From assembly GCA_030647125.1 (NCBI GenBank), contig JAUSKC010000017.1:12664-76663 (forward strand): 64,000 nt of DNA, given 5' to 3'. Below are positions 1 through 64,000 of this stretch, piece by piece. How positions within the stretch are numbered: the stretch's first letter is position 1; each line of letters begins with the position of its first letter. The notes under the pieces are model-generated. The model searched no databases, was not told the DNA's origin, and worked only from the letters and a program-made list of their open reading frames with translations. The translations under genes and the position numbers were made by a program. The DNA comes from Nanobdellota archaeon (lineage in GTDB: Archaea > Nanobdellota > Nanobdellia > Pacearchaeales > GW2011-AR1).

Positions 1-414
1 TGCAATTATTTGTGTGTTTGCTCCGGATGCATAAAGCAATACAGGATCTTTTGCTCCAGTGATTCTTCCAATTTCTTGATGTGCAATGCAATGATTTACC
101 GGAACTACGGGGACGTTCAACTTTAATGCAATTTCTTTTGTGAATTTTAGACCTTCTAATAAACACGGAGCAAGACCAGGACCTTGTGAGAAGGCAACAG
201 CGTCGATATCTTTTTCTTTTATTCCTGCTTCTTTTATTGCGCTTTCATAAACTTTATTTTTAACAGCGGCGTGGTGTTTTGCAACTTCCGTCGGTATCAT
301 GCCACCGCTTCCATCTTTTGTAGTAAATGCATCTTTCACATTTGACAATATTTTTCCATTTTTAACGACGCCAATTCCAAAAGTGTGCGCGGTCGATTCT
401 ATTCCTAGTATCAT
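1..414 (-). CDS. kae1: Kae1/OSGEP-family tRNA threonylcarbamoyltransferase, N-terminal part (the rest lies outside the window)
   Basis: Own minus-strand translation from ATG at 414: MILGIESTAHTFGIGVV...GPGLAPCLLEG...VPVNHCIAHQEIG. This is the typical Kae1/TsaD N-terminus with the HxxH metal motif. It is absent from the ORF track because it runs off the window edge. Confidence 0.8.
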   Translation of the reverse strand, partial: MILGIESTAHTFGIGVVKNGKILSNVKDAFTTKDGSGGMIPTEVAKHHAAVKNKVYESAIKEAGIKEKDIDAVAFSQGPGLAPCLLEGLKFTKEIALKLNVPVVPVNHCIAHQEIGRITGAKDPVLLYASGANTQIIA

Positions 415-464
415 GAATATTAAATTAAATATATCTTTATAAATAATTTGCAATATGATAAATA

Positions 465-878
465 ATGACTAGTGAATTACCTTTTTATGAGTTGTATCCT
501 ACTTTTGAGATTCAAAGAGAGGGAGGAATTTTACCTAGAATATATCTACCAAAAGATTTTATAAAAATTCTACCAAGTTTTTATAATCAAGGAAGAAAAA
601 AGACAGTTGATGATTATGCTCAAAATCTTGGAAGGGTGTTTGAATTTACGCCATTAAAAAGTGAAATAGAATTGTGTTGGGGGAATAAAACGGGAGTAGA
701 ATACGGTGATGAAACTGGACTCATTCATATTAGTGTTGGACTGAGGGAAAGATTAGATTTGGGTTTTAGTTGTGGTGGAGCCTGTTTTATAGAATCTAAT
801 CTAGGGACACATAACTCATTTATCACTGGAGCCATTGCAATGAAATATGTTTCTGAGTTATTAAAAACAATTATATAA
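465..878 (+). CDS. hypothetical protein
   Basis: 137-aa ORF in an otherwise empty interval. No motif recognised. Confidence 0.45.
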   Translation: MTSELPFYELYPTFEIQREGGILPRIYLPKDFIKILPSFYNQGRKKTVDDYAQNLGRVFEFTPLKSEIELCWGNKTGVEYGDETGLIHISVGLRERLDLGFSCGGACFIESNLGTHNSFITGAIAMKYVSELLKTII

Positions 879-1061
879 ATAAAGATAAAAAATTAATTAT
901 AAATAACTTTGCTAAGAGGGAATTTAGGTGAAAGGATTCGTGGGGCGTGTTACCTAAGGTTAATAATCTCACATTTTTTAAAATGTCGAATTCAAAACTA
1001 AACTTTTAAGAGGATTTTTAAAGTTGTAAAACAAAAGTATAATATAAAAAAGTGGTGAAAT

Positions 1062-2015
1062 ATGGTAAACCCTAAAACTCAAATAGTACCTGTCCCATGG
1101 GCTCATACAAAATTGAGGATTGCAATAGTAGTAATTCTGGGCGCTTTTATTACATTGTTGGTAGTGTTTTATATAATTGGATCTTTCAATATTAGAAATT
1201 CTAATGCTAGACAATCAAATGTTCGGGAGTTTCCAGAAAAATGGATTGTGGGTGAATTATATATTTATAATTTCTCTTCTGGATTGAGCTCTTTGTTATA
1301 CCCTAATGGCATTCCAGAAGATGCTCTCTATAATTTCTATCTAGGTTCGGGGTCTCTTCCGGCGGGACTTATTCTTGGTCTTGATGGAGTATTGAAGGGC
1401 ACGCCTACGGGAAAAGGTAGTACCTTTGAAATCTGTATAAAAGATGTTGATGAAAATTCTGCATGCGAAACCTATCTTATTAATACGAATTATGCAGAAG
1501 CAGATATTCCTGATGAATCAGTTGATAATAATATTCCAGTAGTCGATGATACAACAAAACCAGCGTCAGTCACAATTAATAATGGATCTTGTGTCATAAG
1601 TAATAATGGTTACATTGATATTCCTAAAACTATGTGCCAAGTAGGTGGATCATACGCTAAGGCATATGAGATCAAGGTATCGGGTTCTATGACTGGTCCT
1701 GTGGGCACTGTTTTTTCTTTTGGTGAAAATCCACAAATTCCTGATCTAGCTGATGAATCCTTTTCTTGCGGAGGATGGGAAAAAGATAAGATAATGCATT
1801 ACTGCACGAGGAAAGTCAATTCAAATTTCGAGACCGCACAATGGTCCCTTATAAGATATAAGATTGCTGGAGAGATGATTAATGTTAATCCCAATATGCA
1901 AGTAATCATCAATGCAAGTGTAAGAAACGAGACTCGTATGTGGGAAACCGAGGCTAATGCAATATATACTATCTCCTGCCCGAAAATAGACTACTGCTCC
2001 CTGGTGAAATCTTAA
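1062..2015 (+). CDS. membrane-anchored extracellular protein, possible Ig-like domain
   Basis: N-terminal hydrophobic helix (IAIVVILGAFITLLVVFYIIG). The LPAGLILGLDGVLKGTPTGKGSTFEICIKD segment resembles the putative-Ig (LPxGL...G.l.GTP) motif. Confidence 0.5.
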   Translation: MVNPKTQIVPVPWAHTKLRIAIVVILGAFITLLVVFYIIGSFNIRNSNARQSNVREFPEKWIVGELYIYNFSSGLSSLLYPNGIPEDALYNFYLGSGSLPAGLILGLDGVLKGTPTGKGSTFEICIKDVDENSACETYLINTNYAEADIPDESVDNNIPVVDDTTKPASVTINNGSCVISNNGYIDIPKTMCQVGGSYAKAYEIKVSGSMTGPVGTVFSFGENPQIPDLADESFSCGGWEKDKIMHYCTRKVNSNFETAQWSLIRYKIAGEMINVNPNMQVIINASVRNETRMWETEANAIYTISCPKIDYCSLVKS

Positions 2016-2215
2016 AGACAAGGCTGAAAATAACTAATGATTATCTCCTATATAAATTCTTAACAATTAACTTCTTCAGAAAAAATTGATGTTACAAATC
2101 TTATCATATTTTCTGATATAGATCATATAATAAAAAGTATTACACAGAACTCGTGGGAACGCCTCCCTTTTTTATCTAGGAAAAATCTTATATAATCAAA
2201 GATTTTTAATTAATT

Positions 2216-3031
2216 ATGGGAGATATCGCACTTGTATATATGGTTGCTGGACTTTCAAGCAGATTTGGAGGAAAGATAAAACAATTCGCTGAAGTAGGTT
2301 TGCAGGGGGAAACTTTAATTGAAGTTTCTTTAAGTCAAGCTCTTCCTGCTGGTTTCACAAAAATAATATTTATAGTGGGAGAAAAAACAGAGATTCCATT
2401 TAAAGAAAAATTCGGAGATAGGTACAATGGAATTCCAGTTTATTATGCTGTGCAAAATTATGATTCTAAAATAAGAAAAAAGCCGTGGGGAACAAATGAT
2501 TCTTTATGCAGTGCAAAAGGATTAATAGATTGTCCCTTTGTTGTTTGCAATGGGGACGATTTATATGGAAAAGAACCATTCAAGATACTTGTTCAGCATT
2601 TGAAGAGAAAATTAACAGATGCCACCATAGGTTACAAACTTGGAGAAGTTCTTCCAGAAGAGGGAGAAGTAAACAGGGGAATATTCAAAATTAAACAAAA
2701 AACAAACATAATAGAATGTCTTAAAGAAGAATTTAAAATTTCTAAAGCAAACTTAGTTTTAAGGAATCTTTCAAGAGATGACTTATGCAGCATGAATATT
2801 TTTGCACTTTATCCCAAAACTTTAGAATTGTTAAATAAAATACTAATAGAATTTAAAGAAAAACATAAAAATAATCCTGAGATTGAATGTCTACTTCCTG
2901 AAGAGATTAATAGATTAATAACAGCTGGGAAAATAACAATGGAAATATATCCTACAAATGAAAAATGGATGGGTATAACTAATCCAGGGGATGAGATAAT
3001 GGTTAAAGAAAGTCTAAAAAACAAAAATTAG
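2216..3031 (+). CDS. sugar-phosphate nucleotidyltransferase family protein
   Basis: N-terminal MVAGLSSRFGG motif (GxGxRf-type NTP-transferase loop) and a Rossmann-like layout. Confidence 0.6.
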   Translation: MGDIALVYMVAGLSSRFGGKIKQFAEVGLQGETLIEVSLSQALPAGFTKIIFIVGEKTEIPFKEKFGDRYNGIPVYYAVQNYDSKIRKKPWGTNDSLCSAKGLIDCPFVVCNGDDLYGKEPFKILVQHLKRKLTDATIGYKLGEVLPEEGEVNRGIFKIKQKTNIIECLKEEFKISKANLVLRNLSRDDLCSMNIFALYPKTLELLNKILIEFKEKHKNNPEIECLLPEEINRLITAGKITMEIYPTNEKWMGITNPGDEIMVKESLKNKN

Positions 3032-3083
3032 ATGAATTATATAAAAATATATTAATAAAAAAATAAAAATAAATTAAGAAGAA

Positions 3084-3227
3084 TTATCTTTTCTTCTTTT
3101 TCTTAGCAGATTTTTTTCTTTTGCCGCCTCGAGCCATTATTGCTTCACAGACATTACCCTTACCATCAACATAATAAAGGCGTCCTGGCTTTCTCTTAAC
3201 AACGTTCTTTACAATTATAGTTCCCAT
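3084..3227 (-). CDS. small basic protein (47 aa), below the ORF-track size cutoff
   Basis: Own translation: MGTIIVKNVVKRKPGRLYYVDGKGNVCEAIMARGGKRKKSAKKKKKR*. A strong GGAGGTG lies 4 nt upstream of the ATG. Confidence 0.45.
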   Translation of the reverse strand: MGTIIVKNVVKRKPGRLYYVDGKGNVCEAIMARGGKRKKSAKKKKKR

Positions 3228-3257
3228 TTCACACCTCCTTTTTGAATTATAATAATC

Positions 3258-3629
3258 TTAAATCAAAATTCTTTTTAAATCTTTCGAATTATCGTCGAGA
3301 ACGTGCAAAATCTTATTATAATTGGAATTTATAGGTATTTCAACAAGTTTCTTGTATTTTTTTGATGGGGAGATAGAAAAAGCCCATGGAGTAACGACCT
3401 TTTTCTCAAGAATTTTATTGTTTTTATCGAGCCAAAGGACGACAAAAGGGTAGAAAACAAACCAAGAATGAATTGGCATTTTAACATCGTACGAGAATTC
3501 GAACATTAGCGCTTTAGCGCTTTCACGACGGGAAAACATCAATCCGATAATTCTTTCAAAGGAATTGCACTGATAAACATCTAATGAAAATTTACTTCCA
3601 CCACGAATGATTATTTTCTTTTTTTTCAT
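3258..3629 (-). CDS. DUF192-like protein
   Basis: RIIGLMFSR...MPIHSWFVFYPFVVLWLD...VVTPW pattern, as in DUF192/COG1430. Confidence 0.55.
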   Translation of the reverse strand: MKKKKIIIRGGSKFSLDVYQCNSFERIIGLMFSRRESAKALMFEFSYDVKMPIHSWFVFYPFVVLWLDKNNKILEKKVVTPWAFSISPSKKYKKLVEIPINSNYNKILHVLDDNSKDLKRILI

Positions 3630-4023
3630 AAAAAGTTAATTTTTCTTTTGCCTTTTCCTCTTTGGAGTTCATGTAAAGCTTAAAGTGTTTATTAACATTC
3701 GTCTCGCAAACAAAATCATGATGCCTGAAGCCTCCTCCAAATGCCTTTGGAATGTGCATAAGTTCGTGGATTATTACTTTAGTTTGTTCTTCTTTCGGTA
3801 GTTTATCAAAACGCTCGTGAATAAATTCAAGAGGATAAAATGCATCAACGCCAAGAGATATCTGCATTATTTTTGAAAGGGCATGACAGCGGGCAATTGT
3901 TCCGCGCGAACTTGTTCCATAACTTCTGAAACATTTTATTCTTTCCACTTTGATATGGGGGTATAAAAGTCTAGAAATCTCATTCGCTGTTTCTTGAATA
4001 TCGGGCGCAGATTCGTATTTCAT
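3592..4023 (-). CDS. predicted zinc metallopeptidase (HExxH)
   Basis: VIIHELMHIPKAFGGGFRHHD, an HExxH motif in a small archaeal predicted-metallopeptidase-like frame. Confidence 0.55.
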   Translation of the reverse strand: MKYESAPDIQETANEISRLLYPHIKVERIKCFRSYGTSSRGTIARCHALSKIMQISLGVDAFYPLEFIHERFDKLPKEEQTKVIIHELMHIPKAFGGGFRHHDFVCETNVNKHFKLYMNSKEEKAKEKLTFYEKKENNHSWWK

Positions 4024-4079
4024 AATTAGATTATAATAAAGTTCTTTATTAAGATTATTAACCTCGTAAAAGTTATAAA

Positions 4080-4292
4080 TTAATTAATCTCAACCAATTT
4101 CTTCTTTGAGGTTTTCCCAGATCTTATTTTAACTTCTTTTGCTCCAAAATGTTTTTTAAGAAGTTTAATAAGTTCTTCATTTGCTTTGTTGTTTTCCGGA
4201 TGGGATTTTAGGTAAACTTTAAATTCACTTTCAGAAATCTTTTCAATTTCTTGTTTTCCCGACGATGGTTTGACTTTTATAGATAGTATCAT
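4080..4292 (-). CDS. DUF167 (YggU-like) protein
   Basis: 70-aa protein with IKVKPSSGKQEI...KVYLKSHPENNKANEELIKLL...IRSGKTSKKKLVEI, the typical DUF167 pattern. It has a 4-nt overlap with the upstream GTPase gene. Confidence 0.6.
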   Translation of the reverse strand: MILSIKVKPSSGKQEIEKISESEFKVYLKSHPENNKANEELIKLLKKHFGAKEVKIRSGKTSKKKLVEIN

Positions 4293-5479
4293 CTCGTAAC
4301 AATTTCCAAAGCGTCGCGATGTTTTAATTTATGTTCTTTGCCCCAAGCCATCTTTGAGCGGGCGTCAATTGCTTTTATGAAATTCTTTCCGAAGTCAGTA
4401 TGCAAGTGATATGCAAAGTCCAACGCGGTTGATTCAGGAGGCAAGAGGAAACAATCAGGCAAAATATTTCCTTTTGAGTCAGCTAATTTATTTGCGCCTG
4501 CGGGGAAGATTGCAATATATTTTAACAAATCAAAAACCGCGAGATTTAAAATTTCTTGAACTCCTGTTCCTTGATAAACATCCAAAACATTTTTCTTCAT
4601 TTTTTCTAAAGCAGCTTTTTGGCCTGAACTTAAGTTCTTTTTTATTTCAAAATGATCATTTCCTGGAACGTAATCAATTAAACCTGCTTTAGCTGCTTGC
4701 CTTAATGCAAGTTCAGAATCAGTTGAACACGCGTAAATTAATTTATTAGGATAAGCGGACTCCAGCTTTGCAAGATTTGTTTTTGCATTTTCATGGTCGC
4801 ATTTGTTTGCTGCAATTATCATGGGCTTTGAAATTTCGCGAAGTGAAGAAGCAAATTTTAAAATTTGTTCGTTAGTCCATAAAGTTGGTTTTTCCGGCAA
4901 GTTTGCTGAACGCAAGACCGCTTTAACCTGTTCTTCATTAACTTTCAAACCAGAAAATTGTTTTACAACAGCATCGGAGAATTTTGCTTTTTCCATCTCG
5001 GCCTTTCGGGCGAAACCGCGCCAGACCTTGTTTAAGATATTGTAATACCATAAATTTAATTCGTTTTCTAAAAATTTGACGTCCTCGACAGGAGAGTAAG
5101 TGCTTCCTTCAGGTAAGGGTTTTCCTTCTGCGTCGGTCATTCCAGATAAGTCAACAAGATGAATAAATACGTCTGCCTGCCTTAAATCATCTAAAAATTG
5201 ATTTCCAAGGCCCTTTCCTTCTGATGCGCCAGGAACTAAGCCAGCGACGTCCATTAAGTCAACTGGAACGAAACGCCAGTGATTTATGCAAAATCCGTGA
5301 GCGGGATTACATTGAACATTAAACTCTTTATCAATGCATTCAACTTTCACGTATCCGACGCCGTGATTTGGTTTTATTGTAGTAAAAGGATATGCCGCAA
5401 TTTCAACTTCTGCCAGCGTCGCAGCTTTGAAAAAGGTACTTTTTCCTACCGAAGGTTTTCCAACGAGACCGATTAACAT
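4289..5479 (-). CDS. YchF/OLA1-like P-loop GTPase/ATPase with C-terminal TGS-like domain
   Basis: GLVGKPSVGKSTFF Walker A, YPFTTIKPN G2 region, DVAGLV G3 and NKCD G4. Confidence 0.8.
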   Translation of the reverse strand: MLIGLVGKPSVGKSTFFKAATLAEVEIAAYPFTTIKPNHGVGYVKVECIDKEFNVQCNPAHGFCINHWRFVPVDLMDVAGLVPGASEGKGLGNQFLDDLRQADVFIHLVDLSGMTDAEGKPLPEGSTYSPVEDVKFLENELNLWYYNILNKVWRGFARKAEMEKAKFSDAVVKQFSGLKVNEEQVKAVLRSANLPEKPTLWTNEQILKFASSLREISKPMIIAANKCDHENAKTNLAKLESAYPNKLIYACSTDSELALRQAAKAGLIDYVPGNDHFEIKKNLSSGQKAALEKMKKNVLDVYQGTGVQEILNLAVFDLLKYIAIFPAGANKLADSKGNILPDCFLLPPESTALDFAYHLHTDFGKNFIKAIDARSKMAWGKEHKLKHRDALEIVTR

Positions 5480-5542
5480 GACTTAAAAGAATGAAAAACC
5501 TTTAAATATCTTATTAAAATCGTAAATAAAGAATATAAAATC

Positions 5543-5565
5543 GAGCCTATAGCTCAGCCAGGTTA
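5543..5565 (+). repeat. 23-nt exact copy of the 5' end of the downstream tRNA-Ile (orphan tRNA 5' fragment)
   Basis: gagcctatagctcagccaggtta occurs at 5543-5565 and again at 5617-5639. The first copy is not followed by a matching D-stem closure, T-arm or 3' acceptor strand. Confidence 0.8.
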
Positions 5566-5616
5566 AAGTGCTTAAATGCACAAACCCGTCTGGTTATAAT
5601 TGCTCAATATAGAAAC

Positions 5617-5737
5617 GAGCCTATAGCTCAGCCAGGTTAGAGCACCGCTCTTATATGAACGCAGTCCTTAAGGATTGTGATCTCTTGGAGATCTCTGAGA
5701 GAGGCGGGGGTCCACAGTTCAAATCTGTGTAGGCTCA
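5617..5737 (+). tRNA. tRNA-Ile (anticodon UAU) with a 46-nt intron at the canonical 37/38 position (intron 5656-5701)
   Basis: Hand fold:
- Acceptor gagccta/taggctc.
- D arm gctc-agccaggtta-gagc.
- Anticodon stem ccgct/ggcgg, loop c-t-TAT-a.
- T arm cacag-ttcaaat-ctgtg, discriminator a.
- Two 3-nt bulges separated by a 4-bp helix (ctta / tgag) place both splice sites symmetrically (BHB-like). Confidence 0.8.
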
Positions 5738-5743
5738 TGTAAA

Positions 5744-5760
5744 AAGAACCTACGGTTCTT
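5744..5760 (+). terminator. hairpin downstream of tRNA-Ile
   Basis: aagaacc-tac-ggttctt, a 7-bp stem directly after the tRNA 3' end. Confidence 0.3.
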
Positions 5761-5823
5761 CTTACGACATCTCCCTTAAGGTGGTTTATTAAAATTTTTA
5801 AACTAGGTTTTATTAAAATAAAA

Positions 5824-6822
5824 ATGGGAATAATAAGAGGGGGAGCAGTTTTGTTTCTTTCAATTGTACTTTTAATTTTGCTTATTTTGACAAACTCTTT
5901 GCTTACTGTAGGACTTTCTTTGAAATATGAAAATTTGCAGCCAGAATTGGCGAATGCTATCCATGGAACCTTGGATGAAATTAATTTCTCTAGTTTTATA
6001 AATGAACAAGCAGATAATGCAAGAAGCACTTGTGCAAGTCCTGGAAACTTTTATTATACAAATAAAAAGACAAACACAAATGTCTTTGTTCCGTGCACAG
6101 TTGTTGAAAGCGGCAAAGCAAATGTAATAAGTTATGTTTCAAAAGGCACGAATTCAAGCGTTGCTAAAAATGATATTGATAAAATTTACTATACAATGCT
6201 TACAACATGCCAAACAGGGAACTACACTTTAACAGAAGATGGACTCAATCAAACTTTTTCTATTCCGTGTGATATTGCAAACCAAGGTAACGAAGCAACA
6301 GTAAATTACACACTAGGCCAAATTGCACAAAAGGCCTATTATCAAAATTACTCGTGTGATTATTGGACATGTATAAAAGAAGGCAATTCACTTGTCATTG
6401 TTTCAGAAAAATCGCAAGAATACTGGATGAATAAATTTTATCTTGCTCTGCTGATTTCTATAGCAATAATTGTTTTATTGTTTTTTATGTTGGAAAAGAA
6501 GTCGGACTTGCTTATTATCGTCGGTATTTTGCTTGCTCTTTCAGTTCTACCAATTCTTAAAATAAATGAATTAATAGTTTATCTTTTAGGAAATGATATG
6601 CTGCAATTCCTTAAAGTATTTGAAACATTATTCAACCAGGCCGGTTACGTTTTCAAGATTTCATTGACAACTGGAGTAATTCTTTTTGTAATTGGAATAG
6701 CTATAAAGATTGCCGGGGGGCTTGAGGCAATACAAGGATTTTTTACAGGCGATAAAAAAGAAAAGGAAATCAAGGACTTAAAGCAAAAAGTAAATACTCT
6801 TGAAAAAGATAAGAAAAAATAA
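5824..6822 (+). CDS. multi-pass membrane protein with Cys-containing extracellular domain, hypothetical
   Basis: N-terminal TM helix, a roughly 190-aa Asn/Thr/Cys-containing domain, then several hydrophobic helices and a Lys-rich tail. Confidence 0.5.
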   Translation: MGIIRGGAVLFLSIVLLILLILTNSLLTVGLSLKYENLQPELANAIHGTLDEINFSSFINEQADNARSTCASPGNFYYTNKKTNTNVFVPCTVVESGKANVISYVSKGTNSSVAKNDIDKIYYTMLTTCQTGNYTLTEDGLNQTFSIPCDIANQGNEATVNYTLGQIAQKAYYQNYSCDYWTCIKEGNSLVIVSEKSQEYWMNKFYLALLISIAIIVLLFFMLEKKSDLLIIVGILLALSVLPILKINELIVYLLGNDMLQFLKVFETLFNQAGYVFKISLTTGVILFVIGIAIKIAGGLEAIQGFFTGDKKEKEIKDLKQKVNTLEKDKKK

Positions 6823-7437
6823 TTATTTAATCTCCTGAATTAAACTTTTATAGGATTCTTTTGGGTTTCTTGATTTCTGTAAGAAAGAACCAATAACAAA
6901 TTCGTCTGCTCCTGCTTTCTTTGCAAGTTTGATTGTATCTGGATTTATTCCCCCGTCGACTTCAACAATAACTTTTCTGTTTAGTTTCTTTATTTGTTTT
7001 ATCTTAGTCAACGTGCCTGGAATGAACTTTGCGCCATACTTTCCAGGGTGAACTGTCAAGATTAAGACCTTATCAATTTGTTTTATGTATCTCTTTATTT
7101 TGCTTACAGGCGTTTCAGGATTTAATGCAATTCCAATTTTTTGGCCGGACGACCTTACAAACTTAATAATTTGAGCTGCTTGATTAGTAGATTCTATTTG
7201 AAAGATTACACTTTTTACAAAACATATATTTGTAGCAATCCACTCTTCTGGCTTTTTTATCATTAAATGAGCTTCATAGTTCTTTCTTGGCAATTCCAGA
7301 TTTTTATCCAAAGAATTATTCTTAACAAACTTTCCGTCCATAACATCAAGTTGAATTAATTTTGCAAATTTGACTTTTCTAAAACGTTGATTAAACTCTT
7401 TCTGATTGTGTGATATTATTGAGGGTATGATTTTCAT
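6823..7437 (-). CDS. rpe: ribulose-phosphate 3-epimerase
   Basis: DVMDGKFV, HLM, NPETP, LILTVHPG and VDGGIN motifs of the RPE TIM barrel. Confidence 0.8.
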   Translation of the reverse strand: MKIIPSIISHNQKEFNQRFRKVKFAKLIQLDVMDGKFVKNNSLDKNLELPRKNYEAHLMIKKPEEWIATNICFVKSVIFQIESTNQAAQIIKFVRSSGQKIGIALNPETPVSKIKRYIKQIDKVLILTVHPGKYGAKFIPGTLTKIKQIKKLNRKVIVEVDGGINPDTIKLAKKAGADEFVIGSFLQKSRNPKESYKSLIQEIK

Positions 7438-7523
7438 TTTACCTTATGTAAATAATCAAACGATACTTTTATAACTATCTGTTAATTTATTTTTTTATTA
7501 AAAGGGGTATTAAAAAGAGGAGC

Positions 7524-8504
7524 ATGAAAGTTGCAATAAATGGCTTTGGGCGAATAGGGCGTATTGTTTTTAAATTATGTTTAGAGGCAGGAATAAATGT
7601 TGTTGCAATCAATGATTTGACAAGTACTGACGTCCTTTCTTATTTATTAAAATATGATTCTGTTTATGGACATTATAATAAAAGAGTTGAAGCTGGAAAT
7701 GGATTTATTTCTGTTGGAGGAAAAAAATATGATGTCTTTGCAGAAAAAGACCCTTCAAGATTGCCTTGGAAAAAATTAGGAGTTGATATTGTTGTTGAGT
7801 CAACCGGTTTCTTTACTGATAGAGAAGGAGCAGGAAAACATTTGAAAGCGGGAGCTAAAAAAGTTGTTATAACTGCGCCTGCAAAAAATCCTGATATTAC
7901 AATTCTTCCTGGAGTGAATAATAAAGAACTCAAAAAAACAGATAAGATAATTTCTGTCGCTTCATGCACTACTAATGCTTTGTTGCCTGTAATAAAGGTC
8001 TTAGATGATAATTTCGGCGTCGAGAAGGGCTTTATGAATACCGCGCACGCTTATACTGCAACTCAAGGATTAGTTGACGGGCCAAATAAAAGTTTAAGGC
8101 GCGGGCGTGCTGCCGCTCAAAACATTATTCCTTCAACTTCGGGCGCAACAGAAGCAGTAGGGGATGTACTTCCTAAAATGAAAGGAAAAATGAACGGACT
8201 ATCATTAAGAGTTCCTGTACTTGACGGGAGCATAGTTGATTTCGTCGCGATTTTAAAAAAATCTGCAAGTGTTGAACAAATAAATTCCGCATTCAAGAAA
8301 GCCTCAGAAAAAGAATTAAAGGGGATAATGAGATTTAATGAAGATGAAATTGTTTCGTCGGATATTATAGGAGACAAACATAGTTCAATTGTGGATGGAA
8401 CGCTAACACAAAGCATGGGAAATTTTGTAAGAGTTCTTGCATGGTACGACAATGAGTATGGCTATACGAACAGAGTTATTGACGTGCTGAAGATGTTGAG
8501 ATGA
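7524..8504 (+). CDS. gap: glyceraldehyde-3-phosphate dehydrogenase, class I (bacterial/eukaryotic type)
   Basis: MKVAINGFGRIGR N-terminus, the SCTTNAL catalytic-Cys motif and a WYDNEYGY C-terminal motif. Confidence 0.9.
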   Translation: MKVAINGFGRIGRIVFKLCLEAGINVVAINDLTSTDVLSYLLKYDSVYGHYNKRVEAGNGFISVGGKKYDVFAEKDPSRLPWKKLGVDIVVESTGFFTDREGAGKHLKAGAKKVVITAPAKNPDITILPGVNNKELKKTDKIISVASCTTNALLPVIKVLDDNFGVEKGFMNTAHAYTATQGLVDGPNKSLRRGRAAAQNIIPSTSGATEAVGDVLPKMKGKMNGLSLRVPVLDGSIVDFVAILKKSASVEQINSAFKKASEKELKGIMRFNEDEIVSSDIIGDKHSSIVDGTLTQSMGNFVRVLAWYDNEYGYTNRVIDVLKMLR

Positions 8505-8516
8505 AAACATTTAAAT

Positions 8517-8558
8517 ATAACCATTATTTAGGTTATTATAACCATCATTGAGGTTATA
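8517..8558 (+). promoter_or_regulatory. two tandem palindromes ATAACC-N8-GGTTAT directly upstream of the MNT/HEPN pair (candidate operator)
   Basis: ataacc attattta ggttat (8517-8536) and tataacc atcattga ggttata (8537-8558), abutting the ATG at 8559. Confidence 0.5.
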
Positions 8559-9068
8559 ATGACAGATTTAATATATTTTCTAAAATCTAACAAAAGTTCA
8601 AGAAAGATTTTCGGTCAGAGAGAAATCAAAATAATTGAAAAACAACTTTATGGGATTAACTTAACTCAATCAGAAAAAAATCGACTTTCAAGGGATATAA
8701 GGGAAAAACTTAAACTAATCAAAGAACTTTCAAAATTTGAAGATGAATTTAGATTAAAAAAAGGAGCAAAAATCAAAGAAATTATTGAAGAAACAAAAGA
8801 AGTCATTCTTGAAGATGAACTTTCCAAGAAAATCAAGAAAATATTTTTGTTTGGAAGCACAGCAGAAAGACAAAGAAGCTTCAGATCAGATATTGATATA
8901 GCTATCGAATTCAAAGAAATAAATAAAGAGGATGCTAAGCTTTTTATGAAAAGAATGTTTGGGAAATTAAAAGAAGGAGTTCACATAAATATTTATAATA
9001 TTGTTCCAGATAAAATAAAAAAAGGGATTGATGAAAAGGGAGAGGTGATTTTTAATGGCGAGAATTGA
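8559..9068 (+). CDS. minimal nucleotidyltransferase (MNT/MntA-like antitoxin) with roughly 90-aa N-terminal extension
   Basis: LFGSTAERQRSFRSDIDIAIEF gives the GS...DxD NTase motif. It overlaps the downstream HEPN gene by 14 nt. Confidence 0.7.
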   Translation: MTDLIYFLKSNKSSRKIFGQREIKIIEKQLYGINLTQSEKNRLSRDIREKLKLIKELSKFEDEFRLKKGAKIKEIIEETKEVILEDELSKKIKKIFLFGSTAERQRSFRSDIDIAIEFKEINKEDAKLFMKRMFGKLKEGVHINIYNIVPDKIKKGIDEKGEVIFNGEN

Positions 9069-9453
9069 AGATAAAAAAGAGGAAATACAAAATTATCTAG
9101 AAGAGTTAGGGACAATCTTACCTCGAGATTTTGAAGAGTATCAAAGAGATTATGTAAAAAAGGCCGCTTGTGAAAGATATTTTGAAAGAATTATTGGGGC
9201 GGTCACAGACCTGGCATTTATATTTATAAAAGAAAATAAACTAAAAATTCCTGAAGAAGAAAAAGAGATTTTTGATATTCTAGTAAATGAAGAAATAATA
9301 AAAAAAGATCTTGGAGCAAGACTAAAAGATGCTAGGGGAATGAGGAATATTATTGCCCATCAATATGGCAAGGTTGACGATGAGATTGTGTTTGAATCAA
9401 TAACATCTCAATTAATTAAAGATATCGAAGAATTTATGGAGAAAATAGTATGA
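9055..9453 (+). CDS. HEPN/DUF86 (HepT-like) toxin
   Basis: RNIIAHQY matches the Rx4HxY HEPN RNase motif. Size and partner gene fit a type VII/HEPN-MNT toxin-antitoxin pair. Confidence 0.75.
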   Translation: MARIEDKKEEIQNYLEELGTILPRDFEEYQRDYVKKAACERYFERIIGAVTDLAFIFIKENKLKIPEEEKEIFDILVNEEIIKKDLGARLKDARGMRNIIAHQYGKVDDEIVFESITSQLIKDIEEFMEKIV

Positions 9454-10601
9454 AACCTATAATAATTACAAAAATAAAAAACCTGCGAGGAAAGAAAGTT
9501 CTTGTTCGCGTTGACCTTAATTGCACTGTTGTTAAGGGCAGAGTTATTGAAAGCGATAGAATAAAAGCACATGCTGAAACATTGAAATACTTAAAGAAAA
9601 AAGGCGCGAAAGTTGTTGTGCTCGCACATCAAGGAGAAAAAGGTGGAAAAGATTTAATATGTTTAGAACAGCACGCGCGTTTATTAAACAAATATGTTAA
9701 AATTAAATTTGTTGATCAAGTTTTCGGGGAGAAAGCTTGGGAAGCAATGAATTCTTTGAAGAACGGCGACGCTATTTTACTTGATAATGTAAGATTTGTA
9801 AAAGAAGAGTACGAACCTTCAGAAGATAATGGATTTGTTCAGTTTATGAAACAAGAAAATTTTGATTACTTCGTGCAGGATGCATTTTCAGTTTGTCACA
9901 GAAACCAAACGTCTGTAGTTTCTTTTCCTCGCGTTATTACTCCAACAATTGGTTTGGTTATGGAAAAAGAATTAGAAAATGCTTATAAAATAAAAAGAAA
10001 ATCAAAAAATGCTTTATTTATTCTAGGAGGGTTGAAAGTTAAAGATGTTGTTTCTTTGATTAAATACAAGAATATTATTGCAACAGGGAGAGTTGCTTTT
10101 TATGGATTGACTGCTGATGGAATTGATTTGGGAAAAGAAAGTAAAGAGGTCTTGAAAGACAAAGAAAATCTTAAACATGTTAAAGATAATATTAAAAATT
10201 TAATTCTTCCTTCGGACTTGGCCGTTGATTTCAATGGAAGAAGAAAAGATACAGATCTTGGAGAGTTCCCGGTTAATAGGAATATTTTTGATATAGGAAA
10301 GAATTCTGCTAATGAATTTGCAGCGCACATTTTAAAACTCAAAAGCACAGACGTTGTTTTCTACAAAGGGGCTCCTGGAAATTTTGAAACACACGGGTTT
10401 GATTACGGAACAAAAAAGATATTAAACGCTTTGGCCAAAACAAAGGCATACACAATTCTTTCTGGAGGAAGTGGAAGTGACGCACTGAATAAATTTGGCT
10501 TGAGAAAAAAGAACTTTAATTATATTTCATTATCCGGAGGAGCTTTGGTAAGATATATTGCCGGAGAAAAACTTCCAGGGTTGGAAGCGTTGGGGTTGTA
10601 A
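9450..10601 (+). CDS. pgk: phosphoglycerate kinase
   Basis: KKVLVRVDLN N-terminal motif and a GGG/SGGSG-type C-terminal domain. The start overlaps the HEPN stop (ATGA). Confidence 0.85.
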   Translation: MKPIIITKIKNLRGKKVLVRVDLNCTVVKGRVIESDRIKAHAETLKYLKKKGAKVVVLAHQGEKGGKDLICLEQHARLLNKYVKIKFVDQVFGEKAWEAMNSLKNGDAILLDNVRFVKEEYEPSEDNGFVQFMKQENFDYFVQDAFSVCHRNQTSVVSFPRVITPTIGLVMEKELENAYKIKRKSKNALFILGGLKVKDVVSLIKYKNIIATGRVAFYGLTADGIDLGKESKEVLKDKENLKHVKDNIKNLILPSDLAVDFNGRRKDTDLGEFPVNRNIFDIGKNSANEFAAHILKLKSTDVVFYKGAPGNFETHGFDYGTKKILNALAKTKAYTILSGGSGSDALNKFGLRKKNFNYISLSGGALVRYIAGEKLPGLEALGL

Positions 10602-10611
10602 ATTTTTATTC

Positions 10612-12030
10612 TCAACCAAATAACTTACCGAACCAATCAATTATCTTTTGGAATAATCCTGGACTAACACATTTGTTGTCAATACATAAATTTGAAGAAC
10701 ACTCAAAATTATTATCACAAGTTGATTCGCCCTTTAGTTGCTCTGTAAATCCTCCGTTATCAGAACAAAACTGCCCGCCTTTTCTATATCCAAATTGATA
10801 GCACTTTCCATCTAAAGGACATGAATCTTTGCAAGTTAGAATTGGTTCAGTAGATGTTCCTGATTCAGTTTGTCCTGGAAATTTACATTTTCCTTCAACA
10901 CAAGTATATGAAGCACCAATACATTTTTCTTCTTCTGCTTCTTTACATTTATATTGTGGACAATCAGTATCGACTTTACATTCTTGAACAGGAGTAGCAG
11001 TAGGAGTAGTTGATGTTTCTTCAACATAGCATTCATTTGTCACAGAAAAACTATTCACCCCGCATTTCCCTAAACATTTATCTATATTTTCTTGACTTTC
11101 ATCTGGATTTTGTTTACATTTTTTAGGATCATTCTCACAGCGACTAGCACAAAAATTAGATGCAAATTCTTTCCAAAAATCTGCGGTCTTACATGCTTCT
11201 CTTTCAGTTGACTTGCTTTCTTCTCCATCATAACACTGAAAATATGCATTTTTAAATCCTTTATTTTTTATTTGAGTTGTTGTTGTCTCTCCGATTTTAC
11301 ATTCAAATTCAGCATTTTCATTTTGCCCATCAATTATAGTGGGAATATAACTTCCACAAGTGCTTTTCCATATCATTTTTTCATCTTTATATCCTTGAAC
11401 AGTCATTACACAACTATCTTTTCCTAAGCAAAAAAACCTAAAATTATTCTCCGAAAGATAACACTTTTGTTCAGTATCAGAATTTTTAAAAATACAAGTA
11501 ATTTGTTCTGAAATTGGTTCGCCTTTTACACATGCTCCATCTTTACAACCATTAAGACAATTAAATGCTGTTTTTTTTGCTTCATTATTTTCACAATAAT
11601 ATTCTGTAAGAGTATTATAATCTCCGCACAAATCAGTATGTCCTAAATCATCTGCTGCACCTTTCATAATACCTTTTTCATAAAAATTACCATTATCACT
11701 ATCTGTACATATTTGAGTTGGCTGTCCAATTGATTGAACAGGTGTAACAATAACAGGAGTAGGGGTAGTGGTAGCGGGAGGAGTAACCGAGCCTACTGAT
11801 ACAGAGCAAATATTTTCAACACAACGACATTCTTTTGCTTGTAAATTTGCCTTAACACATTCAGGAATTTTATAAGATTGATTCATGCACGAATTATCAT
11901 TACAACTATCAACCTTGCAGTCAGAATCTTGAGAGCATGATTTAAATTCTTCAGCAGTAACTGTAATAGGGCTTAAAAATATTCCCAATAAAAAAATAAC
12001 ACTAATAAATATTATTACTCCCCTTTTCAT
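10612..12030 (-). CDS. secreted cysteine-rich protein (42 Cys by my count in 472 aa)
   Basis: N-terminal signal/anchor helix (VIIFISVIFLLGIFL), Thr/Pro linkers (TPPATTTPTPV, TSTTPTATP) and repeated CxxxxC-type modules, including CTDSDNG...CGDY...EYYC...C.NGCKDGAC. Confidence 0.6.
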   Translation of the reverse strand: MKRGVIIFISVIFLLGIFLSPITVTAEEFKSCSQDSDCKVDSCNDNSCMNQSYKIPECVKANLQAKECRCVENICSVSVGSVTPPATTTPTPVIVTPVQSIGQPTQICTDSDNGNFYEKGIMKGAADDLGHTDLCGDYNTLTEYYCENNEAKKTAFNCLNGCKDGACVKGEPISEQITCIFKNSDTEQKCYLSENNFRFFCLGKDSCVMTVQGYKDEKMIWKSTCGSYIPTIIDGQNENAEFECKIGETTTTQIKNKGFKNAYFQCYDGEESKSTEREACKTADFWKEFASNFCASRCENDPKKCKQNPDESQENIDKCLGKCGVNSFSVTNECYVEETSTTPTATPVQECKVDTDCPQYKCKEAEEEKCIGASYTCVEGKCKFPGQTESGTSTEPILTCKDSCPLDGKCYQFGYRKGGQFCSDNGGFTEQLKGESTCDNNFECSSNLCIDNKCVSPGLFQKIIDWFGKLFG

Positions 12031-12112
12031 TAAATAATAATAAAAACAAGATATATAAAATTAACCACTTAAAATTTTATCTTGGCACAAATAATTCAGG
12101 TCCGGGGAGCAC

Positions 12113-12562
12113 TTAACTTCCTAAATTAGAGAATTTTCTTAAACGCCTTTCGTGTCTTCCACCACCAAATTTTGTTTTTAAAAATTCGCTTATTGCTTTT
12201 TTTGCTTCGGTCTCTTTGACGAAGAAACAGCCTATGCAAAGAATGTTTGCGTCGTTATGTTCCCTTGAAAGTTTTGATATTTTTGAGTTTTTCCCGTAAT
12301 AAACTGCGGCACGAATACCCTTAAATTTATTTGCAAGCATAGCTTCACCTTGGCCAGAGCCGGCAAAGATTAAGCCGACGGACGCCTTTTCTTTTTTAAA
12401 TGCTTTAATCATTGATAAAATATAATCTGGGTAATCGTCGTCTTTATCAAATCTATGTGGCCCAAGATCATTTACCTCGTAACCTTGCTTTTCAAGCCAC
12501 GCTTTTATTTCTTCTTTTAATTTAAATCCTGCATGGTCGCCTGATAAATAAATGGTTTTCAT
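12113..12562 (-). CDS. rpiB: ribose-5-phosphate isomerase B
   Basis: IYLSGDHAGFKLKEEI N-terminus, and GSGQGEAMLANK and CIG motifs of RpiB/LacAB. Confidence 0.85.
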   Translation of the reverse strand: MKTIYLSGDHAGFKLKEEIKAWLEKQGYEVNDLGPHRFDKDDDYPDYILSMIKAFKKEKASVGLIFAGSGQGEAMLANKFKGIRAAVYYGKNSKISKLSREHNDANILCIGCFFVKETEAKKAISEFLKTKFGGGRHERRLRKFSNLGS

Positions 12563-12656
12563 CTCTTTTATTATAATTAGAAAGAAGAGTTTTTTAATTT
12601 ATCTTATTGCAAAAGAAATTAACATCCCGAATATTTAAATAGTTATTAAGAAATCG

Positions 12657-13850
12657 TTGAACATGGACATCTATAAAGAATCGCTTGACTTGCATAAGAA
12701 GAATAAAGGAAAGTTAGGGATAATATCAAAAGTTCCGCTAAAAGACAAAAAGGACTTGAGCTTGGCTTACACCCCTGGAGTCGCAGAACCGTGCAGAGAA
12801 ATTGCAAAAGATGTTTCTAAGGCCTATGAATACACAATAAAACAAAACACTATAGGAGTTGTAACTGACGGCAGCGCAGTGCTTGGATTGGGAAATATAG
12901 GAGCTGAAGCCGCCTTGCCAGTAATGGAAGGAAAATGTATTCTTATGAAAGAATTTGCAGATATTGATGCCTTTCCAATATGCATTAAAACACAAGATCC
13001 AAAAGAAATTGTTAGTATTGTAAAAAATATTGCTCCGGTATTTGGAGGGATAAATTTAGAAGATATTTCTGCGCCGAGATGTTTTGAAATTGAAAAAGAG
13101 TTACAAGGTATTGGAATTCCTGTATTTCATGACGACCAGCACGGAACTGCTATTGTTATTTTAGCTGCATTAATTAATTCATTAAAAATAGTAGGGAAAA
13201 AATTTGAAGATATTACTTTAGTTATAAACGGCGCGGGTGCGGCAGGGATAGCTATAACAAAGTTCCTCAAATGTGTGGATATAAAATCTAGTTTATATCC
13301 TCCGGTAAAAGATATCATTGTTGTGGATACAAAAGGAATAATTCATAGGAACAGAGACGACTTGAACGAAATAAAAAAAGAGATCTCGGTTTTTACAAAC
13401 AAAAATAACATAAAAGGAAGTTTAGCAGACGCCATGAAAAATGCTGATGTTTTTATAGGGGTCTCAGCGCCAAATAGCGTTACGGAAGAAATGATTAAAT
13501 CAATGAATAAAAGAGCAATTGTATTTGCAATGTCTAATCCAGTTCCTGAAATTATGCCGGATATAGCCTTGAAGGCCGGAGCAGAAATTGTAGGCACTGG
13601 AAGAAGCGATTTTCCAAATCAGATAAATAACGTTCTTGCTTTCCCAGGAGTATTCAGAGGAGCGTTAGACGCCAAAGCAAAAGTAATAACCCCAGAAATG
13701 AAATACGCTGCAGCGTATGCTCTTGCAAAGTGTGTTAAGAATCCTAAAAAAGAGGAGGTCTTGCCAAATCCTTTAGATAAAAATGTTCCAAAGGTAATTG
13801 CAGAGGCAGTAAGATTGAAAGCAATTGAACAAGGTGTTGTTAGAGATTAA
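12657..13850 (+). CDS. NAD(P)-dependent malic enzyme (short form)
   Basis: LSLAYTPGVAEPC, FHDDQHGTA and GAGAAG motifs. The track start is TTG at 12657. An ATG at 12663 is an equally plausible start. Confidence 0.85.
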   Translation: MNMDIYKESLDLHKKNKGKLGIISKVPLKDKKDLSLAYTPGVAEPCREIAKDVSKAYEYTIKQNTIGVVTDGSAVLGLGNIGAEAALPVMEGKCILMKEFADIDAFPICIKTQDPKEIVSIVKNIAPVFGGINLEDISAPRCFEIEKELQGIGIPVFHDDQHGTAIVILAALINSLKIVGKKFEDITLVINGAGAAGIAITKFLKCVDIKSSLYPPVKDIIVVDTKGIIHRNRDDLNEIKKEISVFTNKNNIKGSLADAMKNADVFIGVSAPNSVTEEMIKSMNKRAIVFAMSNPVPEIMPDIALKAGAEIVGTGRSDFPNQINNVLAFPGVFRGALDAKAKVITPEMKYAAAYALAKCVKNPKKEEVLPNPLDKNVPKVIAEAVRLKAIEQGVVRD

Positions 13851-13869
13851 AGAGCCATTTATTTTCTAT

Positions 13870-14013
13870 TTATCTTTTATTATCTGCCCATAAGAAAACC
13901 AATCCAATGGCAAGCCAAAATGCTGCCCCAAGCCAGTTTTTATCTTTGAAAACATCCAATGCAGCAACTCCAAAGAATAAAATAAATATAACAAAGTTTG
14001 TTCCGAATTTCAT
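13870..14013 (-). CDS. possible small membrane protein (47 aa), below the ORF-track cutoff
   Basis: Own translation: MKFGTNFVIFILFFGVAALDVFKDKNWLGAAFWLAIGLVFLWADNKR*, with two hydrophobic helices. No other support. Confidence 0.3.
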   Translation of the reverse strand: MKFGTNFVIFILFFGVAALDVFKDKNWLGAAFWLAIGLVFLWADNKR

Positions 14014-14059
14014 ATTGTAAGAAACGAGAGGTGATTTATAAATATGATGAAGAATTAAC

Positions 14060-14506
14060 TTAAAAATTCTCTTTATTGTAAATTGTTCTTTTATTTAGAT
14101 AATATATAATAAACCAATACTTTATCCAATCTTCTCCCCCTACTTTGTTTATATTTCTATTCCAAATATTGCCTATTGCATCAGTTAAAATATGCACAGA
14201 AAAAGAAACAGCAATTACAAAGATTGTTTGAAAATATAAGCCTAAAATAAAAATCAATGTTAGAAATTCAAAAGTGTGAAAGAGATGCATGCTTTTTTGA
14301 CCAGATTGATAATTATATTCCCTATATCTTTTAGGATTCCATAAGTCGGCACTTTTTAACTTTCTCTTTTTAGGAAGCCCCATATCTGTGATGTGGTCTA
14401 AATCTATAAGAACAGATGCTAGAATAAATATAACTACAAAAGGTAAATTTAATCCTAAAATTAAAGCAAAAACTATTCCAACAAGGAGATGGGTTATTAT
14501 ATGCAT
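14060..14506 (-). CDS. membrane-bound metal-dependent hydrolase-like protein (YdjM/DUF457-like)
   Basis: MHIITHLLVG start, a DLDH motif and multiple TM helices. Confidence 0.5.
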   Translation of the reverse strand: MHIITHLLVGIVFALILGLNLPFVVIFILASVLIDLDHITDMGLPKKRKLKSADLWNPKRYREYNYQSGQKSMHLFHTFEFLTLIFILGLYFQTIFVIAVSFSVHILTDAIGNIWNRNINKVGGEDWIKYWFIIYYLNKRTIYNKENF

Positions 14507-14580
14507 AAAGAATAATATTATTTGAAATTTAATAATCTTCTGGAAAGATTTATATTCTTATATTAAGATATATACTAGAG

Positions 14581-16401
14581 GTGAAAATGAATTCAGTTAA
14601 AGACCTGCAATCAATTGCAAATGTTCTAAGAAGAGATGTTCTTATAAGTACGTCCTCTGCTGGAAGCGGACATCCGACATCGTGTTTATCATGCGCTGAA
14701 ATCATTGCAACATTATTCTTCAAGGAAATGAAATGGGACGTTAACAATTCAAATAATAAGGATAACGACGAATTTATCTTATCTAAGGGGCATGCCGCAC
14801 CTATTTTGTATTCTGTATTGAAACGCGCAGGCGCAATAAAAGATGATTTAACAGGACTAAGAAAAGTAAATTCCAGATTAGAAGGACATCCTATACCTTA
14901 TTCTGATTCACATATTAAAGTTGCAACAGGAAGTTTGGGGCAAGGACTTAGCGTCGGAGTTGGAATGGCTTTGGCAGGAAAATTGGAAAAGCGCAGATTC
15001 AGAACTTTTGTTTTACTAGGCGATTCAGAAATGGCTGAAGGTTCGAACTACGAAGCAATGGAAATTGCAGCACATTATAAATTAAATAATTTAATTGCAA
15101 TCGTCGATATAAATCGACTTGGACAAAGAGGAGAAACATTAGATGGTTGGAATTTGGAACATTATAAGAAGAAATTTGAATCATTTGGATGGAGTGTTGC
15201 AGAAGTTAACGGACATAAAATTGATGAATTAATTAAGGCGTTTGAAAAAGCTCAAAAGAATAAAGGAAGACCTTTTGTTATTCTGGCAAAAACGGTAAAA
15301 GGAAAAGGTGTCTCTTTCTTAGAGAATAAAAATGGGTGGCATGGAAGAGCGCTTGACGAGAAAGAACTTGAAAAAGCACTAAAAGGAATTAAAGAAGTTG
15401 AAATGCCCTTGATAAAAATTGAGAAACCAAAGGAGATTCAGATTAAGGAATTTAAGGACAAGAAAATTATTTTTACAAAATATAAAAAAGGGAATGAAGT
15501 GGCAACGCGAGAGGCATATGGAAATGCTTTGGCTTTAATGGCTTCAGCTGAAAGAAATGTTATTGCTATCGATGGAGAGGTTTCTAATTCAACAAAATCA
15601 GAAAATGTCAAGAAAAAAAGTCCTGCGCAGTTTATTGAAGCATACATCGCAGAACAAAATATGATTGGAATGGCTTTGGGATTAAGCAAAAAGGGCCTCC
15701 ATGTTTTTGCTTCAACGTTTGCTGCATTTTTAACGCGCGCTCATGACCAGATAAGAATGTCCGCTTATTCAAAAGGAAATTTCACAATATGCGGCTCGCA
15801 TTCAGGGGTATCAATAGGAAAGGATGGAGCTTCACAAATGGGGTTGGAAGATATAGGAATGTTCCGAGGACTTCCTAATTCAATAATCTTTTATCCTTCC
15901 GACGCTGTTTCAACAGAAAGAATTTTATTTGAATGCAAAAATTTAAGCGGAATAAAATATATCAGAACGACACGAGGTAAAACTCCTGTAATTTATTCTG
16001 AAAATGAAAAATTTGAAGTTGGGGATTTCAAAGTTCTGAGGGAAACGAATAAAGATGTTGCAGTTATTGTTGGGGCAGGAATAACACTTCATGAATCCCT
16101 TAAAGCGCATGACGAGTTAAAAAAGAAAAATAAAAATGTTGCAGTTATTGACTTATATTGTGTTAAGCCGTTTAATTCTAAGAAGTTTATTGACTTCGTG
16201 AAGGGACATGGAAACAAAGTTATTGTTGCTGAGGATCATTACGAAGCTGGAGGAATTGGAGAGATGATCTCAAAAATTTTAGTAGGAACTGGGATTGGGA
16301 TAAAGCATCTTTGCATACGCGCAACACCTCACTCAGGAAAACCAGAAGAGTTATTAGAAAAGTACGGAATTGATGCTAAAGCAATTGTGAAGAGTGTATG
16401 A
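14581..16401 (+). CDS. tkt: transketolase (single polypeptide)
   Basis: GSGHPTS, LSKGHA and GDSEMAEG (ThDP motif) N-domain, plus pyrimidine-binding and C-terminal domains. GTG at 14581 or ATG at 14587 as start. Confidence 0.9.
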   Translation: MKMNSVKDLQSIANVLRRDVLISTSSAGSGHPTSCLSCAEIIATLFFKEMKWDVNNSNNKDNDEFILSKGHAAPILYSVLKRAGAIKDDLTGLRKVNSRLEGHPIPYSDSHIKVATGSLGQGLSVGVGMALAGKLEKRRFRTFVLLGDSEMAEGSNYEAMEIAAHYKLNNLIAIVDINRLGQRGETLDGWNLEHYKKKFESFGWSVAEVNGHKIDELIKAFEKAQKNKGRPFVILAKTVKGKGVSFLENKNGWHGRALDEKELEKALKGIKEVEMPLIKIEKPKEIQIKEFKDKKIIFTKYKKGNEVATREAYGNALALMASAERNVIAIDGEVSNSTKSENVKKKSPAQFIEAYIAEQNMIGMALGLSKKGLHVFASTFAAFLTRAHDQIRMSAYSKGNFTICGSHSGVSIGKDGASQMGLEDIGMFRGLPNSIIFYPSDAVSTERILFECKNLSGIKYIRTTRGKTPVIYSENEKFEVGDFKVLRETNKDVAVIVGAGITLHESLKAHDELKKKNKNVAVIDLYCVKPFNSKKFIDFVKGHGNKVIVAEDHYEAGGIGEMISKILVGTGIGIKHLCIRATPHSGKPEELLEKYGIDAKAIVKSV

Positions 16402-16485
16402 TTCTGATAAAGAATAAAAATAAATGGTTGGAATTGATATATCTAGCAAGTCGTAAGAATTAAAAAATGATTAGGCCTAATTTGA

Positions 16486-16836
16486 TTAGTTCATTAATCT
16501 AAATTTAGTAAACATTAACCCAATAAAGATTCCTTCAGTAATTAATGGAAAAAGGTATCCAAATAAAGTGTAGTTTTCTTGCCCAATATAGATTGTTATA
16601 ATATAATCTATTACCGATATCGCTGTATAAAATATTAATCCCATCTTTTTCATATTCCAAACAAGTATCAACCCGATTAAGAGTAATAACTCAATAATAA
16701 GAGAATACCATACAGAAACATTAGTCAATTTCGAAAGAAAATCTTGAAAGAAAAAAATTCCAATAGTCGATAATACAATCCAAATAAACCCTAAAACACA
16801 TAAAACAGTAATAAGTGTGGGTCTTTCATTGGTCAT
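16486..16836 (-). CDS. small multi-pass membrane protein, hypothetical
   Basis: 116 aa with four hydrophobic segments. Confidence 0.45.
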   Translation of the reverse strand: MTNERPTLITVLCVLGFIWIVLSTIGIFFFQDFLSKLTNVSVWYSLIIELLLLIGLILVWNMKKMGLIFYTAISVIDYIITIYIGQENYTLFGYLFPLITEGIFIGLMFTKFRLMN

Positions 16837-17022
16837 ATCTCTTCTTATTTTTTATTATTTATAAAACTTACTAAATATTAACTTAACACTATAAAACATA
16901 CCTTTATATACTGAATTTTGAATGAATTATTGTAGTATTATAAGGATTATTATTTGTTACAAGTCTTTGAGTCGGTCTCATAAGGCTTGACTCAGGAATA
17001 TTTCTGATTGATATGAAAGCAA

Positions 17023-18348
17023 ATGGAACAATTTGAAAAATTGAAATTAAGTAAAGGTATTTTACAAGTAATTCAAGAACTTAGATTTGAAGCGCCTAGT
17101 GAAATACAAGAAAAAACGATTCCTCTTATTATAGAAGGGAGAGATGTTATTGCTAGCTCGGCAACCGGTTCTGGAAAGACCTTGGCATTTGGTTCTGGTA
17201 TTATAGAAAGAGCAAAGCCCGGCGAAGGAATTCAAGCACTTGTGTTAACGCCGACAAGAGAACTTGCAGAACAAAATGCGCGAAGTTTAAATGTGTTTTC
17301 AAGAAATTATGGATTAAACATAAAAGAAATTTACGGCGGAGTTCCTATGAATCCACAAATAAGAAATTTAAGAAGCGCGGATGTAGTCGTCGGAACTCCA
17401 GGAAGAATCTTGGATCATTTAAGAAATAATACAATTAATCTTAGAAAAGTAAAGGTCTTAGTTTTGGATGAAGCAGACAGAATGCTTGAAATGGGTTTCA
17501 TAAATGACGTCGAGCAAATTATAAATGCATGCCCTAAAGAAAGACAAACACTTTTATTTTCCGCAACAATAGATAGAGATATTGAAGTTATTGGCTCGCG
17601 CTATATGAAGAATCCGGCGAGAGTTGAAGTTAAGTCGTATGTTGATCCGTCAAAATTAAAGCAATTTTTTTATGATGTTCCACAAAGCATGAAATTTTCA
17701 TTGCTTGTTCATTTGCTAAAAAGTGAGAAAGAGGGCTTAGTAATGGTTTTTTGCAATACAAGAATAAACACCGATTTTGTCGCAAACAATTTGAAAAGAC
17801 AAGGAATTAATGCAATGGCAATTCATGGTGGTTTGGCCCAGAATAATCGAAACAGAATTATGAAGGACTTTCATGCAGGAGAGGTTTTAATTTTGGTTTG
17901 CACAGATGTGGCGACACGTGGCTTAGATGTAAAAAACGTTTCACACGTTTATAATTATGACACGCCAATGACTGCAAAAGAATACATTCATAGAATAGGA
18001 AGAACTGCAAGAGCAGGAAAAGAAGGAGTTGCAATTAGTTTAGTTTCTTCACGGGACTATGAAAACTTTGGAAATGTCTGCAATGATGAGTCGTTAAAAA
18101 TTGAGAACGTTCCGGTTCCAGAAGTTGAAAATTTAATGGTTGAAATTGTAAAAAGAAGATATGGCGGAAGAGGAAACTTTAATGGTGGAGGGTCTGATAG
18201 AAATAGGGATTCTGGTAGAGGTAATGGAAGAAGTAATTCTAGGGGCTTCGCAAGAACTTCTGGAGGAAGTTCTAGAGGAAGAACTTCTGGAGGAAGTTCT
18301 AGAGGTTTTAGCCGTGGAAGATCTGATGGACCTAGAAGAAGGTATTAA
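17023..18348 (+). CDS. DEAD-box ATP-dependent RNA helicase with C-terminal RGG/SR-rich tail
   Basis: Q-motif, ATGSGKT, PTRELA, DEAD, SAT and HRIGRTARAG motifs. The tail contains a tandem nucleotide repeat encoding TSGGSSRG twice. Confidence 0.9.
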   Translation: MEQFEKLKLSKGILQVIQELRFEAPSEIQEKTIPLIIEGRDVIASSATGSGKTLAFGSGIIERAKPGEGIQALVLTPTRELAEQNARSLNVFSRNYGLNIKEIYGGVPMNPQIRNLRSADVVVGTPGRILDHLRNNTINLRKVKVLVLDEADRMLEMGFINDVEQIINACPKERQTLLFSATIDRDIEVIGSRYMKNPARVEVKSYVDPSKLKQFFYDVPQSMKFSLLVHLLKSEKEGLVMVFCNTRINTDFVANNLKRQGINAMAIHGGLAQNNRNRIMKDFHAGEVLILVCTDVATRGLDVKNVSHVYNYDTPMTAKEYIHRIGRTARAGKEGVAISLVSSRDYENFGNVCNDESLKIENVPVPEVENLMVEIVKRRYGGRGNFNGGGSDRNRDSGRGNGRSNSRGFARTSGGSSRGRTSGGSSRGFSRGRSDGPRRRY

Positions 18349-18395
18349 CCAAATTATTTAAAAACATCTCTTATTTTCTTAATATATTAAAAGAG

Positions 18396-19094
18396 ATGGA
18401 AAAAATATTTGCTGACGGAAATTTTGAAAAAGAAATTAAAAAGATGAATTTTAGGGTTGCTATATTCGGTTCTGCGAGAGTTAAGAAAGACACTGAAAAT
18501 TATGAGATAGTAAAAAAATTGGCTAAAATAATTGGTGAAAATGATATAGACATTGTAACGGGCGGAGGGCCGGGACTTATGGAAGCAGCAAACAAAGGTC
18601 ATCAAGAAGGGAGTAGAAATAATAATTCACATTCTCTTGGATTATTAATAAAACTTCCAAAAGAACAAAAAGCAAATGAATATCTTACTGCTAAAACAAT
18701 ATTTAAAAAATTTATAGAACGACTTGAAACATTTTTGAAATTAAGTCATGCCGTTGTTGTTGCACCAGGCGGATTTGGAACTTTACTTGAATTAGTTTAT
18801 ACTTTGCAAGTCGTACAAGTTAAGAAAAATGTACGAATACCAATAATATTAATGGGGCCTATGTGGGTTGATTTAGTTAGGTGGATGCAGAAATGGCAAT
18901 TAAGAAGAAGGTTTGTTAACATAGAGGACTTTGATTCTATTTATGTTGTAAAAAAACCTGAAGAAGCAATGGAAATAATAAAAGCAGCAAAGGAATTATA
19001 TAAAAACAAGTCACAAAATTTATGCCCTCCTTTAGATAAATACAAAATTAAATTTGATAAAAGTACAAAGAGATTTGGATTTATTCCGAAATAG
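18396..19094 (+). CDS. LOG family / TIGR00730-type nucleotide-binding protein
   Basis: VAIFGSAR, VTGGGPGLMEAANKG and PGGFGTLLEL motifs. Confidence 0.75.
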   Translation: MEKIFADGNFEKEIKKMNFRVAIFGSARVKKDTENYEIVKKLAKIIGENDIDIVTGGGPGLMEAANKGHQEGSRNNNSHSLGLLIKLPKEQKANEYLTAKTIFKKFIERLETFLKLSHAVVVAPGGFGTLLELVYTLQVVQVKKNVRIPIILMGPMWVDLVRWMQKWQLRRRFVNIEDFDSIYVVKKPEEAMEIIKAAKELYKNKSQNLCPPLDKYKIKFDKSTKRFGFIPK

Positions 19095-19659
19095 ATTTTA
19101 GAATTTTGTTGGGAAATTTAGAATTTGCAATTGCCGAGGAGATAACGACACCTTTGCAACCAAGACGGCGAGCTTCTTGAATGTCTTCCTTATTTGATAT
19201 TCCCGCACCGCACAAAGGAATTATCTTTTTTCCTTTTAATAATTTGGCAAATTCTTTAACTTCATTCGTTTTGTAACTTGTAATACTTTTCCCGGTTCCA
19301 ATAAGTTTTGAGTCTTCGTAAGCAAGCATAGTCGGCTTTAATTTCATAATTCTTCTTGCTTCATTTATATTAGAGGCAAAAACAAGAGTTTTCAACTTTA
19401 ATTTCTTGCATACCTCAACTTGTTTTTTTAAAACTGAAAAACTTAGCTTATGTTCTGAATGATTTAACAAAGTTCCTGAGTTTGTGTTATTATAATAATA
19501 TTGAGAATAAACTTTTAGTTTTGTTTTTGAAGAAACTTCTTTAATCTCTGGAGACGGGACAGCGACAATTGAATTTGGAAGATATTTTTGTATTTTAATC
19601 GCTAAATCTAAGACTTGTTTTCCTTTTTTGTAGTTCTTGAAGTTAATGATAATTAGCAT
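19081..19659 (-). CDS. tpiA: triosephosphate isomerase, short archaeal type
   Basis: IINFKNY start, LLNHSEH catalytic His region, YED..LIGTGKS and CGAGIS motifs. Confidence 0.7.
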   Translation of the reverse strand: MLIIINFKNYKKGKQVLDLAIKIQKYLPNSIVAVPSPEIKEVSSKTKLKVYSQYYYNNTNSGTLLNHSEHKLSFSVLKKQVEVCKKLKLKTLVFASNINEARRIMKLKPTMLAYEDSKLIGTGKSITSYKTNEVKEFAKLLKGKKIIPLCGAGISNKEDIQEARRLGCKGVVISSAIANSKFPNKILKSISE

Positions 19660-20412
19660 TTAACTCCAAATTATCTTTTTTATTTTTTTTGTGAGTTCAA
19701 GAGGATTTTTGCTTTTCCAGACATTTCTTCCTATTGCAAGGCCGCTGGCTCCTGAAGACATTATGTCATGGGATTGTTTCAAGAAGGCATTTTCAGAGGT
19801 CTTTATTCCACCTGCAATTACAACTTTTGTTCTCCCTGCGGATTTAACTGCCCATTTTAAATCATCTTTATTATTTCCGTATTTTATTTTTGCTATGTCT
19901 GCGCCTAATTCCAAAGCTGTTCTTGCTGCATAAGCCAAATTTTCTTTTGATGTATCATTCTTAACGGACTTTCCACGAGGATAAACCCATAAAATAACAG
20001 GAAGACCTTTTGAGTGTGCCTCTTGTTCTATCTTTGAGAACTCTTCAATCATTTGCTCTTCGTATTTTGAGCCGATGTAAATTGTAAAGCCAACGGCCTT
20101 TGCTTTTAACTTTATTGCGTCGGCAACTGTTGCTATTTGTGCAGATAATGGTTCGCCCTTGAATAATTTTGTCTTACCATTTAATTTTAAAATCAAAGGC
20201 ACTTTTGATTTAATAATCTCTGAATGATATTTTTCAGCAATTCCTTTTTGGAAGATTATTCCGTTATACTTTCCTTTTTTTGCTATGTTAAGGATATACA
20301 AAGGATCAACATTTTTGTCATTAAATTCTATAGGCCCGTGCTCAAGCCCTTGATCATAAGCCAAGTAAAGCGCTTTTCCTTTTGTTGTTATCTTGTTTAG
20401 ATTTATTTTCAT
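19660..20412 (-). CDS. fba: class I fructose-bisphosphate aldolase (archaeal DhnA/FbaB type)
   Basis: LAYDQGLEHGP, ADIAKIKY (Schiff-base Lys region) and GLAIGRNVW motifs. Confidence 0.75.
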   Translation of the reverse strand: MKINLNKITTKGKALYLAYDQGLEHGPIEFNDKNVDPLYILNIAKKGKYNGIIFQKGIAEKYHSEIIKSKVPLILKLNGKTKLFKGEPLSAQIATVADAIKLKAKAVGFTIYIGSKYEEQMIEEFSKIEQEAHSKGLPVILWVYPRGKSVKNDTSKENLAYAARTALELGADIAKIKYGNNKDDLKWAVKSAGRTKVVIAGGIKTSENAFLKQSHDIMSSGASGLAIGRNVWKSKNPLELTKKIKKIIWS

Positions 20413-21407
20413 TTCACTAAATTTATAGGTTTATTTTTTATTATTCCTTTTATGTTTTCAATTGAGGTATCAAGAATTCTTTGCAAAGCCTCTGCGCTGT
20501 TGAATGCATTGTGAGGGGTGATAAAAACATTAGGATAATCCATTAACACATGATTCTCAAAAATTAAATGAAGCTGTTTTCTGTTGAAATTCTTTGATAT
20601 CAATTCGCGTTCATCTTTAATTAATTCTTCATCCTCAAGAACGTCCAGGCCGGCAGCGCCAATTTGTTTTGACTTAAGCCCTTCAATTAATGCGTCCGTC
20701 TCAATTATACCACCGCGAGAAGTATTAATTATGTAAGCGCCGTGTTTTACTTTGGACAAATTTCTTTTATTTAACATATGATAAGTTTGTTTAATTAAAG
20801 GAACATGAAAAGTTATTATATCTGATTTTGAATAAAGGTCGTCGAGTTTTGCAAATTTAATTCTTAAAGATCTTTCTAACTTTGGCATTCTTTTAGCGTC
20901 GGCATAAATAACATTCATTTCAAAACCTTTTGCTATGCGCGCAACATGGACCCCTATATTTCCTAAACCAACAATTCCTATTGTTTTGCCTTTTAGATCA
21001 AAGCCAGTAAGTCCGTCACATGAAAAGTCGCCGTCTTTCACTTTTTTCAAGGCCTGTGGAATTTTCCTAGTTAAACTTAAAATTAAAGCAAAAGTGTGTT
21101 CAGCGACGGTGTTTGAGCCGTAATACGGGACGTTGCAGACCTTTATCTTTTTCTTTTTAGCTTCTTTTATATCAATATGATCATATCCGGTTGAACGAGT
21201 TATTATTGCTTTTAATTTTGTAAAACACGAGATTGTTTTTTTATCAAACTTGGAATCTATAAAAGAAGAAACAATATCCGCATCTTTTACTTTTTCTAGA
21301 TTGCTCGAATTTAATTCTTCATGAAATAAAACTAAATTTTCATTCTTGAATGCTTGTTTAAACTTCTCTTTTTCCCATGGTTCGACATCAAATATTGCTA
21401 TTTTCAT
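20409..21407 (-). CDS. D-isomer-specific 2-hydroxyacid dehydrogenase (D-lactate dehydrogenase-like)
   Basis: GIVGLGNIGVHVAR NAD motif and NTSRGGIIE...GLDVLE...TPHNAF. I trimmed the start to MKIAIFD (ATG at 21407), which overlaps the upstream stop as ATGA. The 28 extra track codons run into the upstream gene. Confidence 0.8.
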   Translation of the reverse strand: MKIAIFDVEPWEKEKFKQAFKNENLVLFHEELNSSNLEKVKDADIVSSFIDSKFDKKTISCFTKLKAIITRSTGYDHIDIKEAKKKKIKVCNVPYYGSNTVAEHTFALILSLTRKIPQALKKVKDGDFSCDGLTGFDLKGKTIGIVGLGNIGVHVARIAKGFEMNVIYADAKRMPKLERSLRIKFAKLDDLYSKSDIITFHVPLIKQTYHMLNKRNLSKVKHGAYIINTSRGGIIETDALIEGLKSKQIGAAGLDVLEDEELIKDERELISKNFNRKQLHLIFENHVLMDYPNVFITPHNAFNSAEALQRILDTSIENIKGIIKNKPINLVK

Positions 21408-22303
21408 TTCAACACCATCTTTATTAAGTTTTTTCTTGATCCGTAATGGGACATAACTGCAACTGCCTCTTTTATTCCTAAACCAATACAAAAAGAAATA
21501 TCTTTGTTCCTTATTAAACCTGCTACAAACCCGGATGCAAAAGCATCCCCTGCACCGGTTTTATCTATGATATTTGTTTTTGTTGGCATTGCCGAGTAAA
21601 TTTTATTTTTATACAAACAATAAATCCTTTGGCCTTCATTTGTTATGGCAACTGTTTCAGGTCCGATTTTTTGAATTTGTTTAAGCATTTCAACTTCGGT
21701 TTTTTTCCCGACTAATAAACCAGCTTCTGTTTTATTTAACACAATGACGTCGCAATATTTTAACAAAGGCCTTACATTTAACTCTTTCAACAAATATTCG
21801 CTCGGATTGAAAGCAATTTTTACCCCTTTTTGCTTTAGTCGTTTAGCCAATTCAACCTGTGACTTAAAAGTCTGCCCGCCTGAAGAAGCAAAATAAATCC
21901 ATTTTGTTTGGAAATTTTTAATGTCTTTTAAAAGAATTTCATCATTAATTCCTTTGTAAGTCAAGATTGAACGGTTTTTGTTTTTATTTAATAATATTAT
22001 AGAAAAGCCAGAATTTTCGTCTTTAGTTTTTGAGCCAAGGAAAACGACTCTTTCTTTTTTTAACAAATTTAAAATTTCAATTCCATTTTTATCGCTGCCC
22101 ACTTTTCCTATAAAGCCAGTTTTGAAACCTAAACGCGAGAATGCAACGGCTGTATTCGTTCCGCCTCCGCCAACATCAAAATGAACTTTTTCAATAAGAA
22201 TTTTTGCCCCGTATGGAATTAAAATATTTCCGTTTTTCTCGGACACATCCGCTTTTATCGTTTCATCAATAACCGCTCCGCCAAAAGTAACTATATCAAA
22301 CAT
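21404..22303 (-). CDS. PfkB-family carbohydrate kinase
   Basis: VGGGGTNTAV N-terminal region and the DKTGAGDAFASGF C-terminal PfkB signature. Confidence 0.8.
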   Translation of the reverse strand: MFDIVTFGGAVIDETIKADVSEKNGNILIPYGAKILIEKVHFDVGGGGTNTAVAFSRLGFKTGFIGKVGSDKNGIEILNLLKKERVVFLGSKTKDENSGFSIILLNKNKNRSILTYKGINDEILLKDIKNFQTKWIYFASSGGQTFKSQVELAKRLKQKGVKIAFNPSEYLLKELNVRPLLKYCDVIVLNKTEAGLLVGKKTEVEMLKQIQKIGPETVAITNEGQRIYCLYKNKIYSAMPTKTNIIDKTGAGDAFASGFVAGLIRNKDISFCIGLGIKEAVAVMSHYGSRKNLIKMVLK

Positions 22304-22341
22304 GCTCCCTCTTTTATATAATTGAAAGAATTAAGAATTTT

Positions 22342-22728
22342 TTAAATGTTAGTATCTTTATTTTTGTAATCAAGACAGAATTTATCTGCGCCGTTGAAGA
22401 AAATTGCTAAAGTCGCAAAAGCCAAACCAAAATCCCTTATTGCTATTGCGTTGTATCCCATAGGCAAGGCTATAGCAAATAGGTGGACAGCCAAAACCAG
22501 CGACGAGAAACGGACGTACAATCCTGATATTAAAAATAAACCTAAAATAATTTCTAAAGAACCATTCATAAGCACAACAGTTCCGGGAGAGATTATCGAG
22601 GAGACGAATGGAGGAACAAAACCAGTCCAGCTTGTAGGAGAATAAATTTGGTTAATTCCAAACCATAAGAAGACAAGCGAAAGTGAAATTCGCAAAACTA
22701 TTTTCCCGTTTTCCCCATTAATTTTCAT
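22342..22728 (-). CDS. DoxX-like membrane protein
   Basis: 128 aa with four TM helices and an LRISLSLVFLWFG start typical of DoxX. Confidence 0.5.
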   Translation of the reverse strand: MKINGENGKIVLRISLSLVFLWFGINQIYSPTSWTGFVPPFVSSIISPGTVVLMNGSLEIILGLFLISGLYVRFSSLVLAVHLFAIALPMGYNAIAIRDFGLAFATLAIFFNGADKFCLDYKNKDTNI

Positions 22729-23132
22729 TGTAAATTCCCCTTATCTTGTATGTCTCCCATATAAGTTGCAACTTTCATAAATAACGAGACCTTAGAAGTT
22801 CCGTGTTTTTTTGTGAATGCGTCTTCAAATTCTTTAGCAGTGCCACAATTAGGGAGAATTGTATTTATAGGATGTTTTGGAAGCCATGAAGTTATATCGT
22901 AGGCCTTTCCTTGGAAACCTACCCAACAATCATTTTCAGTATTGTGTTTAGCCAGTTCAGCTAGGGTTATTCCAGAAGAACTTGAATCACTCCCACTTTG
23001 TCCAGTAACAGGTGTTCCTAGTTTAATTGAAGCATCATTATTAGAAGAATTGTTCAAACCTAGAAAGAAAGTTACCCCTATTATTACAAACGCGAGCAAC
23101 AATATTGAAATCAAATATGTTGTTTTTCCCAT
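22725..23132 (-). CDS. membrane-anchored cytochrome b5-like heme-binding domain protein
   Basis: N-terminal TM helix, then LAELAKHNTENDCWVGFQGKAYDITSWLPKHP (cyt b5-like fold motif). It has a 4-nt overlap with the DoxX gene. Confidence 0.6.
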   Translation of the reverse strand: MGKTTYLISILLLAFVIIGVTFFLGLNNSSNNDASIKLGTPVTGQSGSDSSSSGITLAELAKHNTENDCWVGFQGKAYDITSWLPKHPINTILPNCGTAKEFEDAFTKKHGTSKVSLFMKVATYMGDIQDKGNLQ

Positions 23133-23221
23133 ATACAGAAAGATTTTATTTGATTTATAAATTATATGAATTTTAATTATACTACAATAGATTATATAAA
23201 TGAAAGCGAGCTAAAATTATT

Positions 23222-24064
23222 GTGATAAAGATTACTGCAAATCTTGGGGAGTTAAAAAAAGAGATAGCTGAACTTAATATAGATGTTGATATAAATGAAA
23301 TAGTAAGGATAGACCTTCCATTTATAGACAGCCAAGATAAGTTTACTATAATCCATATTCCTTCATATGATAAAGATAATTCAAGCAATATTATTTTTGT
23401 TGCTGGCAGTAATATATTAATTTGCTCCACAATTATGAACGGCAAGATTGAGAAAAAATACGAAAAGATTATTAAGAAAAAGCAAGGAGAAAGCACAGTC
23501 TCAATATTTATACTTCTTAAATCAATTTTGAAAAATTACTCTCATGAGTTCTTAAGAATTCGAGATGTAATGAACGGCTTGGAGTTAGATCCCGTGCTTG
23601 ATTCTATTGAAGATGCAGGAAGACAGCTTAGAAAATTAACTGACAGAATGGAAGGATTATTCCAGATTATTATTGAATTAAAAGAAGAGGAGATTAATTG
23701 CTTTAACACTTCTTTCATAAACTTCGATTATGAAATTTTCAGTGCAGAGGCGAGATACTGGCTTGAGAGATGCAGAAGCCATACTTATAGAATTGCATCC
23801 TTAAGAACAAAATCCGAAATGCGTTCGAACAGGGAGTTGAATGATACGATGAAGAAACTTACAGTTATTATGACTTTTTTAACAATTGTAAGCATAGTTG
23901 TAAATGTGCCTGGAACGGTCGGAGCAATATTTGGAATTCCGGCTTTATCTGACGCTTATTTTGAAGGTCATACGACGCTATTAATTATAACACTTTTTTC
24001 AACAACTATCTTATCAATGCTTCTTGGATTTATTTACTGGAAGTCGCTGAAATTGAAGAGGTGA
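23222..24064 (+). CDS. CorA-like divalent cation transporter, divergent (GMN motif replaced)
   Basis: The C-terminus MKKLTVIMTFLTIV...VPGTVGAIFGIP...two TM helices...YWKS parallels the CorA LTi..ti.lP.t.i.GiyGMN architecture. GTG start. Confidence 0.5.
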   Translation: MIKITANLGELKKEIAELNIDVDINEIVRIDLPFIDSQDKFTIIHIPSYDKDNSSNIIFVAGSNILICSTIMNGKIEKKYEKIIKKKQGESTVSIFILLKSILKNYSHEFLRIRDVMNGLELDPVLDSIEDAGRQLRKLTDRMEGLFQIIIELKEEEINCFNTSFINFDYEIFSAEARYWLERCRSHTYRIASLRTKSEMRSNRELNDTMKKLTVIMTFLTIVSIVVNVPGTVGAIFGIPALSDAYFEGHTTLLIITLFSTTILSMLLGFIYWKSLKLKR

Positions 24065-24082
24065 AGAAATCTTATTTTTATT

Positions 24083-24469
24083 TTAGGCAGTTAATTGTTC
24101 ATTAAAAATACCCTTATCAATATTTATAAAATCTGATATTTCTCTTTTTATTCCCATTCTAATATTGGCATCTTTTATGAAAGCTTCAAAATCATTTACA
24201 GAAGAATATTCTGTCTCTGGTTGCGAGTATATAGTTATTCCATATGAAGAGGGCATTCTTATCTTCATTACTGCTTTTGCTTTTACTTTACCTGTTGGAT
24301 GATAACAAACCATAATAAACAAATAGTTTAATTGTAGGGGGATAGTATCTTCTATTCCCTTACCAAAAGATACTTGAGTATAACCCTGTGTTTGTTTCCA
24401 TAATAAATATTTTAGATCATGAGACAAAAAGTTTCCATTTAAAGTAAGATTTTGATCTGGTCTTTCCAT
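24083..24469 (-). CDS. hypothetical protein
   Basis: Track ORF trimmed to MERPDQN (ATG at 24469), because the longer version overlaps tRNA-Ser. Confidence 0.4.
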   Translation of the reverse strand: MERPDQNLTLNGNFLSHDLKYLLWKQTQGYTQVSFGKGIEDTIPLQLNYLFIMVCYHPTGKVKAKAVMKIRMPSSYGITIYSQPETEYSSVNDFEAFIKDANIRMGIKREISDFINIDKGIFNEQLTA

Positions 24470-24516
24470 GTGCCTACCCTGGTATAGACCATATATAAAA
24501 TTATCTAAACGTCCGA

Positions 24517-24597
24517 CGCCTGCGCCAAGATTCGAACTTGGGGGCCACAAGGGCATGGTTTTCGAGACCATTCCGTTAACCGCTCCGGCACACAGGC
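24517..24597 (-). tRNA. tRNA-Ser (anticodon CGA), type II with long variable arm
   Basis: Hand fold of the reverse complement:
- Acceptor gcctgtg/cgcaggc.
- 3-bp D stem.
- Anticodon arm atggt-ctCGAaa-accat.
- Variable arm gcccttgtggccc.
- T arm ccaag-ttcgaat-cttgg, discriminator g. Confidence 0.85.
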
Positions 24598-24661
24598 ATG
24601 TAAAAATAAAGAATTAATGAATATAAAAACTTTACAAAATAAAAAAAATAAAAAATAACAA

Positions 24662-25396
24662 TTATCTTAACTTATAGACCGCTGTAACACTTGCAGATAT
24701 ATCTTGTTCTGAAGGGGTTATATCGGTAGCAGCTTGCTTGACTTCTGATGCGGACGCTCCGTCACTTGCATAAGCCAACCAAGGCACATAGTTGAAATCG
24801 TTCACACTTGTTGAAACCAATTCTCCTAATTCTTTGTTAAAACCATCTGCGACAGATTGAGCTTTAACTCTAGCATCTTGCGCTGCAAGTTTAATTGCCT
24901 GCGCCTTGTATTCATTTTGTTTTTCCTGGCTTAACTCGAAATTTATGTAACTTATTCCAGCCCCAGCATTAACTCCAGCGTCAACGGACTTGCCGATTTT
25001 GGACGACTGAGAAGCTGGCATTTTTACAACAATTGTGTGAGTTGCTCTATAACCATTCTGAATGTTTTGGCCGTTAACATAATTGTAATCAGGGTAAACG
25101 TTAAAGTCCTGCGTTTTTATTTGGTCTTCAGAAAAACCCTCTGCAATTAAATTTTGAGTCAATTCATTTACAATATCTGCATTTTTCGAAGTTGCTTCTG
25201 CAGAAGTTGTTCCTTTTGTGTCCACAGAGAAATATACAGAAACAACATCTGGTATCGCTTTTATCATTGCTGCACCAGATACGGAAACAGTGTTTGCAGG
25301 ATTAGGATTTAAATTGTTCAGCGAACTTGAAATTAAAAATCCGAGGACGACTAGCCCTAAAACAATTATTCCAGTTATCTTTACTGAATTATCCAT
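24662..25396 (-). CDS. SIMPL/DUF541 domain protein with N-terminal membrane anchor
   Basis: VSGAAMIKAIPD...VYFSV...GYRATHTIVVKM...ITPSEQDISASVTAVYKL pattern. Start set at MDNSVKI (ATG at 25396), with AGGAGGT 9 nt upstream. Confidence 0.7.
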   Translation of the reverse strand: MDNSVKITGIIVLGLVVLGFLISSSLNNLNPNPANTVSVSGAAMIKAIPDVVSVYFSVDTKGTTSAEATSKNADIVNELTQNLIAEGFSEDQIKTQDFNVYPDYNYVNGQNIQNGYRATHTIVVKMPASQSSKIGKSVDAGVNAGAGISYINFELSQEKQNEYKAQAIKLAAQDARVKAQSVADGFNKELGELVSTSVNDFNYVPWLAYASDGASASEVKQAATDITPSEQDISASVTAVYKLR

Positions 25397-25470
25397 ATTT
25401 GTTTTACCTCCTTTCAGATTTTTACTTTTGTAAAAAGATGTATGCAGAATCTTTGATTCTCGCTTCAACA

Positions 25471-26040
25471 TTATAATTTCCTCCAATTTAATAGGACGAA
25501 TAAGATTAAAGTAAAGACCACGCCGGCAAAAAACCAGATCCAAACTGGTGAGGGTTGAGAAAAGAGTAAATTTGAATTTGAAACAATCTCATTTGCTCCG
25601 GTACTTGCCTGCGCCTGCAAAGCAAAATCTTTTGATGTTTGTGAAAGTTCATTTGATTTAGTCATAAAACCAATTAAGGCTGCAACGACGCCGGCAATTA
25701 ATACAACAGGAATTATGGACCTTAACTTTGAGTATGTAGAACGTGAGGGGGAAATAATAATAGATTTATTTGAAATTTTGTAAGTTGGAATCTTCTTACC
25801 CCGAGAACTCCAAAAGAAGTTTTTTGTTTTCTCTATTAAATCAGAGTTGACAAGTTTCTTTAAGTTGTATTCTACCGTGTTTAAAGGCATTTTTAATGCG
25901 TCAGCTATATCCTTTTCAGATGCCTCTTTCTGGTCCGAAAGAAAATCAATTATTTTTTTGCATGTCTTATTACCTAAGATATCTGCAAGTTTTTTTGATT
26001 TTTCATCGTCAAGCGATATTAAAATAAACTTTTTTTCCAT
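25471..26040 (-). CDS. ArsR-like winged-helix protein with C-terminal transmembrane segments
   Basis: KKIIDFLSDQKEASEKDIADALKMPLNTVEYNLKKLVNSDLIE wHTH, followed by two hydrophobic helices. Confidence 0.6.
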   Translation of the reverse strand: MEKKFILISLDDEKSKKLADILGNKTCKKIIDFLSDQKEASEKDIADALKMPLNTVEYNLKKLVNSDLIEKTKNFFWSSRGKKIPTYKISNKSIIISPSRSTYSKLRSIIPVVLIAGVVAALIGFMTKSNELSQTSKDFALQAQASTGANEIVSNSNLLFSQPSPVWIWFFAGVVFTLILFVLLNWRKL

Positions 26041-26196
26041 AAATTAATTAGATAAATGTTATTTATAAAACGCTCGAAGAGTTCAAGGGAGTTTGAAGTT
26101 AAAAAGAACACCCAAAAAATTGTTACTTTTACATGATAATTAAAGTATATACTACAGGATAATAATTGTTAATAAACAGAATTACGAGAAGGCTTT

Positions 26197-26643
26197 ATGA
26201 CTCGTTCAAGTAATATAGACAAATACTGTATCTATCTTAATAAAAAAGGGATTGAATATATAGCGGGAATAAACGGCACGATGCCAGCAAGTATTTCACC
26301 GATACCTCAAAGAGAAAAAGATATCAGTGTGGACAGGCTAGCAAGATTAGTGGATTTATCTGTGCAATACTTTTTATCAAGTCCAAGAACATCAGAAGAA
26401 ATGCAATTTATTTTAGCCCAACAACTTAACAGGGGAACAAGAAAATATCTTGACCATAGGTTTTTATCTGAAAAGAATAAATTAGGGGTAAGATCAAAAG
26501 AGGAAGATAAATTTGTAGTGATATATAAAGGAGTTAATCCTGAAAGATCATTAAACCCATTTTATACTTTGAGGTTAGCAAGAGATAAAGAGTTTCAGAA
26601 ATTATATGCTCGCCAGATTAATTCAGGAAACAAAAATAAGTAA
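26197..26643 (+). CDS. hypothetical protein
   Basis: 148-aa ORF. No motif recognised. Confidence 0.4.
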   Translation: MTRSSNIDKYCIYLNKKGIEYIAGINGTMPASISPIPQREKDISVDRLARLVDLSVQYFLSSPRTSEEMQFILAQQLNRGTRKYLDHRFLSEKNKLGVRSKEEDKFVVIYKGVNPERSLNPFYTLRLARDKEFQKLYARQINSGNKNK

Positions 26644-26907
26644 TTATCTCTTCCTTGATCTTTTTTTAGGAGCTTTTTCTGTTTTAGGGGTCTTCTTCAT
26701 TTCTGAAAAGACATAAATGTAAAGTATTTCCAAGATACCAACAGTATTAACGACTGCGAGGAGAATAAACCAAGTGATTTGATCTTTTCTTGCTGATTTC
26801 CACAAAGCAGCCATCTTCCAAATTGCAGACCAGATTATTATTATAACGAGCAACCAAAGATTTATTCCTATTTGATCAGCGAGCACTTGAAAATAATTTT
26901 CTACCAT
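26644..26907 (-). CDS. small two-helix membrane protein with Lys-rich tail
   Basis: 87 aa with two hydrophobic helices and a C-terminal KKTPKTEKAPKKRSRKR. Confidence 0.45.
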   Translation of the reverse strand: MVENYFQVLADQIGINLWLLVIIIIWSAIWKMAALWKSARKDQITWFILLAVVNTVGILEILYIYVFSEMKKTPKTEKAPKKRSRKR

Positions 26908-26979
26908 TTTACCTCTTATATGTTATAAAATAAAAAGAGGTTTATAAAAGTTTATATAGGGAGCGACAAATGAAAATTT

Positions 26980-27561
26980 ATGTTATTAAATATAATTCAT
27001 CCTTATACTTATCATGGAGATGGAGATACTTTTTGTATAGGTGGGCCAGAAAAATTTGATGAAAGGAACAAGCAAGTTAGAGAATTCGTGCTTTCTTTTG
27101 GAGAGAGAATTCTAATCCATAGATTTCGTAATGGCCTTATAGAAGATAATATACGAGAGATATCGCTTAATATGGATTCGAATTTTGATTATATAAAAAA
27201 ACTAAAAAATATAACAACTACACAATTTGGTATTCCCTTACCAGATGAAAGACCTAAAGAAATAAGTGAAGACAAATGGAAATATTTGTGCGGGATTTAT
27301 TCTATATCATCAGAAATTATGAACGCAATCAATGGAGATGAGGATCATCTTTTTATTGGAGGAGTTCTAGAAAATTGTGTAACAAATGCAATGGCTTATT
27401 TCAGAGAAAATTACTCCCCAGAAGGAAAAATATTATATATTCCAGAGCTTTGTGTATCTGAAAACGGAGAATTATTATCTAAAGTAGAAAAAGAATTAGA
27501 TAAACTTAAGATTTACCCTATTAATCTAGAAGATGCATTATTTTATTCTAAAGCTGCATAA
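26980..27561 (+). CDS. hypothetical protein
   Basis: 193-aa ORF. No secure motif. Confidence 0.4.
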   Translation: MLLNIIHPYTYHGDGDTFCIGGPEKFDERNKQVREFVLSFGERILIHRFRNGLIEDNIREISLNMDSNFDYIKKLKNITTTQFGIPLPDERPKEISEDKWKYLCGIYSISSEIMNAINGDEDHLFIGGVLENCVTNAMAYFRENYSPEGKILYIPELCVSENGELLSKVEKELDKLKIYPINLEDALFYSKAA

Positions 27562-27639
27562 TTTGTGCGAACTTTGGTGTTACTTTTTTATGATAGTTCA
27601 AAATCTTTAAATAAAAGTTTGGTTTGAAACAAGTGCGAA

Positions 27640-27687
27640 ATACAACAGATGGTAAAGTTAATAGGTTATAAGTACAATATGTTGTAT
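27640..27687 (+). promoter_or_regulatory. two NrdR-box-like imperfect palindromes, centres 32 bp apart, upstream of nrdR-nrdA
   Basis: tacaacagatggta (27641-27654) and tacaatatgttgta (27673-27686). By my count they match 10/16 and 12/16 positions of the NrdR box consensus as I recall it (acaCwAtATaTwGtgt). Confidence 0.5.
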
Positions 27688-27701
27688 TACGCGAGGTGAA
27701 T

Positions 27702-28142
27702 ATGGAATGCCCATACTGTTCAAGTACAAGATTTAAAGTAACGAACAAACGCAACTCTGAAGAGGGAATAAGACGAAGAAGGGAGTGTTTAAAGTGCGGG
27801 AAAAGATTTACTACGCAAGAAAAAATAGAGAAAGATGATATTTTTGTAATAAAAAAGGATGGAAGAAGAGAGCAATTTTTGAGAGAGAAGTTGCAGAACG
27901 GAATTTATAGGGCGTTTGAAAAAAGGCCGGTAGCAAAAGACAAGATAGACAAAATAGTTCAAGAAATTGAGGAGCAAATAAGAAAAATGGGTAAAAAAGA
28001 GGTAAAAAGTTCTACGATAGGGGAGATGGCTATAAGAAAGATAAAGAAAATTGATAATATTGCATATATAAGATTTGCTTCGGTTTACAGAGACTTTCAA
28101 GATATTAAAGATTTTAAGGAAGAATTGGAGATATTCGCATGA
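27702..28142 (+). CDS. nrdR: transcriptional repressor NrdR (zinc ribbon + ATP-cone)
   Basis: MECPYCSSTRFKVTNKR...RRRRECLKCGKRFTTQE zinc ribbon followed by an ATP-cone (VIKKDGRREQF...YIRFASVYRDF). GAGGTG lies upstream of the ATG at 27702. The track start GTG at 27696 is an alternative. Confidence 0.85.
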   Translation: MECPYCSSTRFKVTNKRNSEEGIRRRRECLKCGKRFTTQEKIEKDDIFVIKKDGRREQFLREKLQNGIYRAFEKRPVAKDKIDKIVQEIEEQIRKMGKKEVKSSTIGEMAIRKIKKIDNIAYIRFASVYRDFQDIKDFKEELEIFA

Positions 28143-31006
28143 CTGAAACAATTTCGTTAATGATTGTAAAAAGAAATGGGGATGTAGTAGGATTTGAGTC
28201 AGAGAAAATAAAAAATGCTATAATGAAAGCTGTTCGCGCGACGGACAACAAAATAGAAGAGGAATTGATGGATAAACTTATTTTTGATATTCAGCAGGAA
28301 ATTGAAGCGCGCTTCATTGATTTTTATCCTAATGTTGAGAATGTGCAGGACATTGTTGAGAAAAACCTGGTAAAAAATGGATTGTATGAAATCTCAAAGG
28401 CCTATATTCTTTACAGAGAAAAAAGAAAACTCGAAAGAGAAAAAGAAAAAGTTGAGAATCAGAAAAAAGTCCAGCTTGGAAGATTAAAAGTAAAAAAATC
28501 TGATGGAACAGCAGTTCTCTTTGACCTTGGAAAGATAAAGGAAAGTATTTTGGCTGCAGCCAGAGGTTATGAAAAGGACATCTCGGCCGATTCGATTATA
28601 AAAGAACTTGTCAAAAATATTTACGACGGCATAACAACTGAAGATATTCAAAAGTCACTAATTTTAGCATCGGTGACATTTATAGAAAAAGACCCTGCTT
28701 ATAATTATGTTTCTGGGAGATTGTTTTTGCAAAAACTTTTCAAAGAGGCAACAGGTGAATCAATTCTAAAAGCCGGCAAAAGTGAGAATTACAAAAAAGC
28801 ATTTATTTATGGGATACAAAAAGGTGTGGAAGAAAATTTATTTGACAAGCGGCTTTTAAATTTTGATTTAATTAAATTGGGAAATGCCCTTAAGATCGAA
28901 AGAGATGAACTTTTGCAGTTTATGGGAATTCAAACATTATATGAAAGATATTTTGCTAAAGTTGGAGAAAAAAGAATAGAAATGCCACAAGGTTTTTGGA
29001 TGAGAGTTGCTATGGGATTGTCAATTAAAGAAAAAAACAAAGATGAAAAGGCAATTGAATTTTATGACTTGCTTTCTTCACTTAGATATGTTTCCTCAAC
29101 ACCGACGCTGTTTCATTCCGGGACACTTCATCCGCAATTAAGCTCATGTTACTTGAATACTGTAATGGATGATTTGCATCATATTTTTAAGGTCTATGGG
29201 GATAATGCGCAATTATCAAAATGGTCTGGAGGTATTGGAACTGATTGGACAAATGTGCGTGCAACTGGAGCAACTATAAAAACAAATGGAGTTTCAAGCC
29301 AAGGCACCATTCCTTTTTTAAAAATTGCAAATGATGTTACTGTTGCAATAAACCGAAGCGGAAAAAGAAGAGGCGCAACTTGCGTTTATCTTGAGACATG
29401 GCATCTTGATATTGAGGATTTTTTGGATTTAAAAAAGAACACTGGCGATGAAAGAAGGAGAACGCATGACATGAACACGGCAAATTGGATTCCTGATTTA
29501 TTTATGAAAAGAGTTTTAAACGATGAAGAATGGACTTTGTTCTCGCCGGAAGAAGTCCCTGAACTGCATCACTTATATGGAAGAAAATTTGAGAAAAAAT
29601 ATGAAGAGTATGAAGAGGCAGCACGAAACGGCAAAATAAAAAAACACAAAACAGTTTCGGCCTTGAAACTTTGGAAGAAAATGTTAAGCATGCTGTTTGA
29701 GACGGGGCATCCATGGATTACATTCAAAGACCCGTGCAATATTCGCTCGCCTCAAGATCATGTTGGAGTTATACATAATTCTAACTTATGCACTGAAATA
29801 ACTTTGAATACTTCTGAAAAAGAGACCGCTGTCTGCAATCTTGGTTCCATAAATTTTGGAAAACATATAATTAATAATCAATTGGACAAGGAATTAATTG
29901 CAAAAACAGTTAGAACTGCCGTCAGAATGCTTGACAATGTTATTGACATAAATTTCTATCCGACGATAGAAGCAGAAATGTCAAACTTGCAACACAGACC
30001 AATTGGTTTTGGGATAATGGGTTTCCAGGATGCACTTTACATGTTAGATATTGATTTTGGTTCTCCAGAAGCAGTAACTTTTGCTGACAAAAGCATGGAA
30101 TTGGTTTCTTATTATGCAATCCTTGCATCGTCTGAATTAGCAAAAGAAAGAGGAAAATACGAGAGTTATTCTGGTTCGAAATGGGATAAAGGAATTTTCC
30201 CACTAGATACATTAAATTTAGTTGAAGAAGAAAGAGGATTGAAGATAAATGTTTCACGAGACGAGAGTTTGGATTGGACGCCAGTAAGAATGCATGTTAA
30301 ACAATTCGGGATGAGAAATTCAAACGTTATGGCAATTGCGCCGACAGCGACGATATCCACAATTTCTGGATGTTATCCGTGCATCGAACCTATTTACAAA
30401 AACATCTATGTCAAGGCTAATATGAGTGGGGAATTTACAGTTGTCAATCCATACTTAATTGAGGATTTAAAGAAAAATGGGTTATGGAATCAGGAAATGC
30501 TTGAGCAATTGAAATATTACGACGGCAATGTAGGCCTGATTGCAGGAATTCCAGATGAACTTAAAAGAAAATACAAAGAAGTTTTTGATATAGATGCAAA
30601 ACATTTAATTGATATTACTGCAGCTAGAGGAAAATGGATTGACCAATCGCAAAGTTTCAACTTGTTCATAAAAGGAGTTTCAGGAACTAAGTTAAGCGAA
30701 ACATATTTGTATGCTTGGGAAAAAGGGTTGAAAACAACTTATTATTTGAGAAGTTTGGCAGCATCGCAAATTGAGAAGTCTACGCTGAATGCAGAAAAAT
30801 ACGGGTTCACGCAAAAAAGAGAATATAAAAATTTTGATGTGTCAGAAAAAATTCAGGAAGTTGAACGACTTAAAGAAATTACTACAAAACAAAGGGCTGC
30901 CGCTTCAAATTTTGATCTTGAAATCGGCAATGAAATGTCAGCTACTGAATTTACAAATGGCAAAATTTGTTCCTTGCTTGATCCGGACTGCGAAGCGTGT
31001 CAATAA
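28139..31006 (+). CDS. nrdA: class I ribonucleotide reductase large subunit
   Basis: N-terminal ATP-cone, the SSCYLN and NLCTEI active-site motifs, and a C-terminal redox Cys cluster CSLLDPDCEAC. The start overlaps the nrdR stop. Confidence 0.9.
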   Translation: MTETISLMIVKRNGDVVGFESEKIKNAIMKAVRATDNKIEEELMDKLIFDIQQEIEARFIDFYPNVENVQDIVEKNLVKNGLYEISKAYILYREKRKLEREKEKVENQKKVQLGRLKVKKSDGTAVLFDLGKIKESILAAARGYEKDISADSIIKELVKNIYDGITTEDIQKSLILASVTFIEKDPAYNYVSGRLFLQKLFKEATGESILKAGKSENYKKAFIYGIQKGVEENLFDKRLLNFDLIKLGNALKIERDELLQFMGIQTLYERYFAKVGEKRIEMPQGFWMRVAMGLSIKEKNKDEKAIEFYDLLSSLRYVSSTPTLFHSGTLHPQLSSCYLNTVMDDLHHIFKVYGDNAQLSKWSGGIGTDWTNVRATGATIKTNGVSSQGTIPFLKIANDVTVAINRSGKRRGATCVYLETWHLDIEDFLDLKKNTGDERRRTHDMNTANWIPDLFMKRVLNDEEWTLFSPEEVPELHHLYGRKFEKKYEEYEEAARNGKIKKHKTVSALKLWKKMLSMLFETGHPWITFKDPCNIRSPQDHVGVIHNSNLCTEITLNTSEKETAVCNLGSINFGKHIINNQLDKELIAKTVRTAVRMLDNVIDINFYPTIEAEMSNLQHRPIGFGIMGFQDALYMLDIDFGSPEAVTFADKSMELVSYYAILASSELAKERGKYESYSGSKWDKGIFPLDTLNLVEEERGLKINVSRDESLDWTPVRMHVKQFGMRNSNVMAIAPTATISTISGCYPCIEPIYKNIYVKANMSGEFTVVNPYLIEDLKKNGLWNQEMLEQLKYYDGNVGLIAGIPDELKRKYKEVFDIDAKHLIDITAARGKWIDQSQSFNLFIKGVSGTKLSETYLYAWEKGLKTTYYLRSLAASQIEKSTLNAEKYGFTQKREYKNFDVSEKIQEVERLKEITTKQRAAASNFDLEIGNEMSATEFTNGKICSLLDPDCEACQ

Positions 31007-31024
31007 ATAAAGAATAATATTAAA

Positions 31025-32215
31025 ATGGAAATTGAAAATGTAAAACGGCTTTTGGAAGTTAATCAATTGAAAATAGAAAAGATGACTTCCCAAATTATGG
31101 AACTTAATGATGAACTTTCAAATATAAAACTTTTAATGCTTAACTTAGAAAGACCGACGTTAGAAAATAAAGAAAACAAAAATGAATTTCAAGATAGAGA
31201 AGATGAAGATTATAGTAAAATAGGCATAATAAATAATTCAAAAACGGATCCGAATAAGATTTTGCCTATGAGATATTTGTGGGCGCGAGAACATTATAAA
31301 ACGGGCGTCGCAAACAATTGGGTTCCTGAAGAAATCCCCATGCAGGACGACGTTGAGCAATGGAAATCAGACAGGTTTTTGAACGAAACAGAAAGAAGAA
31401 TGATTATTTGGAATTTGGGATTTTTCTCTACTGCAGAATCTCTGACGGCAAACAATATTGTTTTGGCGGTTTATAATCATGTCACAAATCCTGAATGCAG
31501 ACAGTATTTGCTTAGACAAGCCTTTGAAGAGGCAATTCATACTGATACTTTCATTTATTGCTGTGATACTCTTGGTTTGAATCCTGATATGATATATAAT
31601 ATGTATAATACAATTCCTTCAATAAAAGAAAAAGATAATTTTGTAATTGAACTTACTAAGAGTGTCTTCGACCCTAATTTCTCTACGAAAGGAAAAGAAA
31701 ATGTAAGAAAATTTCTGCATGATTTAATAGGATATTATGTTATAATGGAAGGAATTTTCTTTTACGCAGGATTTGCCATGATGCTTGCTTTAAAGAGGCA
31801 GCATAAAATGATTGGAATAGGCGAGCAGTTTGAATTTATTATGAGGGATGAATCAATTCATTTGGCTTTTGGTTGCGATTTAATTAATACAATAAAAACG
31901 GAAAATCCTGAAATATGGAATGAAGAATTCAAAAATGAAGCGATTCAACTTATAAAAAAAGCAGTAGAACTTGAAAAGAAATATGCTTATGATGCATGTC
32001 CTCAAGGAATTTTAGGAATTAATGCTGAGCAATTTTGCAATTATGTTGAATACATTGCTGACAGGCGACTTGAAAGAATTGGTCTATTAAGAGTTTACAA
32101 TACAGAAAATCCTTTTCCTTGGATGTCACAATCAACAGATTTATCGAAGGAGAAAAACTTTTTTGAAACGCGCGTCACAGAATATCAGACCGCAGGAAAT
32201 TTAACTTGGGATTAA
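31025..32215 (+). CDS. nrdB: class I RNR small subunit, class Ic-like (Phe at the radical-Tyr position)
   Basis: YLWAREHYKTGVANNWVPEEIPM start region. Metal ligands are FFSTAES (Glu where class Ia has Asp) and EEAIHTDTF (E-x-x-H then Phe at H+4, codon 31550-31552). There is an N-terminal extension of about 80 aa, so the real start could be internal. Confidence 0.8.
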   Translation: MEIENVKRLLEVNQLKIEKMTSQIMELNDELSNIKLLMLNLERPTLENKENKNEFQDREDEDYSKIGIINNSKTDPNKILPMRYLWAREHYKTGVANNWVPEEIPMQDDVEQWKSDRFLNETERRMIIWNLGFFSTAESLTANNIVLAVYNHVTNPECRQYLLRQAFEEAIHTDTFIYCCDTLGLNPDMIYNMYNTIPSIKEKDNFVIELTKSVFDPNFSTKGKENVRKFLHDLIGYYVIMEGIFFYAGFAMMLALKRQHKMIGIGEQFEFIMRDESIHLAFGCDLINTIKTENPEIWNEEFKNEAIQLIKKAVELEKKYAYDACPQGILGINAEQFCNYVEYIADRRLERIGLLRVYNTENPFPWMSQSTDLSKEKNFFETRVTEYQTAGNLTWD

Positions 32216-32223
32216 TAACAATT

Positions 32224-32330
32224 GAGGACGAAAACATCAATAGATGTTTTAGGGATTAATGGAGGACGAAAACACTGTGGTGTTTTAGGGAATAATAGAG
32301 GACGAAAACACTGTGGTGTTTTAGGGAATA
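32224..32330 (+). repeat. three tandem 36-38 bp repeats, each with a palindrome (AAAACAC-TGTG-GTGTTTT type), between nrdB and nrdD
   Basis: The gaggacgaaaac unit starts at 32224, 32262 and 32298. Palindromes lie at 32231-32250 (aaaacatc aata gatgtttt), 32269-32286 and 32305-32322 (aaaacac tgtg gtgtttt). Confidence 0.9.
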
Positions 32331-32337
32331 AATAAAA

Positions 32338-35300
32338 ATGATAACAAAAGTAAGGAAACGTGATGGGAATGTTGTTCCGTTCGACAAAGAAAAAGTAACG
32401 GAAGCAATTTGGAAAGCTGCAAAAGCCGTTGGCGGACATGATAAAGAAATGGCAAAACACATTTCTGATTTAGTTGTTAAGGACTTAAATGAAAAATACG
32501 GAGACAATGCAATCCCTAGTGTGGAGAATGTGCAAGACATTGTTGAAAAAACTTTAATTGAAGATGGACGCGCAAAAACAGCCAAGGCATACATTCTTTA
32601 TAGAAAAAGTCATGAAGAACTAAGAGAAGTTAAGGGATTATTCGACACGATTGAAGTTGTCGATGATTATTTGGGATTGAATGACTGGATGATTAAGGAG
32701 AATTCAAATATGGGTTTTTCGCTTCAAGGGCTAAATAATTATATTGCGACTAAGATAATTACAAATTACTGGAATAGGCGAGTTTATCCTGAAGCAATAA
32801 GGGCCGCACACGAGAATGCGGAGATTCATATTCATGATTTAGGAACTTTGGGTGCGTATTGCGTCGGATGGGATTTGAAGGATTTGTTAATGACAGGATT
32901 TACTGGAGTTGCAGGAAAGGTTTCGTCAAGACCACCAAAACATTTTAGAACCGCATTAGGGCAGATGGTTAATTTCTTTTATACTTTGCAAGGCGAGACA
33001 GCTGGCGCGCAAGCATTTTCAAATTTTGATAGTTTATTAGCACCTTTTGTAAGATACGACGAATTAAATTACAAAGAAATCAAACAAGCAATGCAAGAAT
33101 TTTTGTTTAACCTTGCTGTTCCGACTCGCGTCGGATTTCAGTGCATGTCTGAAGATACACAAATTTTAACTCCAAATGGATGGAAGAAATATAACGAACT
33201 TAAAGAGGGAGAGATAATAAAAACATTTAACATTAAAGAAAAAGTTATAGAAGACAAACCCATAAAACGATTATTTGTAAGAGAATATAGTGGTGTTATG
33301 TATAACCTAAAAAATAGAATTCAAAACCAATTAATTTCTCCAGGACATAGGGTTGTAAGGAAAAAATTCCAGTCAGATGAGTATATTCTTGAAGAAATAG
33401 AAAAAGTGGAAAAAATGAAATCGCCATTTATAATTCCAATTGCTGCAAAAAATTCTTGTGAAGATATTAATTTATCAGATGAGCAAATAAAATTAATGGC
33501 TTGGATTATTGCTGAAGGCACAATAGAAAATTACACTTCACACAGGCATTCAGGAAGAGTTACAATATATCAATCTGCAATAAAAAACCCATCTAAATAT
33601 CAAGAGATAACTTCTTTACTGCAAGGTTTCAATTTAAATTATTCTGAAAATGATTCTACACCTGCTTTAGGAAGTTCAGTAAAAATGATGAGAATGAATG
33701 CTGAATCTTCCAGATTTGTGCATGCTTTGTTTGAGATGAAGAGAAATGTAAATTTTATTCCAGAGAAATTATTAAATATGAGTTCACGACAATCAAGATT
33801 ATTTTTGGAAACTTACCTTAAAGCAGATGGATTTGAAGGAGCTAAGATTGCCACAACAAATAAAGAAATTTTGCACGGACTGCAACAAATTGTCGTCAAT
33901 GCAGAATATGGTTTTACTGTTTTAAAAAGAGAACCGACTATCGGAACAAAACCAATTTATGTATTAAGACTAATTAAGCACAAGGAGACATATATTCAAG
34001 ATATAAAAAAAGTAGATTATAATGGCATTATTTGGTGCCCTAATACAGATAATGAGACAGTAATAGCCAAGAGAAAGGGAAAGGTCTTCATAACTGGAAA
34101 TACACCTTTTACAAATATAACAATGGATTTGAAAGTTCCGTCTTATATGAAAGAAGAACAAGTCATTATAGGAGGTCAGCCAATGAAAGAAACGTACAAA
34201 GAATTCCAAAAAGAAATGGACATGATTAACAAGGCCTTTGCAGAGTGCATGCTCGAAGGCGACTCACAAGGAAGGGTCTTCACTTTTCCTATACCTACTT
34301 ATAATATCACAAAGGACTTTGACTGGGATAATGAAAATTATAATTTAATATGGGAAATGACTGCAAAATACGGAATTCCTTATTTTAGCAATTTCATAAA
34401 TTCTGACATGAATCCAGAAGATGCGAGAAGTATGTGCTGCCGTCTGCGTTTAGACCAGACAGAATTAAGAAAAAGAGGAGGGGGACTTTTTGGAGCAAAT
34501 CCACAAACTGGCAGTGTTGGGGTTGTGACGATTAACATGCCACGGCTTGGATTTACATGCGTTACTGAAGAAGAATTTTTCTCAAAATTAAACAATTTAA
34601 TGGAGCTTGCAAAAGAAAGTTTGGAAATTAAGAGAAAAACACTAGAACGATATACTGAAATGGGACTTTATCCTTATTCTAAATTTTATTTGAGAAGTGT
34701 CTATCAAAGATTTGGACAATACTGGAAGAATCATTTCTCAACTATAGGATTGTTGGGAATGAATGAATGCATTGTCAACTTTATGCCTGACGAAAATATA
34801 ACAACAGAAAGAGGAAGAAAATTCGCATTGAAGGTCTTGCATTTCATGAGATCTAAATTAGAAGAATACCAAGTTGAGACAGAAAATATTTACAATCTTG
34901 AAGCGACTCCTGGTGAGGGAACGAGCTACAGATTTGCGCGAGAGGACAAAAAAAGATTTGGTAGAATTATTGTTGCAAATGAAAAAGTTGTAAAAGAAGG
35001 TAAGGCAAAACCCTACTACACAAATTCAACCCATATTCCAGTTAATTTTACCGATGATCTTTTTGAAGCGCTTGACTTGCAAGATGAGTTGCAAGTCCAA
35101 TACACTGGCGGAACGGTTCTTCATAGTTTCATAGGAGAGAAAATAAATAAAGATGGGGTAAAAATTCTTGTTAGAAAAATTGCTGAGAATTATCACTTGC
35201 CTTATTTTACTATAACCCCTACATTTTCAGTTTGCCCAATTCATGGGTATCTTGCTGGAGAGCATGAGTATTGCCCTCGGTGCGATGAAGAACACGGAAT

Positions 35301-35343
35301 AAGCAACGAAACGGGTTTGCTGATTAAACAAAAAGATAAATAA
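32338..35343 (+). CDS. nrdD: class III (anaerobic) ribonucleoside-triphosphate reductase, intein-containing, ending before the glycyl-radical loop
   Basis: ATP-cone, the AEIHIHDL motif, GFQ|intein|TPFTNIT, and a C-terminal VCPIHGY...YCPRC zinc motif. The ORF stops at TAA 35341-35343. Confidence 0.9.
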   Translation: MITKVRKRDGNVVPFDKEKVTEAIWKAAKAVGGHDKEMAKHISDLVVKDLNEKYGDNAIPSVENVQDIVEKTLIEDGRAKTAKAYILYRKSHEELREVKGLFDTIEVVDDYLGLNDWMIKENSNMGFSLQGLNNYIATKIITNYWNRRVYPEAIRAAHENAEIHIHDLGTLGAYCVGWDLKDLLMTGFTGVAGKVSSRPPKHFRTALGQMVNFFYTLQGETAGAQAFSNFDSLLAPFVRYDELNYKEIKQAMQEFLFNLAVPTRVGFQCMSEDTQILTPNGWKKYNELKEGEIIKTFNIKEKVIEDKPIKRLFVREYSGVMYNLKNRIQNQLISPGHRVVRKKFQSDEYILEEIEKVEKMKSPFIIPIAAKNSCEDINLSDEQIKLMAWIIAEGTIENYTSHRHSGRVTIYQSAIKNPSKYQEITSLLQGFNLNYSENDSTPALGSSVKMMRMNAESSRFVHALFEMKRNVNFIPEKLLNMSSRQSRLFLETYLKADGFEGAKIATTNKEILHGLQQIVVNAEYGFTVLKREPTIGTKPIYVLRLIKHKETYIQDIKKVDYNGIIWCPNTDNETVIAKRKGKVFITGNTPFTNITMDLKVPSYMKEEQVIIGGQPMKETYKEFQKEMDMINKAFAECMLEGDSQGRVFTFPIPTYNITKDFDWDNENYNLIWEMTAKYGIPYFSNFINSDMNPEDARSMCCRLRLDQTELRKRGGGLFGANPQTGSVGVVTINMPRLGFTCVTEEEFFSKLNNLMELAKESLEIKRKTLERYTEMGLYPYSKFYLRSVYQRFGQYWKNHFSTIGLLGMNECIVNFMPDENITTERGRKFALKVLHFMRSKLEEYQVETENIYNLEATPGEGTSYRFAREDKKRFGRIIVANEKVVKEGKAKPYYTNSTHIPVNFTDDLFEALDLQDELQVQYTGGTVLHSFIGEKINKDGVKILVRKIAENYHLPYFTITPTFSVCPIHGYLAGEHEYCPRCDEEHGISNETGLLIKQKDK
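33142..34101 (+). mobile_element. intein (320 aa) with LAGLIDADG homing-endonuclease domain inside nrdD
   Basis: It starts with Cys (CMSEDTQILTPNGW, block A) and has an SPGH block B-like motif. The LAGLIDADG motifs are LMAWIIAEGT and LFLETYLKADGF. It ends ...KVFITGN followed by Thr+1, and the flanks rejoin as GFQ-TPFTNIT. Confidence 0.85.
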
Positions 35344-35355
35344 AAGGGAGGAAAA

Positions 35356-35511
35356 ATGGAACGAACAAAATGCGAGGTATATTCGAGAGTTGTTGGCTAT
35401 ATAAGGCCGGTACAGCAATGGAATGAAGGGAAGCAGGCAGAATGGGCTGATAGAAAAACTTTTGTTATCGACGGAAAATCAAAAGAACAAATTATTGAAT
35501 GTGTGGCTTAA
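35356..35511 (+). CDS. stand-alone NrdD C-terminal glycyl-radical segment (51 aa), in frame with nrdD, 12 nt after its stop
   Basis: Own translation: MERTKCEVYSRVVGYIRPVQQWNEGKQAEWADRKTFVIDGKSKEQIIECVA*. It carries the RVxGY glycyl-radical motif. GGGAGG lies 4 nt upstream of the ATG. Confidence 0.7.
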   Translation: MERTKCEVYSRVVGYIRPVQQWNEGKQAEWADRKTFVIDGKSKEQIIECVA

Positions 35512-35786
35512 AGGCCCCTATCTCTCGCTGCATATAATATCTCTTCTGTGATAGTAGCTCCTTTGCCGTTATTTATATACTTACCGAAACCATATTTAAC
35601 AAATACAGTCGCTGCAGAATGGGCATTTCTTGAGGCCACTTCTGATAAATCTTCGCTTAAAGAATATTCTAAATTCACTCTTTTGCCAACATGAACAATT
35701 TTAATAGGTGTTCCAAAAAGGTCAACAACTTTTCCAGTTTTTGAATCATACCAAAGCATTTCAAGATTACGTGTCATAAAATTCAA
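35508..35786 (-). CDS. hypothetical protein
   Basis: 92-aa ORF convergent with nrdD. No motif recognised. Confidence 0.4.
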   Translation of the reverse strand: MNFMTRNLEMLWYDSKTGKVVDLFGTPIKIVHVGKRVNLEYSLSEDLSEVASRNAHSAATVFVKYGFGKYINNGKGATITEEILYAARDRGL

Positions 35787-35871
35787 TCCTAGAACTTATT
35801 AAAAAGATTGTGGTTCTTAACAAGCATATTAATTAAGTGAGATTTTTAAACTTGCCAGACCTTTATTTAGA

Positions 35872-36606
35872 ATGAAAAAACCATATGTAAAAAAATACGG
35901 CGAAGTGGCTGGTTTTTCTGTATGGATTATCGATGGAGAATATATCCGGGAAAATATAGATGAAGAATTCACAAATTTCGGACAGCATTTCAGATTCAGG
36001 TTTGTTCCAAAAAATGAGTTCTGGATTGATAAAACACGAAGAGGTGGAGAAGAACAATTTTACATTGATCATATGATAGCGGAGAACCGCATGATGGCTG
36101 AAGGCAAGGATTATTATTACGCTCTTAAAATGGCTGACAAAATAGAAAAAAGAGAACGCTCTACAGTTCGGCTTATAAAAAATTTAAAGAAATCACACAA
36201 AGAAAATGTAATAAAAAGAATTCATAAAAAACTTCTTAAAAAATACAGCAATAAGATAAATGTGTGGATTGTAAATGGGGACCTCGTACGTTCAATGTTT
36301 TTTATAGATTTTACCGAAGGCGGCCATGATATGGTATACAGTTTTATTCCAAAAAACGAGATATGGTTGGACGACGATCTGTCTGAAAAAGAAATGAAAT
36401 TTATCTTACTACATGAAATGCACGAAAGAAATTTGATGGCGCACGGATGGCCTTATGATTTAAAGTCACCAATTCGAGTTAAAAATAACAAGCCCGGCAA
36501 GATAACAAAATCCGCTCACAGGTCAGCAAGTGAAATTGAACATTTTGCAAGAGTTCATCCTGGAACAGTTGATAAATTCTTAAGAAAAGAAATGAAGAAA
36601 GAGTAA
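35872..36606 (+). CDS. internally duplicated protein with HxxxE / HEMHE motif (possible metal-dependent hydrolase), uncharacterised
   Basis: There are two repeats of roughly 110 aa:
- VWIIDGEYIR...FGQH...FVPKNEFWID...FYIDHMIAENRMM
- VWIVNGDLVR...GGHD...FIPKNEIWLD...FILLHEMHERNLM. Confidence 0.5.
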   Translation: MKKPYVKKYGEVAGFSVWIIDGEYIRENIDEEFTNFGQHFRFRFVPKNEFWIDKTRRGGEEQFYIDHMIAENRMMAEGKDYYYALKMADKIEKRERSTVRLIKNLKKSHKENVIKRIHKKLLKKYSNKINVWIVNGDLVRSMFFIDFTEGGHDMVYSFIPKNEIWLDDDLSEKEMKFILLHEMHERNLMAHGWPYDLKSPIRVKNNKPGKITKSAHRSASEIEHFARVHPGTVDKFLRKEMKKE

Positions 36607-36642
36607 CGAAATCAATAAATAGTTAGACGAACTCGGATTTTT

Positions 36643-37347
36643 ATGATAAAAGGGCTGCAGAAATTAACTTTGATTGATTATCCTGGAAAATTGGCGTGCA
36701 CGATCTTTCTTTATGGATGCAATTTCAGATGTGGGTTTTGCCACAATCCTGAGCTAGTTATTTCACCAACAGAAGAAAAATATTCTGAAGAAGAAATTTT
36801 AAAATTTTTGGAAAAAAGAAAAGCACAACTTAATGGAGTTTGTTTTACTGGAGGAGAACCGTTATTGAGTTTGAAGAAAGAGTTTGTAAAGAAAGTAAAA
36901 GAACTTGGTTATGCAATTAAAATTGACACCAACGGAAGCAATCCTGAAAAACTTAAAGAATTAATTAATGAAAATTTAATTGATTATATTGCTATGGATC
37001 TTAAGTCGTCCCCTGAAAAATACGTTGAAGTTGTGAACGCGCAAGTTTCTCTAGAAAAACTTGAAGAAACAATAAAGATTATGGTTTCCTACGGCGGCGA
37101 GTATGAATTCAGAACGACAATTTTGAAAAGGTATCATTCGGAGGAGGAATTAGAAAAAATGTTTAAATGGATCTTAGGATTAACATATGGAGTTAAACCA
37201 AAAAGATATTTTTTGCAAGGTTTTGTCAATAAAGGGAAATTGCTGGACAAGAGTTTTAAAAGCGAACCAGATGTTTATGAGGATTATTTAGGGGGATTAA
37301 AAAAAGTTGCGTATAATTATTTTGAAGAAGTTGGAGTTAGGGTTTGA
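36643..37347 (+). CDS. nrdG: anaerobic RNR activating protein (radical SAM)
   Basis: YPGKLACTIFLYGCNFRCGFCHNPELV carries the CxxxCxxC cluster motif in NrdG-type context, and also GVCFTGGEPLL. Confidence 0.85.
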   Translation: MIKGLQKLTLIDYPGKLACTIFLYGCNFRCGFCHNPELVISPTEEKYSEEEILKFLEKRKAQLNGVCFTGGEPLLSLKKEFVKKVKELGYAIKIDTNGSNPEKLKELINENLIDYIAMDLKSSPEKYVEVVNAQVSLEKLEETIKIMVSYGGEYEFRTTILKRYHSEEELEKMFKWILGLTYGVKPKRYFLQGFVNKGKLLDKSFKSEPDVYEDYLGGLKKVAYNYFEEVGVRV

Positions 37348-37761
37348 ATGAAAATCAAAATAAAAAAATTAAATGAAGAAGCCGTTATCCCAAAATATTC
37401 CAAACATGGCGATGCTGCTATGGATGTTGTCGCTGTTTCAAAAAATGTTACAGAAAAATTTATTGAATATGGAACAGGATTGAGTTTTGAAGTTCCTGAA
37501 AATTATGTTATGTTGATTTTTCCTAGAAGCAGTGTTTCTAACAAAACTTTAAGCCAATGTAATTCCGTCGGTGTTCTTGACTCTGGATATAGGGGAGAAT
37601 TAAAAATTAGATTTTATAAAATTGGAAGTGAAGAATATGAAATCGGAGAAAGAGTTGCACAAATAATGGTTTTACCAAGGCCAGAAGTTGAATTTCAAGA
37701 GGTTGCCGAACTTTCGCCTACGGAAAGGGGTGATGGCGGATTTGGACATACTGGGAAATAG
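37348..37761 (+). CDS. dut: dUTP diphosphatase (trimeric dUTPase)
   Basis: IPKYSKHGDAAMDV, VLDSGYRGEL and a C-terminal RGDGGFGHTG motif. It starts directly after the nrdG stop. Confidence 0.85.
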   Translation: MKIKIKKLNEEAVIPKYSKHGDAAMDVVAVSKNVTEKFIEYGTGLSFEVPENYVMLIFPRSSVSNKTLSQCNSVGVLDSGYRGELKIRFYKIGSEEYEIGERVAQIMVLPRPEVEFQEVAELSPTERGDGGFGHTGK

Positions 37762-37808
37762 CTTTTTTGGAACAGGAATATTTTAAAACAGATTTTCTAT
37801 ATAATTTT

Positions 37809-38402
37809 ATGGCATATCTGCCGGATTTTATGATAAAAAGAGAAGTAAAAGAAGGGAGGATTATTATTGACCCTTATAATGAGAATGATGTTGGCCAAAA
37901 TTCTGTTGACATGCATCTAGGCCCTTTCTTGAAAACTTATAGAGATCACGCCCTTGATGTAAGAAAAGACCCTGAATCAATTAATTTTATTATTCCAGAA
38001 GAAGGATTAGAACTTCATCCGGGAAGACTTTACCTTGGCTCGACTTGGCAAAGAGCGGGCTCTGATTTTTATGTTCCTTCAATTGATGGTACAAGTACTG
38101 TTGGAAGATATGGGATTGTAGTTCATCAAACTGCTTCAAAAGGAAGTGTTGGTTTCAAGGCGAATTGGACTCTTGAAATAAGTGTCCAACAACCAATAAC
38201 AATATACGCTGGTATGAAGATTGCACAAGTATATTTTGAACAAATTCTTAGCCAGCCAGAAAATCTTTATGAAGGGGATTATGCAAATCAGACCGCAGAA
38301 CCACCAGTTCCAAAAAACCTTATGAGGCCAGGCAAGTTCCTTCCTTACAAGACATTTGCGGAAGTAATTGAAAAAAGCAAGAAGGTTAGAAAAATTGCTT
38401 GA
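37809..38402 (+). CDS. dcd: dCTP deaminase family protein
   Basis: LPDFMIKREVKEGRIIIDPY...SVDMHLG...VGRYGIVVH pattern. The start is set at ATG 37809 (MAYLPDF). The track begins at TTG 37767. Confidence 0.75.
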   Translation: MAYLPDFMIKREVKEGRIIIDPYNENDVGQNSVDMHLGPFLKTYRDHALDVRKDPESINFIIPEEGLELHPGRLYLGSTWQRAGSDFYVPSIDGTSTVGRYGIVVHQTASKGSVGFKANWTLEISVQQPITIYAGMKIAQVYFEQILSQPENLYEGDYANQTAEPPVPKNLMRPGKFLPYKTFAEVIEKSKKVRKIA

Positions 38403-38413
38403 TTCAAGAAAAA

Positions 38414-40048
38414 TTAATTTTTTAAAAAACTAAAATCAATTGGCTTGTCTTGTTTATATTCTATTTGTATTCCCGCTTTTCTTAATTGTCTAACGGTATC
38501 GGCTTTTTGCAATTCGGCACCGAGATAAGACATATGAAGCCAGTCACCAACTCTTTTTTCAGCTAGCCATCTTTGTGCTTGTCTTACTGATGAAAAAGTT
38601 TCTGATTCTAAAACAGCGCTGCTTGTTGGATGAAGGTGCTCAATATAAAAATTATTCTCTTGATTAATCGAAATTGAATAATTCCCCCTAGGATCTTGAT
38701 TTAATTTACTCGCTTGATGTAGCGTATAAGTTCTATTATCTATCAAAGGAAATTCTTCTAAAGTTTTTTTAGCATTCTCTAATTGACCTCCATAAAAATG
38801 GGCAGAGCCGGAAATTGTGCTGACTGAACCCAATTCTAAAGAAAGTCCTCTTTGTTCAAAATTTGGCTGAACTCTTTCAAGAACAAGTTTTTGCAATTCT
38901 CTTATTCCTAAAATATTTGCAGGCCAGCCCTCGAACATATCATGAGTCGCAAAATAATTAATAACATGTAATTTAAAACTATCATCTGAATCGGGGCTTA
39001 TAGCCATAAAATGGGCTCCTCTTAAGCAAGGGGTCTCTGGAGCATTCATATGTCGTGCCACATTGTAGGAGGTTGCAAAGGCCTTTCCGGTATGCTCGCC
39101 GCCTTTTTTGGATAATTTTTTCACAGCATAATCAATTTGATTTATTACTTGTCCATCAGCGCGATGAGCAAATAGCTCTTCACCATAACAATAAGCGGAA
39201 CCTTCCAAAGGGTCGCCGTGAGTAAATTGATGAACATATTTTGCAACGGACTTTTCAAATTCAGGAATTCGCCCAAAAATTTCAGGTTTAACCAAAGTTT
39301 TGTAGTCCTCATTTCCTGTAACAATTGCAAAAGTTCCTACAGTATCTTTTTTTGAGTCCTCTCCTTCCAAAATTTTTACTTTTCCAAACCGGATTATATT
39401 ATCTAAAATGTCCAACCAGACCTCTTCAACAGTCACTCCGCGGATCATATATCCCATGTCTTCAGAAGGAAATGTCTCAGCAGTTTCTTTTCCAAGAGGA
39501 TATCTCATTCCAAAGTCCCTCCAAGGATCTTTAGAAAGTGAATGTGAAATCTCCCTTATTGCTGTTGCGGCGCTTTCATAGTCACCTTCGCGAACATTTT
39601 CTCTTAAATCGTGCACTTTAATATTTTTTCTAAGGGCGTCAAACTCTTGCAAAGGGATTTCTTCAGGCAGAATCAAGACCTTTTTATCTATTCCTTTTAT
39701 AGTATAGTCATCGTTAAACCCGTTGTTAAAAAAATTATTTAACATTGATCCTGTATTTGTCGGGTCTCTTCCCCAAGTTACTAATCTTCTTATATTTGGA
39801 TTTGCAAGAAGTTCTCGCAAAATTAAATTAACACCTCTAGGAGAAAAACACTGGCCTATTGCAGAATATTGTGAAACGTCAAGACGTTTTGCTAAGGGCT
39901 GCCTTTCAGTCCATAAAGTTGTTATTGCAAGAGGAGAATCAACATTTCCAACACTAACTTCATTTCTATGATAAACAGGCCAAACGGAAACAAGCTCGTC
40001 CAAAGATAATTTTTCTGGATTTGGAATATCAAACTCTTTTTCAGACAT
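38414..40048 (-). CDS. ThyA-like (thymidylate synthase fold) domain flanked by an MtrA-like N-domain and a DUF4346-like C-terminal segment
   Basis: - N-terminal part: VGNVDSPLAITTLW...LANPNIRRLVTWGRD, which is MtrA-like as I recall that family.
- Middle part: YCYGEELF...INQIDYAVKKL...ETPCLRGAHF...THDMFEGWPANI, which parallels the ThyA YGxxl / dQi / PCl / RSxDxxxGxPxN motifs.
- C-terminal part: HMSYLGAELQKAD...YKQDKP. Confidence 0.5.
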   Translation of the reverse strand: MSEKEFDIPNPEKLSLDELVSVWPVYHRNEVSVGNVDSPLAITTLWTERQPLAKRLDVSQYSAIGQCFSPRGVNLILRELLANPNIRRLVTWGRDPTNTGSMLNNFFNNGFNDDYTIKGIDKKVLILPEEIPLQEFDALRKNIKVHDLRENVREGDYESAATAIREISHSLSKDPWRDFGMRYPLGKETAETFPSEDMGYMIRGVTVEEVWLDILDNIIRFGKVKILEGEDSKKDTVGTFAIVTGNEDYKTLVKPEIFGRIPEFEKSVAKYVHQFTHGDPLEGSAYCYGEELFAHRADGQVINQIDYAVKKLSKKGGEHTGKAFATSYNVARHMNAPETPCLRGAHFMAISPDSDDSFKLHVINYFATHDMFEGWPANILGIRELQKLVLERVQPNFEQRGLSLELGSVSTISGSAHFYGGQLENAKKTLEEFPLIDNRTYTLHQASKLNQDPRGNYSISINQENNFYIEHLHPTSSAVLESETFSSVRQAQRWLAEKRVGDWLHMSYLGAELQKADTVRQLRKAGIQIEYKQDKPIDFSFLKN

Positions 40049-40105
40049 AAGATTTTTTTGGGATTATTATTTTTAAATATAATTATCCTGCAATTGCATG
40101 ATAAA

Positions 40106-40552
40106 CTAACTTTTTCTGTAAACAGAAGAAACTAGTTCATTAATTCCACTCATTACTTTTAGAGCTGCTTCGTAGTCCTTAGGATGAATTGTTGTTAGTG
40201 TTGCTCTGCCCGCTATTACATCTTGGGGATAATCTGTTTTTTCATCATAGTCTACATCTTCCTTAAGATGTAATTTAAACTCATGGGAATTTTTTAAAAT
40301 CTTATCATATCCAATAAGTTGTAACCCCATAACTCCCACTTTAGATTTTATTTCGCTCCAAAGTTTTAAAGGAATCTCTGATTCTCCCCCCCTAGAATTG
40401 TAAATAATAACAGAATCAGTAGGATCAAAACAAAAACCTTCACTACGCAATAACTTAGTTAATTTATCAACAGGAACTTTTGATAATGTTAAATAATCCA
40501 TATTCTGGCCATTGAATTCAGTTATTAATTTTATTTCCTCTTCGAATTTCAT
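40106..40552 (-). CDS. hypothetical protein
   Basis: 148-aa ORF. No motif recognised. Confidence 0.4.
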   Translation of the reverse strand: MKFEEEIKLITEFNGQNMDYLTLSKVPVDKLTKLLRSEGFCFDPTDSVIIYNSRGGESEIPLKLWSEIKSKVGVMGLQLIGYDKILKNSHEFKLHLKEDVDYDEKTDYPQDVIAGRATLTTIHPKDYEAALKVMSGINELVSSVYRKS

Positions 40553-40673
40553 ATTTGTCTTTGCTTATGATTATTTAAAAGGATTTAGATTGGATGATTA
40601 TACTTTTACAAGATATACATCTACGTTTTCAAAATCTTTATAAACATGGTAGTGATGAAAAATAACATGAAGG

Positions 40674-41015
40674 ATGGTTTGGAAAATGCTACAGCAAGAA
40701 CTTGTACCGGAGTTGACGAACGGGGAATTTGAAAAGTTTATTCATGGTAACTTTGTCGTCGTAAGTTTCTTTAAGGACTGGTGTATGAATTGCTTAGTGA
40801 TGGATCCTATTGTTGAAGAAATAAGCGAGAAATTTTACGGAAAAATAAAATTTGCAAAAATTAATGTTGAAGACAACAAAGAAGCCGCAAAGAAATTTGG
40901 AGTTAATTCAACTCCGTGCTTCGCCATATTCAAGGACGGAAGCTTTTATGGGAAATTCTCAGGAACTTCATGCACTGAAGAATTTGAAGATAAGATAAAA
41001 GAGTTTTTGATATAA
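40674..41015 (+). CDS. thioredoxin-fold protein with atypical WCMNC active site
   Basis: VVVSFFKDWCMNCLVMDP...STPCFAIFKDG shows the thioredoxin layout with CxxC = CMNC. Confidence 0.7.
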   Translation: MVWKMLQQELVPELTNGEFEKFIHGNFVVVSFFKDWCMNCLVMDPIVEEISEKFYGKIKFAKINVEDNKEAAKKFGVNSTPCFAIFKDGSFYGKFSGTSCTEEFEDKIKEFLI

Positions 41016-41024
41016 TTTAAAATT

Positions 41025-41043
41025 ATGACCCCGAAGGGATTTG
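41025..41043 (-). repeat. 19-nt exact copy of the 3' end of tRNA-Lys followed by degenerate T-arm-like sequence (tRNA 3' fragment)
   Basis: atgaccccgaagggatttg occurs at 41025-41043 and at 41120-41138. The first copy continues ggcctc..., which gives only a degenerate T arm (gaggcccaaatccctt on the minus strand). Confidence 0.75.
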
Positions 41044-41120
41044 GGCCTCACATTCGCTCGACCTACAAAAATTTGAAGCAAATTTTCATAAACCCAAGGA
41101 TTCAAATCCAAATAACAAAA

Positions 41121-41195
41121 TGACCCCGAAGGGATTTGAACCCTCGACACCTGGATTAAAAGTCCAGTGCTCTAACCAGACTGAGCTACGGAGCC
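41121..41195 (-). tRNA. tRNA-Lys (anticodon UUU)
   Basis: Hand fold of the reverse complement:
- Acceptor ggctccg/cggggtc (two G-U pairs).
- D arm gctc-agtctggtta-gagc.
- Anticodon arm ctgga-ctTTTaa-tccag.
- T arm gaggg-ttcaaat-ccctt, discriminator a. Confidence 0.85.
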
Positions 41196-41478
41196 ATAAT
41201 TGAGTTAGAAATTTTTAGTTTAAAAAATCTTTCTTTATGAAAATCATACAAATCCTTAAATAAACCCTAATTTTGTATAAGAAAGGCATAAAACTACCTC
41301 TAAAATCTTCAGAACAACAAAATATATAAAGTTCTGGCATCTTTATACTTAATCTGCGCTACCTTCTTGAAAACCCAAACATTTTTAAACCGACTTTCGC
41401 AATATTTTATTATTCAATAGTTGTTAAAGATATTACGGCCCTGTTGCAACTATTTTAACTAAATTCCAACCAAAAAAG

Positions 41479-41685
41479 ATGCACATTCTTCAACCAAAAC
41501 ACACGAAACTTAACGAAAAAGACGCTCAAGTTTTGCTTGACAAATTAAATGTTTCTAAATCACAACTTCCAAAAATTCTTTCTAGTGATACTGCTCTTCC
41601 CGAGGGATGTGAAGTTGGGGACATAATTAAAATTGAAAGAAAAGAAAAAGAAAATACTATTCTTTTCCATAGGGTTGTCGTATAA
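41479..41685 (+). CDS. rpoH: DNA-directed RNA polymerase subunit H (Rpb5 C-domain)
   Basis: HILQPKHTKLNEKDAQVLLDKLNVSKSQLPKI...GDIIKIERKE...HRVVV. Confidence 0.85.
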   Translation: MHILQPKHTKLNEKDAQVLLDKLNVSKSQLPKILSSDTALPEGCEVGDIIKIERKEKENTILFHRVVV

Positions 41686-44600
41686 TGTCCAGAAAAAATG
41701 ACCATATAATTGTAAAAAGATATTTGGAAGATCATTCATTAGTTGAGTCAAACATAATTTCTTTTAATCATTTTATAGAAAAAAGAATGCAGGAAATTGT
41801 GAATGATATTAACGAAAATATTGAAAGTGACGAATTTGAGATTCAGCTCGGAAAAATTGAAGTTGGAAAACCACAAATTATAGAAGCGGATGGAAGTTCC
41901 TCGCTGATAACTCCGAATGACGCGCGACTTAGAAATTTAACTTATTCAGCGCCTATAACCATGGAAATGACGGTTAAAAAAGATGATCAAGTTGATTCTC
42001 AAACCGTCGAAATTGGAAGAATTCCTGTAATGGTTAAGAGCAAAGCGTGCAATACTTATGGAATGAATGAAGAAAAATTGATTGAAAATTTTATAGATCC
42101 TAAAGATCCGGGGGGATATTTTATTGTCAATGGAAATGAAAGAGTCATGGTTATGGCTGAAGACCTCGCGGAAAACCAGCCGTTCATAGAAAATAATAAT
42201 AAAGGGGAATTAAAATTAAGGATGTTTTCTCTCAGGGGAACTTACAGAATTCCAGTAACAATTTCAGAAAGCAAAGAAGGAATTTTTGAAACAACATTTT
42301 CAAGATTTAGAGATATCCCTGCAGTCATACTTTTGAAAACATTAGGAATGACAAAAGAATCAGACATTGCAAAATACATCGGAAAAGAAACCGACAGTGT
42401 TATTGTAAATTTGTATGAATTTGCAAACATACAAAATGTCGAAGACGCGATGATGTACATTGCTGAAAAGACCGCGCTGCAAGGAACAAAAAAAGAAATC
42501 TTGGACAGAGTTAAGCAAAGAATTGATTCGTATCTTTTCCCTCACATTGGGACTAAGAAAGAAGACAGGCCGAAAAAAGCAATTACTTTATGCAAATTGA
42601 TAAAACAATTTTTAATTGCAAAAGAAAATCCAAAAATAAGAACTGATAAAGACCATTATGCGAATAAAAGAGTCCGATTAAGCGGCGATCTTTTAGCAAG
42701 TTTGTTCAGAGTCAATCTTGGAATTTTGTTAAGGGACGTTCAGTACTCATTGCAAAAATCTTCGAAGAGAAAAAAATTCTACTCTATAAAAACAATCGCT
42801 AAGTCGACGCTGTTTTCACACAGAGTTGAATCAGCAATAGCAACTGGAAGCTGGACAGGAGAACGTTCTGGGGTTACACAAAATATGGACAAGACAAATT
42901 ATTTAGCTACGATTTCGCAGCTGCAGAGAGTTGCATCTATGCTTGCTTCTGATCAGGAAAATTTCATGGCAAGAACTTTGCACCCAACGCATTACGGTCG
43001 TTTTTGCCCTATTGAAACGCCTGAAGGAACTGAAATTGGTTTGAGAAAAAATCTGGCAATTTTGGCGAGAGTATCTACAAGAATTGATCTTGAAGAAGAG
43101 AAGTTTTCAAAAGAAGCTGAAAAAATCGGCTTAGACAGAGAAGGTATTGAAGGGATGGAAGTTTTCTTCAACGGAAGGTACATTGGAAACGTCAAGGACT
43201 CAGAAAATTTTGTCAGAACCATAAGAGAAAAAAGAAGAGCAAGTGAACTCCCAGTAGAATTAAGCATAAGAAATGATGCGAGCTTGAATGTTATTAATAT
43301 ATCCACGGAGCCGGGAAGGGTCTTAAGACCCTTAATAATTATTGAAAACGAAAAATCAAAATTAAAACCGGAGCACATGGTAAGACTTGAACAAAAAGAA
43401 ATGAGATGGATTGATTTAATAAAAGAAGGCGTTATAGAATATATCGACGCTGCTGAAGAAGAGAATGCTTTAGTTGCTTTATTTGAAAAAGAAATTGGAG
43501 AGAAAAACACCCATTTAGAAGTTGATCCAATGGATTTATTCGGGGTCATAACCTCATTAGTTCCTTACGGAAATCATGACCAGTCATCTAGACTGAACAG
43601 AGGTTCTAAGACGCAGAAACAATCTCTTGGAATTTATGCTGCGAACTATCATGCGCGACTTGACACAGATGTCAGCATATTACAATACCCGCAAAAACCA
43701 ATCGTAAGAAGTTTCATGTACGATACTTTGGAGACATATCCTGCAGGGCAAAATCTTGTTGTTGCTATAATGCCTTATGAAGGTTACAATATGGAAGACG
43801 CTTTGATATTCAATAAAGGAAGTGTTGATAGAGGAGTTGGAAGAAGTTTTTATTATCGTCCGTACTCTTCAGTTGAGATGAATTATGCGGGTGGATTGAA
43901 GGATCAAATTTTAATCCCAGACAAAGATACTTCTGGCTACAAAACTGAAGCAAGTTATAGATATCTTGAAAACGACGGAATTGTTTCCCCTGAAGCCGAA
44001 GTCGGCGAAGGAGAAGTTTTAATTGGAAAAGTCTCGCCGCCAAAATTCCTGTCTGAAGCTAGAGAAATCGCTGTACGAACGAATAAAGAATCTTCAGTCA
44101 CAATGAGGCAAGAAGAACAAGGAATTGTCGATGCTGTTTTCATAACTGAAGACGATGAAGGAAATAAAATTATTCAGATTAAAACACGAGATCAAAGAAT
44201 TCCTGAACTTGGAGATAAATTCGCAACCGCTCACGGACAGAAAGGGGTTATAGGTGCAATAATTGCTGAAGAAAACATGCCTTTCACTTCTCGAGGAATA
44301 AAGCCGGACGTAATGTTTAATCCTCATGGTTTGCCGTCAAGAATGACTGTCGGATACTTATTGGAATTACTTGCCGGAAAAGTTGGATGTTTAAGAGGAG
44401 AAGTTGTCGACGGAACTTCATTCTCCGGAGAAAGCAAGAAAGAATTGGAAGAAGGATTGAAAGAAATGGGATTCAGATACGATGGCAAAGAAACAATGTA
44501 TAACGGAGTTACCGGAAAAAGAATGGATGCAAAGATCTTCATCGGAAATTTGTACTACCTTAAGTTGAAATATATGGTTGGAAATAAAATTCACGGCCGT

Positions 44601-44942
44601 GCTTCCGGAAAGATTGCATTGTTAACACGTCAGCCCGTGGAAGGACGTTCACGAGGAGGAGCATTAAGATTGGGAGAAATGGAACAGCAAGCACTTGTTG
44701 CTCACGGCGCGTCGCTGCTTTTGAAAGAAAGATATGATTCTGACAAAACTGTTTTATACATTGGAAAGAAAAGCGGAGAGATTGCAATCAAAGATAATAT
44801 TCGGGAAAAAATTTACTGTCCAGTTTCTGGAGAGACCGACGTGGAACCAGTTGAAGTTTCATACGCATTTAAATTATTAGTCGATGAATTGTTAGCTATG
44901 CATATTTATGCATCTTTCGATTTAAAGAATAAATACGAATAA
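41685..44942 (+). CDS. rpoB: DNA-directed RNA polymerase subunit B (unsplit)
   Basis: 1085-aa ORF with Rpb2-type motifs (GGYFIVNGNERV, HPTHYGRFCPIETPEG, GDKFATAHGQKG, RQPVEGRSRGGALRLGEME). TAATG overlap with rpoH. Confidence 0.95.
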   Translation: MSRKNDHIIVKRYLEDHSLVESNIISFNHFIEKRMQEIVNDINENIESDEFEIQLGKIEVGKPQIIEADGSSSLITPNDARLRNLTYSAPITMEMTVKKDDQVDSQTVEIGRIPVMVKSKACNTYGMNEEKLIENFIDPKDPGGYFIVNGNERVMVMAEDLAENQPFIENNNKGELKLRMFSLRGTYRIPVTISESKEGIFETTFSRFRDIPAVILLKTLGMTKESDIAKYIGKETDSVIVNLYEFANIQNVEDAMMYIAEKTALQGTKKEILDRVKQRIDSYLFPHIGTKKEDRPKKAITLCKLIKQFLIAKENPKIRTDKDHYANKRVRLSGDLLASLFRVNLGILLRDVQYSLQKSSKRKKFYSIKTIAKSTLFSHRVESAIATGSWTGERSGVTQNMDKTNYLATISQLQRVASMLASDQENFMARTLHPTHYGRFCPIETPEGTEIGLRKNLAILARVSTRIDLEEEKFSKEAEKIGLDREGIEGMEVFFNGRYIGNVKDSENFVRTIREKRRASELPVELSIRNDASLNVINISTEPGRVLRPLIIIENEKSKLKPEHMVRLEQKEMRWIDLIKEGVIEYIDAAEEENALVALFEKEIGEKNTHLEVDPMDLFGVITSLVPYGNHDQSSRLNRGSKTQKQSLGIYAANYHARLDTDVSILQYPQKPIVRSFMYDTLETYPAGQNLVVAIMPYEGYNMEDALIFNKGSVDRGVGRSFYYRPYSSVEMNYAGGLKDQILIPDKDTSGYKTEASYRYLENDGIVSPEAEVGEGEVLIGKVSPPKFLSEAREIAVRTNKESSVTMRQEEQGIVDAVFITEDDEGNKIIQIKTRDQRIPELGDKFATAHGQKGVIGAIIAEENMPFTSRGIKPDVMFNPHGLPSRMTVGYLLELLAGKVGCLRGEVVDGTSFSGESKKELEEGLKEMGFRYDGKETMYNGVTGKRMDAKIFIGNLYYLKLKYMVGNKIHGRASGKIALLTRQPVEGRSRGGALRLGEMEQQALVAHGASLLLKERYDSDKTVLYIGKKSGEIAIKDNIREKIYCPVSGETDVEPVEVSYAFKLLVDELLAMHIYASFDLKNKYE

Positions 44943-44943
44943 A

Positions 44944-47900
44944 ATGTCATTAAAATCAAGACCAGTAAAGAATAAAATTGGAGCAATAAGATTCAGCTTA
45001 GTTAATCCTGAACAAATTAAAAAGTTATCAGTTGCAAAGATTGTGACGCCAGAACTTTATGATATAGACGGGTATCCTGTCGACGGAGGATTAATGGATT
45101 TGAGGATGGGTGTTGTTGATCCTGGATTGAGATGTCGAACAGATGGAGCAGTTATAAAAGAATGTCCTGGATATCCTGGAAGCATTGACTTGGCAAGATC
45201 AGTAATACATTTGAAATATGTTCCGCTAATTGAAATGGGTTTGAGATGTTTCTGCCATGATTGTGGAAAATTAATGTTAAGTGAAAAAGACCTTGCTAAA
45301 TTCAGCCCCGCAAACAGAGCCAAAAAAGCAAAGGACTCAAAGAAATGTCCTTACTGCACCGCAAACCAAGAAAAAATCAAATTAGACAAACCAACAAGTT
45401 TCTATATAGGCAAAAAAAGAATTTTCCCTACGGAAATAAGAGAAATGCTTGTTAAAATTCCTGACGAGGATCTGAGAAAAATAGGAGTAAACCCTGAATC
45501 ATCAAGGCCCGAATGGTCTGTTTTAACGACGTTGTTGGTTCCTGCACCTACAATAAGACCATCAATTATTCTTGAAACAGGAGAAAGAAGTGAAGATGAT
45601 ATAACACATAAATTATCAGATATTATACGGGCTAATCAACGACTTTGGGAAAATTTGAATGCAGGAGCTCCTGAAGTTATAATTGAAGATTTATGGGACT
45701 TGCTTCAGTATCACATTACAACATTCTTTGACAATTCGGTTGCTCGTGTTCCTCCAGCACGTCACAGAAGCGGACAGCCATTAAAAACAATCACCGAAAG
45801 AATAAAGGGTAAAGAAGGAAGAATTAGAAAGAACTTGGCAGGTAAAAGAGTAAATTACTCTGCACGAACAGTTGTTTCACCAGATCCAAGAATTGAAATT
45901 AATGAAGTTGGTGTTCCTTATGAAATTGCAAAGATTGTTACCGTCGCTGAAGCGGTGACTGATTTAAACATTCACAAACTGAAAGAACTGGTTAATAAAG
46001 GAGAAGAATATCCCGGAGCAAATTATATTATAAGACCTGATGGAAAAAGAAAGAAAATAACCAGTGAATTAAAAGAAGAAATAATCAATGAACTTGTTAC
46101 TGGATATAAAGTTGAAAGACATTTGCAAGATGGGGACATAGTTTTATTCAATCGTCACCCTTCGCTGCACAAAGGAAGTTTAATGGCGCACTACGTAAAA
46201 GTTCTTCCTTCCAGAACTTTTAGATTGCATCCTGCAGTAACATTCCCTTACAACGCGGACTTCGACGGGGATGAAATGAATATTCACTCCCCACAGACGG
46301 AAGAAGCGCGCGCTGAAGCAAAGATTTTATTGGATGTAAAGAAAAATTTAATTTCCCCTAAGAACAATTCAAATTTAATCGGAACAAAAGCTGATTCTAT
46401 CACAGGAAATTATTTGCTTGGATTAAACGAGCTTGATAAGGCCTATGCTAATCAATTATTTTTCAAATCTGGAATTGACCTTAAAGTTTCCAAAAAAAGT
46501 ATTTCAGGATTGGAGATTTTCTCACACATAATTCCAAAAGGAACTAATTTTGAAAATGATTCTGTAAAGATCAAAGACGGGAAAATCATCTCCGGGCATA
46601 TTGACGGAAGCACATTTGGAGAAGAAGATGGAGAGTTGGTTAAAGAATTAGACAAAGCATTTGGAAGAACACAGACACTTGAGACATTAAAAAATATCTT
46701 TACTTTAGGTACAAATTACTTAACTGATAAAGGAATTACAATTTCTGTTGAAGATTTGGATTTGGATGAAAGTATTATTGAAAAAGGAAAGGAAATAATT
46801 GCACGCGCTGAGAAAAAAGTTGAAGAGTTAATTGCAAGTTATCACGACGGCACTTTAGAAATTATCCCAGGAAAAACATTTGAAGAAACAAGAGAATTGA
46901 AAATTCTTCAGACATTGAATGAAGTAAGAACAAAAATTGGAGAAGTTGTAAAGAAAGAATTCCCTGAAGATAATCCTGTTAGTAACATGATAAAATCGGG
47001 AGGGGGCGGAAATATCTTAAATATTACACAGATGGCTTCGTGCGTCGGGCAACAAGCATTTGCCGGCGGAAGAGTTGATATTGGTTATGTTGACAGAACA
47101 CTTTCATTTTTTAACAAAGGAGATTTATCCCCTCGTGCAAGAGGATTCATTCACAGTCCTTTCATAAAGGGTCTGCGTCCCGATGAATTTTTCTTCCAGG
47201 CAATTACAGGAAGAGATTCACTTATGGATACAGCGTTGAGAACTCCAAAGTCAGGATATCTTTACAGAAGATTGGCAAATGCGCTGCAGGATATAAGGGT
47301 AGAATACGATGGAACGGTAAGAGACAGTAATAATAATATAATTCAATTTATATATGGAGATGATGGAAAAGACGTTTCAAGGTTACATTTGAAAGAAAGC
47401 AAAGTTGATGCAGGCGAGGCAGTTGGAATTGTAACTGCGCAATCGTTCGGAGAATCATCGACGCAAATGGTCCTTAATACATTCCACATGGCAGGAGTTG
47501 CAGAAATGCAGGTTACTACAGGCCTTCCAAGAATTATAGAAATCTTTGATGCTCGTAAAAAACCTTCATCGCCAAAAATGGAAATTTACCTAGATAAGGA
47601 TTCAAACAATGAAAAAGATGCAAGAACCATCGCTGAAAAAATAAAAGAAGTAAAGCTTAAGGAAATTGCGTCGCATGTCAATTTGGACTTTGGCAATAAG
47701 ATTATTGAAATTGTTCTTGATAAAGAAGGAATGAGAAGAACACACACTAATTTGAAAAAAGTCGCAGAAAAATTAAAAGATCTTGGATACAAAGTCAACG
47801 AAAGAAGCGAGTCCATTGCTATTAACGCAAAAGATTCAACATTCAAGGAGATTTACAAAGTAAAGGAAAAACTTAAGGAAACAATTATTTCCGGACTAAA

Positions 47901-48447
47901 AGGAATCGAACAAATTTTAATTGTCAAGAGAGACAAGGACTTTGTAATTATAACTTTAGGAACTAATTTGAAAAAGATAATTGAGCTTAAAGAAGTCAAC
48001 ATTGAAAGGACAATTACAAATGATTTATATGAACTGGCAGAAGTTTTCGGAATTGAAGCCGCGCGACAATTGATAATAAATGAAATTGATCATACCTTAA
48101 GAAGTCAGGGTTTAGATATTGACATGAGACATTTGAAATTAATTGCAGACACTATGACAACTGCAGGCCTTGTTAAGGGAGTTACAAGAATGGGGATCAT
48201 TGCGCAGAAAGCATCGATACTTGCCAGAGCAACTTTTGAGACGCCAGTAAAACAATTCGTCAACGCCACCATAAAAGGTAACAGGGACTACTTAACAAGC
48301 GTCGTGGAGAATATTATACTAAATCAACCAATTCCCGTCGGAACAGGACTTCCAGGATTAGCAGTTCAAGTTGTTGGTTCTCTAGCAAAGAAAGATTCCG
48401 AAAAGAAAAAAGCTGATTCAAAGATTGTTGAGCAAGTTAATAAATAG
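44944..48447 (+). CDS. rpoA: DNA-directed RNA polymerase subunit A, with A' and A'' parts in one ORF
   Basis: 1167-aa ORF with these elements in one frame:
- NADFDGDEMN active site.
- Bridge helix (GRDSLMDTALRTPKSGYLYRRL).
- About 17 residues after YGDDG, the trigger-loop region that normally opens A'' (GEAVGIVTAQSFGESSTQMVLNTFHMAGV). Confidence 0.9.
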   Translation: MSLKSRPVKNKIGAIRFSLVNPEQIKKLSVAKIVTPELYDIDGYPVDGGLMDLRMGVVDPGLRCRTDGAVIKECPGYPGSIDLARSVIHLKYVPLIEMGLRCFCHDCGKLMLSEKDLAKFSPANRAKKAKDSKKCPYCTANQEKIKLDKPTSFYIGKKRIFPTEIREMLVKIPDEDLRKIGVNPESSRPEWSVLTTLLVPAPTIRPSIILETGERSEDDITHKLSDIIRANQRLWENLNAGAPEVIIEDLWDLLQYHITTFFDNSVARVPPARHRSGQPLKTITERIKGKEGRIRKNLAGKRVNYSARTVVSPDPRIEINEVGVPYEIAKIVTVAEAVTDLNIHKLKELVNKGEEYPGANYIIRPDGKRKKITSELKEEIINELVTGYKVERHLQDGDIVLFNRHPSLHKGSLMAHYVKVLPSRTFRLHPAVTFPYNADFDGDEMNIHSPQTEEARAEAKILLDVKKNLISPKNNSNLIGTKADSITGNYLLGLNELDKAYANQLFFKSGIDLKVSKKSISGLEIFSHIIPKGTNFENDSVKIKDGKIISGHIDGSTFGEEDGELVKELDKAFGRTQTLETLKNIFTLGTNYLTDKGITISVEDLDLDESIIEKGKEIIARAEKKVEELIASYHDGTLEIIPGKTFEETRELKILQTLNEVRTKIGEVVKKEFPEDNPVSNMIKSGGGGNILNITQMASCVGQQAFAGGRVDIGYVDRTLSFFNKGDLSPRARGFIHSPFIKGLRPDEFFFQAITGRDSLMDTALRTPKSGYLYRRLANALQDIRVEYDGTVRDSNNNIIQFIYGDDGKDVSRLHLKESKVDAGEAVGIVTAQSFGESSTQMVLNTFHMAGVAEMQVTTGLPRIIEIFDARKKPSSPKMEIYLDKDSNNEKDARTIAEKIKEVKLKEIASHVNLDFGNKIIEIVLDKEGMRRTHTNLKKVAEKLKDLGYKVNERSESIAINAKDSTFKEIYKVKEKLKETIISGLKGIEQILIVKRDKDFVIITLGTNLKKIIELKEVNIERTITNDLYELAEVFGIEAARQLIINEIDHTLRSQGLDIDMRHLKLIADTMTTAGLVKGVTRMGIIAQKASILARATFETPVKQFVNATIKGNRDYLTSVVENIILNQPIPVGTGLPGLAVQVVGSLAKKDSEKKKADSKIVEQVNK

Positions 48448-48510
48448 TTTACAAAACAAAAGTTTAAAAACAAAATAATTCTTCCCGAATTAACAAAAGA
48501 GTTTTTCAAA

Positions 48511-48927
48511 ATGGTTAGAACAATTGAAATGCAGGATATGCGTTACCTTAATCTTTTCGAAAGAGTTACTAGGGTCACGACGAGGTTCTGTATAAAATAT
48601 AACGACACGCTGATTTTCTGCGTGCCGCAAGCGATGATTGCACGCGCCGTCGGGCCTGAAGGAAGAAATGTAAGAAAGATTCATGAAATTCTAGGGAAAA
48701 GAATTAAAATAATTTCGGCACCGCAAGGAATTGAAGATGTAAGAAAATTCATTTCAGAAATTGTTGCGCCGGTTACATTCAAAGATCTGGAAATCAAGGA
48801 CAATGAAATAATCTTAACTGCAGGAAGCCAAAGCAAAGCAGCGCTGATAGGAAGAAACAAAAGGCGCCTTATGGAAATGCAAAAGATTTCACAGGATTTC
48901 TTTAATATGGATTTCAAGATTGTTTAA
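48511..48927 (+). CDS. nusA: archaeal NusA-like KH-domain protein
   Basis: RYLNLFERVTRV...VGPEGRNVRKI...LIGRNKRR gives two KH-like modules, in the canonical position after rpoA. Confidence 0.8.
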   Translation: MVRTIEMQDMRYLNLFERVTRVTTRFCIKYNDTLIFCVPQAMIARAVGPEGRNVRKIHEILGKRIKIISAPQGIEDVRKFISEIVAPVTFKDLEIKDNEIILTAGSQSKAALIGRNKRRLMEMQKISQDFFNMDFKIV

Positions 48928-48992
48928 CGATAAAGATTATTCATAAAAAATTAATAAGAAACCTTTTTAAACTAAATCTAGTAAACTAACTT

Positions 48993-49415
48993 ATGGGATT
49001 ATTCGGTGCTCAGAAAAAAATAAAGAATGCGAAAAAGTTCAGATGGAAGGACAGAAAATACAAAGTCAGAACCCTAAAGCTTTATGCAAAATCGGATCCT
49101 TTGGGCGGAGCTAATCAGGCGAAGGGAATTGTTCTTCAAAAAGTTCAAAAAGAAGCAAAGCAGCCAAATTCAGCGATGAGAAAATGTTGCAAAGTTCAAC
49201 TAACAAAAAATGGTAAAACTGTTACTGCATTTATTCCAGGTAATTTAGCACAGAAATTTATAGATGAACATGATGAAGTTATAATTGAAAGAATTGGTGG
49301 AAAACAAGGACGTTCGAAAGGAGATATTCCAGGCGTTCGTTATCAAGTTATAAAAGTAAATGATCAGCCATTGCACAGATTGTGGACGGGCCAGATTGAG
49401 AAGGGTAGAAGATAA
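48993..49415 (+). CDS. rps12: 30S ribosomal protein uS12
   Basis: [26 protein letters not shown]...[13 protein letters not shown]. Confidence 0.95.
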
Positions 49416-49466
49416 TGAGAACCGCATCATTTTACTCCGTGAAAATGCTGGAGGGTAGAAGATAAT

Positions 49467-49757
49467 ATGGCTGGCGGAACTGGAACAGGTTATGGTGCTG
49501 ATACAACTATAGTTATTCAAGAAGCACAAAATCGAAGAAGATTAGAAAGTATTATTGATGTTGTAAAAATATTAGGGGTTGATGAAATTTATATCCCAAA
49601 CTCCCGAGGAGTCTCTCATGAAGATTTAATGAATGGCTTTACAGCAGAAGGTTATGATATTAATAAAACAAATTTTAGTTATCAAAATAAAAGATACGAA
49701 TTTGTAGCTTGCAGTATTGGAGAAAAAATGTTAAGGGGGATAAAGAGAACAGAATAA
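49467..49757 (+). CDS. hypothetical protein inserted between rps12 and rps7
   Basis: 96-aa ORF. Its ATG is directly preceded by a 14-nt copy (49453-49466) of the last codons and stop of rps12 (49403-49416). Confidence 0.45.
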   Translation: MAGGTGTGYGADTTIVIQEAQNRRRLESIIDVVKILGVDEIYIPNSRGVSHEDLMNGFTAEGYDINKTNFSYQNKRYEFVACSIGEKMLRGIKRTE

Positions 49758-49758
49758 A

Positions 49759-50373
49759 ATGACAGAAGAAAAACAAATACAAACTTTTAAGGTATTCGAC
49801 AAGTACGATCTCAGCGAAGTGAAAGTTGAAGATATTGGATTAAGAAGCATTATCAATTTAACTCCAACCTTGGTTGTTAAAAGCCAAGGTAGAAATGTCA
49901 TGAAAGCAGGACAAGCAAGGGTAAATATTATTGAACGATTTGCAAACAGAATTGCAACCGCAGGACACCGAAGCAAAAAACACAAAATAGAATTGGGGCA
50001 TGTTACAGGAAAATATTACAAGAACATGAGAATATTCTTGAATGCATTAGATATGATTGAGAAAAAAACAGGAAAAAATCCTGTACAGGTTTTGGTTAAG
50101 GCAGTTGAGAACTCTGCACCAAGAGACGAAATTACAATGATTGAATATGGTGGGGCACGTTATCCTCAAGCTGTTGACGTTTCACCCTTGAGAAGAGCTA
50201 ACTTGGCAATAAGATGGCTTGTTCAAGGCGCATCGGACAAGGCCTTTGGAAAAAAGAAAGATATCACACAAGCACTTGCCGAAGAAATTGTTTTGGCTTC
50301 CGAAAACAACGGAGAAAGTTTTGCAGCAAGAAAGAAAAACGAAGCGGAGAAACAGGCTGATAGCGCACGATAA
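49759..50373 (+). CDS. rps7: 30S ribosomal protein uS7
   Basis: Canonical position and a typical uS7 body (IIERFANRI...KAVENSAPRDE...GGARYPQAVDVSPLRR). Confidence 0.9.
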   Translation: MTEEKQIQTFKVFDKYDLSEVKVEDIGLRSIINLTPTLVVKSQGRNVMKAGQARVNIIERFANRIATAGHRSKKHKIELGHVTGKYYKNMRIFLNALDMIEKKTGKNPVQVLVKAVENSAPRDEITMIEYGGARYPQAVDVSPLRRANLAIRWLVQGASDKAFGKKKDITQALAEEIVLASENNGESFAARKKNEAEKQADSAR

Positions 50374-50425
50374 ATATAGATTTAATAATATAAATAATTA
50401 AAAAGTTTAAAGTAATCTTATTATT

Positions 50426-50683
50426 ATGAAATCAATAGATAAAATTCTTTGTCTTTTTCCTTTTAACCCTCAACTAGAATATAAAACGGCTGATGTAATT
50501 TCTGGGGGAATAGACGCATTCAAAATGATTGGAATGATAACCATAGGATTAGGATTATTTGGAAAAGAAGAGTTGCAAGGAATGAATACTATTTTAACAG
50601 GAATGGGAGTTTATGGAGCTTCTGTTATAATAGATTATGTTGCCCAGAGAATATCGGATAAAAAATTCTATTCTGATCATTAA
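50426..50683 (+). CDS. small membrane protein, hypothetical
   Basis: 85 aa with two Gly-rich hydrophobic helices. Confidence 0.4.
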   Translation: MKSIDKILCLFPFNPQLEYKTADVISGGIDAFKMIGMITIGLGLFGKEELQGMNTILTGMGVYGASVIIDYVAQRISDKKFYSDH

Positions 50684-50733
50684 ATATAATTCTTTAATAA
50701 TCATCTTTTTAAATACATTAAATATTTATTTTT

Positions 50734-51036
50734 ATGGATAAACGAAAGTTATGGTATGAAATAGTTCCTGATGGAGAATATGTTGTTTCTAGTGATAGAA
50801 TTGAAAGAACATTAAAATTCCCTCAAAAAGTTGAACTTGATTCTGTAAAATATGAAATGATAAAGGTTATTACACTCAAAAGTGGAACAAGGTATATTAG
50901 CGAATTTTACGCCAATAATGGATCTTGGAAGAAAATTGATGCAAGAAATGGAAGAGGAGATGACTTACAGGATATTCATAATGATGCTGTTAATTTCTTA
51001 AAAGGCAATTATGTCAATCAGCACGCAAATCATTAA
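50734..51036 (+). CDS. hypothetical protein
   Basis: 100-aa ORF. No motif. Confidence 0.4.
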   Translation: MDKRKLWYEIVPDGEYVVSSDRIERTLKFPQKVELDSVKYEMIKVITLKSGTRYISEFYANNGSWKKIDARNGRGDDLQDIHNDAVNFLKGNYVNQHANH

Positions 51037-51080
51037 TTTAAGATATAAATAATTAAAAACTGTTTTTTTGTTTTCCATTT

Positions 51081-51458
51081 ATGGGGGTAAATTTTCCGAC
51101 AAATTCTACTGAGTTAAACTTATCTGAAGATGGCGACGGAGCTTTTGACAGAATTGGTTTCTCTTTAGACATGAAAGTTTATACATGGGGGTGGAAATAT
51201 TTTATAAGAAAAGATGGAAAATTCAAGCTTACGGAAAAGGTCTTCAAAAAATTTGAAGGAGAGGAAATAACAGGCAGAAATTTAAATTCACTTCTTGCAG
51301 ACATTTTTAAAGAAAGATTTGGAGTTCGTTATCAAACTCACAGGTATGATGATAAAATAAAACGAGATATTCTTTGCACTTATCCTTATCAAACAGAAAG
51401 CTGGCATTTTGAAGGACATGTTGACTTGCTGCCCTTTGCTCCGTATTATAAGATATAA
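51081..51458 (+). CDS. hypothetical protein
   Basis: 125-aa ORF. No motif. Confidence 0.4.
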   Translation: MGVNFPTNSTELNLSEDGDGAFDRIGFSLDMKVYTWGWKYFIRKDGKFKLTEKVFKKFEGEEITGRNLNSLLADIFKERFGVRYQTHRYDDKIKRDILCTYPYQTESWHFEGHVDLLPFAPYYKI

Positions 51459-51617
51459 TAAATAAAACAAGAATATTTTTAAACTCTTTTTATCTGTAGT
51501 TCGAATGTTAAATAAAAGAATTAACTCTAACTGGAATATAACAGCTAGATGTAATTCTAAATCATATTTTAGCCCAGTCAAACATTTTGGCCCGGCTATA
51601 TAATAATTCTGATAAAA

Positions 51618-52019
51618 ATGGCCGAGGCAACAACTTACAAAGATAATAGGAATGATGTTTCTTATAGTTCATCTGGTTTGGAAAAAGAAGTTTTAGTTCA
51701 TCTTAGACAATATTTGGACTTTATGGAAAGAATATCCTACGAACCTTCTAGAATAAAAATTGATTTAAATCATATCTCAAGAAAGATTGCTCCTAAATTA
51801 AACAATAAATATTCAAACATTTTTGCACAAGGAGAAAGTTTCTCGGAAATGATTAGGGGAATAATGAGAAGAAAAATGAAGGACTTTAATTATGAAGAAA
51901 ATGGCAGGCCTTATACCTTCCAATTAACAGATGTTGGGATAGAAAAGGTATCTGAAAGGGACTGGATAAATTATGCAAGAAAACAATTAAAAGAATTAGG
52001 CTACAAACCGAATTATTAA
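51618..52019 (+). CDS. hypothetical protein
   Basis: 133-aa ORF. No motif. Confidence 0.4.
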   Translation: MAEATTYKDNRNDVSYSSSGLEKEVLVHLRQYLDFMERISYEPSRIKIDLNHISRKIAPKLNNKYSNIFAQGESFSEMIRGIMRRKMKDFNYEENGRPYTFQLTDVGIEKVSERDWINYARKQLKELGYKPNY

Positions 52020-52101
52020 TTTTGCAAAACGAAGATTTTAAAAAGCATTTTACCGAATGATAAATATTCTATTTATTTAATAGAGAATTTTATATAGTAA
52101 T

Positions 52102-54294
52102 ATGGCAGAAAAAGAATCACAATTTCACAAGATACAAAGATTAAGTAAGGACCAAAAGCAAATAAGAAATATAGCGACGAGCGCGCACATTCACCACGGA
52201 AAGACCGCTTTGACAGACAACTTATTGGCTGCTTCAGGATATATGGCTGTAAAAAATGCTGGAAACCTTGAAGAGGGAATGGCAACCTGGCAGCACTCTG
52301 ACGAGCAAGAACGACTTATGACTGTCGACTCTGCAAACGTTTCTATGGTCCATGATTATCACAAAGAAGAATTTTTAATTAATTTGATTGACACGCCCGG
52401 ACACGTTGATTTCGGCGGAAATGTTACAAGGGCTATGAGAGCCATCGACGGAACTGTTGTTCTTGTCTGCGCAGTTGAAGGAATGATGCCTCAGACAGAA
52501 ACGGTAATCAAGCAAGCACTTAGAGAAAGAGTAAAGCCGGTTTTGTTCATTAATAAAGTTGACCGTTTGATTAAGGAATTGAAACTGACTCCTGAAAAAA
52601 TGCAGGAAAGATTTATAAAAATTTATCAGGACTTCAACAAACTTGTCAAGAGCGTTGCTGAAAAAGAATACGGAACAAAATGGGCTGTTGATATTTCCGA
52701 TGGAAGCGTTGCTTTCGGTTCAGCTAGAGAAAATTGGGCATTATCAGTCCCGTTCATGAAGAAAAAAGGAATTTCTTTCAAAGATATTTTTAATGCTTAC
52801 ACAGCTATGAGTGATGAAGAAAGAAAAGATTGGTTCTGGAAGAATGCGCCATTGTATGAAGTTCTTTTAGATATGGTTGTAAAACATTTGCCTAATCCTT
52901 TGGAAGCGCAAAAATACAGAATTCCAAAAATATGGAAAGGTGATTTGGATTCAGAATTTGGAAAGGACTTGTTAAGTTGTAATCCCAACGGCAAACTTGG
53001 TTTTGTTATTACAAGAATTGTAATTGATCCGCGCTCGGGAAAAGAAATTTCTGCTGGTCGTTTATTCTCAGGAACGTTAAAGCCGGGAATGGATGTTTAT
53101 TTGAATTTAGCAAAACAGAAAAGAAGAATTCAGCAAGTTTTAATTTACAATGGAGTTAAGCCGGAACTACTTGATGAAATTGGCCCGGGAAATGTTCTTG
53201 CAATTTCTGGAGTCAATGCAGAAGCTGGCGAGACAATAACCTCAGAGCCTGAAACTGCATTTGAAGAATTGAAACATATTTTTGAGCCGGTTATTACTAA
53301 AGCAATTGAAGTCAAAAAAACTGCTGACCTTCCTAAATTAGTTGAAATTTTGAAACAAGTTGCTAAAGAAGATCCATCTATAAAAGTTGAAATTAATGAA
53401 CAGACAGGAGAGTCACTTATTTCTGGAATGGGGGAACTACACCTTGAAATTATTGAAAACAGAATTAAGACAGAAAAAAATCTTGAAGTTAAAACTTCTG
53501 CGCCTATAATTGTTTACAGAGAAACAGTTGCTAAGACGTCCGGCTCAAAAGAAGGAAGGTCTCCAAACAAACACAATAGTTTCTTTATTAAAGTTGAACC
53601 ATTGGAAGATGAAATTTTCAATGCAATACAAAATGGAGATTTGCCTGAAGGAAGAGTAAAGAAAAAAAATGAAGAACTATCTAAAAAATTATATGAAATG
53701 GGATGGAGTGGAGATGAAGTAAGAGACGTCCGCGACATTTTCAAAGGAAGCATGTTTATAGATGAGACACGAGGGGAAGTTCATATGGGGGAAGTTATTG
53801 AAATGATTCTTGACGCGTTCGAAATGGTAATAAAATCAGGACCTTTGGCTCACGAGCCGTGCACAAAAATGAAAGTTACTTTAACGGATATTAAACTTCA
53901 CGAGGATGCGATTCATAGAGGTCCGGCGCAAGTTTATCCTGCTGTTAGAGAAGCAATCACTGAAGCAATGAAAGACGCAAATGCAACTTTGTTAGAACCA
54001 TTGCAAATTCATGTTATCGACGTTCCTGGAGATTTCATGGGAGCTGTAACTAAATTAGTTGGCGGCAAAAGAGGACAAATGCTTGACATGACGCAAGAAG
54101 GAATGAACACTGAAATCACTATGAAGATTCCAGTTGCAGAAATGATTGGGTGGAGTTCGGACTTGCGTTCAGCGACGGAAGGGCGCGGGACGTCTTCATT
54201 AAAAGACCAGTTGTTTGAAAAGATACCAACTTCAATACAAGCGGATATAATTAAGAAGATAAGAGATCGGAAGGGATTGGCTGAAAATCAATAA
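52102..54294 (+). CDS. fusA: translation elongation factor aEF-2
   Basis: AHIHHGKT G1, DTPGHVDF G3, NKVDR G4, and the diphthamide region LHEDAIHRGPAQ. Confidence 0.95.
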   Translation: MAEKESQFHKIQRLSKDQKQIRNIATSAHIHHGKTALTDNLLAASGYMAVKNAGNLEEGMATWQHSDEQERLMTVDSANVSMVHDYHKEEFLINLIDTPGHVDFGGNVTRAMRAIDGTVVLVCAVEGMMPQTETVIKQALRERVKPVLFINKVDRLIKELKLTPEKMQERFIKIYQDFNKLVKSVAEKEYGTKWAVDISDGSVAFGSARENWALSVPFMKKKGISFKDIFNAYTAMSDEERKDWFWKNAPLYEVLLDMVVKHLPNPLEAQKYRIPKIWKGDLDSEFGKDLLSCNPNGKLGFVITRIVIDPRSGKEISAGRLFSGTLKPGMDVYLNLAKQKRRIQQVLIYNGVKPELLDEIGPGNVLAISGVNAEAGETITSEPETAFEELKHIFEPVITKAIEVKKTADLPKLVEILKQVAKEDPSIKVEINEQTGESLISGMGELHLEIIENRIKTEKNLEVKTSAPIIVYRETVAKTSGSKEGRSPNKHNSFFIKVEPLEDEIFNAIQNGDLPEGRVKKKNEELSKKLYEMGWSGDEVRDVRDIFKGSMFIDETRGEVHMGEVIEMILDAFEMVIKSGPLAHEPCTKMKVTLTDIKLHEDAIHRGPAQVYPAVREAITEAMKDANATLLEPLQIHVIDVPGDFMGAVTKLVGGKRGQMLDMTQEGMNTEITMKIPVAEMIGWSSDLRSATEGRGTSSLKDQLFEKIPTSIQADIIKKIRDRKGLAENQ

Positions 54295-54319
54295 TTTTTT
54301 GAATATAAAATAATATTTA

Positions 54320-54943
54320 TTACATATCTCTAAAAACTTCAACTAAATTTTTCTTCCGAGAGGGATGCTTCAATTTTTCTAATGCACTATTTACTAATTG
54401 CCCAACCCTTGCTCCACCAACACCCAGATACTTTCCTATTTCTTCAAAAGTATATTCTCTGTCTTGATCTATACCAAAGTGCATCATAACTGCTGTTCTT
54501 CTTCTTTCATCTAATTCATCTAAAACATTTATAATAGCTGAGTGTATTTCTTCTCCATAAATCTTGTTTGGGGCTTCCGGTTCAACTTGAGGCAATAATC
54601 TTTGGCTTGTGTCAGATAATGAAATAAGATTACTTTCTGGAATCTCTCTTTCTGTAATATACTTACCTTTTACTTTAATTTGTTTTAAACTTTCTGGAAA
54701 AACATCTTCTTCTAAAATAAAATAACCAGCATTTCTATAAGCAAAACAAATTTTCTCTTGCATCCTTTTGCTAGGATATCGGTGTAATAATTCAAGTTGT
54801 CCTAAAACGTAAGGAGCAGTTCCAATTAATTCTGCTGCCTGTCTTTGATTTAGTCCTAATGCTTCTCTTGCTTTGACTAACTCAGCATTTTTTACTCTTA
54901 TTTCTAATCTTACATTAAAGTTTTTATCTTCATAAGTTTCCAT
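54320..54943 (-). CDS. two-HTH protein: XRE-like N-terminal HTH plus C-terminal sigma-70 region 4-like domain
   Basis: The N-terminus has LGLNQRQAAELIGTAPYVLGQLE. The C-terminus has LDERRRTAVMMHFGIDQDREYTFEEIGKYLGVGGARVGQLVNSALEKLKHPSR, which closely parallels the RpoD region 4.2 pattern (...tLEEvG..fgVTRERIRQIE.KALRKLRHPSR). Confidence 0.65.
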   Translation of the reverse strand: METYEDKNFNVRLEIRVKNAELVKAREALGLNQRQAAELIGTAPYVLGQLELLHRYPSKRMQEKICFAYRNAGYFILEEDVFPESLKQIKVKGKYITEREIPESNLISLSDTSQRLLPQVEPEAPNKIYGEEIHSAIINVLDELDERRRTAVMMHFGIDQDREYTFEEIGKYLGVGGARVGQLVNSALEKLKHPSRKKNLVEVFRDM

Positions 54944-55029
54944 ATTTTTACCTGAATAAGAATGGTTTATAAATCTTAAGTTTGGTGGAGAATCAATAAT
55001 TATTTAATCTCATTTTCTTATCTTATTTT

Positions 55030-55632
55030 ATGATACGAAATAAGAAATTAATTTTATCATTAATGTCTTTTATTGCGTTTTTGTTTATATTAATTATAGT
55101 TGTTAATGGAACGCCCTCGATTGATTATTCAGTAAGTTCTGGGATCAATAAATTACGTAATCCTATAATGGATGGCTTTTTTATCTTTCTTGGAAACTTC
55201 TCGAGAGAAATTATGATTGGGTTTGCATTGATTGCTGCATTAATTTTATATAATGGAAAAAGGAAGAAAGAATCTTGGATTTTGCTTTTCAGTTTAATTT
55301 TGGGTTATGTTTTTGAGCAAGCAATAAAATTTTCTGTTCAGCGCGTCCGTCCATTAATGCAACTTATCCAGGAAATTGATTATAGTTTCCCAAGCGGACA
55401 TGCAATATTCTCTATAATTTTATTTTCAATGCTGATTTACTTTTTTAAAGACGAAATAAAAAATAAGACGACACGTTTAATCTTCATCTTAATTAATATA
55501 TTCTTAATTTTACTAATCGGCTTCAGCAGAATTTATTTGAACGTTCACTCGTTTACCGACGTGATTGGGGGATATGCACTTGGTTTCGCAGTTGCTAATT
55601 TTGTATTATACTTGGCGGAATTAAGAAATTAA
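55030..55632 (+). CDS. PAP2-family lipid phosphatase
   Basis: KFSVQRVRP, SFPSGHA and SRIYLNVHSFTDVIGG, the three PAP2 motifs, in a multi-TM protein. Confidence 0.8.
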   Translation: MIRNKKLILSLMSFIAFLFILIIVVNGTPSIDYSVSSGINKLRNPIMDGFFIFLGNFSREIMIGFALIAALILYNGKRKKESWILLFSLILGYVFEQAIKFSVQRVRPLMQLIQEIDYSFPSGHAIFSIILFSMLIYFFKDEIKNKTTRLIFILINIFLILLIGFSRIYLNVHSFTDVIGGYALGFAVANFVLYLAELRN

Positions 55633-55704
55633 GGGGGAGTAGAAATAGAAATCTTTAAAAAGGTATTTTTTTATAGTAGAAATACTAAACAAATTTAATT
55701 TAAT

Positions 55705-56988
55705 ATGGCAAAAACAAAACCAGCAATGAATGTAGTTTTCGTCGGGCACGTTGACGCAGGAAAGTCAACTACAGTTGGACAACTTATGTTCCAAACCGGC
55801 GCTGTTTCTGTACAAGAAATGGAAAAATTAAAGGCCGAAGCTCAAAAGCATGGTAAAGTTGGTTTTGAATTCGCTTACGTTATGGACAAAATCAAAGAGG
55901 AAAGAGAAAGAGGAGTTACAATTGACCTTGCATACAAAAAAATTATAACACAAAAATACGAAATCACAATAATTGACGCTCCAGGACACAGGGACTTTGT
56001 AAAGAACATGATTACTGGTGCTTCACAAGCCGACGCTGCTTTCTTAGTTATTGCTGCACCTTCAGGAGTTCAGCCACAAACAAAAGAACATTTATGGTTG
56101 TTAAGAACAATGGGTGTTTCAAACATTTCAGTTATAATTAACAAGATGGATGAAATTAGTTATGACGAAGCAAAATTCAATAAAGTTAAAGAGGACGTTT
56201 CTGCACTTTTGAAAGTTGTTGGAGTTAAACTTGAAACAGTTCAATTTATCGCTGCTTCAGGTTTGAAAGGGGATAATGTTGCTAAAAAATCTACTAATAT
56301 GTCTTGGTACAAAGGACCAACAATTTTAGAACAATTTGATAATTTCCCAGCTCCGGAAAAACCTACAAACTTGCCTTTGAGAATGCCTGTTCAAGACGTT
56401 TATGAAATTACAGGTATTGGAACTGTTCCAGTAGGAAAAATTGAAACAGGAGTTATGAAACCAGGACAAAAAATTATAGTACTTCCAGGAAGAACTGGAA
56501 AAGGTGTTGCAGGGGAAATAAAAACAGTTGAAGCTCATCATGAAACTTTACCTCAAGCAGAAGCTGGAGATAATGTTGGAGTAAACATAAGAGGAATTGG
56601 AAAGAAAGATATTGCTCGTGGAGACGTAATCTGCGACGCTGCTTCCCCTATACCAATTGTTGCTGAATTCATTGCTCAAATCGCAGTAATAAATCACCCA
56701 ACAGTTTTAGCTAAAGGATATACACCAGTATTCCACGTTCACACAGCTCAAGTTCCGTGCCAATTTGTTGAATTAATTGAACAAATTGATCCTAAATCTG
56801 GTCAAGTTATGAAGAAAAATCCTGACTTTTTGAAAAACGGAGATGTTGCTAAAGTAAGAATAAGACCTCAAGGAAACTTATGCTTGGAAACATTAAAAGA
56901 CAATCCACACATGGCAAGATTCGCTGTAAGAGATGCTGGCGCAACAGTTGCTGCTGGAATGTGTGTTGAGATTGTTGAGAAAAAATAG
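55705..56988 (+). CDS. tuf: translation elongation factor aEF-1alpha
   Basis: GHVDAGKST, DAPGHRDF and NKMD motifs with a typical length. Confidence 0.95.
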   Translation: MAKTKPAMNVVFVGHVDAGKSTTVGQLMFQTGAVSVQEMEKLKAEAQKHGKVGFEFAYVMDKIKEERERGVTIDLAYKKIITQKYEITIIDAPGHRDFVKNMITGASQADAAFLVIAAPSGVQPQTKEHLWLLRTMGVSNISVIINKMDEISYDEAKFNKVKEDVSALLKVVGVKLETVQFIAASGLKGDNVAKKSTNMSWYKGPTILEQFDNFPAPEKPTNLPLRMPVQDVYEITGIGTVPVGKIETGVMKPGQKIIVLPGRTGKGVAGEIKTVEAHHETLPQAEAGDNVGVNIRGIGKKDIARGDVICDAASPIPIVAEFIAQIAVINHPTVLAKGYTPVFHVHTAQVPCQFVELIEQIDPKSGQVMKKNPDFLKNGDVAKVRIRPQGNLCLETLKDNPHMARFAVRDAGATVAAGMCVEIVEKK

Positions 56989-57074
56989 ATTCTTTAATAT
57001 TTTTAATACCACTTTAGTTAAATTGGTTTTATCAACTCAACAATGCTTAAATACTAAAACAATTATTTTTTATT

Positions 57075-57620
57075 ATGCTTAATAAAGGAATGTCAAAGGC
57101 AGAGGTTGAAGAAGAACTTCGAGGAAAAGGCGACTTTGTCAAAGTTGATTATTTGAATAGATATTTGAAAGAGACGCCGTCTATTGATATGCGAAAATTC
57201 GCTTTTCTGAAAATGGCTGAAATTTATGAAAACAAAGGAACTTTCATTGAAGCGGCGCGAAGCTACGAAAATGCGGCAACATCGTCGCTGACTTTTGTGG
57301 AAAAAATTGAGTACCATATTAAAGAATGTCAAAGTTATATCAAAGGAAATGATTTTGTCCGGGCAGACCAGGCCTTGAAAAAAGCTATGGTTGAAGCTAA
57401 CGCGACACAAAGAAATGAAATTTACATTAAAGTAAAGGAATTCTACAAAAGAATGGCGGAGATTTACGAGAGAGAAACAAAAAGAAATCACGCAGTTCGA
57501 ATTTATGAAAAGCTTCTTTTAATGAGAATTTCTGATGTTGAGAAAAGAGAAATAAAAGATAAATTAAAATTCCTGTATGAAAAGCTTGGGAAGATAAAGG
57601 AAGCTAATAAGCTTGGGTGA
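57075..57620 (+). CDS. all-helical TPR-like protein, hypothetical
   Basis: 181 aa with repeated helix pairs (AEIYENKGTFIEAARSYENAA...). It sits where rps10 usually follows tuf. Confidence 0.4.
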   Translation: MLNKGMSKAEVEEELRGKGDFVKVDYLNRYLKETPSIDMRKFAFLKMAEIYENKGTFIEAARSYENAATSSLTFVEKIEYHIKECQSYIKGNDFVRADQALKKAMVEANATQRNEIYIKVKEFYKRMAEIYERETKRNHAVRIYEKLLLMRISDVEKREIKDKLKFLYEKLGKIKEANKLG

Positions 57621-57821
57621 GTTAACCATTAATCTTAACAACATTTAAATACTAGCAACATCTTTAATATATAATTAGAAGAGTATCAAGCTCACAATCC
57701 GACTATTATTGGATTTCACATTCACATTCACTTGAACACCTTTATTATTCGGTGAGACAAGATATTTTTCTAGTCCGAAGTCATAGATTTCGGTTAATTA
57801 AACAAGGAGAATGTTAATAAA

Positions 57822-59000
57822 ATGGCTAAAGTAAGTCCTGTATCAATCAAATATATGATACATGCGAATCTTGTTGCTGAAGGCGCTTTAGAAAAGCCTG
57901 ATGTGATAGGAGCTATATTTGGACAGACAGAAGGTCTTTTAGGATCTGAACTCGAAATGAGGGAACTCCAGAAAGAAGGAAAGATAGGAAGAATTGAAGT
58001 TGACCTTGAACGTTCTGAAAAAAGAACTATGGGAAAAATTCACATTCCTACAGCTTTGGATATGTCTGAAACAGCATTAATAGCTGCAGCTATAGAAACA
58101 ATTGAAAGAGTTGGACCTAGCGATGCGCAAATAGAAATTGACAGAATTGAAGATGTAAGGGGAAGCAAAAGGGACTTCATAATTGAAAGAGCAAAAAAGC
58201 TCATGGGGTCTTTAAGCAGCTCAACTGATTCAAGGGAAATTTCAAACCAAATCAAAGAGTCGACACGAACTAATTCAGTTGGAGAGTATGGTGATGAAAA
58301 ATTGCCGTGCGGAGATCTTAGCGGAAATGAAATTATTGTTGTAGAAGGACGTGCAGATGTTTTAAATCTGTTAAGAGCGGGAGTCAACAATGTTATCGGA
58401 ATGAACGGAACGAAACTTCCTTCAGCGATAAGAGAACTCAGCACAGAAAAAGACATAACACTGTTTGTCGATGGCGACAGAGGCGGAAAGTTAATTGCGC
58501 AAAACGTAGTTGACAATGCTAAAGTCAAATGGATTGCTGTTGCACCGGACGGAAAAGAAGTTGAAGAGCTGGCTGGAAAAGAGATAATCATGAATCTCAG
58601 AAAAAGAATGCCTATTGATGAATTTTTTTCCAAGTTCAGAATGAACAACGGCTTCAATGGTTCTAAAAAAGAATACACTGAAGAAAGAACTTCTAACGGA
58701 GTAATAGAAAAAATTGAACTGACTTCCGAAGACAAAAGAAAGCTTAAGGAACTATCTGGCGAAATTGCTAGAAGCGACAAAGCAATTCTTTTGAACAGCT
58801 CTTTGGAAGAAGACAGACGAATTTCCATTAAGGCGCTTGCACCAACTTTAAGAAAAATCAACAACAAACCGACTATAATTGTGATGGACGGAACAGTTAC
58901 AAAATCAATTGTCGAAGCGGCAGAAGAAGTTGGAGTTCAAGTTATTGTAGCAAAGAATTTCGCAACAACAGATACTCAGATTAAATTGATGAGTTTGTAA
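57822..59000 (+). CDS. dnaG: archaeal DnaG primase (TOPRIM)
   Basis: KYMIHANLVAEGALEKPDVIGAIFGQTEGLLG N-terminus, the VVEGRADV TOPRIM Glu, and DGDRGG. Confidence 0.9.
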   Translation: MAKVSPVSIKYMIHANLVAEGALEKPDVIGAIFGQTEGLLGSELEMRELQKEGKIGRIEVDLERSEKRTMGKIHIPTALDMSETALIAAAIETIERVGPSDAQIEIDRIEDVRGSKRDFIIERAKKLMGSLSSSTDSREISNQIKESTRTNSVGEYGDEKLPCGDLSGNEIIVVEGRADVLNLLRAGVNNVIGMNGTKLPSAIRELSTEKDITLFVDGDRGGKLIAQNVVDNAKVKWIAVAPDGKEVEELAGKEIIMNLRKRMPIDEFFSKFRMNNGFNGSKKEYTEERTSNGVIEKIELTSEDKRKLKELSGEIARSDKAILLNSSLEEDRRISIKALAPTLRKINNKPTIIVMDGTVTKSIVEAAEEVGVQVIVAKNFATTDTQIKLMSL

Positions 59001-59036
59001 ATCAAACTCATTTTGTTTTTTTTATTTTAAGTTAAT

Positions 59037-59498
59037 TTATTCTAGGGGTTTAATTAATGACTCATAAATTTTAATAGATTCTTCATATTTTTTCATTACT
59101 TCTTCAATCCTTTTGTCAGTATTATCTGGGCTTTGATTTCCAATTAAAATTCTTTGAAATTCAGGAAATCTATCATGATTTGGAAAATCAATTGCTTGCC
59201 AAACTATTCCATCAAGAATTGGCTGGTTATTAGCATAAATTGCAAAAGTTCCCCACCATAAAAGGGAACGCTTTGGAGAATAATCTTCAGACGCACCATT
59301 CATAGAATTTAATTTTAATTTAATCAAATGTTTTGAAGCAGAACCCACAAATAAATAAGATATTCCGTGAGCATTAAACAGATTAACTCTTTCATTTTTT
59401 ATATGGTAACACTCTCCACTACGACTATTTGGTTTTTCTTCATCCCAATGAGGTATTAAGGGATTGTAAATATATCCAGATTTTAGTTCTAAATTCAT
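59037..59498 (-). CDS. hypothetical protein
   Basis: 153-aa ORF. No motif. Confidence 0.4.
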   Translation of the reverse strand: MNLELKSGYIYNPLIPHWDEEKPNSRSGECYHIKNERVNLFNAHGISYLFVGSASKHLIKLKLNSMNGASEDYSPKRSLLWWGTFAIYANNQPILDGIVWQAIDFPNHDRFPEFQRILIGNQSPDNTDKRIEEVMKKYEESIKIYESLIKPLE

Positions 59499-59575
59499 AA
59501 TAAGCTTTAAAATAAACCATTTATAAGAATTATTGTGCTAGTTAATTTTATAAACATTCAAGGCATTAATTAATT

Positions 59576-59797
59576 ATGGAATTTACAGCTATAATTGAGA
59601 AAGATGAAGATATGTATGTAGCGAAATGTTCTGAAGTTGGGACAGTCAGTCAGGGCAGCACAATTGAAGAAGCTGTTGAAAATTTAAAAGAAGCTACAGA
59701 GTTATACTTAGAAGATTTTCCCACCCAAAAAAGAAAGAGGTCTTTGTTTACTTTTTTCGAGATAAAAAATGTCCAAGCTAAAGAAAATCTCAGGTAA
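59576..59797 (+). CDS. hicB: HicB-like antitoxin (UPF0150)
   Basis: FTAIIEKDEDMYVAKCSEVGTVSQGSTIEEAVENLKEATELYLE. Confidence 0.7.
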   Translation: MEFTAIIEKDEDMYVAKCSEVGTVSQGSTIEEAVENLKEATELYLEDFPTQKRKRSLFTFFEIKNVQAKENLR

Positions 59798-59999
59798 AGA
59801 GTGTTTGAAAATTCTATGCAATAAATTTGGTTTTGAAATTCTTAGGCAAAGAGGCAGCCATGTTATATTAAAAAAAGAAACATCTTCTGGTAAAATTGGA
59901 ACGGTAGTACCAATGCATCAAGAATTAAAAATTGGAACTTTAAAAAGTATTTTGGAATTAGCTAAGATCAAAGAAGAAGATTTTATGGAATATCAATAG
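59769..59999 (+). CDS. hicA: HicA-like mRNA interferase toxin
   Basis: KISGKECLKILCNKFGFEILRQRGSHVILKK, the HicA/YcfA pattern with a conserved His. It overlaps hicB by 29 nt. Confidence 0.7.
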   Translation: MSKLKKISGKECLKILCNKFGFEILRQRGSHVILKKETSSGKIGTVVPMHQELKIGTLKSILELAKIKEEDFMEYQ

Positions 60000-60037
60000 G
60001 TGGTTAATTTTATAAACAATTTTATTCTTAACTTATT

Positions 60038-60568
60038 ATGAATAAAAGAGGTCACTCGTTTTTCCCTATTGGAAAAAGGGGTTTAGGATGGAAGTTCTTT
60101 TTGGTTGTTGGAATAATTATAGCACTTGCAGTTGCAATTTATTTTATGTTCTTTTTCCATTATAGCTGCGCGGACAATGACATCGCATGCTTCAAATCAT
60201 ACCAAGCAAAATGCCTTAAAACAAAATTTATCAATGATCAGACAGACGCGACATGGAATTATGTGATTCAAAGGAAAAACCAAGGAATTTGTGAAATAGA
60301 AGTTACAATTTTAAAAGTCAAAACAGGAAGTGTTGAAAATAAAGCCCTTGAAGGTCAAAGCATGGTTTGCTCGCTTCCTATAGGCAGCATTGATTCACCC
60401 GAGTCGGACACTTCAAAGTGCCACGGCCGCTTAAAAGAAGAAATGCAGAATTTGATAATTCAAAAACTTCATTCATATGTTGTAGGCAATTTAGGAGAAA
60501 TAGAAACGAGCTTAAATTCAATTAATTCAATTCAAGGGAATACAACGGCTGGGAATTCAACACAATAA
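60038..60568 (+). CDS. membrane-anchored Cys-containing protein, hypothetical
   Basis: N-terminal TM helix (FFLVVGIIIALAVAIYFMFFF) followed by a soluble domain. Confidence 0.4.
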   Translation: MNKRGHSFFPIGKRGLGWKFFLVVGIIIALAVAIYFMFFFHYSCADNDIACFKSYQAKCLKTKFINDQTDATWNYVIQRKNQGICEIEVTILKVKTGSVENKALEGQSMVCSLPIGSIDSPESDTSKCHGRLKEEMQNLIIQKLHSYVVGNLGEIETSLNSINSIQGNTTAGNSTQ

Positions 60569-60642
60569 AATAATTCTTCTTAATTAAAAATAATTGGGCG
60601 GGGCATCAAAAACCTTTTAACCTTGCTTTCTAAAAGTTAATT

Positions 60643-61431
60643 ATGTCATCGTTATGGAAATTCGGTCCTTCTGGACTTGGACCGATTAAAACTGCGCTGG
60701 ATACTTTAGAGGAGTATAATAGATTAGGATTGAAAACATGCGAGATTGCTTTTACTTATTCTGTCTATATAAAAAATAAAGGGGACGCAGAGAAAATTGG
60801 CAAGAGGGCTGAAGAGCTTGGAATTGAATTAAGAATTCACGGGCCGTACTGGGTTAATCTTAACTCTGAAGAACCCCAAAAAATTGAAAATAGCAAGAAC
60901 CTAATTTTAAGATGCCTTGAAGTTGGGACTTGGCTTGGAGCGAAGATTGTGGTTTTTCATCCAGGATTTTATGGCAAAAGGAGTAAAGAAGAAACTTATG
61001 AAAAGATAAAAAAAGGCATTTTGGAAATTGAAAACGAAAGGAAGAAAAGGGGTTACACTACAGAAATGGCGCCTGAAACAATGGGAAAAATAAACGTTTT
61101 TGGAAGCACTGGAGAAATAAGAAAACTTGTGGAAGATACGGGTTGCAATTTTTGTATTGACTTCGCGCATATTCTTGCCCGGGACAAGGATTACAGATTT
61201 GAAGAAGTGCTTAAACTTTTTGAAAAATTTGAAAAATTATATTTGCATTTTTCAGGAATTGTCTATGGAGAAAAAGGAGAGAAGCATCATAGACGAACGG
61301 AAGAAGATGAATGGAAGAAATTCCTGAAAGCTCTGCCAAAAAACAAGGAAATAAGCATCGTAAATGAGTCCCCTACGCCTGTTGAAGATGCTATTGAGGG
61401 TTTAAGTTTATCGAGGATAAATGGAATATAA
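60643..61431 (+). CDS. AP endonuclease family 2 / xylose-isomerase-like TIM-barrel protein (endonuclease IV-like)
   Basis: IHGPYWVNL, VVFHPGFY, CIDFAHI and LHFSG resemble the endonuclease IV metal-ligand positions. Confidence 0.5.
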   Translation: MSSLWKFGPSGLGPIKTALDTLEEYNRLGLKTCEIAFTYSVYIKNKGDAEKIGKRAEELGIELRIHGPYWVNLNSEEPQKIENSKNLILRCLEVGTWLGAKIVVFHPGFYGKRSKEETYEKIKKGILEIENERKKRGYTTEMAPETMGKINVFGSTGEIRKLVEDTGCNFCIDFAHILARDKDYRFEEVLKLFEKFEKLYLHFSGIVYGEKGEKHHRRTEEDEWKKFLKALPKNKEISIVNESPTPVEDAIEGLSLSRINGI

Positions 61432-61572
61432 CTTGCTGTTCCGACAGCTAGTGACAGGTTACCTACTAAATAATTAAACATTATGTTGTCACCACAAAGT
61501 TTATAAAAGAAATTCGGGTGGTAATTCTACCAAAAAACAATGTTTTTTGGACAACTAAATTAAATAAAAAAC

Positions 61573-62832
61573 ATGAAAAAAATGGAAACAAAGAAACTTT
61601 TAGTTTCTTTTTTGGCTATCGCAAGTTTGTTAATTGTAGCAACTGCATTTGTAAGTGCTAACGAACTAGCTAGTGGTGTTTCAACCTTCATTGACAATGC
61701 TGGAGTAGATAATACTGGTATTGTTGCTGGAGATACAATGACTATTCAGGTTATATTCACATCTGATGTGAATGCATCTGATGTCACTGTTGAAGTTGAG
61801 TTAGAAGGCGATAAAGCTGACGCTCAAGTTGAGACAAGATATTTCGATGTTGAAAGCGGCCATAGATACACAAAGTTCTTGAACTTGAAAGTTCCTTACG
61901 AACTTAAAGATCAACTTAGTGATGACGCAACTTTGACTGTTAAAATATCTGGAGACGGCTTCGAAACTGAACAAGTTTACGATGTTAGAATCCAAAGACA
62001 ACCATATGAAGCTAGTGTTATGTCTGTATCTGCAGATCAAACAATAAGCGCTGGGGCAACTTTCCCTGTCGATATTGTTTTGAAAAACACAGGTTACAAT
62101 AACCTTGATGATGTTTATGTTACTGTTATGGTTCCAGAATTAGGACTTCAAAAATCAGCATATTTCGGAGATATTGTCTCTGTTGAATGTGATGATCAAT
62201 TTAGTTCTGTAGAGAACTATAATGTTGACGTTGACAGAAAATGTAATGAAGATGACGATGATAGTGTTGCAGGCAGAATCTTTTTGAATATGCCATACGA
62301 TGCTAAAGCCGGAGCTTATACATTGCAAGTTAAGGTTAAAAATGACGACACAACTACAAGCGCAAGCACACAATTTAATGTGCAAAACAATGTCGCTAAT
62401 GAAGTTGCTGTTGACAGCTCACAAAAATCTGTAGCTGAAGACGAGAACGCTGAGTTCAATTTGTTACTTGTTAACCCAACTAACCAAGTTAAGGTTTACA
62501 GAATAGTAACAGAATCAACAAGCGGTCTTTCTACAAGTACGGACACTTCCGTTGTTGCTGTTCCAGCAGGATCAAGCAAAAACGTTAGAATAATTGCTAG
62601 CGCACAAGATTCAGGAGAATATCAATTCACTACGAGTGTATTCTCTGGAGAGCAATTAGTTGAAAGCGTTCCTATGACTGTAAAAGTCAGTGGAAGTTCA
62701 GCTACAAGCAATCCTCTTGTAATCTTGACAGTAATATTGGCAATAATTTTTGTTGTATTGCTTATTGTATTAATTGTCTTGATGTCTAGAAAGCCAGAAA
62801 GAAGCGAAGAATTTGGAGAAAGTTACTACTAA
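61573..62832 (+). CDS. cell-surface (S-layer-like) protein with signal peptide and C-terminal membrane anchor
   Basis: N-terminal signal-like helix, beta-rich Thr/Ser/Val/Asp composition, and a C-terminal TM helix followed by a short charged tail. Confidence 0.55.
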   Translation: MKKMETKKLLVSFLAIASLLIVATAFVSANELASGVSTFIDNAGVDNTGIVAGDTMTIQVIFTSDVNASDVTVEVELEGDKADAQVETRYFDVESGHRYTKFLNLKVPYELKDQLSDDATLTVKISGDGFETEQVYDVRIQRQPYEASVMSVSADQTISAGATFPVDIVLKNTGYNNLDDVYVTVMVPELGLQKSAYFGDIVSVECDDQFSSVENYNVDVDRKCNEDDDDSVAGRIFLNMPYDAKAGAYTLQVKVKNDDTTTSASTQFNVQNNVANEVAVDSSQKSVAEDENAEFNLLLVNPTNQVKVYRIVTESTSGLSTSTDTSVVAVPAGSSKNVRIIASAQDSGEYQFTTSVFSGEQLVESVPMTVKVSGSSATSNPLVILTVILAIIFVVLLIVLIVLMSRKPERSEEFGESYY

Positions 62833-62888
62833 ATTTTTTAATTTTTATTTTTTCTTTTATAATTTTATTTTTTATGAGCTAGCGGGAG

Positions 62889-64000
62889 CTAAATCTTCAA
62901 ACTCGTAATCTTTGATATTCCGTCGTGCATGCTGACACCGTAAAGATTTGTTGCGTTTGAAATTACTTCGTCATTGTGAGTTATTATAATATACTGGCCT
63001 TTTTGCATGTACTTGTTCAATAAGTTGGCTAAACGCTCTGAATTTCTTTTATCCAACGCGGCATCAATTTCATCAAGAATGTAAAAGCAATACGGACGAA
63101 GTTCTTGTATTGCGAATATTAATGAAAGAGCAACCATTGTTTGCTCGCCGCCGGAGAGCGACGTGACGTCAAAATATTTTCCGTGACCAGTTTTAACCTG
63201 AATAGCAACGCCCGCTTCAAACGGATCTTTTTTATTTTCTAACTCAAGAGAAACAGCGCCTTTTGTTGATATCTGCGCAAAGTTTCGCGAAAAAATTTCA
63301 TTCAAATCCTCTAACGTCTTCAAAAATGTCTTTTTCTTTCTTATATCAATTTCATGAATTATTCTAAATATTCCATCTTTTTCTTTTGTTATTATTTCAA
63401 CTTTATTTTGAATCTGGTCATACTCCGCTTTTATTTCGTCGTAAACCTCAAGAGAACGCAAATTCACAGAACCAATTTTACTTAGTATGTCCTGAACATT
63501 TGCAAGTTTTTCAACCAGCGCTTCTCGCGCTAATTTTATTGGTTCAATACCAGAAAATTCAAGCATTTCAATTTCATAATTTTCAACTTCTGCATCGTAA
63601 CGCGCTTTTTCAATTTTAAAGTTATTAACATCTTGTTCAATAGTATAAACAACATTCTGCTTTTTTGAGATTTCTGTTTCAATCTCACGTATTTTGCTTT
63701 GCAAAGAATCTCTTTGAATAATAAAAGAGTTGAACTGTTTGCTTAAAGTATCTTCTTGCTTCTTCTTTTTTTCAAGAAGCTCTTCCTTTGATTCTATCGT
63801 TGATTTCAGAGAGCCAAGTTCCTCTTCTATTTCCTCTTCTTCACGCGCGATTTGTTTAACTTGAAGCTTTGCCCTTTCAAGTTCCCTTTGCTTAAATGAA
63901 ATTTCAGAATTAACGTTCTCTTCTGAACGCAATGAAATCTCTTGAACTTCAAGACGTGCAGTTTCATATTTATGTTCTATATCAGAATCATTCTCAAAGT
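62889..64000 (-). CDS. smc: SMC chromosome segregation ATPase, C-terminal part (the ORF continues past the window end)
   Basis: Coiled-coil, then LSGGEQTMVALSLIFAIQ (signature motif) and FYILDEIDAALD (Walker B). My translation of 63933-64000 stays open, so the track start is internal. Confidence 0.85.
   Translation of the reverse strand, partial: FENDSDIEHKYETARLEVQEISLRSEENVNSEISFKQRELERAKLQVKQIAREEEEIEEELGSLKSTIESKEELLEKKKKQEDTLSKQFNSFIIQRDSLQSKIREIETEISKKQNVVYTIEQDVNNFKIEKARYDAEVENYEIEMLEFSGIEPIKLAREALVEKLANVQDILSKIGSVNLRSLEVYDEIKAEYDQIQNKVEIITKEKDGIFRIIHEIDIRKKKTFLKTLEDLNEIFSRNFAQISTKGAVSLELENKKDPFEAGVAIQVKTGHGKYFDVTSLSGGEQTMVALSLIFAIQELRPYCFYILDEIDAALDKRNSERLANLLNKYMQKGQYIIITHNDEVISNATNLYGVSMHDGISKITSLKI

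Follow-up and report, generated by a model that had tools for sequence, protein, structure and literature searches.

The rpoA gene and its operon

The window analysed here, a stretch of 64,000 nt of archaeal DNA, contains an RNA polymerase operon with the native archaeal gene order rpoH-rpoB-rpoA-nusA-rps12-rps7 (Table 1). The ATG of rpoA begins 1 nt after the stop codon of rpoB, and no L30e gene was seen between rpoA and nusA at this locus. In the usual archaeal state, the largest polymerase subunit is encoded by two genes, rpoA1 for the A′ chain and rpoA2 for the A″ chain, with the break falling after the bridge helix and before the trigger loop, whereas here it is encoded by one stop-free frame.

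Table 1. Coordinates of the RNA polymerase operon genes in the window and of the features of the fused rpoA
Feature	Position (nt)	Strand	Basis
rpoH, opening the RNAP operon (Rpo5/Rpb5 C-terminal domain)	41479..41685	+	Pfam PF01191, E 1.1e-15
rpoB, unsplit, 1085 aa	41685..44942	+	ORF list, translation
rpoA, fused A′+A″ (Rpo1), 1167 aa, ATG start	44944..48447	+	ORF list, Pfam, NCBIfam
A′-equivalent module, residues 1-808, ending at YGDDG	44944..47367	+	NCBIfam A′ profiles
Metal-A catalytic motif NADFDGDEMN, residues 437-446	46252..46281	+	Motif search
Bridge helix, residues ~746-782	47179..47289	+	AF2 helices 746-764 and 770-782; aligns to yeast Rpb1 764-884
15-residue junction KDVSRLHLKESKVDA, residues 809-823, between YGDDG and GEAVG	47368..47412	+	Codon-level reading
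Trigger loop and flanking helices, residues 824-870, GEAVG...NTFHMAGVA...	47413..47553	+	Alignment with Rpb1 1055-1168; PDB A″ chains align from ~51-58
A″-equivalent module, residues 824-1136	47413..48351	+	TIGR02389
C-terminal tail, residues 1137-1167	48352..48444	+	31 residues past A″ profile end; low pLDDT (AF2)
nusA-like KH-domain gene, directly 3′ of rpoA	48511..48927	+	Pfam KH_2, KH_5

A sequence-only reading of this DNA had proposed that a single 1167-codon ORF carries the hallmarks of both A′ and A″, and the ORF list, domain and profile matches and motifs all confirmed this. Rpb1 domains 1-5 follow one another over residues 10-1092 (Pfam PF04997, PF00623, PF04983, PF05000 and PF04998). 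Positions 5-870 of the 883 in an NCBIfam A′ profile match residues 8-823, a second A′ profile matches residues 10-814, and positions 36-361 of the 367 in the A″ profile TIGR02389 match residues 816-1136; the A′ and A″ matches thus abut at residues 816-823. The A′ profile NF006336 cleared its cut-off of 819 with 1056 bits, and TIGR02390 (1019 bits, cut-off 1043) and TIGR02389 (381 bits, cut-off 421) fell slightly under theirs, as fits a fused protein from which the tails are missing. A search of the source genome with the A″ profile found no second rpoA2-type match besides the fused rpoA.

The catalytic landmarks are in place on both sides of the junction. The three aspartates of the metal-A motif (D439, D441 and D443) are invariant in our alignment A1. 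The bridge-helix sequence FFFQAIT... starts at residue 749 and includes Pro768 within ...ALRTPKSGY...; by our own positional reading, this proline (RTPKSGY) corresponds to neA′ P810 as numbered in PMC8204694. YGDDG lies at residue 804 (nt 47353), GEAVG at residue 824 (nt 47413) and the trigger-loop HMAGVA at residue 848, where the conserved histidine is H848 in NTFHMAGV. With its zinc sites, metal-A motif, bridge helix and trigger loop, the fused RpoA is a complete catalytic largest subunit, and it should work as in other archaeal RNA polymerases. The last 16 residues, which are Lys-rich, are specific to the fused clade: the fused genes have them and the split relatives do not.

The junction and the segment it replaces

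The sequence-only reading had placed about 17 residues, at about 47350-47425, between the A′ and A″ parts, which was essentially right: codon-level reading gives 15. The junction KDVSRLHLKESKVDA stands where split relatives have the A′ tail, a stop codon, a spacer, a start codon and the A″ N-terminus. It retains the beginning of the A′ tail (KDVSR here, IDVSK/R where the genes are split) and KVDA, the final residues ahead of the trigger loop. Among 92 loci of the same order that were read codon by codon, the junction is 14-15 aa long in 91, the remaining one having a length of 17 that looks like an alignment offset. Its consensus at these loci is [KIL]DVSK-LH-x4-[IVL]x[PSA], with the histidine kept in 86/92.

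An expected shortfall of roughly 100 aa relative to typical A′+A″ sums came out at 90-130 aa. RpoA has 1167 aa; the sum A′+A″ has a median of 1253 aa in split relatives of the same class and amounts to 1273 aa (880 + 393) in PDB entry 36rp, whose co-entries include 7ok0, and 1297 aa (906 + 391) in 4qiw. About 60 aa of the deficit lie at the junction and about 18 aa after residue 121, and it is partly offset by the 16-aa Lys-rich C-terminal gain. The accompanying proposal that the A′ C-terminal tail and the A″ N-terminal segment are what is missing was borne out by the profiles, the PDB chains and the split relatives. Split Rpo1N/Rpo1C proteins (4qiw_A/C, 2pmz_A/C and 36rp_A/C) share the operon rpoH-rpoB-rpoA-nusA with this locus, but RpoA is one chain; the PDB A′ chains align to it up to their residue 855/881 and the A″ chains from about residue 51-58, leaving the last ~25 A′ and first ~50 A″ residues without counterpart.

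Residues 764-884 and 1055-1168 of yeast Rpb1 align to adjacent parts of RpoA, whereas the foot, residues 885-1054, has no counterpart; the lost segment is the archaeal remnant of this foot. We searched the six-frame ORFs of the source genome for a separate copy of the lost A″ N-terminus, using an HMM built from the A″ N-termini of 39 split relatives. No convincing match emerged, the best one having an E of 0.019 over 20 positions; with so short a profile and a genome 88.6% complete, this speaks only weakly for absence.

A fused rpoA had been called eukaryote-like, but the likeness is superficial and holds for the single chain: Rpb1/Rpc1 were the top Foldseek matches (E about 1e-79). It does not extend to the foot, which is absent, or to the long Rpb1-type C-terminal extension, in place of which RpoA has 31 residues past the end of the A″ profile (1136). 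By sequence, eukaryotic Rpb1/Rpc1 are not its closest relatives, and RpoA groups with its own class. An AF2 model of the whole protein had a mean pLDDT of 71 and a pTM of 0.41 (85/70/66 for the blocks around the junction), and with it Foldseek recovered an Rpb1-like fold only (TM 0.39); the global arrangement is too uncertain for the geometry of the junction to be measured from this model.

Distribution and direction of change

The open junction is a property of the whole order. It is contiguous, with no stop codon, in 147 of 151 genomes (9 families, 82 genera), and all 92 same-order loci read codon by codon are fused. The rest of the class differs: among the 363 genomes of other orders that gave a match, 361 have that match broken at query position ~125/128. 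This tally includes six unpublished genomes (G398, G283, G434, G361, G284 and G372), all in the group with two matches and outside the loci read codon by codon, and omitting them alters no conclusion. Some loci of other orders appeared to be long-junction fusions, with open frames of 1240-1390 aa. Of 45 apparent-fusion and control loci fetched, 43 were read codon by codon, and in all of them a stop codon separates A′ from A″ at the canonical site; the reported open-frame length bridges a single in-frame stop, and we rejected these candidates. In 39 of the 43, the A′ tail measures 20-26 aa and the A″ N-terminus 46-57 aa. Because A″ of a split relative aligns from its residue 2 with residue 11 onwards of the PDB A″ chain 2pmz_C, the cut in these relatives is at the canonical site.

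Such a distribution removes the novelty that had been attached to the gene, as a fused rpoA is routine across the order and has been published before. A ‘secondary fusion in Pacearchaeota’ is named by Da Cunha et al. (2017, PLoS Genet; PMC5484517), and Nottebaum & Weinzierl (2021, Front Mol Biosci; PMC8204694) describe two pacearchaeal sequences with A′ and A″ as one polypeptide. Our RpoA belongs to the same lineage and has no essential difference from that description. The fusion in Pacearchaeota was thus reported in 2017 and again in 2021. An archaeal fusion/fission paper (PMC11237513) and an AOA ancestral-reconstruction paper (PMC7554672) do not mention this gene.

In a tree built without the junction columns, a branch with an SH-aLRT of 100 separates all fused genes from the split ones, implying a single change of state. 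With outgroups added, the fused clade and the split genes of its class are sisters, within a clade supported at 98. The fused clade is not nested among the split genes, and the next outgroups are long-branched, with mixed fused and split states. The phylogeny proposed earlier as a way of choosing between secondary fusion and an ancestral state returns one fused clade and leaves the direction of change unproven. RpoA is 52% identical to P0012, an A′-only protein inside the split clade of the same class, and 36-45% identical to the fused genes of Korarchaeota and Bathyarchaeota.

These data fit a model in which the gene is a normal Pacearchaeota-type rpoA, very probably the product of a single, old secondary fusion in the ancestor of the order that removed the reduced foot. 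We infer that the change ran from split to fused. The fusion is best read as derived, and not as a retained Rpb1-like state, because in the tree the protein falls with the split genes of its class, and because it lacks both the foot and the Rpb1-type C-terminal extension. In the ancestor, rpoA1 and rpoA2 would have been brought into one reading frame once. At the old boundary, A′ would have lost ~16 residues from its C-terminal tail and A″ ~45 from its N-terminus, together with the stop codon, spacer and start codon that lay between. A 14-15-residue linker now runs straight from the bridge-helix module into the trigger loop. The lost segment may have served mainly to hold the two chains together, and would have become dispensable after their covalent joining.

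An error of assembly or sequencing, by which a stop codon was lost or two genes were chimerically joined, deserves a thought in a metagenome-assembled genome of 26 contigs and 88.6% completeness. Such an error would, however, have to recur in 147 independently assembled genomes and in 80 named records deriving from numerous studies, with the length and motif of the junction conserved, and loss of the stop alone would leave a junction of ~70 aa, not the 15 observed. The DNA at 47320-47450 has no long homopolymer run prone to frameshifts. The artefact reading is effectively refuted. A more serious contender is an ancestral fused state, in which an A-type gene like that of Thaumarchaeota, Korarchaeota and Bathyarchaeota was kept and later trimmed, the splits of the other orders having arisen separately. 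RpoA is a single-gene, A-type subunit in Thaumarchaeota (PMC5484517), Korarchaeota and Bathyarchaeota likewise have one ORF (P0013 and P0005; PMC5484517), and the failure of the fused clade to nest inside the split clade counts in favour of this scenario. Yet split relatives are cut exactly at the canonical site of the PDB A″ chains, so the scenario needs repeated identical splits. The A-type proteins P0005, P0013 and P0015 have junctions of 86-92 aa and lengths of 1268-1339 aa, against 15 aa and 1167 aa here, and the Korarchaeota and Bathyarchaeota proteins branch elsewhere in the tree. The higher identity to P0012 than to these proteins and the term secondary fusion used by Da Cunha et al. 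(PMC5484517) point the same way, and we consider an ancestral fused state improbable.

The secondary fusion may have come about in two steps. A point mutation in the A′ stop codon could have produced a fusion with a full-length junction that was shortened afterwards by an in-frame deletion, instead of a single deletion spanning the boundary. In many split relatives A″ is in frame with A′ after one stop codon, directly followed by ATG in five, so that one substitution would fuse the genes, and full-junction fusions occur in other small-genome archaea (P0008, 69 aa; P0096, 84 aa). However, no long-junction member of the order appeared among the 92 loci and 147 genomes, and where the tree pairs long- with short-junction forms, it does so on long branches. 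The two-step route is a variant of the secondary fusion that we prefer, not a competitor to it, and we give it somewhat less than an even chance.

Significance and other trimmed fusions

Since the Pacearchaeota fusion is published and universal in the order, the locus adds little as a discovery. As far as the consulted portions of PMC5484517 and PMC8204694 go, these papers note the fusion only, and say nothing of the extent of the deletion, its conservation across the order or a junction motif; what our analysis appears to add to them is how far exactly the deletion reaches, the conserved motif and four further lineages with trimmed fusions. The derived, clade-specific status of the fusion matters because rpoA, either split or fused, has served as a rare genomic character for rooting the archaeal tree and placing eukaryotes (PMC5484517). 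The locus also shows that an archaeal RNA polymerase can dispense with the ~60-residue foot remnant, which could guide the design of a minimal recombinant polymerase.

The four further lineages are very divergent archaea with a single-gene RpoA and junctions of 10-22 aa (P0004, P0010, P0035 and P0151). Their proteins are 33-43% identical to the RpoA described here (P0001) and 30-41% identical among themselves. We suggest, tentatively, that small-genome (DPANN-type) archaea may have fused rpoA1 and rpoA2 recurrently, excision of the segment at the split site following or accompanying the fusion. If so, the A′ tail and the A″ N-terminus (the reduced foot) would mainly clasp the two chains, becoming dispensable once these are continuous, and the short-junction lineages would represent natural minimal, foot-less forms of Rpo1. 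Two other proteins with 11-aa junctions (P0087 and P0088) were considered as archaeal cases and rejected, as they cluster with microsporidian RPC1 and so represent reduced eukaryotic Pol III subunits. Each of the four archaeal short-junction genes lies directly 3′ of rpoB, which is itself split in two of the four.

The fused subunit A and its operon

The rpoA product of the window, P0001, is a single chain in which the A' and A'' parts of RNA polymerase subunit A meet at a junction, namely the residues between YGDDG and the trigger-loop motif GEAVG. The sequence-only reading had described one open reading frame with a very short junction, and this is accurate (table below). Pfam places Rpb1 domains 1 to 5 on P0001 in order. 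Positions 5-870 of 883 in the curated A' model match residues 8-823 and positions 36-361 of 367 in the A'' model match residues 816-1136, so that the two halves abut, leaving about 12 model positions at the A' end and 35 at the A'' start without a match. P0001 is the only A''-type match (n=1) in its genome, an assembly of 0.64 Mb in 26 contigs that is 88.6% complete.

Coordinates of the rpoA region, of motifs in P0001 (1167 aa) and of trimmed single-gene RpoA proteins at fetched loci (L-numbers)
Feature	Position	Strand	Description
rpoH, upstream of rpoB	41479..41685	+	Pfam Rpb5_C
rpoB, unsplit	41685..44942	+	ORF, 1085 codons
rpoA, fused A'+A''	44944..48447	+	ORF, 1167 codons, ATG start
NADFDGDEMN	residue 437		motif in P0001
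Bridge helix	from about residue 746		
YGDDG	residue 804, nt 47353		
Junction KDVSRLHLKESKVDA	nt 47368-47412		15 residues
GEAVG	residue 824, nt 47413		
Trigger-loop His	residue 848		
96-aa ORF between rps12 and rps7	49467-49757		without Pfam match
P0004	L144:4001-7477		junction 10 aa
P0035	L148:3312-6749		junction 15 aa
P0010	L145:4001-7507		junction 22 aa
P0151	L149:3509-6946		junction 22 aa

The gene starts one base past the rpoB stop codon and is followed by genes for a NusA-like KH protein, rps12, the unknown 96-aa protein and rps7. The gap between rpoA and the nusA-like gene is only 63 nt long (48448-48510) and therefore holds no L30e gene.

An AF2 model of P0001, built on 43 sequences (mean pLDDT 71, pTM 0.41; 85, 70 and 66 in the 10-residue blocks around the junction), is compatible with a normal fold, but not precise enough for geometry to be measured. 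The junction is modelled as a short helix (811-816) between a strand (799-801) and the first trigger-loop helix (828-836), and the best Foldseek matches are the single-chain Rpb1 and Rpc1 (E ~1e-79, TM 0.39). Within the active site, the bridge helix carries a proline, Pro768 (...ALRTPKSGY..., window 47245-47247), which by our own reading of Nottebaum & Weinzierl (2021, PMC8204694) occupies the position of neA' P810, called unusual there in Nanoarchaeum equitans. The trigger loop reads GESSTQ, versus GEPGTQ in most polymerases, and with Pro768 this gives the window's polymerase what appear to be 'nanoarchaeal' active-site substitutions.

Fused genes of the order and split genes of its relatives

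Comparison of rpoA structure among relatives showed the fused state to be routine in the window's order. In a sample of 151 genomes from 9 families and 84 genera, matches were found in 147, spanning 82 genera, and all 147 continue unbroken across the junction, with zero stop codons; codon-by-codon reading of 92 loci found all 92 fused, and together these results effectively rule out an assembly artefact. The junction is 14 aa long in 78 of the 92 loci, 15 aa in 13 and 17 aa in one, which looks like an alignment offset. Its consensus is [K/I/L]-D-V-S-K-L-H-x4-[I/V/L]-x-[P/S/A], with the His retained in 86 loci; selection on the junction is evident from this constancy of length and conservation of residues.

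A separate phylum sample of 401 genomes comprised 30 of the window's order, its own genome included, all with one contiguous match (30/30), and 371 from different orders within the same class. Of these 371, 363 gave a match, and in 361 the match is interrupted at query position ~125/128 (residues ~814/817) and falls into two or three pieces. Open frames of 1240-1390 aa gave the appearance of further fusions in these orders, an interpretation rejected because at all 43 loci read (of 45 fetched) a stop codon separates A' from A'', with the two often sharing a frame; adjoining in-frame pairs misleadingly register as a single 'open frame' with a length of 1240-1320 aa. At five split loci (L105, L107, L112, L114 and L120) the A'' ATG directly follows the A' stop in frame, such that one stop-codon substitution would fuse the genes. 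Across 39 tabulated loci, the split A' tail extends 20-26 aa past YG[ED]DG (IDVSKSE.G.INV..I...), and the A'' N-terminus 46-57 aa ahead of GExVG (M..L.KEYE.KLP..LL.E...K.....Y..A.V..). The split site is the canonical one, since the alignment of one such relative's A'' to the PDB A'' chain 2pmz_C begins at residue 2 of the former and residue 11 of the latter, and that to yeast Rpb1 begins at Rpb1 residue 1036. In a relative from a different order (L138, genome G224), the open frame of the A'' gene extends to 865 aa, and a large insertion past GESIGIITAESFGEPGTQM in the trigger loop looks like a candidate intein.

Once the junction columns were taken out of the alignment, a maximum-likelihood tree built from 42 fused genes and 37 split ones set all the fused genes on one side of a single branch (SH-aLRT 100), and hence only one change of state is needed. 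When outgroups found by searching 1.84 billion representatives are added, the fused genes again make up one clade (support 100), whose sister group is the split genes of the same class (99); both lie within a clade with support 98. The fused genes therefore have one origin. As to secondary versus ancestral fusion, the direction from split to fused, though not proven by the tree, is the more parsimonious one, given that solved archaeal A'/A'' structures share the split site.

The split-first reading is also the published one: Da Cunha et al. (2017, PMC5484517) place 'a secondary fusion' 'in Pacearchaeota', report an A-type gene in Thaumarchaeota and Korarchaeota, and describe Thaumarchaea and Bathyarchaea sequences as fused. 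Nottebaum & Weinzierl (2021, PMC8204694) give A' and A'' as one polypeptide in two pacearchaeal sequences; rpoA fusion goes unmentioned in a 2026 preprint about complete Nanobdellota genomes. The rpoA fusion is a genuine and well-conserved feature with a readily understood mechanism; it has been described before and is the usual state in this order.

Extent of the deletion

The A' and A'' tails that the sequence-only reading had thought missing are indeed absent from P0001, as alignment to PDB chains and Rpb1 bears out. Alignment of the A' chains stops at residue 881 of 906 (4qiw_A) or 855 of 880 (36rp_A, 2pmz_A), and that of the A'' chains starts only at residue 54 (4qiw_C) or 51-58 (36rp_C, 2waq_C, 2pmz_C, 3hkz_C). 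In yeast Rpb1, residues 764-884 align with P0001 700-822 and residues 1055-1168 with P0001 818-928, so that the foot of Rpb1 (~885-1054) has no counterpart. The old tail's first residues (KDVSR) and the last before the trigger loop (KVDA) are retained; everything between, including stop, spacer and start, is gone. A profile search of the 88.6% complete assembly for the lost A'' N-terminus elsewhere returned nothing convincing.

Relative to the 37 split relatives, fused genes lack about 60 junction columns, a few further small columns, and ~18 residues after residue 121 (window ~45306), between the two Cys pairs that bind zinc in the clamp (median length 1162 versus 1253 aa). The fused clade has gained a 16-aa Lys-rich C-terminal extension, SEKKKADSKIVEQVNK (window 48400-48444), absent in split relatives and modelled with low confidence.

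Single-gene RpoA in other lineages

The search of representatives also yielded single-gene RpoA from further archaea. In contrast to P0001, that of Bathyarchaeota and Korarchaeota has a full junction of 86-92 aa. Full junctions also occur in the archaeal P0008 (69 aa; L150:4001-7537) and P0096 (84 aa), which could be an intermediate state, fused but still untrimmed. P0004, P0010, P0035 and P0151, very divergent archaeal proteins from outside the window's order (P0010 comes from a MAG deposited under 'Nanohaloarchaeota'), appear to have been fused independently, with the junction trimmed. These four share 33-43% identity with P0001 and 30-41% among themselves; P0008 and P0096 share 42% and 37% with P0001 and 31-45% with the others. 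All six genes lie directly 3' of rpoB (split with P0004 and P0010), and an Rpb5-type rpoH was called upstream for P0004, P0010, P0008 and P0096. Together with the in-frame adjoining genes of split relatives, these full and trimmed fusions, few and long-branched, suggest that fusion followed by loss of the redundant segment may be a recurrent route in small-genome archaea. P0087 (1125 aa) and P0088 (1246 aa), two RPC1-like proteins of eukaryotes that group with microsporidian Pol III, likewise keep only 11 residues from YG-DG to the trigger loop, indicating that the foot was lost in parallel in reduced eukaryotes.

Follow-up and report, generated by a model that had tools for sequence, protein, structure and literature searches.

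An archaeal fusion of an XRE-type helix-turn-helix with a primary-type sigma-70 region 4 is probably a transcription regulator and not a sigma factor

A 207-amino-acid protein encoded beside the EF-2 gene of a DPANN archaeon was assigned, from profile and structure-model comparisons, an N-terminal XRE/lambda-repressor-type helix-turn-helix (HTH) and a C-terminal sigma-70 region 4 domain. Such XRE-sigma-4 fusions form a large, uncharacterised family, of which the protein is a member; sigma-4-like archaeal regulators as such were already known. We propose that the protein is a stand-alone transcription regulator in which two HTH modules, XRE and sigma-4, act on archaeal TBP/TFB promoters, an interpretation that we judge to be the probable one. 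It is not a sigma factor, and its gene is not a recent insertion. The stretch of DNA analysed (the window) is 64,000 nucleotides long, and the ORF, which begins with ATG and whose product includes the segment DERRRTAVMMHFGIDQDREYTFEEIGKYLGVGGARVGQLVNSALEKLKHPSRKKNLVEVFRDM quoted in the first-pass annotation, was confirmed as real. The gene, the parts of its product and its neighbours are as follows.

54320..54943, minus strand: XRE-HTH, linker and sigma-70 region 4 fusion protein (complete ORF, translation)
54638..54922, minus strand: N-terminal module, amino acids 8-102, assigned as a five-helix XRE/lambda-repressor-type HTH (Pfam, PDB profile search, AF2)
54560..54637, minus strand: linker, amino acids 103-128, with the conserved motif L(I/L)SLS.....LLP (alignment; AF2 pLDDT about 71-84, lower confidence)
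54329..54559, minus strand: sigma-70 region 4 domain, amino acids 129-205, comprising 4.1, 4.2 and a KLKHPSRKKNL tail (Pfam, hhalign, PDB, Foldseek)
52102-54294, plus strand: EF-2
55030-55632, plus strand: PAP2 gene, between the fusion gene and EF-1alpha
55705-56988, plus strand: aEF-1alpha

The host is archaeal, as the first-pass annotation had taken it to be. The window carries an S12-S7-EF-2-EF-1alpha cluster, an intron-length tRNA and TATA-box promoters, and 6 kb from the fusion gene it encodes an RNA polymerase (RNAP) of the archaeal Rpb1/Rpb2 type; the subunits seen in the window were of the Rpb2 and Rpb1 types, and bacterial beta or beta' was not among them. The organism is a DPANN archaeon of the Pacearchaeota/Woesearchaeota type, a tiny groundwater archaeon, and sequence matches in read archives came from DNA runs only, from groundwater metagenomes. 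The fusion gene is read from the strand opposite to the conserved translation-factor cluster around it and has no paralogues within the window.

Comparisons at the level of profile, sequence and fold identified the C-terminus as sigma-70 region 4 of the primary-sigma (RpoD/SigA) type with its HPSR tail. PF04545 (Sigma70_r4) matched amino acids 140-193 over all 50 model positions (E=3.5e-11, 42.9 bits, cut-off 24.1), and the ECF-type r4_2 model scored just 21.2 bits. The top NCBIfam matches were RpoD models, the top PDB sequence matches were SigA/RpoD region 4 (e.g. 4g6d_A, E=1.2e-11, amino acids 137-202 without gaps), and hhalign aligned the family profile with Salmonella RpoD at 99.1% probability over 77 columns, all within RpoD 538-614 (region 4). 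The domain was well folded in the AF2 model (pLDDT 91-98), and Foldseek aligned it with the SigA-r4/beta-flap chimera 7kug_D over 70 columns at an rmsd of 0.9 A. In a 65-member family set Sigma70_r4 was matched by 65/65 members and GerE by 3/65, weakly, with no GerE/LuxR Pfam match in the fusion protein itself. LuxR/GerE regulators have the general tetra-helical HTH fold class in common with sigma-4, but the profiles separated the two clearly and ruled out a generic LuxR/GerE HTH; the C-terminus is thus specifically a sigma region 4, as first proposed, rather than a LuxR-type or other HTH. The sigma-4 domain of at least one family member is 70-80% identical to RpoD (bacterial RpoD fragments), and identity to SigA r4 reaches up to 65% over 66 positions among members. 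An RpoD identity of 70-80% exceeds the apparent need of binding one operator and may point to additional constraints, for instance a partner protein. There are also proteins with 9-15 tandem sigma-4 units, of archaeal or other origin.

Beyond region 4 the likeness to sigma factors ends. Sigma70_r2 had no match in the fusion protein or in any of the 65 family members, and Sigma70_r3 was not among the 25 most frequently matched of the 67 Pfam families in the 65-member scan. Together with the restriction of the hhalign match to region 4, this bears out the earlier impression that regions 2 and 3 are missing, and by these profiles both are absent from the protein. What is shared with RpoD/SigA is homologous 4.1 and 4.2 and an LxKL(R/K)HPSR tail; the fusion protein differs in having no regions 1.1-3, in its XRE fusion and in its archaeal RNAP host, and in the replacement of R584/E585/R588 by G/A/G. 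With regions 1.1-3 missing, neither core binding nor -10 recognition is expected.

The N-terminal module was predicted by AF2 to contain five helices (amino acids 20-28, 33-40, 44-51, 59-71 and 78-88) flanked by beta-strands (8-15 and 95-102), with pLDDT 93-98 over amino acids 21-90. On the single sequence the HTH_3 match was borderline (amino acids 24-61, E=1.2e-3, 19.3 bits, under the cut-off of 23); at family level 63 of the 65 members matched, with a best E of 1.4e-11, and a profile of the N-domain searched against the PDB found Xre/lambda-repressor-like chains at E=1e-6 to 5e-5. The XRE assignment made in the first reading was thus upheld and is solid at family level, where the motifs RLExRxKNAxLxxARE and EEDVFPE are near-invariant across the module. 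The full AF2 model, built from the 65-sequence alignment, had a mean pLDDT of 88.6 and a pTM of 0.50, and the orientation of the XRE module relative to the sigma-4 domain was accordingly not confidently predicted. Foldseek placed about 185-195 model columns collinear with primary sigma factors in holoenzyme structures, and also aligned about 190 columns of the model collinearly with a 200-amino-acid viral 'sigma-70 region 3 domain protein'. A reading of the N-domain as sigma region 3, which would make the protein a truncated sigma-3/sigma-4 protein, was rejected at sequence level: the hhalign match to RpoD covers region 4 alone, Sigma70_r3 is outside the 25 most frequently matched families, and the N-domain profile matches only XRE structures. 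The likeness of the N-domain to sigma-3 is topological.

We compared the residues by which sigma-70 reads the -35 element, column by column, with SigA and with the family.

54368..54418, minus strand: recognition helix of region 4.2, amino acids 176-192, GGARVGQLVNSALEKLK (column comparison with SigA and the family)

The E. coli residues R584, E585, R586, R588 and Q589 correspond to G, A, R, G and Q in the fusion protein, so that two of the five are kept (R586 and Q589). The changed positions, R584 (Gly177), E585 (Ala178) and R588 (Gly181), are the -35 specificity residues of E. coli sigma-70 (PMC2613000). The earlier description of a 4.2 match running position by position therefore stood for region 4 and its HPSR tail and failed at these three positions. 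With 3/5 contact residues lost, reading of TTGACA is not expected for this protein, and its description as a -35-box-reading module was not sustained. About half of the family (30/65 members) retains at least four of the five. TTGACA was not enriched in the window (44 observed vs 48 expected by Markov expectation), and its enrichment was rejected as a regulon signal; related loci showed no clear enrichment either, the single excess, in one Woesearchaeota locus (18 vs 9.6), being non-significant after multiple tests.

These results bear on whether the protein could be a sigma-like initiation or selectivity factor whose sigma-4 docks on RNAP at -35-like promoters, giving a hybrid bacterial/archaeal initiation. 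The primary-sigma type of region 4 with its HPSR tail, the 70-80% RpoD identity in at least one member and the Foldseek collinearity with primary sigmas in holoenzymes would all fit such a role, and Castelle et al. (2021, PMC8204110) asked how DPANN 'sigma factors' are controlled. We nonetheless consider it quite improbable. Region 2, which provides core binding and -10 melting and defines sigma function, is missing in all members; the sequence of the N-domain identifies it as XRE and not as sigma-3; the RNAP encoded nearby is archaeal; the fusion gene itself has a TATA promoter, described below; and the lack of TTGACA enrichment and the loss of R584, E585 and R588 likewise speak against it.

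The same recognition positions raise a different question, whether the XRE module is the sole DNA reader and sigma-4 in this subclade mediates protein-protein interaction instead, either dimerisation or contact with TBP, TFB, RNAP or a ligand-sensing partner. Identity among the four closest orthologues is 67-77% in the N-domain, 52-59% in the 4.2 HTH and 36-43% in the tail, and family-wide the mean pairwise identity is likewise higher in the N-domain than in sigma-4 (44% vs 33%). The specificity positions, Gly/Ala here, differ in each close orthologue (GGARVGQ, GRSRVGQ, TGRGAQQ, CHGRVNQ). This pattern favours a sole XRE reader, but diversifying DNA specificity gives variable recognition positions too; moreover, sigma-4 is still well folded in the model, R586 and Q589 are retained, and the net charge of the 4.2 segment (+4, family mean +4.5) is compatible with DNA binding. 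A conserved partner gene was sought and none was found, the small downstream ORFs in loci L001 and L003 being unrelated. We regard a purely protein-binding sigma-4 as possible but doubtful, and retain the two-HTH regulator as the preferred reading. Because the specificity positions are Gly/Ala or variable in the fusion protein and its three closest relatives, their sigma-4 half-site may be different or weaker, whereas a TTGACA-like half-site is the probable target of the members that keep the -35-hexamer residues (about half of the family). Specificity is probably carried mostly by the highly conserved XRE module.

The flanks of the gene contain a putative promoter and a pair of direct repeats.

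54966..54979, minus strand: putative archaeal promoter, TATA box TTTATAAA (54966-54973) with a purine-rich AAGA before it (read from sequence)
54982..55011, plus strand: 24-nt direct repeat, upstream copy at 54982-55005, which overlaps with an imperfect palindrome at 54988-55011, GAGAATCAATAATTATTTAATCTC (repeat search)
54277..54300, plus strand: downstream copy of the 24-nt repeat, made up of the last five codons of EF-2, its stop and 6 nt (repeat search)

The end of the TATA box is 22 nt upstream of the fusion gene's ATG, which would imply a leaderless or near-leaderless mRNA, and the same box recurs at a spacing of 21-23 nt in six loci (this one, L001, L007, L003, L008 and L020), an arrangement consistent with promoter function. 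It was the only element common to the regions upstream of the orthologues, in which no conserved operator was found. The upstream repeat and palindrome sit between the divergent promoters of the fusion and PAP2 genes and could be either a candidate operator or an insertion relic. The two repeat copies, spaced 705 nt apart, flank the fusion gene together with its TATA box; a match of 20/24 was reached by 1/200 shuffles. Neither of the orthologous loci L001 and L007 has the repeat, and the palindrome is not conserved in the orthologues.

A gene that runs against the conserved cluster around it, flanked with its promoter by a repeat of the EF-2 3' end, might encode a cI-like repressor belonging to a virus or an integrated mobile element and recently inserted at that end of EF-2. 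Two homologues lie in settings that would suit such an origin: P0008, full length and 35% identical, is on a GC-rich phage-like contig with a primase, a helicase and an M15 endolysin, and in L018 the homologue is 4.5 kb away from a phage-type integrase. However, the gene lies between EF-2 and EF-1alpha in L001 and L007 too, where the orthologues are 63-65% identical; the locus has neither an integrase nor other element genes, nor a break in composition; the repeat is missing from the orthologous loci; and two IMG/VR scans and a tblastn search of GenBank phages returned no full-length viral relatives, only matches confined to sigma-4. The chance of a recent mobile-element repressor is therefore slim in our judgement. 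The position shared by two related genomes makes the placement old, and the first-pass suggestion of acquisition at this locus from a bacterium or virus did not survive the comparison: the family is large and occupies many contexts, and its spread over Pace-, Woese- and Nanoarchaeota, together with the shared locus, means that any transfer of sigma-4 was ancient and not recent here.

The extent of the family was established by an exhaustive profile search, which returned 150 representatives at E<=1e-30; about 125 were 190-280 amino acids long and matched end to end. As a lower bound, the family thus has at least about 125 clusters at 50% identity with full XRE, linker and sigma-4. The fusion protein, itself a seed of the family profile, matches it from end to end (RLExRxKNA...ARE, XRE HTH, EEDVFPE, L.SLS...LLP and sigma-4); P0002-P0004 are 63-69% identical to it and the 60 further members 30-47%, full length. 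A profile limited to the N-domain retrieved 58 proteins, of which 55 carried PF04545 and two of the other three were fragments, so the fusion is obligate. The named genomes with members are Pacearchaeota, Woesearchaeota and Nanoarchaeota metagenome-assembled genomes; the survey for the same fusion that the first-pass annotation had proposed thus succeeded in archaea and yielded only sigma-4 matches in the viral searches described above. The genome survey used a 12-sequence subset, so its three loci are a lower bound. One family locus adjoins an archaeal L3...L19e ribosomal operon, and no gene neighbour is conserved across the family contexts, as expected of a solo regulator.

The bacterial provenance of sigma-4 and the symbiotic lifestyle proposed for DPANN archaea (PMC8204110), and nothing else, would favour an effector or decoy whose target is transcription in a bacterial partner, through titration of the beta-flap or -35 elements of the partner's RNAP. 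We find this scarcely credible. No signal peptide, membrane segment or other export signal was evident by eye, and the gene has an apparently leaderless archaeal promoter; the -35 contact residues are lost in the fusion protein, the XRE domain is conserved though a decoy would not need one, and the chromosomal location is syntenic and housekeeping-like. The earlier idea that the protein targets a bacterial partner's RNAP was accordingly set aside.

Several characterised systems resemble the fusion protein in part. XRE/Cro-cI regulators (HTH_3, HTH_31, HTH_19) provide the models and the Xre/lambda-repressor-like structures that the N-domain matches, and a location in a divergent promoter region is typical of the class; in the fusion protein sigma-4 stands in for the usual C-terminal oligomerisation, sensor or peptidase domain, and the flanking beta-strands and EEDVFPE are specific to the family. 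Nor is a sigma module out of place in an archaeon, as had first been supposed. Families classified as sigma-70 have been reported in DPANN, especially Woesearchaeota (Castelle et al. 2021, PMC8204110), and their 'sigma-70' family (fam00359) may be the XRE-sigma-4 family. In the archaeal regulators Tfx/EnfR (TON_1525, MTH0916) the HTH is a sigma-70 region 4 by Pfam and structure and binds promoter DNA (PMC10570040), a precedent for a sigma-4-type HTH as an ordinary archaeal operator reader. Those proteins differ in having an N-terminal HTH followed by an acidic alpha+beta TFX_C, an X-shaped dimer and no XRE, so that the order is reversed in the fusion protein, whose region 4, with 4.1 and the HPSR tail, is also much nearer to primary sigma; TFX_C had no match in the fusion protein or in the 65-member Pfam scan. 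GafA, the activator of the Rhodobacter gene transfer agent, has an N-terminal HTH and a C-terminal sigma-like domain and binds promoters directly, although it is not a canonical sigma (PMC6363796). Its likeness to the fusion protein is one of architecture by description (HTH plus sigma-like domain); it is bacterial, with a DnaA-DBD-like N-domain and an ECF RpoE-like sigma part, and works with bacterial RNAP. A functional analogy can be drawn with a further group. POU-domain factors join a lambda-repressor-like subdomain to a second HTH subdomain by a flexible linker and read a bipartite site, but they are eukaryotic and their second domain is not homologous, so the analogy is functional only.

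The mechanism we favour for the two-HTH regulator would run as follows. The gene would be transcribed from an archaeal TATA promoter of its own, and its product would act in the cytoplasm as two independent HTH modules on a linker of about 25 residues, one of the XRE/lambda-repressor type and one descended from bacterial primary-sigma region 4. Both modules would touch DNA and so read a bipartite operator, and TBP/TFB-dependent promoters would be repressed or activated, as by other bacterial-type regulators in archaea. A bolder possibility, to which we give only a small chance, is that in Woese-, Pace- and Nanoarchaeota the XRE-sigma-4 proteins are not just local repressors and that their near-canonical primary-sigma region 4 reads -35-like hexamers genome-wide and/or contacts the transcription machinery, forming a sigma-derived promoter-selectivity layer on TBP/TFB initiation. 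If that were true, the 70-80% RpoD identity of some members and the tandem sigma-4 proteins would be signs of an undescribed, broader role for sigma-4 in such genomes.

IMG and PGAP annotations label proteins of this family 'sigma-70 family sigma factors', and one comparative paper did likewise for DPANN. If the annotated DPANN 'sigma factors' are the same family, they cannot be sigma factors, since regions 2 and 3 are lacking, and an obligate fusion of XRE with sigma-4 puts the matter of 'bacterial sigma factors in archaea' in a different light. The two-HTH reading would mean that a bacterial promoter-recognition module may have been reused in archaea as an ordinary operator reader. With the -35 residues kept in about half of the members and lost in about half, the family offers a natural experiment on the role of sigma region 4 apart from bacterial RNAP. 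Because its hosts have tiny genomes and few recognisable regulators, this conserved family also provides a useful handle on their gene regulation.

The reading frame at 54320-54943 (-) starts with ATG, encodes 207 residues and includes the sequence from which the first-pass annotation had assigned its C-terminus to sigma-70 region 4 (sigma-4). That assignment was borne out. Pfam placed the whole Sigma70_r4 model (PF04545) on residues 140-193 (E=3.5e-11, 42.9 bits; gathering score 24.1 bits), with the ECF-type r4_2 model below its cut-off and no match to GerE/LuxR, while RpoD models were the top NCBIfam matches and SigA/RpoD region 4 gave the top PDB sequence matches, ungapped over residues 137-202. 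These results speak against a generic LuxR-type or other helix-turn-helix (HTH). A profile of 65 aligned family members, seeded with the 207-aa protein, matched Salmonella RpoD at 99.1% probability over residues 538-614 only, which by alignment are region 4. Regions 2 and 3, judged missing by eye, are indeed missing: region 2 from all 65 members in both the Pfam scan and the RpoD profile alignment, and region 3 from the Pfam families listed for them, the RpoD alignment being restricted to region 4.

The second HTH proposed at the N-terminus also held up. HTH_3 is borderline on the single sequence (19.3 bits against a cut-off of 23, Pfam) and is matched by 63/65 members (best E=1.4e-11), and an N-domain profile matched lambda-repressor-like and Xre structures in the PDB (E=1e-6 to 5e-5), so that the XRE-type prediction is firm at the family level. 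An AlphaFold model built with the 65-sequence alignment (mean pLDDT 88.6, pTM 0.50) contains the following elements:
aa 8-15, beta-strand
aa 20-88, five helices in an XRE fold, followed by a second strand at aa 95-102
aa 103-128, linker, less confident
aa 124-205, sigma-4, four helices
The mutual placement of the two domains is unfixed in this model; the C-terminal domain superposes on a SigA-r4/beta-flap chimera with an rmsd of 0.9 A over 70 columns (Foldseek).

A word-indexed search found only 8 relatives. Searching exhaustively with a profile of these (HMMER, E<=1e-30) returned 150 representatives of clusters formed at 50% identity, and some 125 are 190-280-aa proteins matched end to end. 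Of the 58 proteins recovered by a profile confined to the N-terminal 125 residues, 55 have PF04545; among the three without it, two are fragments. The N-domain thus essentially never occurs without sigma-4, which indicates that the fusion is obligate and old. It recurs in related archaeal genomes: a restrictive motif scan of species-representative genomes confirmed it in two Woesearchaeota MAGs and one Nanoarchaeota MAG, and the nearest named orthologue (P0004, 63% identity), which NCBI calls a 'sigma factor-like helix-turn-helix DNA-binding protein', comes from a Candidatus Pacearchaeota MAG. The sequence of the gene itself was present only in groundwater metagenome DNA runs. Separately, proteins of 600-1700 aa were seen that consist of 7-15 tandem region 4 units (P0009, P0010, P0014, P0029, P0042, P0056, P0076, P0084, P0091, P0104 and others). 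P0009 (6001-8817 of L016, a 990-kb ENA contig) is 938 aa long, lacks region 2 and matches Sigma70_r4 (E=1e-75) in at least 9 units, each spanning about 80 aa and keeping REEKIIRLRYGLD...L..LK.P with a variable recognition helix; P0042 combines region 2 with many such units.

Genetics and the Taq sigma-4/-35 structure identified R584, E585 and R588 as specificity determinants of sigma-70 (PMC2613000). Recognition-helix positions, in E. coli numbering through the ungapped SigA alignment, are retained among the 65 members as follows:
R584, 25 members (9 more with K)
E585, 34 members
R586, 51 members
R588, 39 members
Q589, 49 members
At least four of the five contacts are kept in 30/65 members and two or fewer in 28/65. 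Some members are near-RpoD here, such as P0015 (VTIERIRQIEAKALRKLRHPFRA), in which sigma-4 shares 70-80% identity with fragments of bacterial primary sigmas. The 207-aa protein keeps two of five (GGARVGQ; G, A and G at 584, 585 and 588), and each of its three closest orthologues reads differently here (GRSRVGQ, TGRGAQQ, CHGRVNQ); its 4.2 segment nevertheless has a net charge of +4. The description '-35-box-reading module' therefore suits some family members, this protein not among them. The near-invariant residues (K18, N19, L22, A25, R26, L29, A37, G41, E51, Y56, P57, F82, P83) all lie in the N-terminal module, and members share a higher mean pairwise identity in the N-domain (44%) than in sigma-4 (33%). 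In the 207-aa protein, specificity is probably dominated by the XRE domain; that domain may even be the sole DNA reader, with sigma-4 turned into a protein-contact module instead of a DNA binder.

The window (34% G+C) has the following gene order:
Rpb2-type, then Rpb1-type RNA polymerase subunits
NusA-like KH protein
S12 and S7
50426-52019 (+), four small unknown ORFs of 85, 100, 125 and 133 aa, between S7 and EF-2
EF-2, then the 207-aa protein gene on the opposite strand
PAP2 phosphatase, then aEF-1alpha
TPR protein, then Toprim primase
The four small ORFs have no Pfam match and break the conserved S7/EF-2 junction in a stretch of 28-31% G+C, below its neighbours; in the Pacearchaeota contig L001, too, small ORFs that lack annotation lie at S12/S7 and at S7/EF-2. 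Most archaea have the largest RNA polymerase subunit in two pieces, A' and A''. Here it is one 1167-aa ORF with Rpb1 domains 1-5 (44944-48447 (+); 1162 aa in L001, from 15108 onward) and by sequence appears fused and shortened. Elsewhere, a 121-nt, 53-bit Rfam tRNA match at 5617-5737 (+), not reported by ARAGORN, suggests from its length an intron-containing archaeal tRNA. A 544-aa protein (38414-40048 (-)) weakly matches an MtrA-like domain and PterinBD-DUF4346, which is unexpected in a DPANN-type genome presumably without methanogenesis.

The acquisition first proposed is not supported as a recent insertion. Orthologues on L001 and contig L007 (65% identity) occupy the same slot between EF-2 and EF-1alpha, antiparallel to both, and this shared placement argues that the gene is no recent insertion; the remaining genes of the gap differ among the three, and the window locus has neither an integrase nor a composition break. 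A recently inserted viral repressor has little support. More distant homologues adjoin an AP-endonuclease-2 gene (L003-L006) or pyruvate:ferredoxin oxidoreductase (L013). The one in L020 is divergent to an archaeal ribosomal operon (L3...L19e), and the one in L010, from a Woesearchaeota MAG, has L10e and PEP synthase nearby; no neighbour is conserved across the loci compared. About 6 kb from the gene, 60643-62832 (+) encodes AP_endonuc_2 and a protein of about 420 aa with a FixG_C-like Ig domain; in groundwater contigs (L003-L006) homologue P0006 has, beside it or close by, genes that match these two in Pfam family and approximate length, suggesting a loosely conserved neighbourhood by those two measures. 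A 24-nt direct repeat (20/24 identical, equalled in 1/200 shuffles) flanks the gene and its TATA box:
54277-54300, copy 1, the EF-2 3' end (LAENQ, stop)
54982-55005, copy 2, which would read LVENQ, stop, and resembles a relic of the EF-2 end
54988-55011, imperfect palindrome overlapping copy 2, between this gene's promoter and the divergent PAP2 promoter
The repeat is missing from the L001 and L007 loci; it may have been left by the original insertion, serve as an operator, or have arisen by chance.

A TATA box (TTTATAAA, 54966-54973) ends 22 nt 5' of the ATG, and matching boxes occur at 21-23 nt in L001, L007, L003, L008 and L020. The gene thus has its own predicted archaeal promoter, whose position implies a leaderless mRNA from putative TBP/TFB-dependent initiation. 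A true sigma-like role is unlikely: the protein lacks region 2, the polymerase is of archaeal type, the gene's own promoter is TATA-based and TTGACA shows no enrichment in the window. An anti-bacterial decoy has little support. The best-supported account is a solo transcription regulator, whose two HTH modules on a flexible linker would read a bipartite operator at archaeal promoters. Archaeal regulators are mostly of bacterial type. Tfx/EnfR, which has a sigma-70 r4-type HTH, demonstrates that such a module can act as an ordinary operator reader in archaea (PMC10570040), and GafA, which like the 207-aa protein joins an HTH to a sigma-like domain but is bacterial, is an activator and not a sigma (PMC6363796). 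One full-length homologue (P0008, 35% identity, gene 4768-5370) lies on a GC-rich, phage-like contig (L009, Logan SRR29078262_3254) that also encodes a DUF5906 primase, a phrog_16 helicase and an M15 endolysin, which suggests that viruses or mobile elements, possibly those of bacteria, carry this architecture too. Searches of IMG/VR and GenBank phages gave no further full-length relatives.

The original picture of an out-of-place, acquired, -35-reading protein was only partly right; recent insertion and -35 reading by this protein were not upheld. DPANN archaea carry sigma-70-classified families, 'particularly prevalent in Woesearchaeota', whose control without anti-sigma factors has been questioned (Castelle et al. 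2021, PMC8204110), and these are probably the XRE-sigma-4 family, several members of which IMG labels 'RNA polymerase sigma factor (sigma-70 family)'. The 207-aa protein belongs to a large family of XRE-sigma-4 fusion regulators that is associated with DPANN archaea and uncharacterised; publications and annotations had noticed this family coarsely and, misleadingly, under the label 'sigma factor'.
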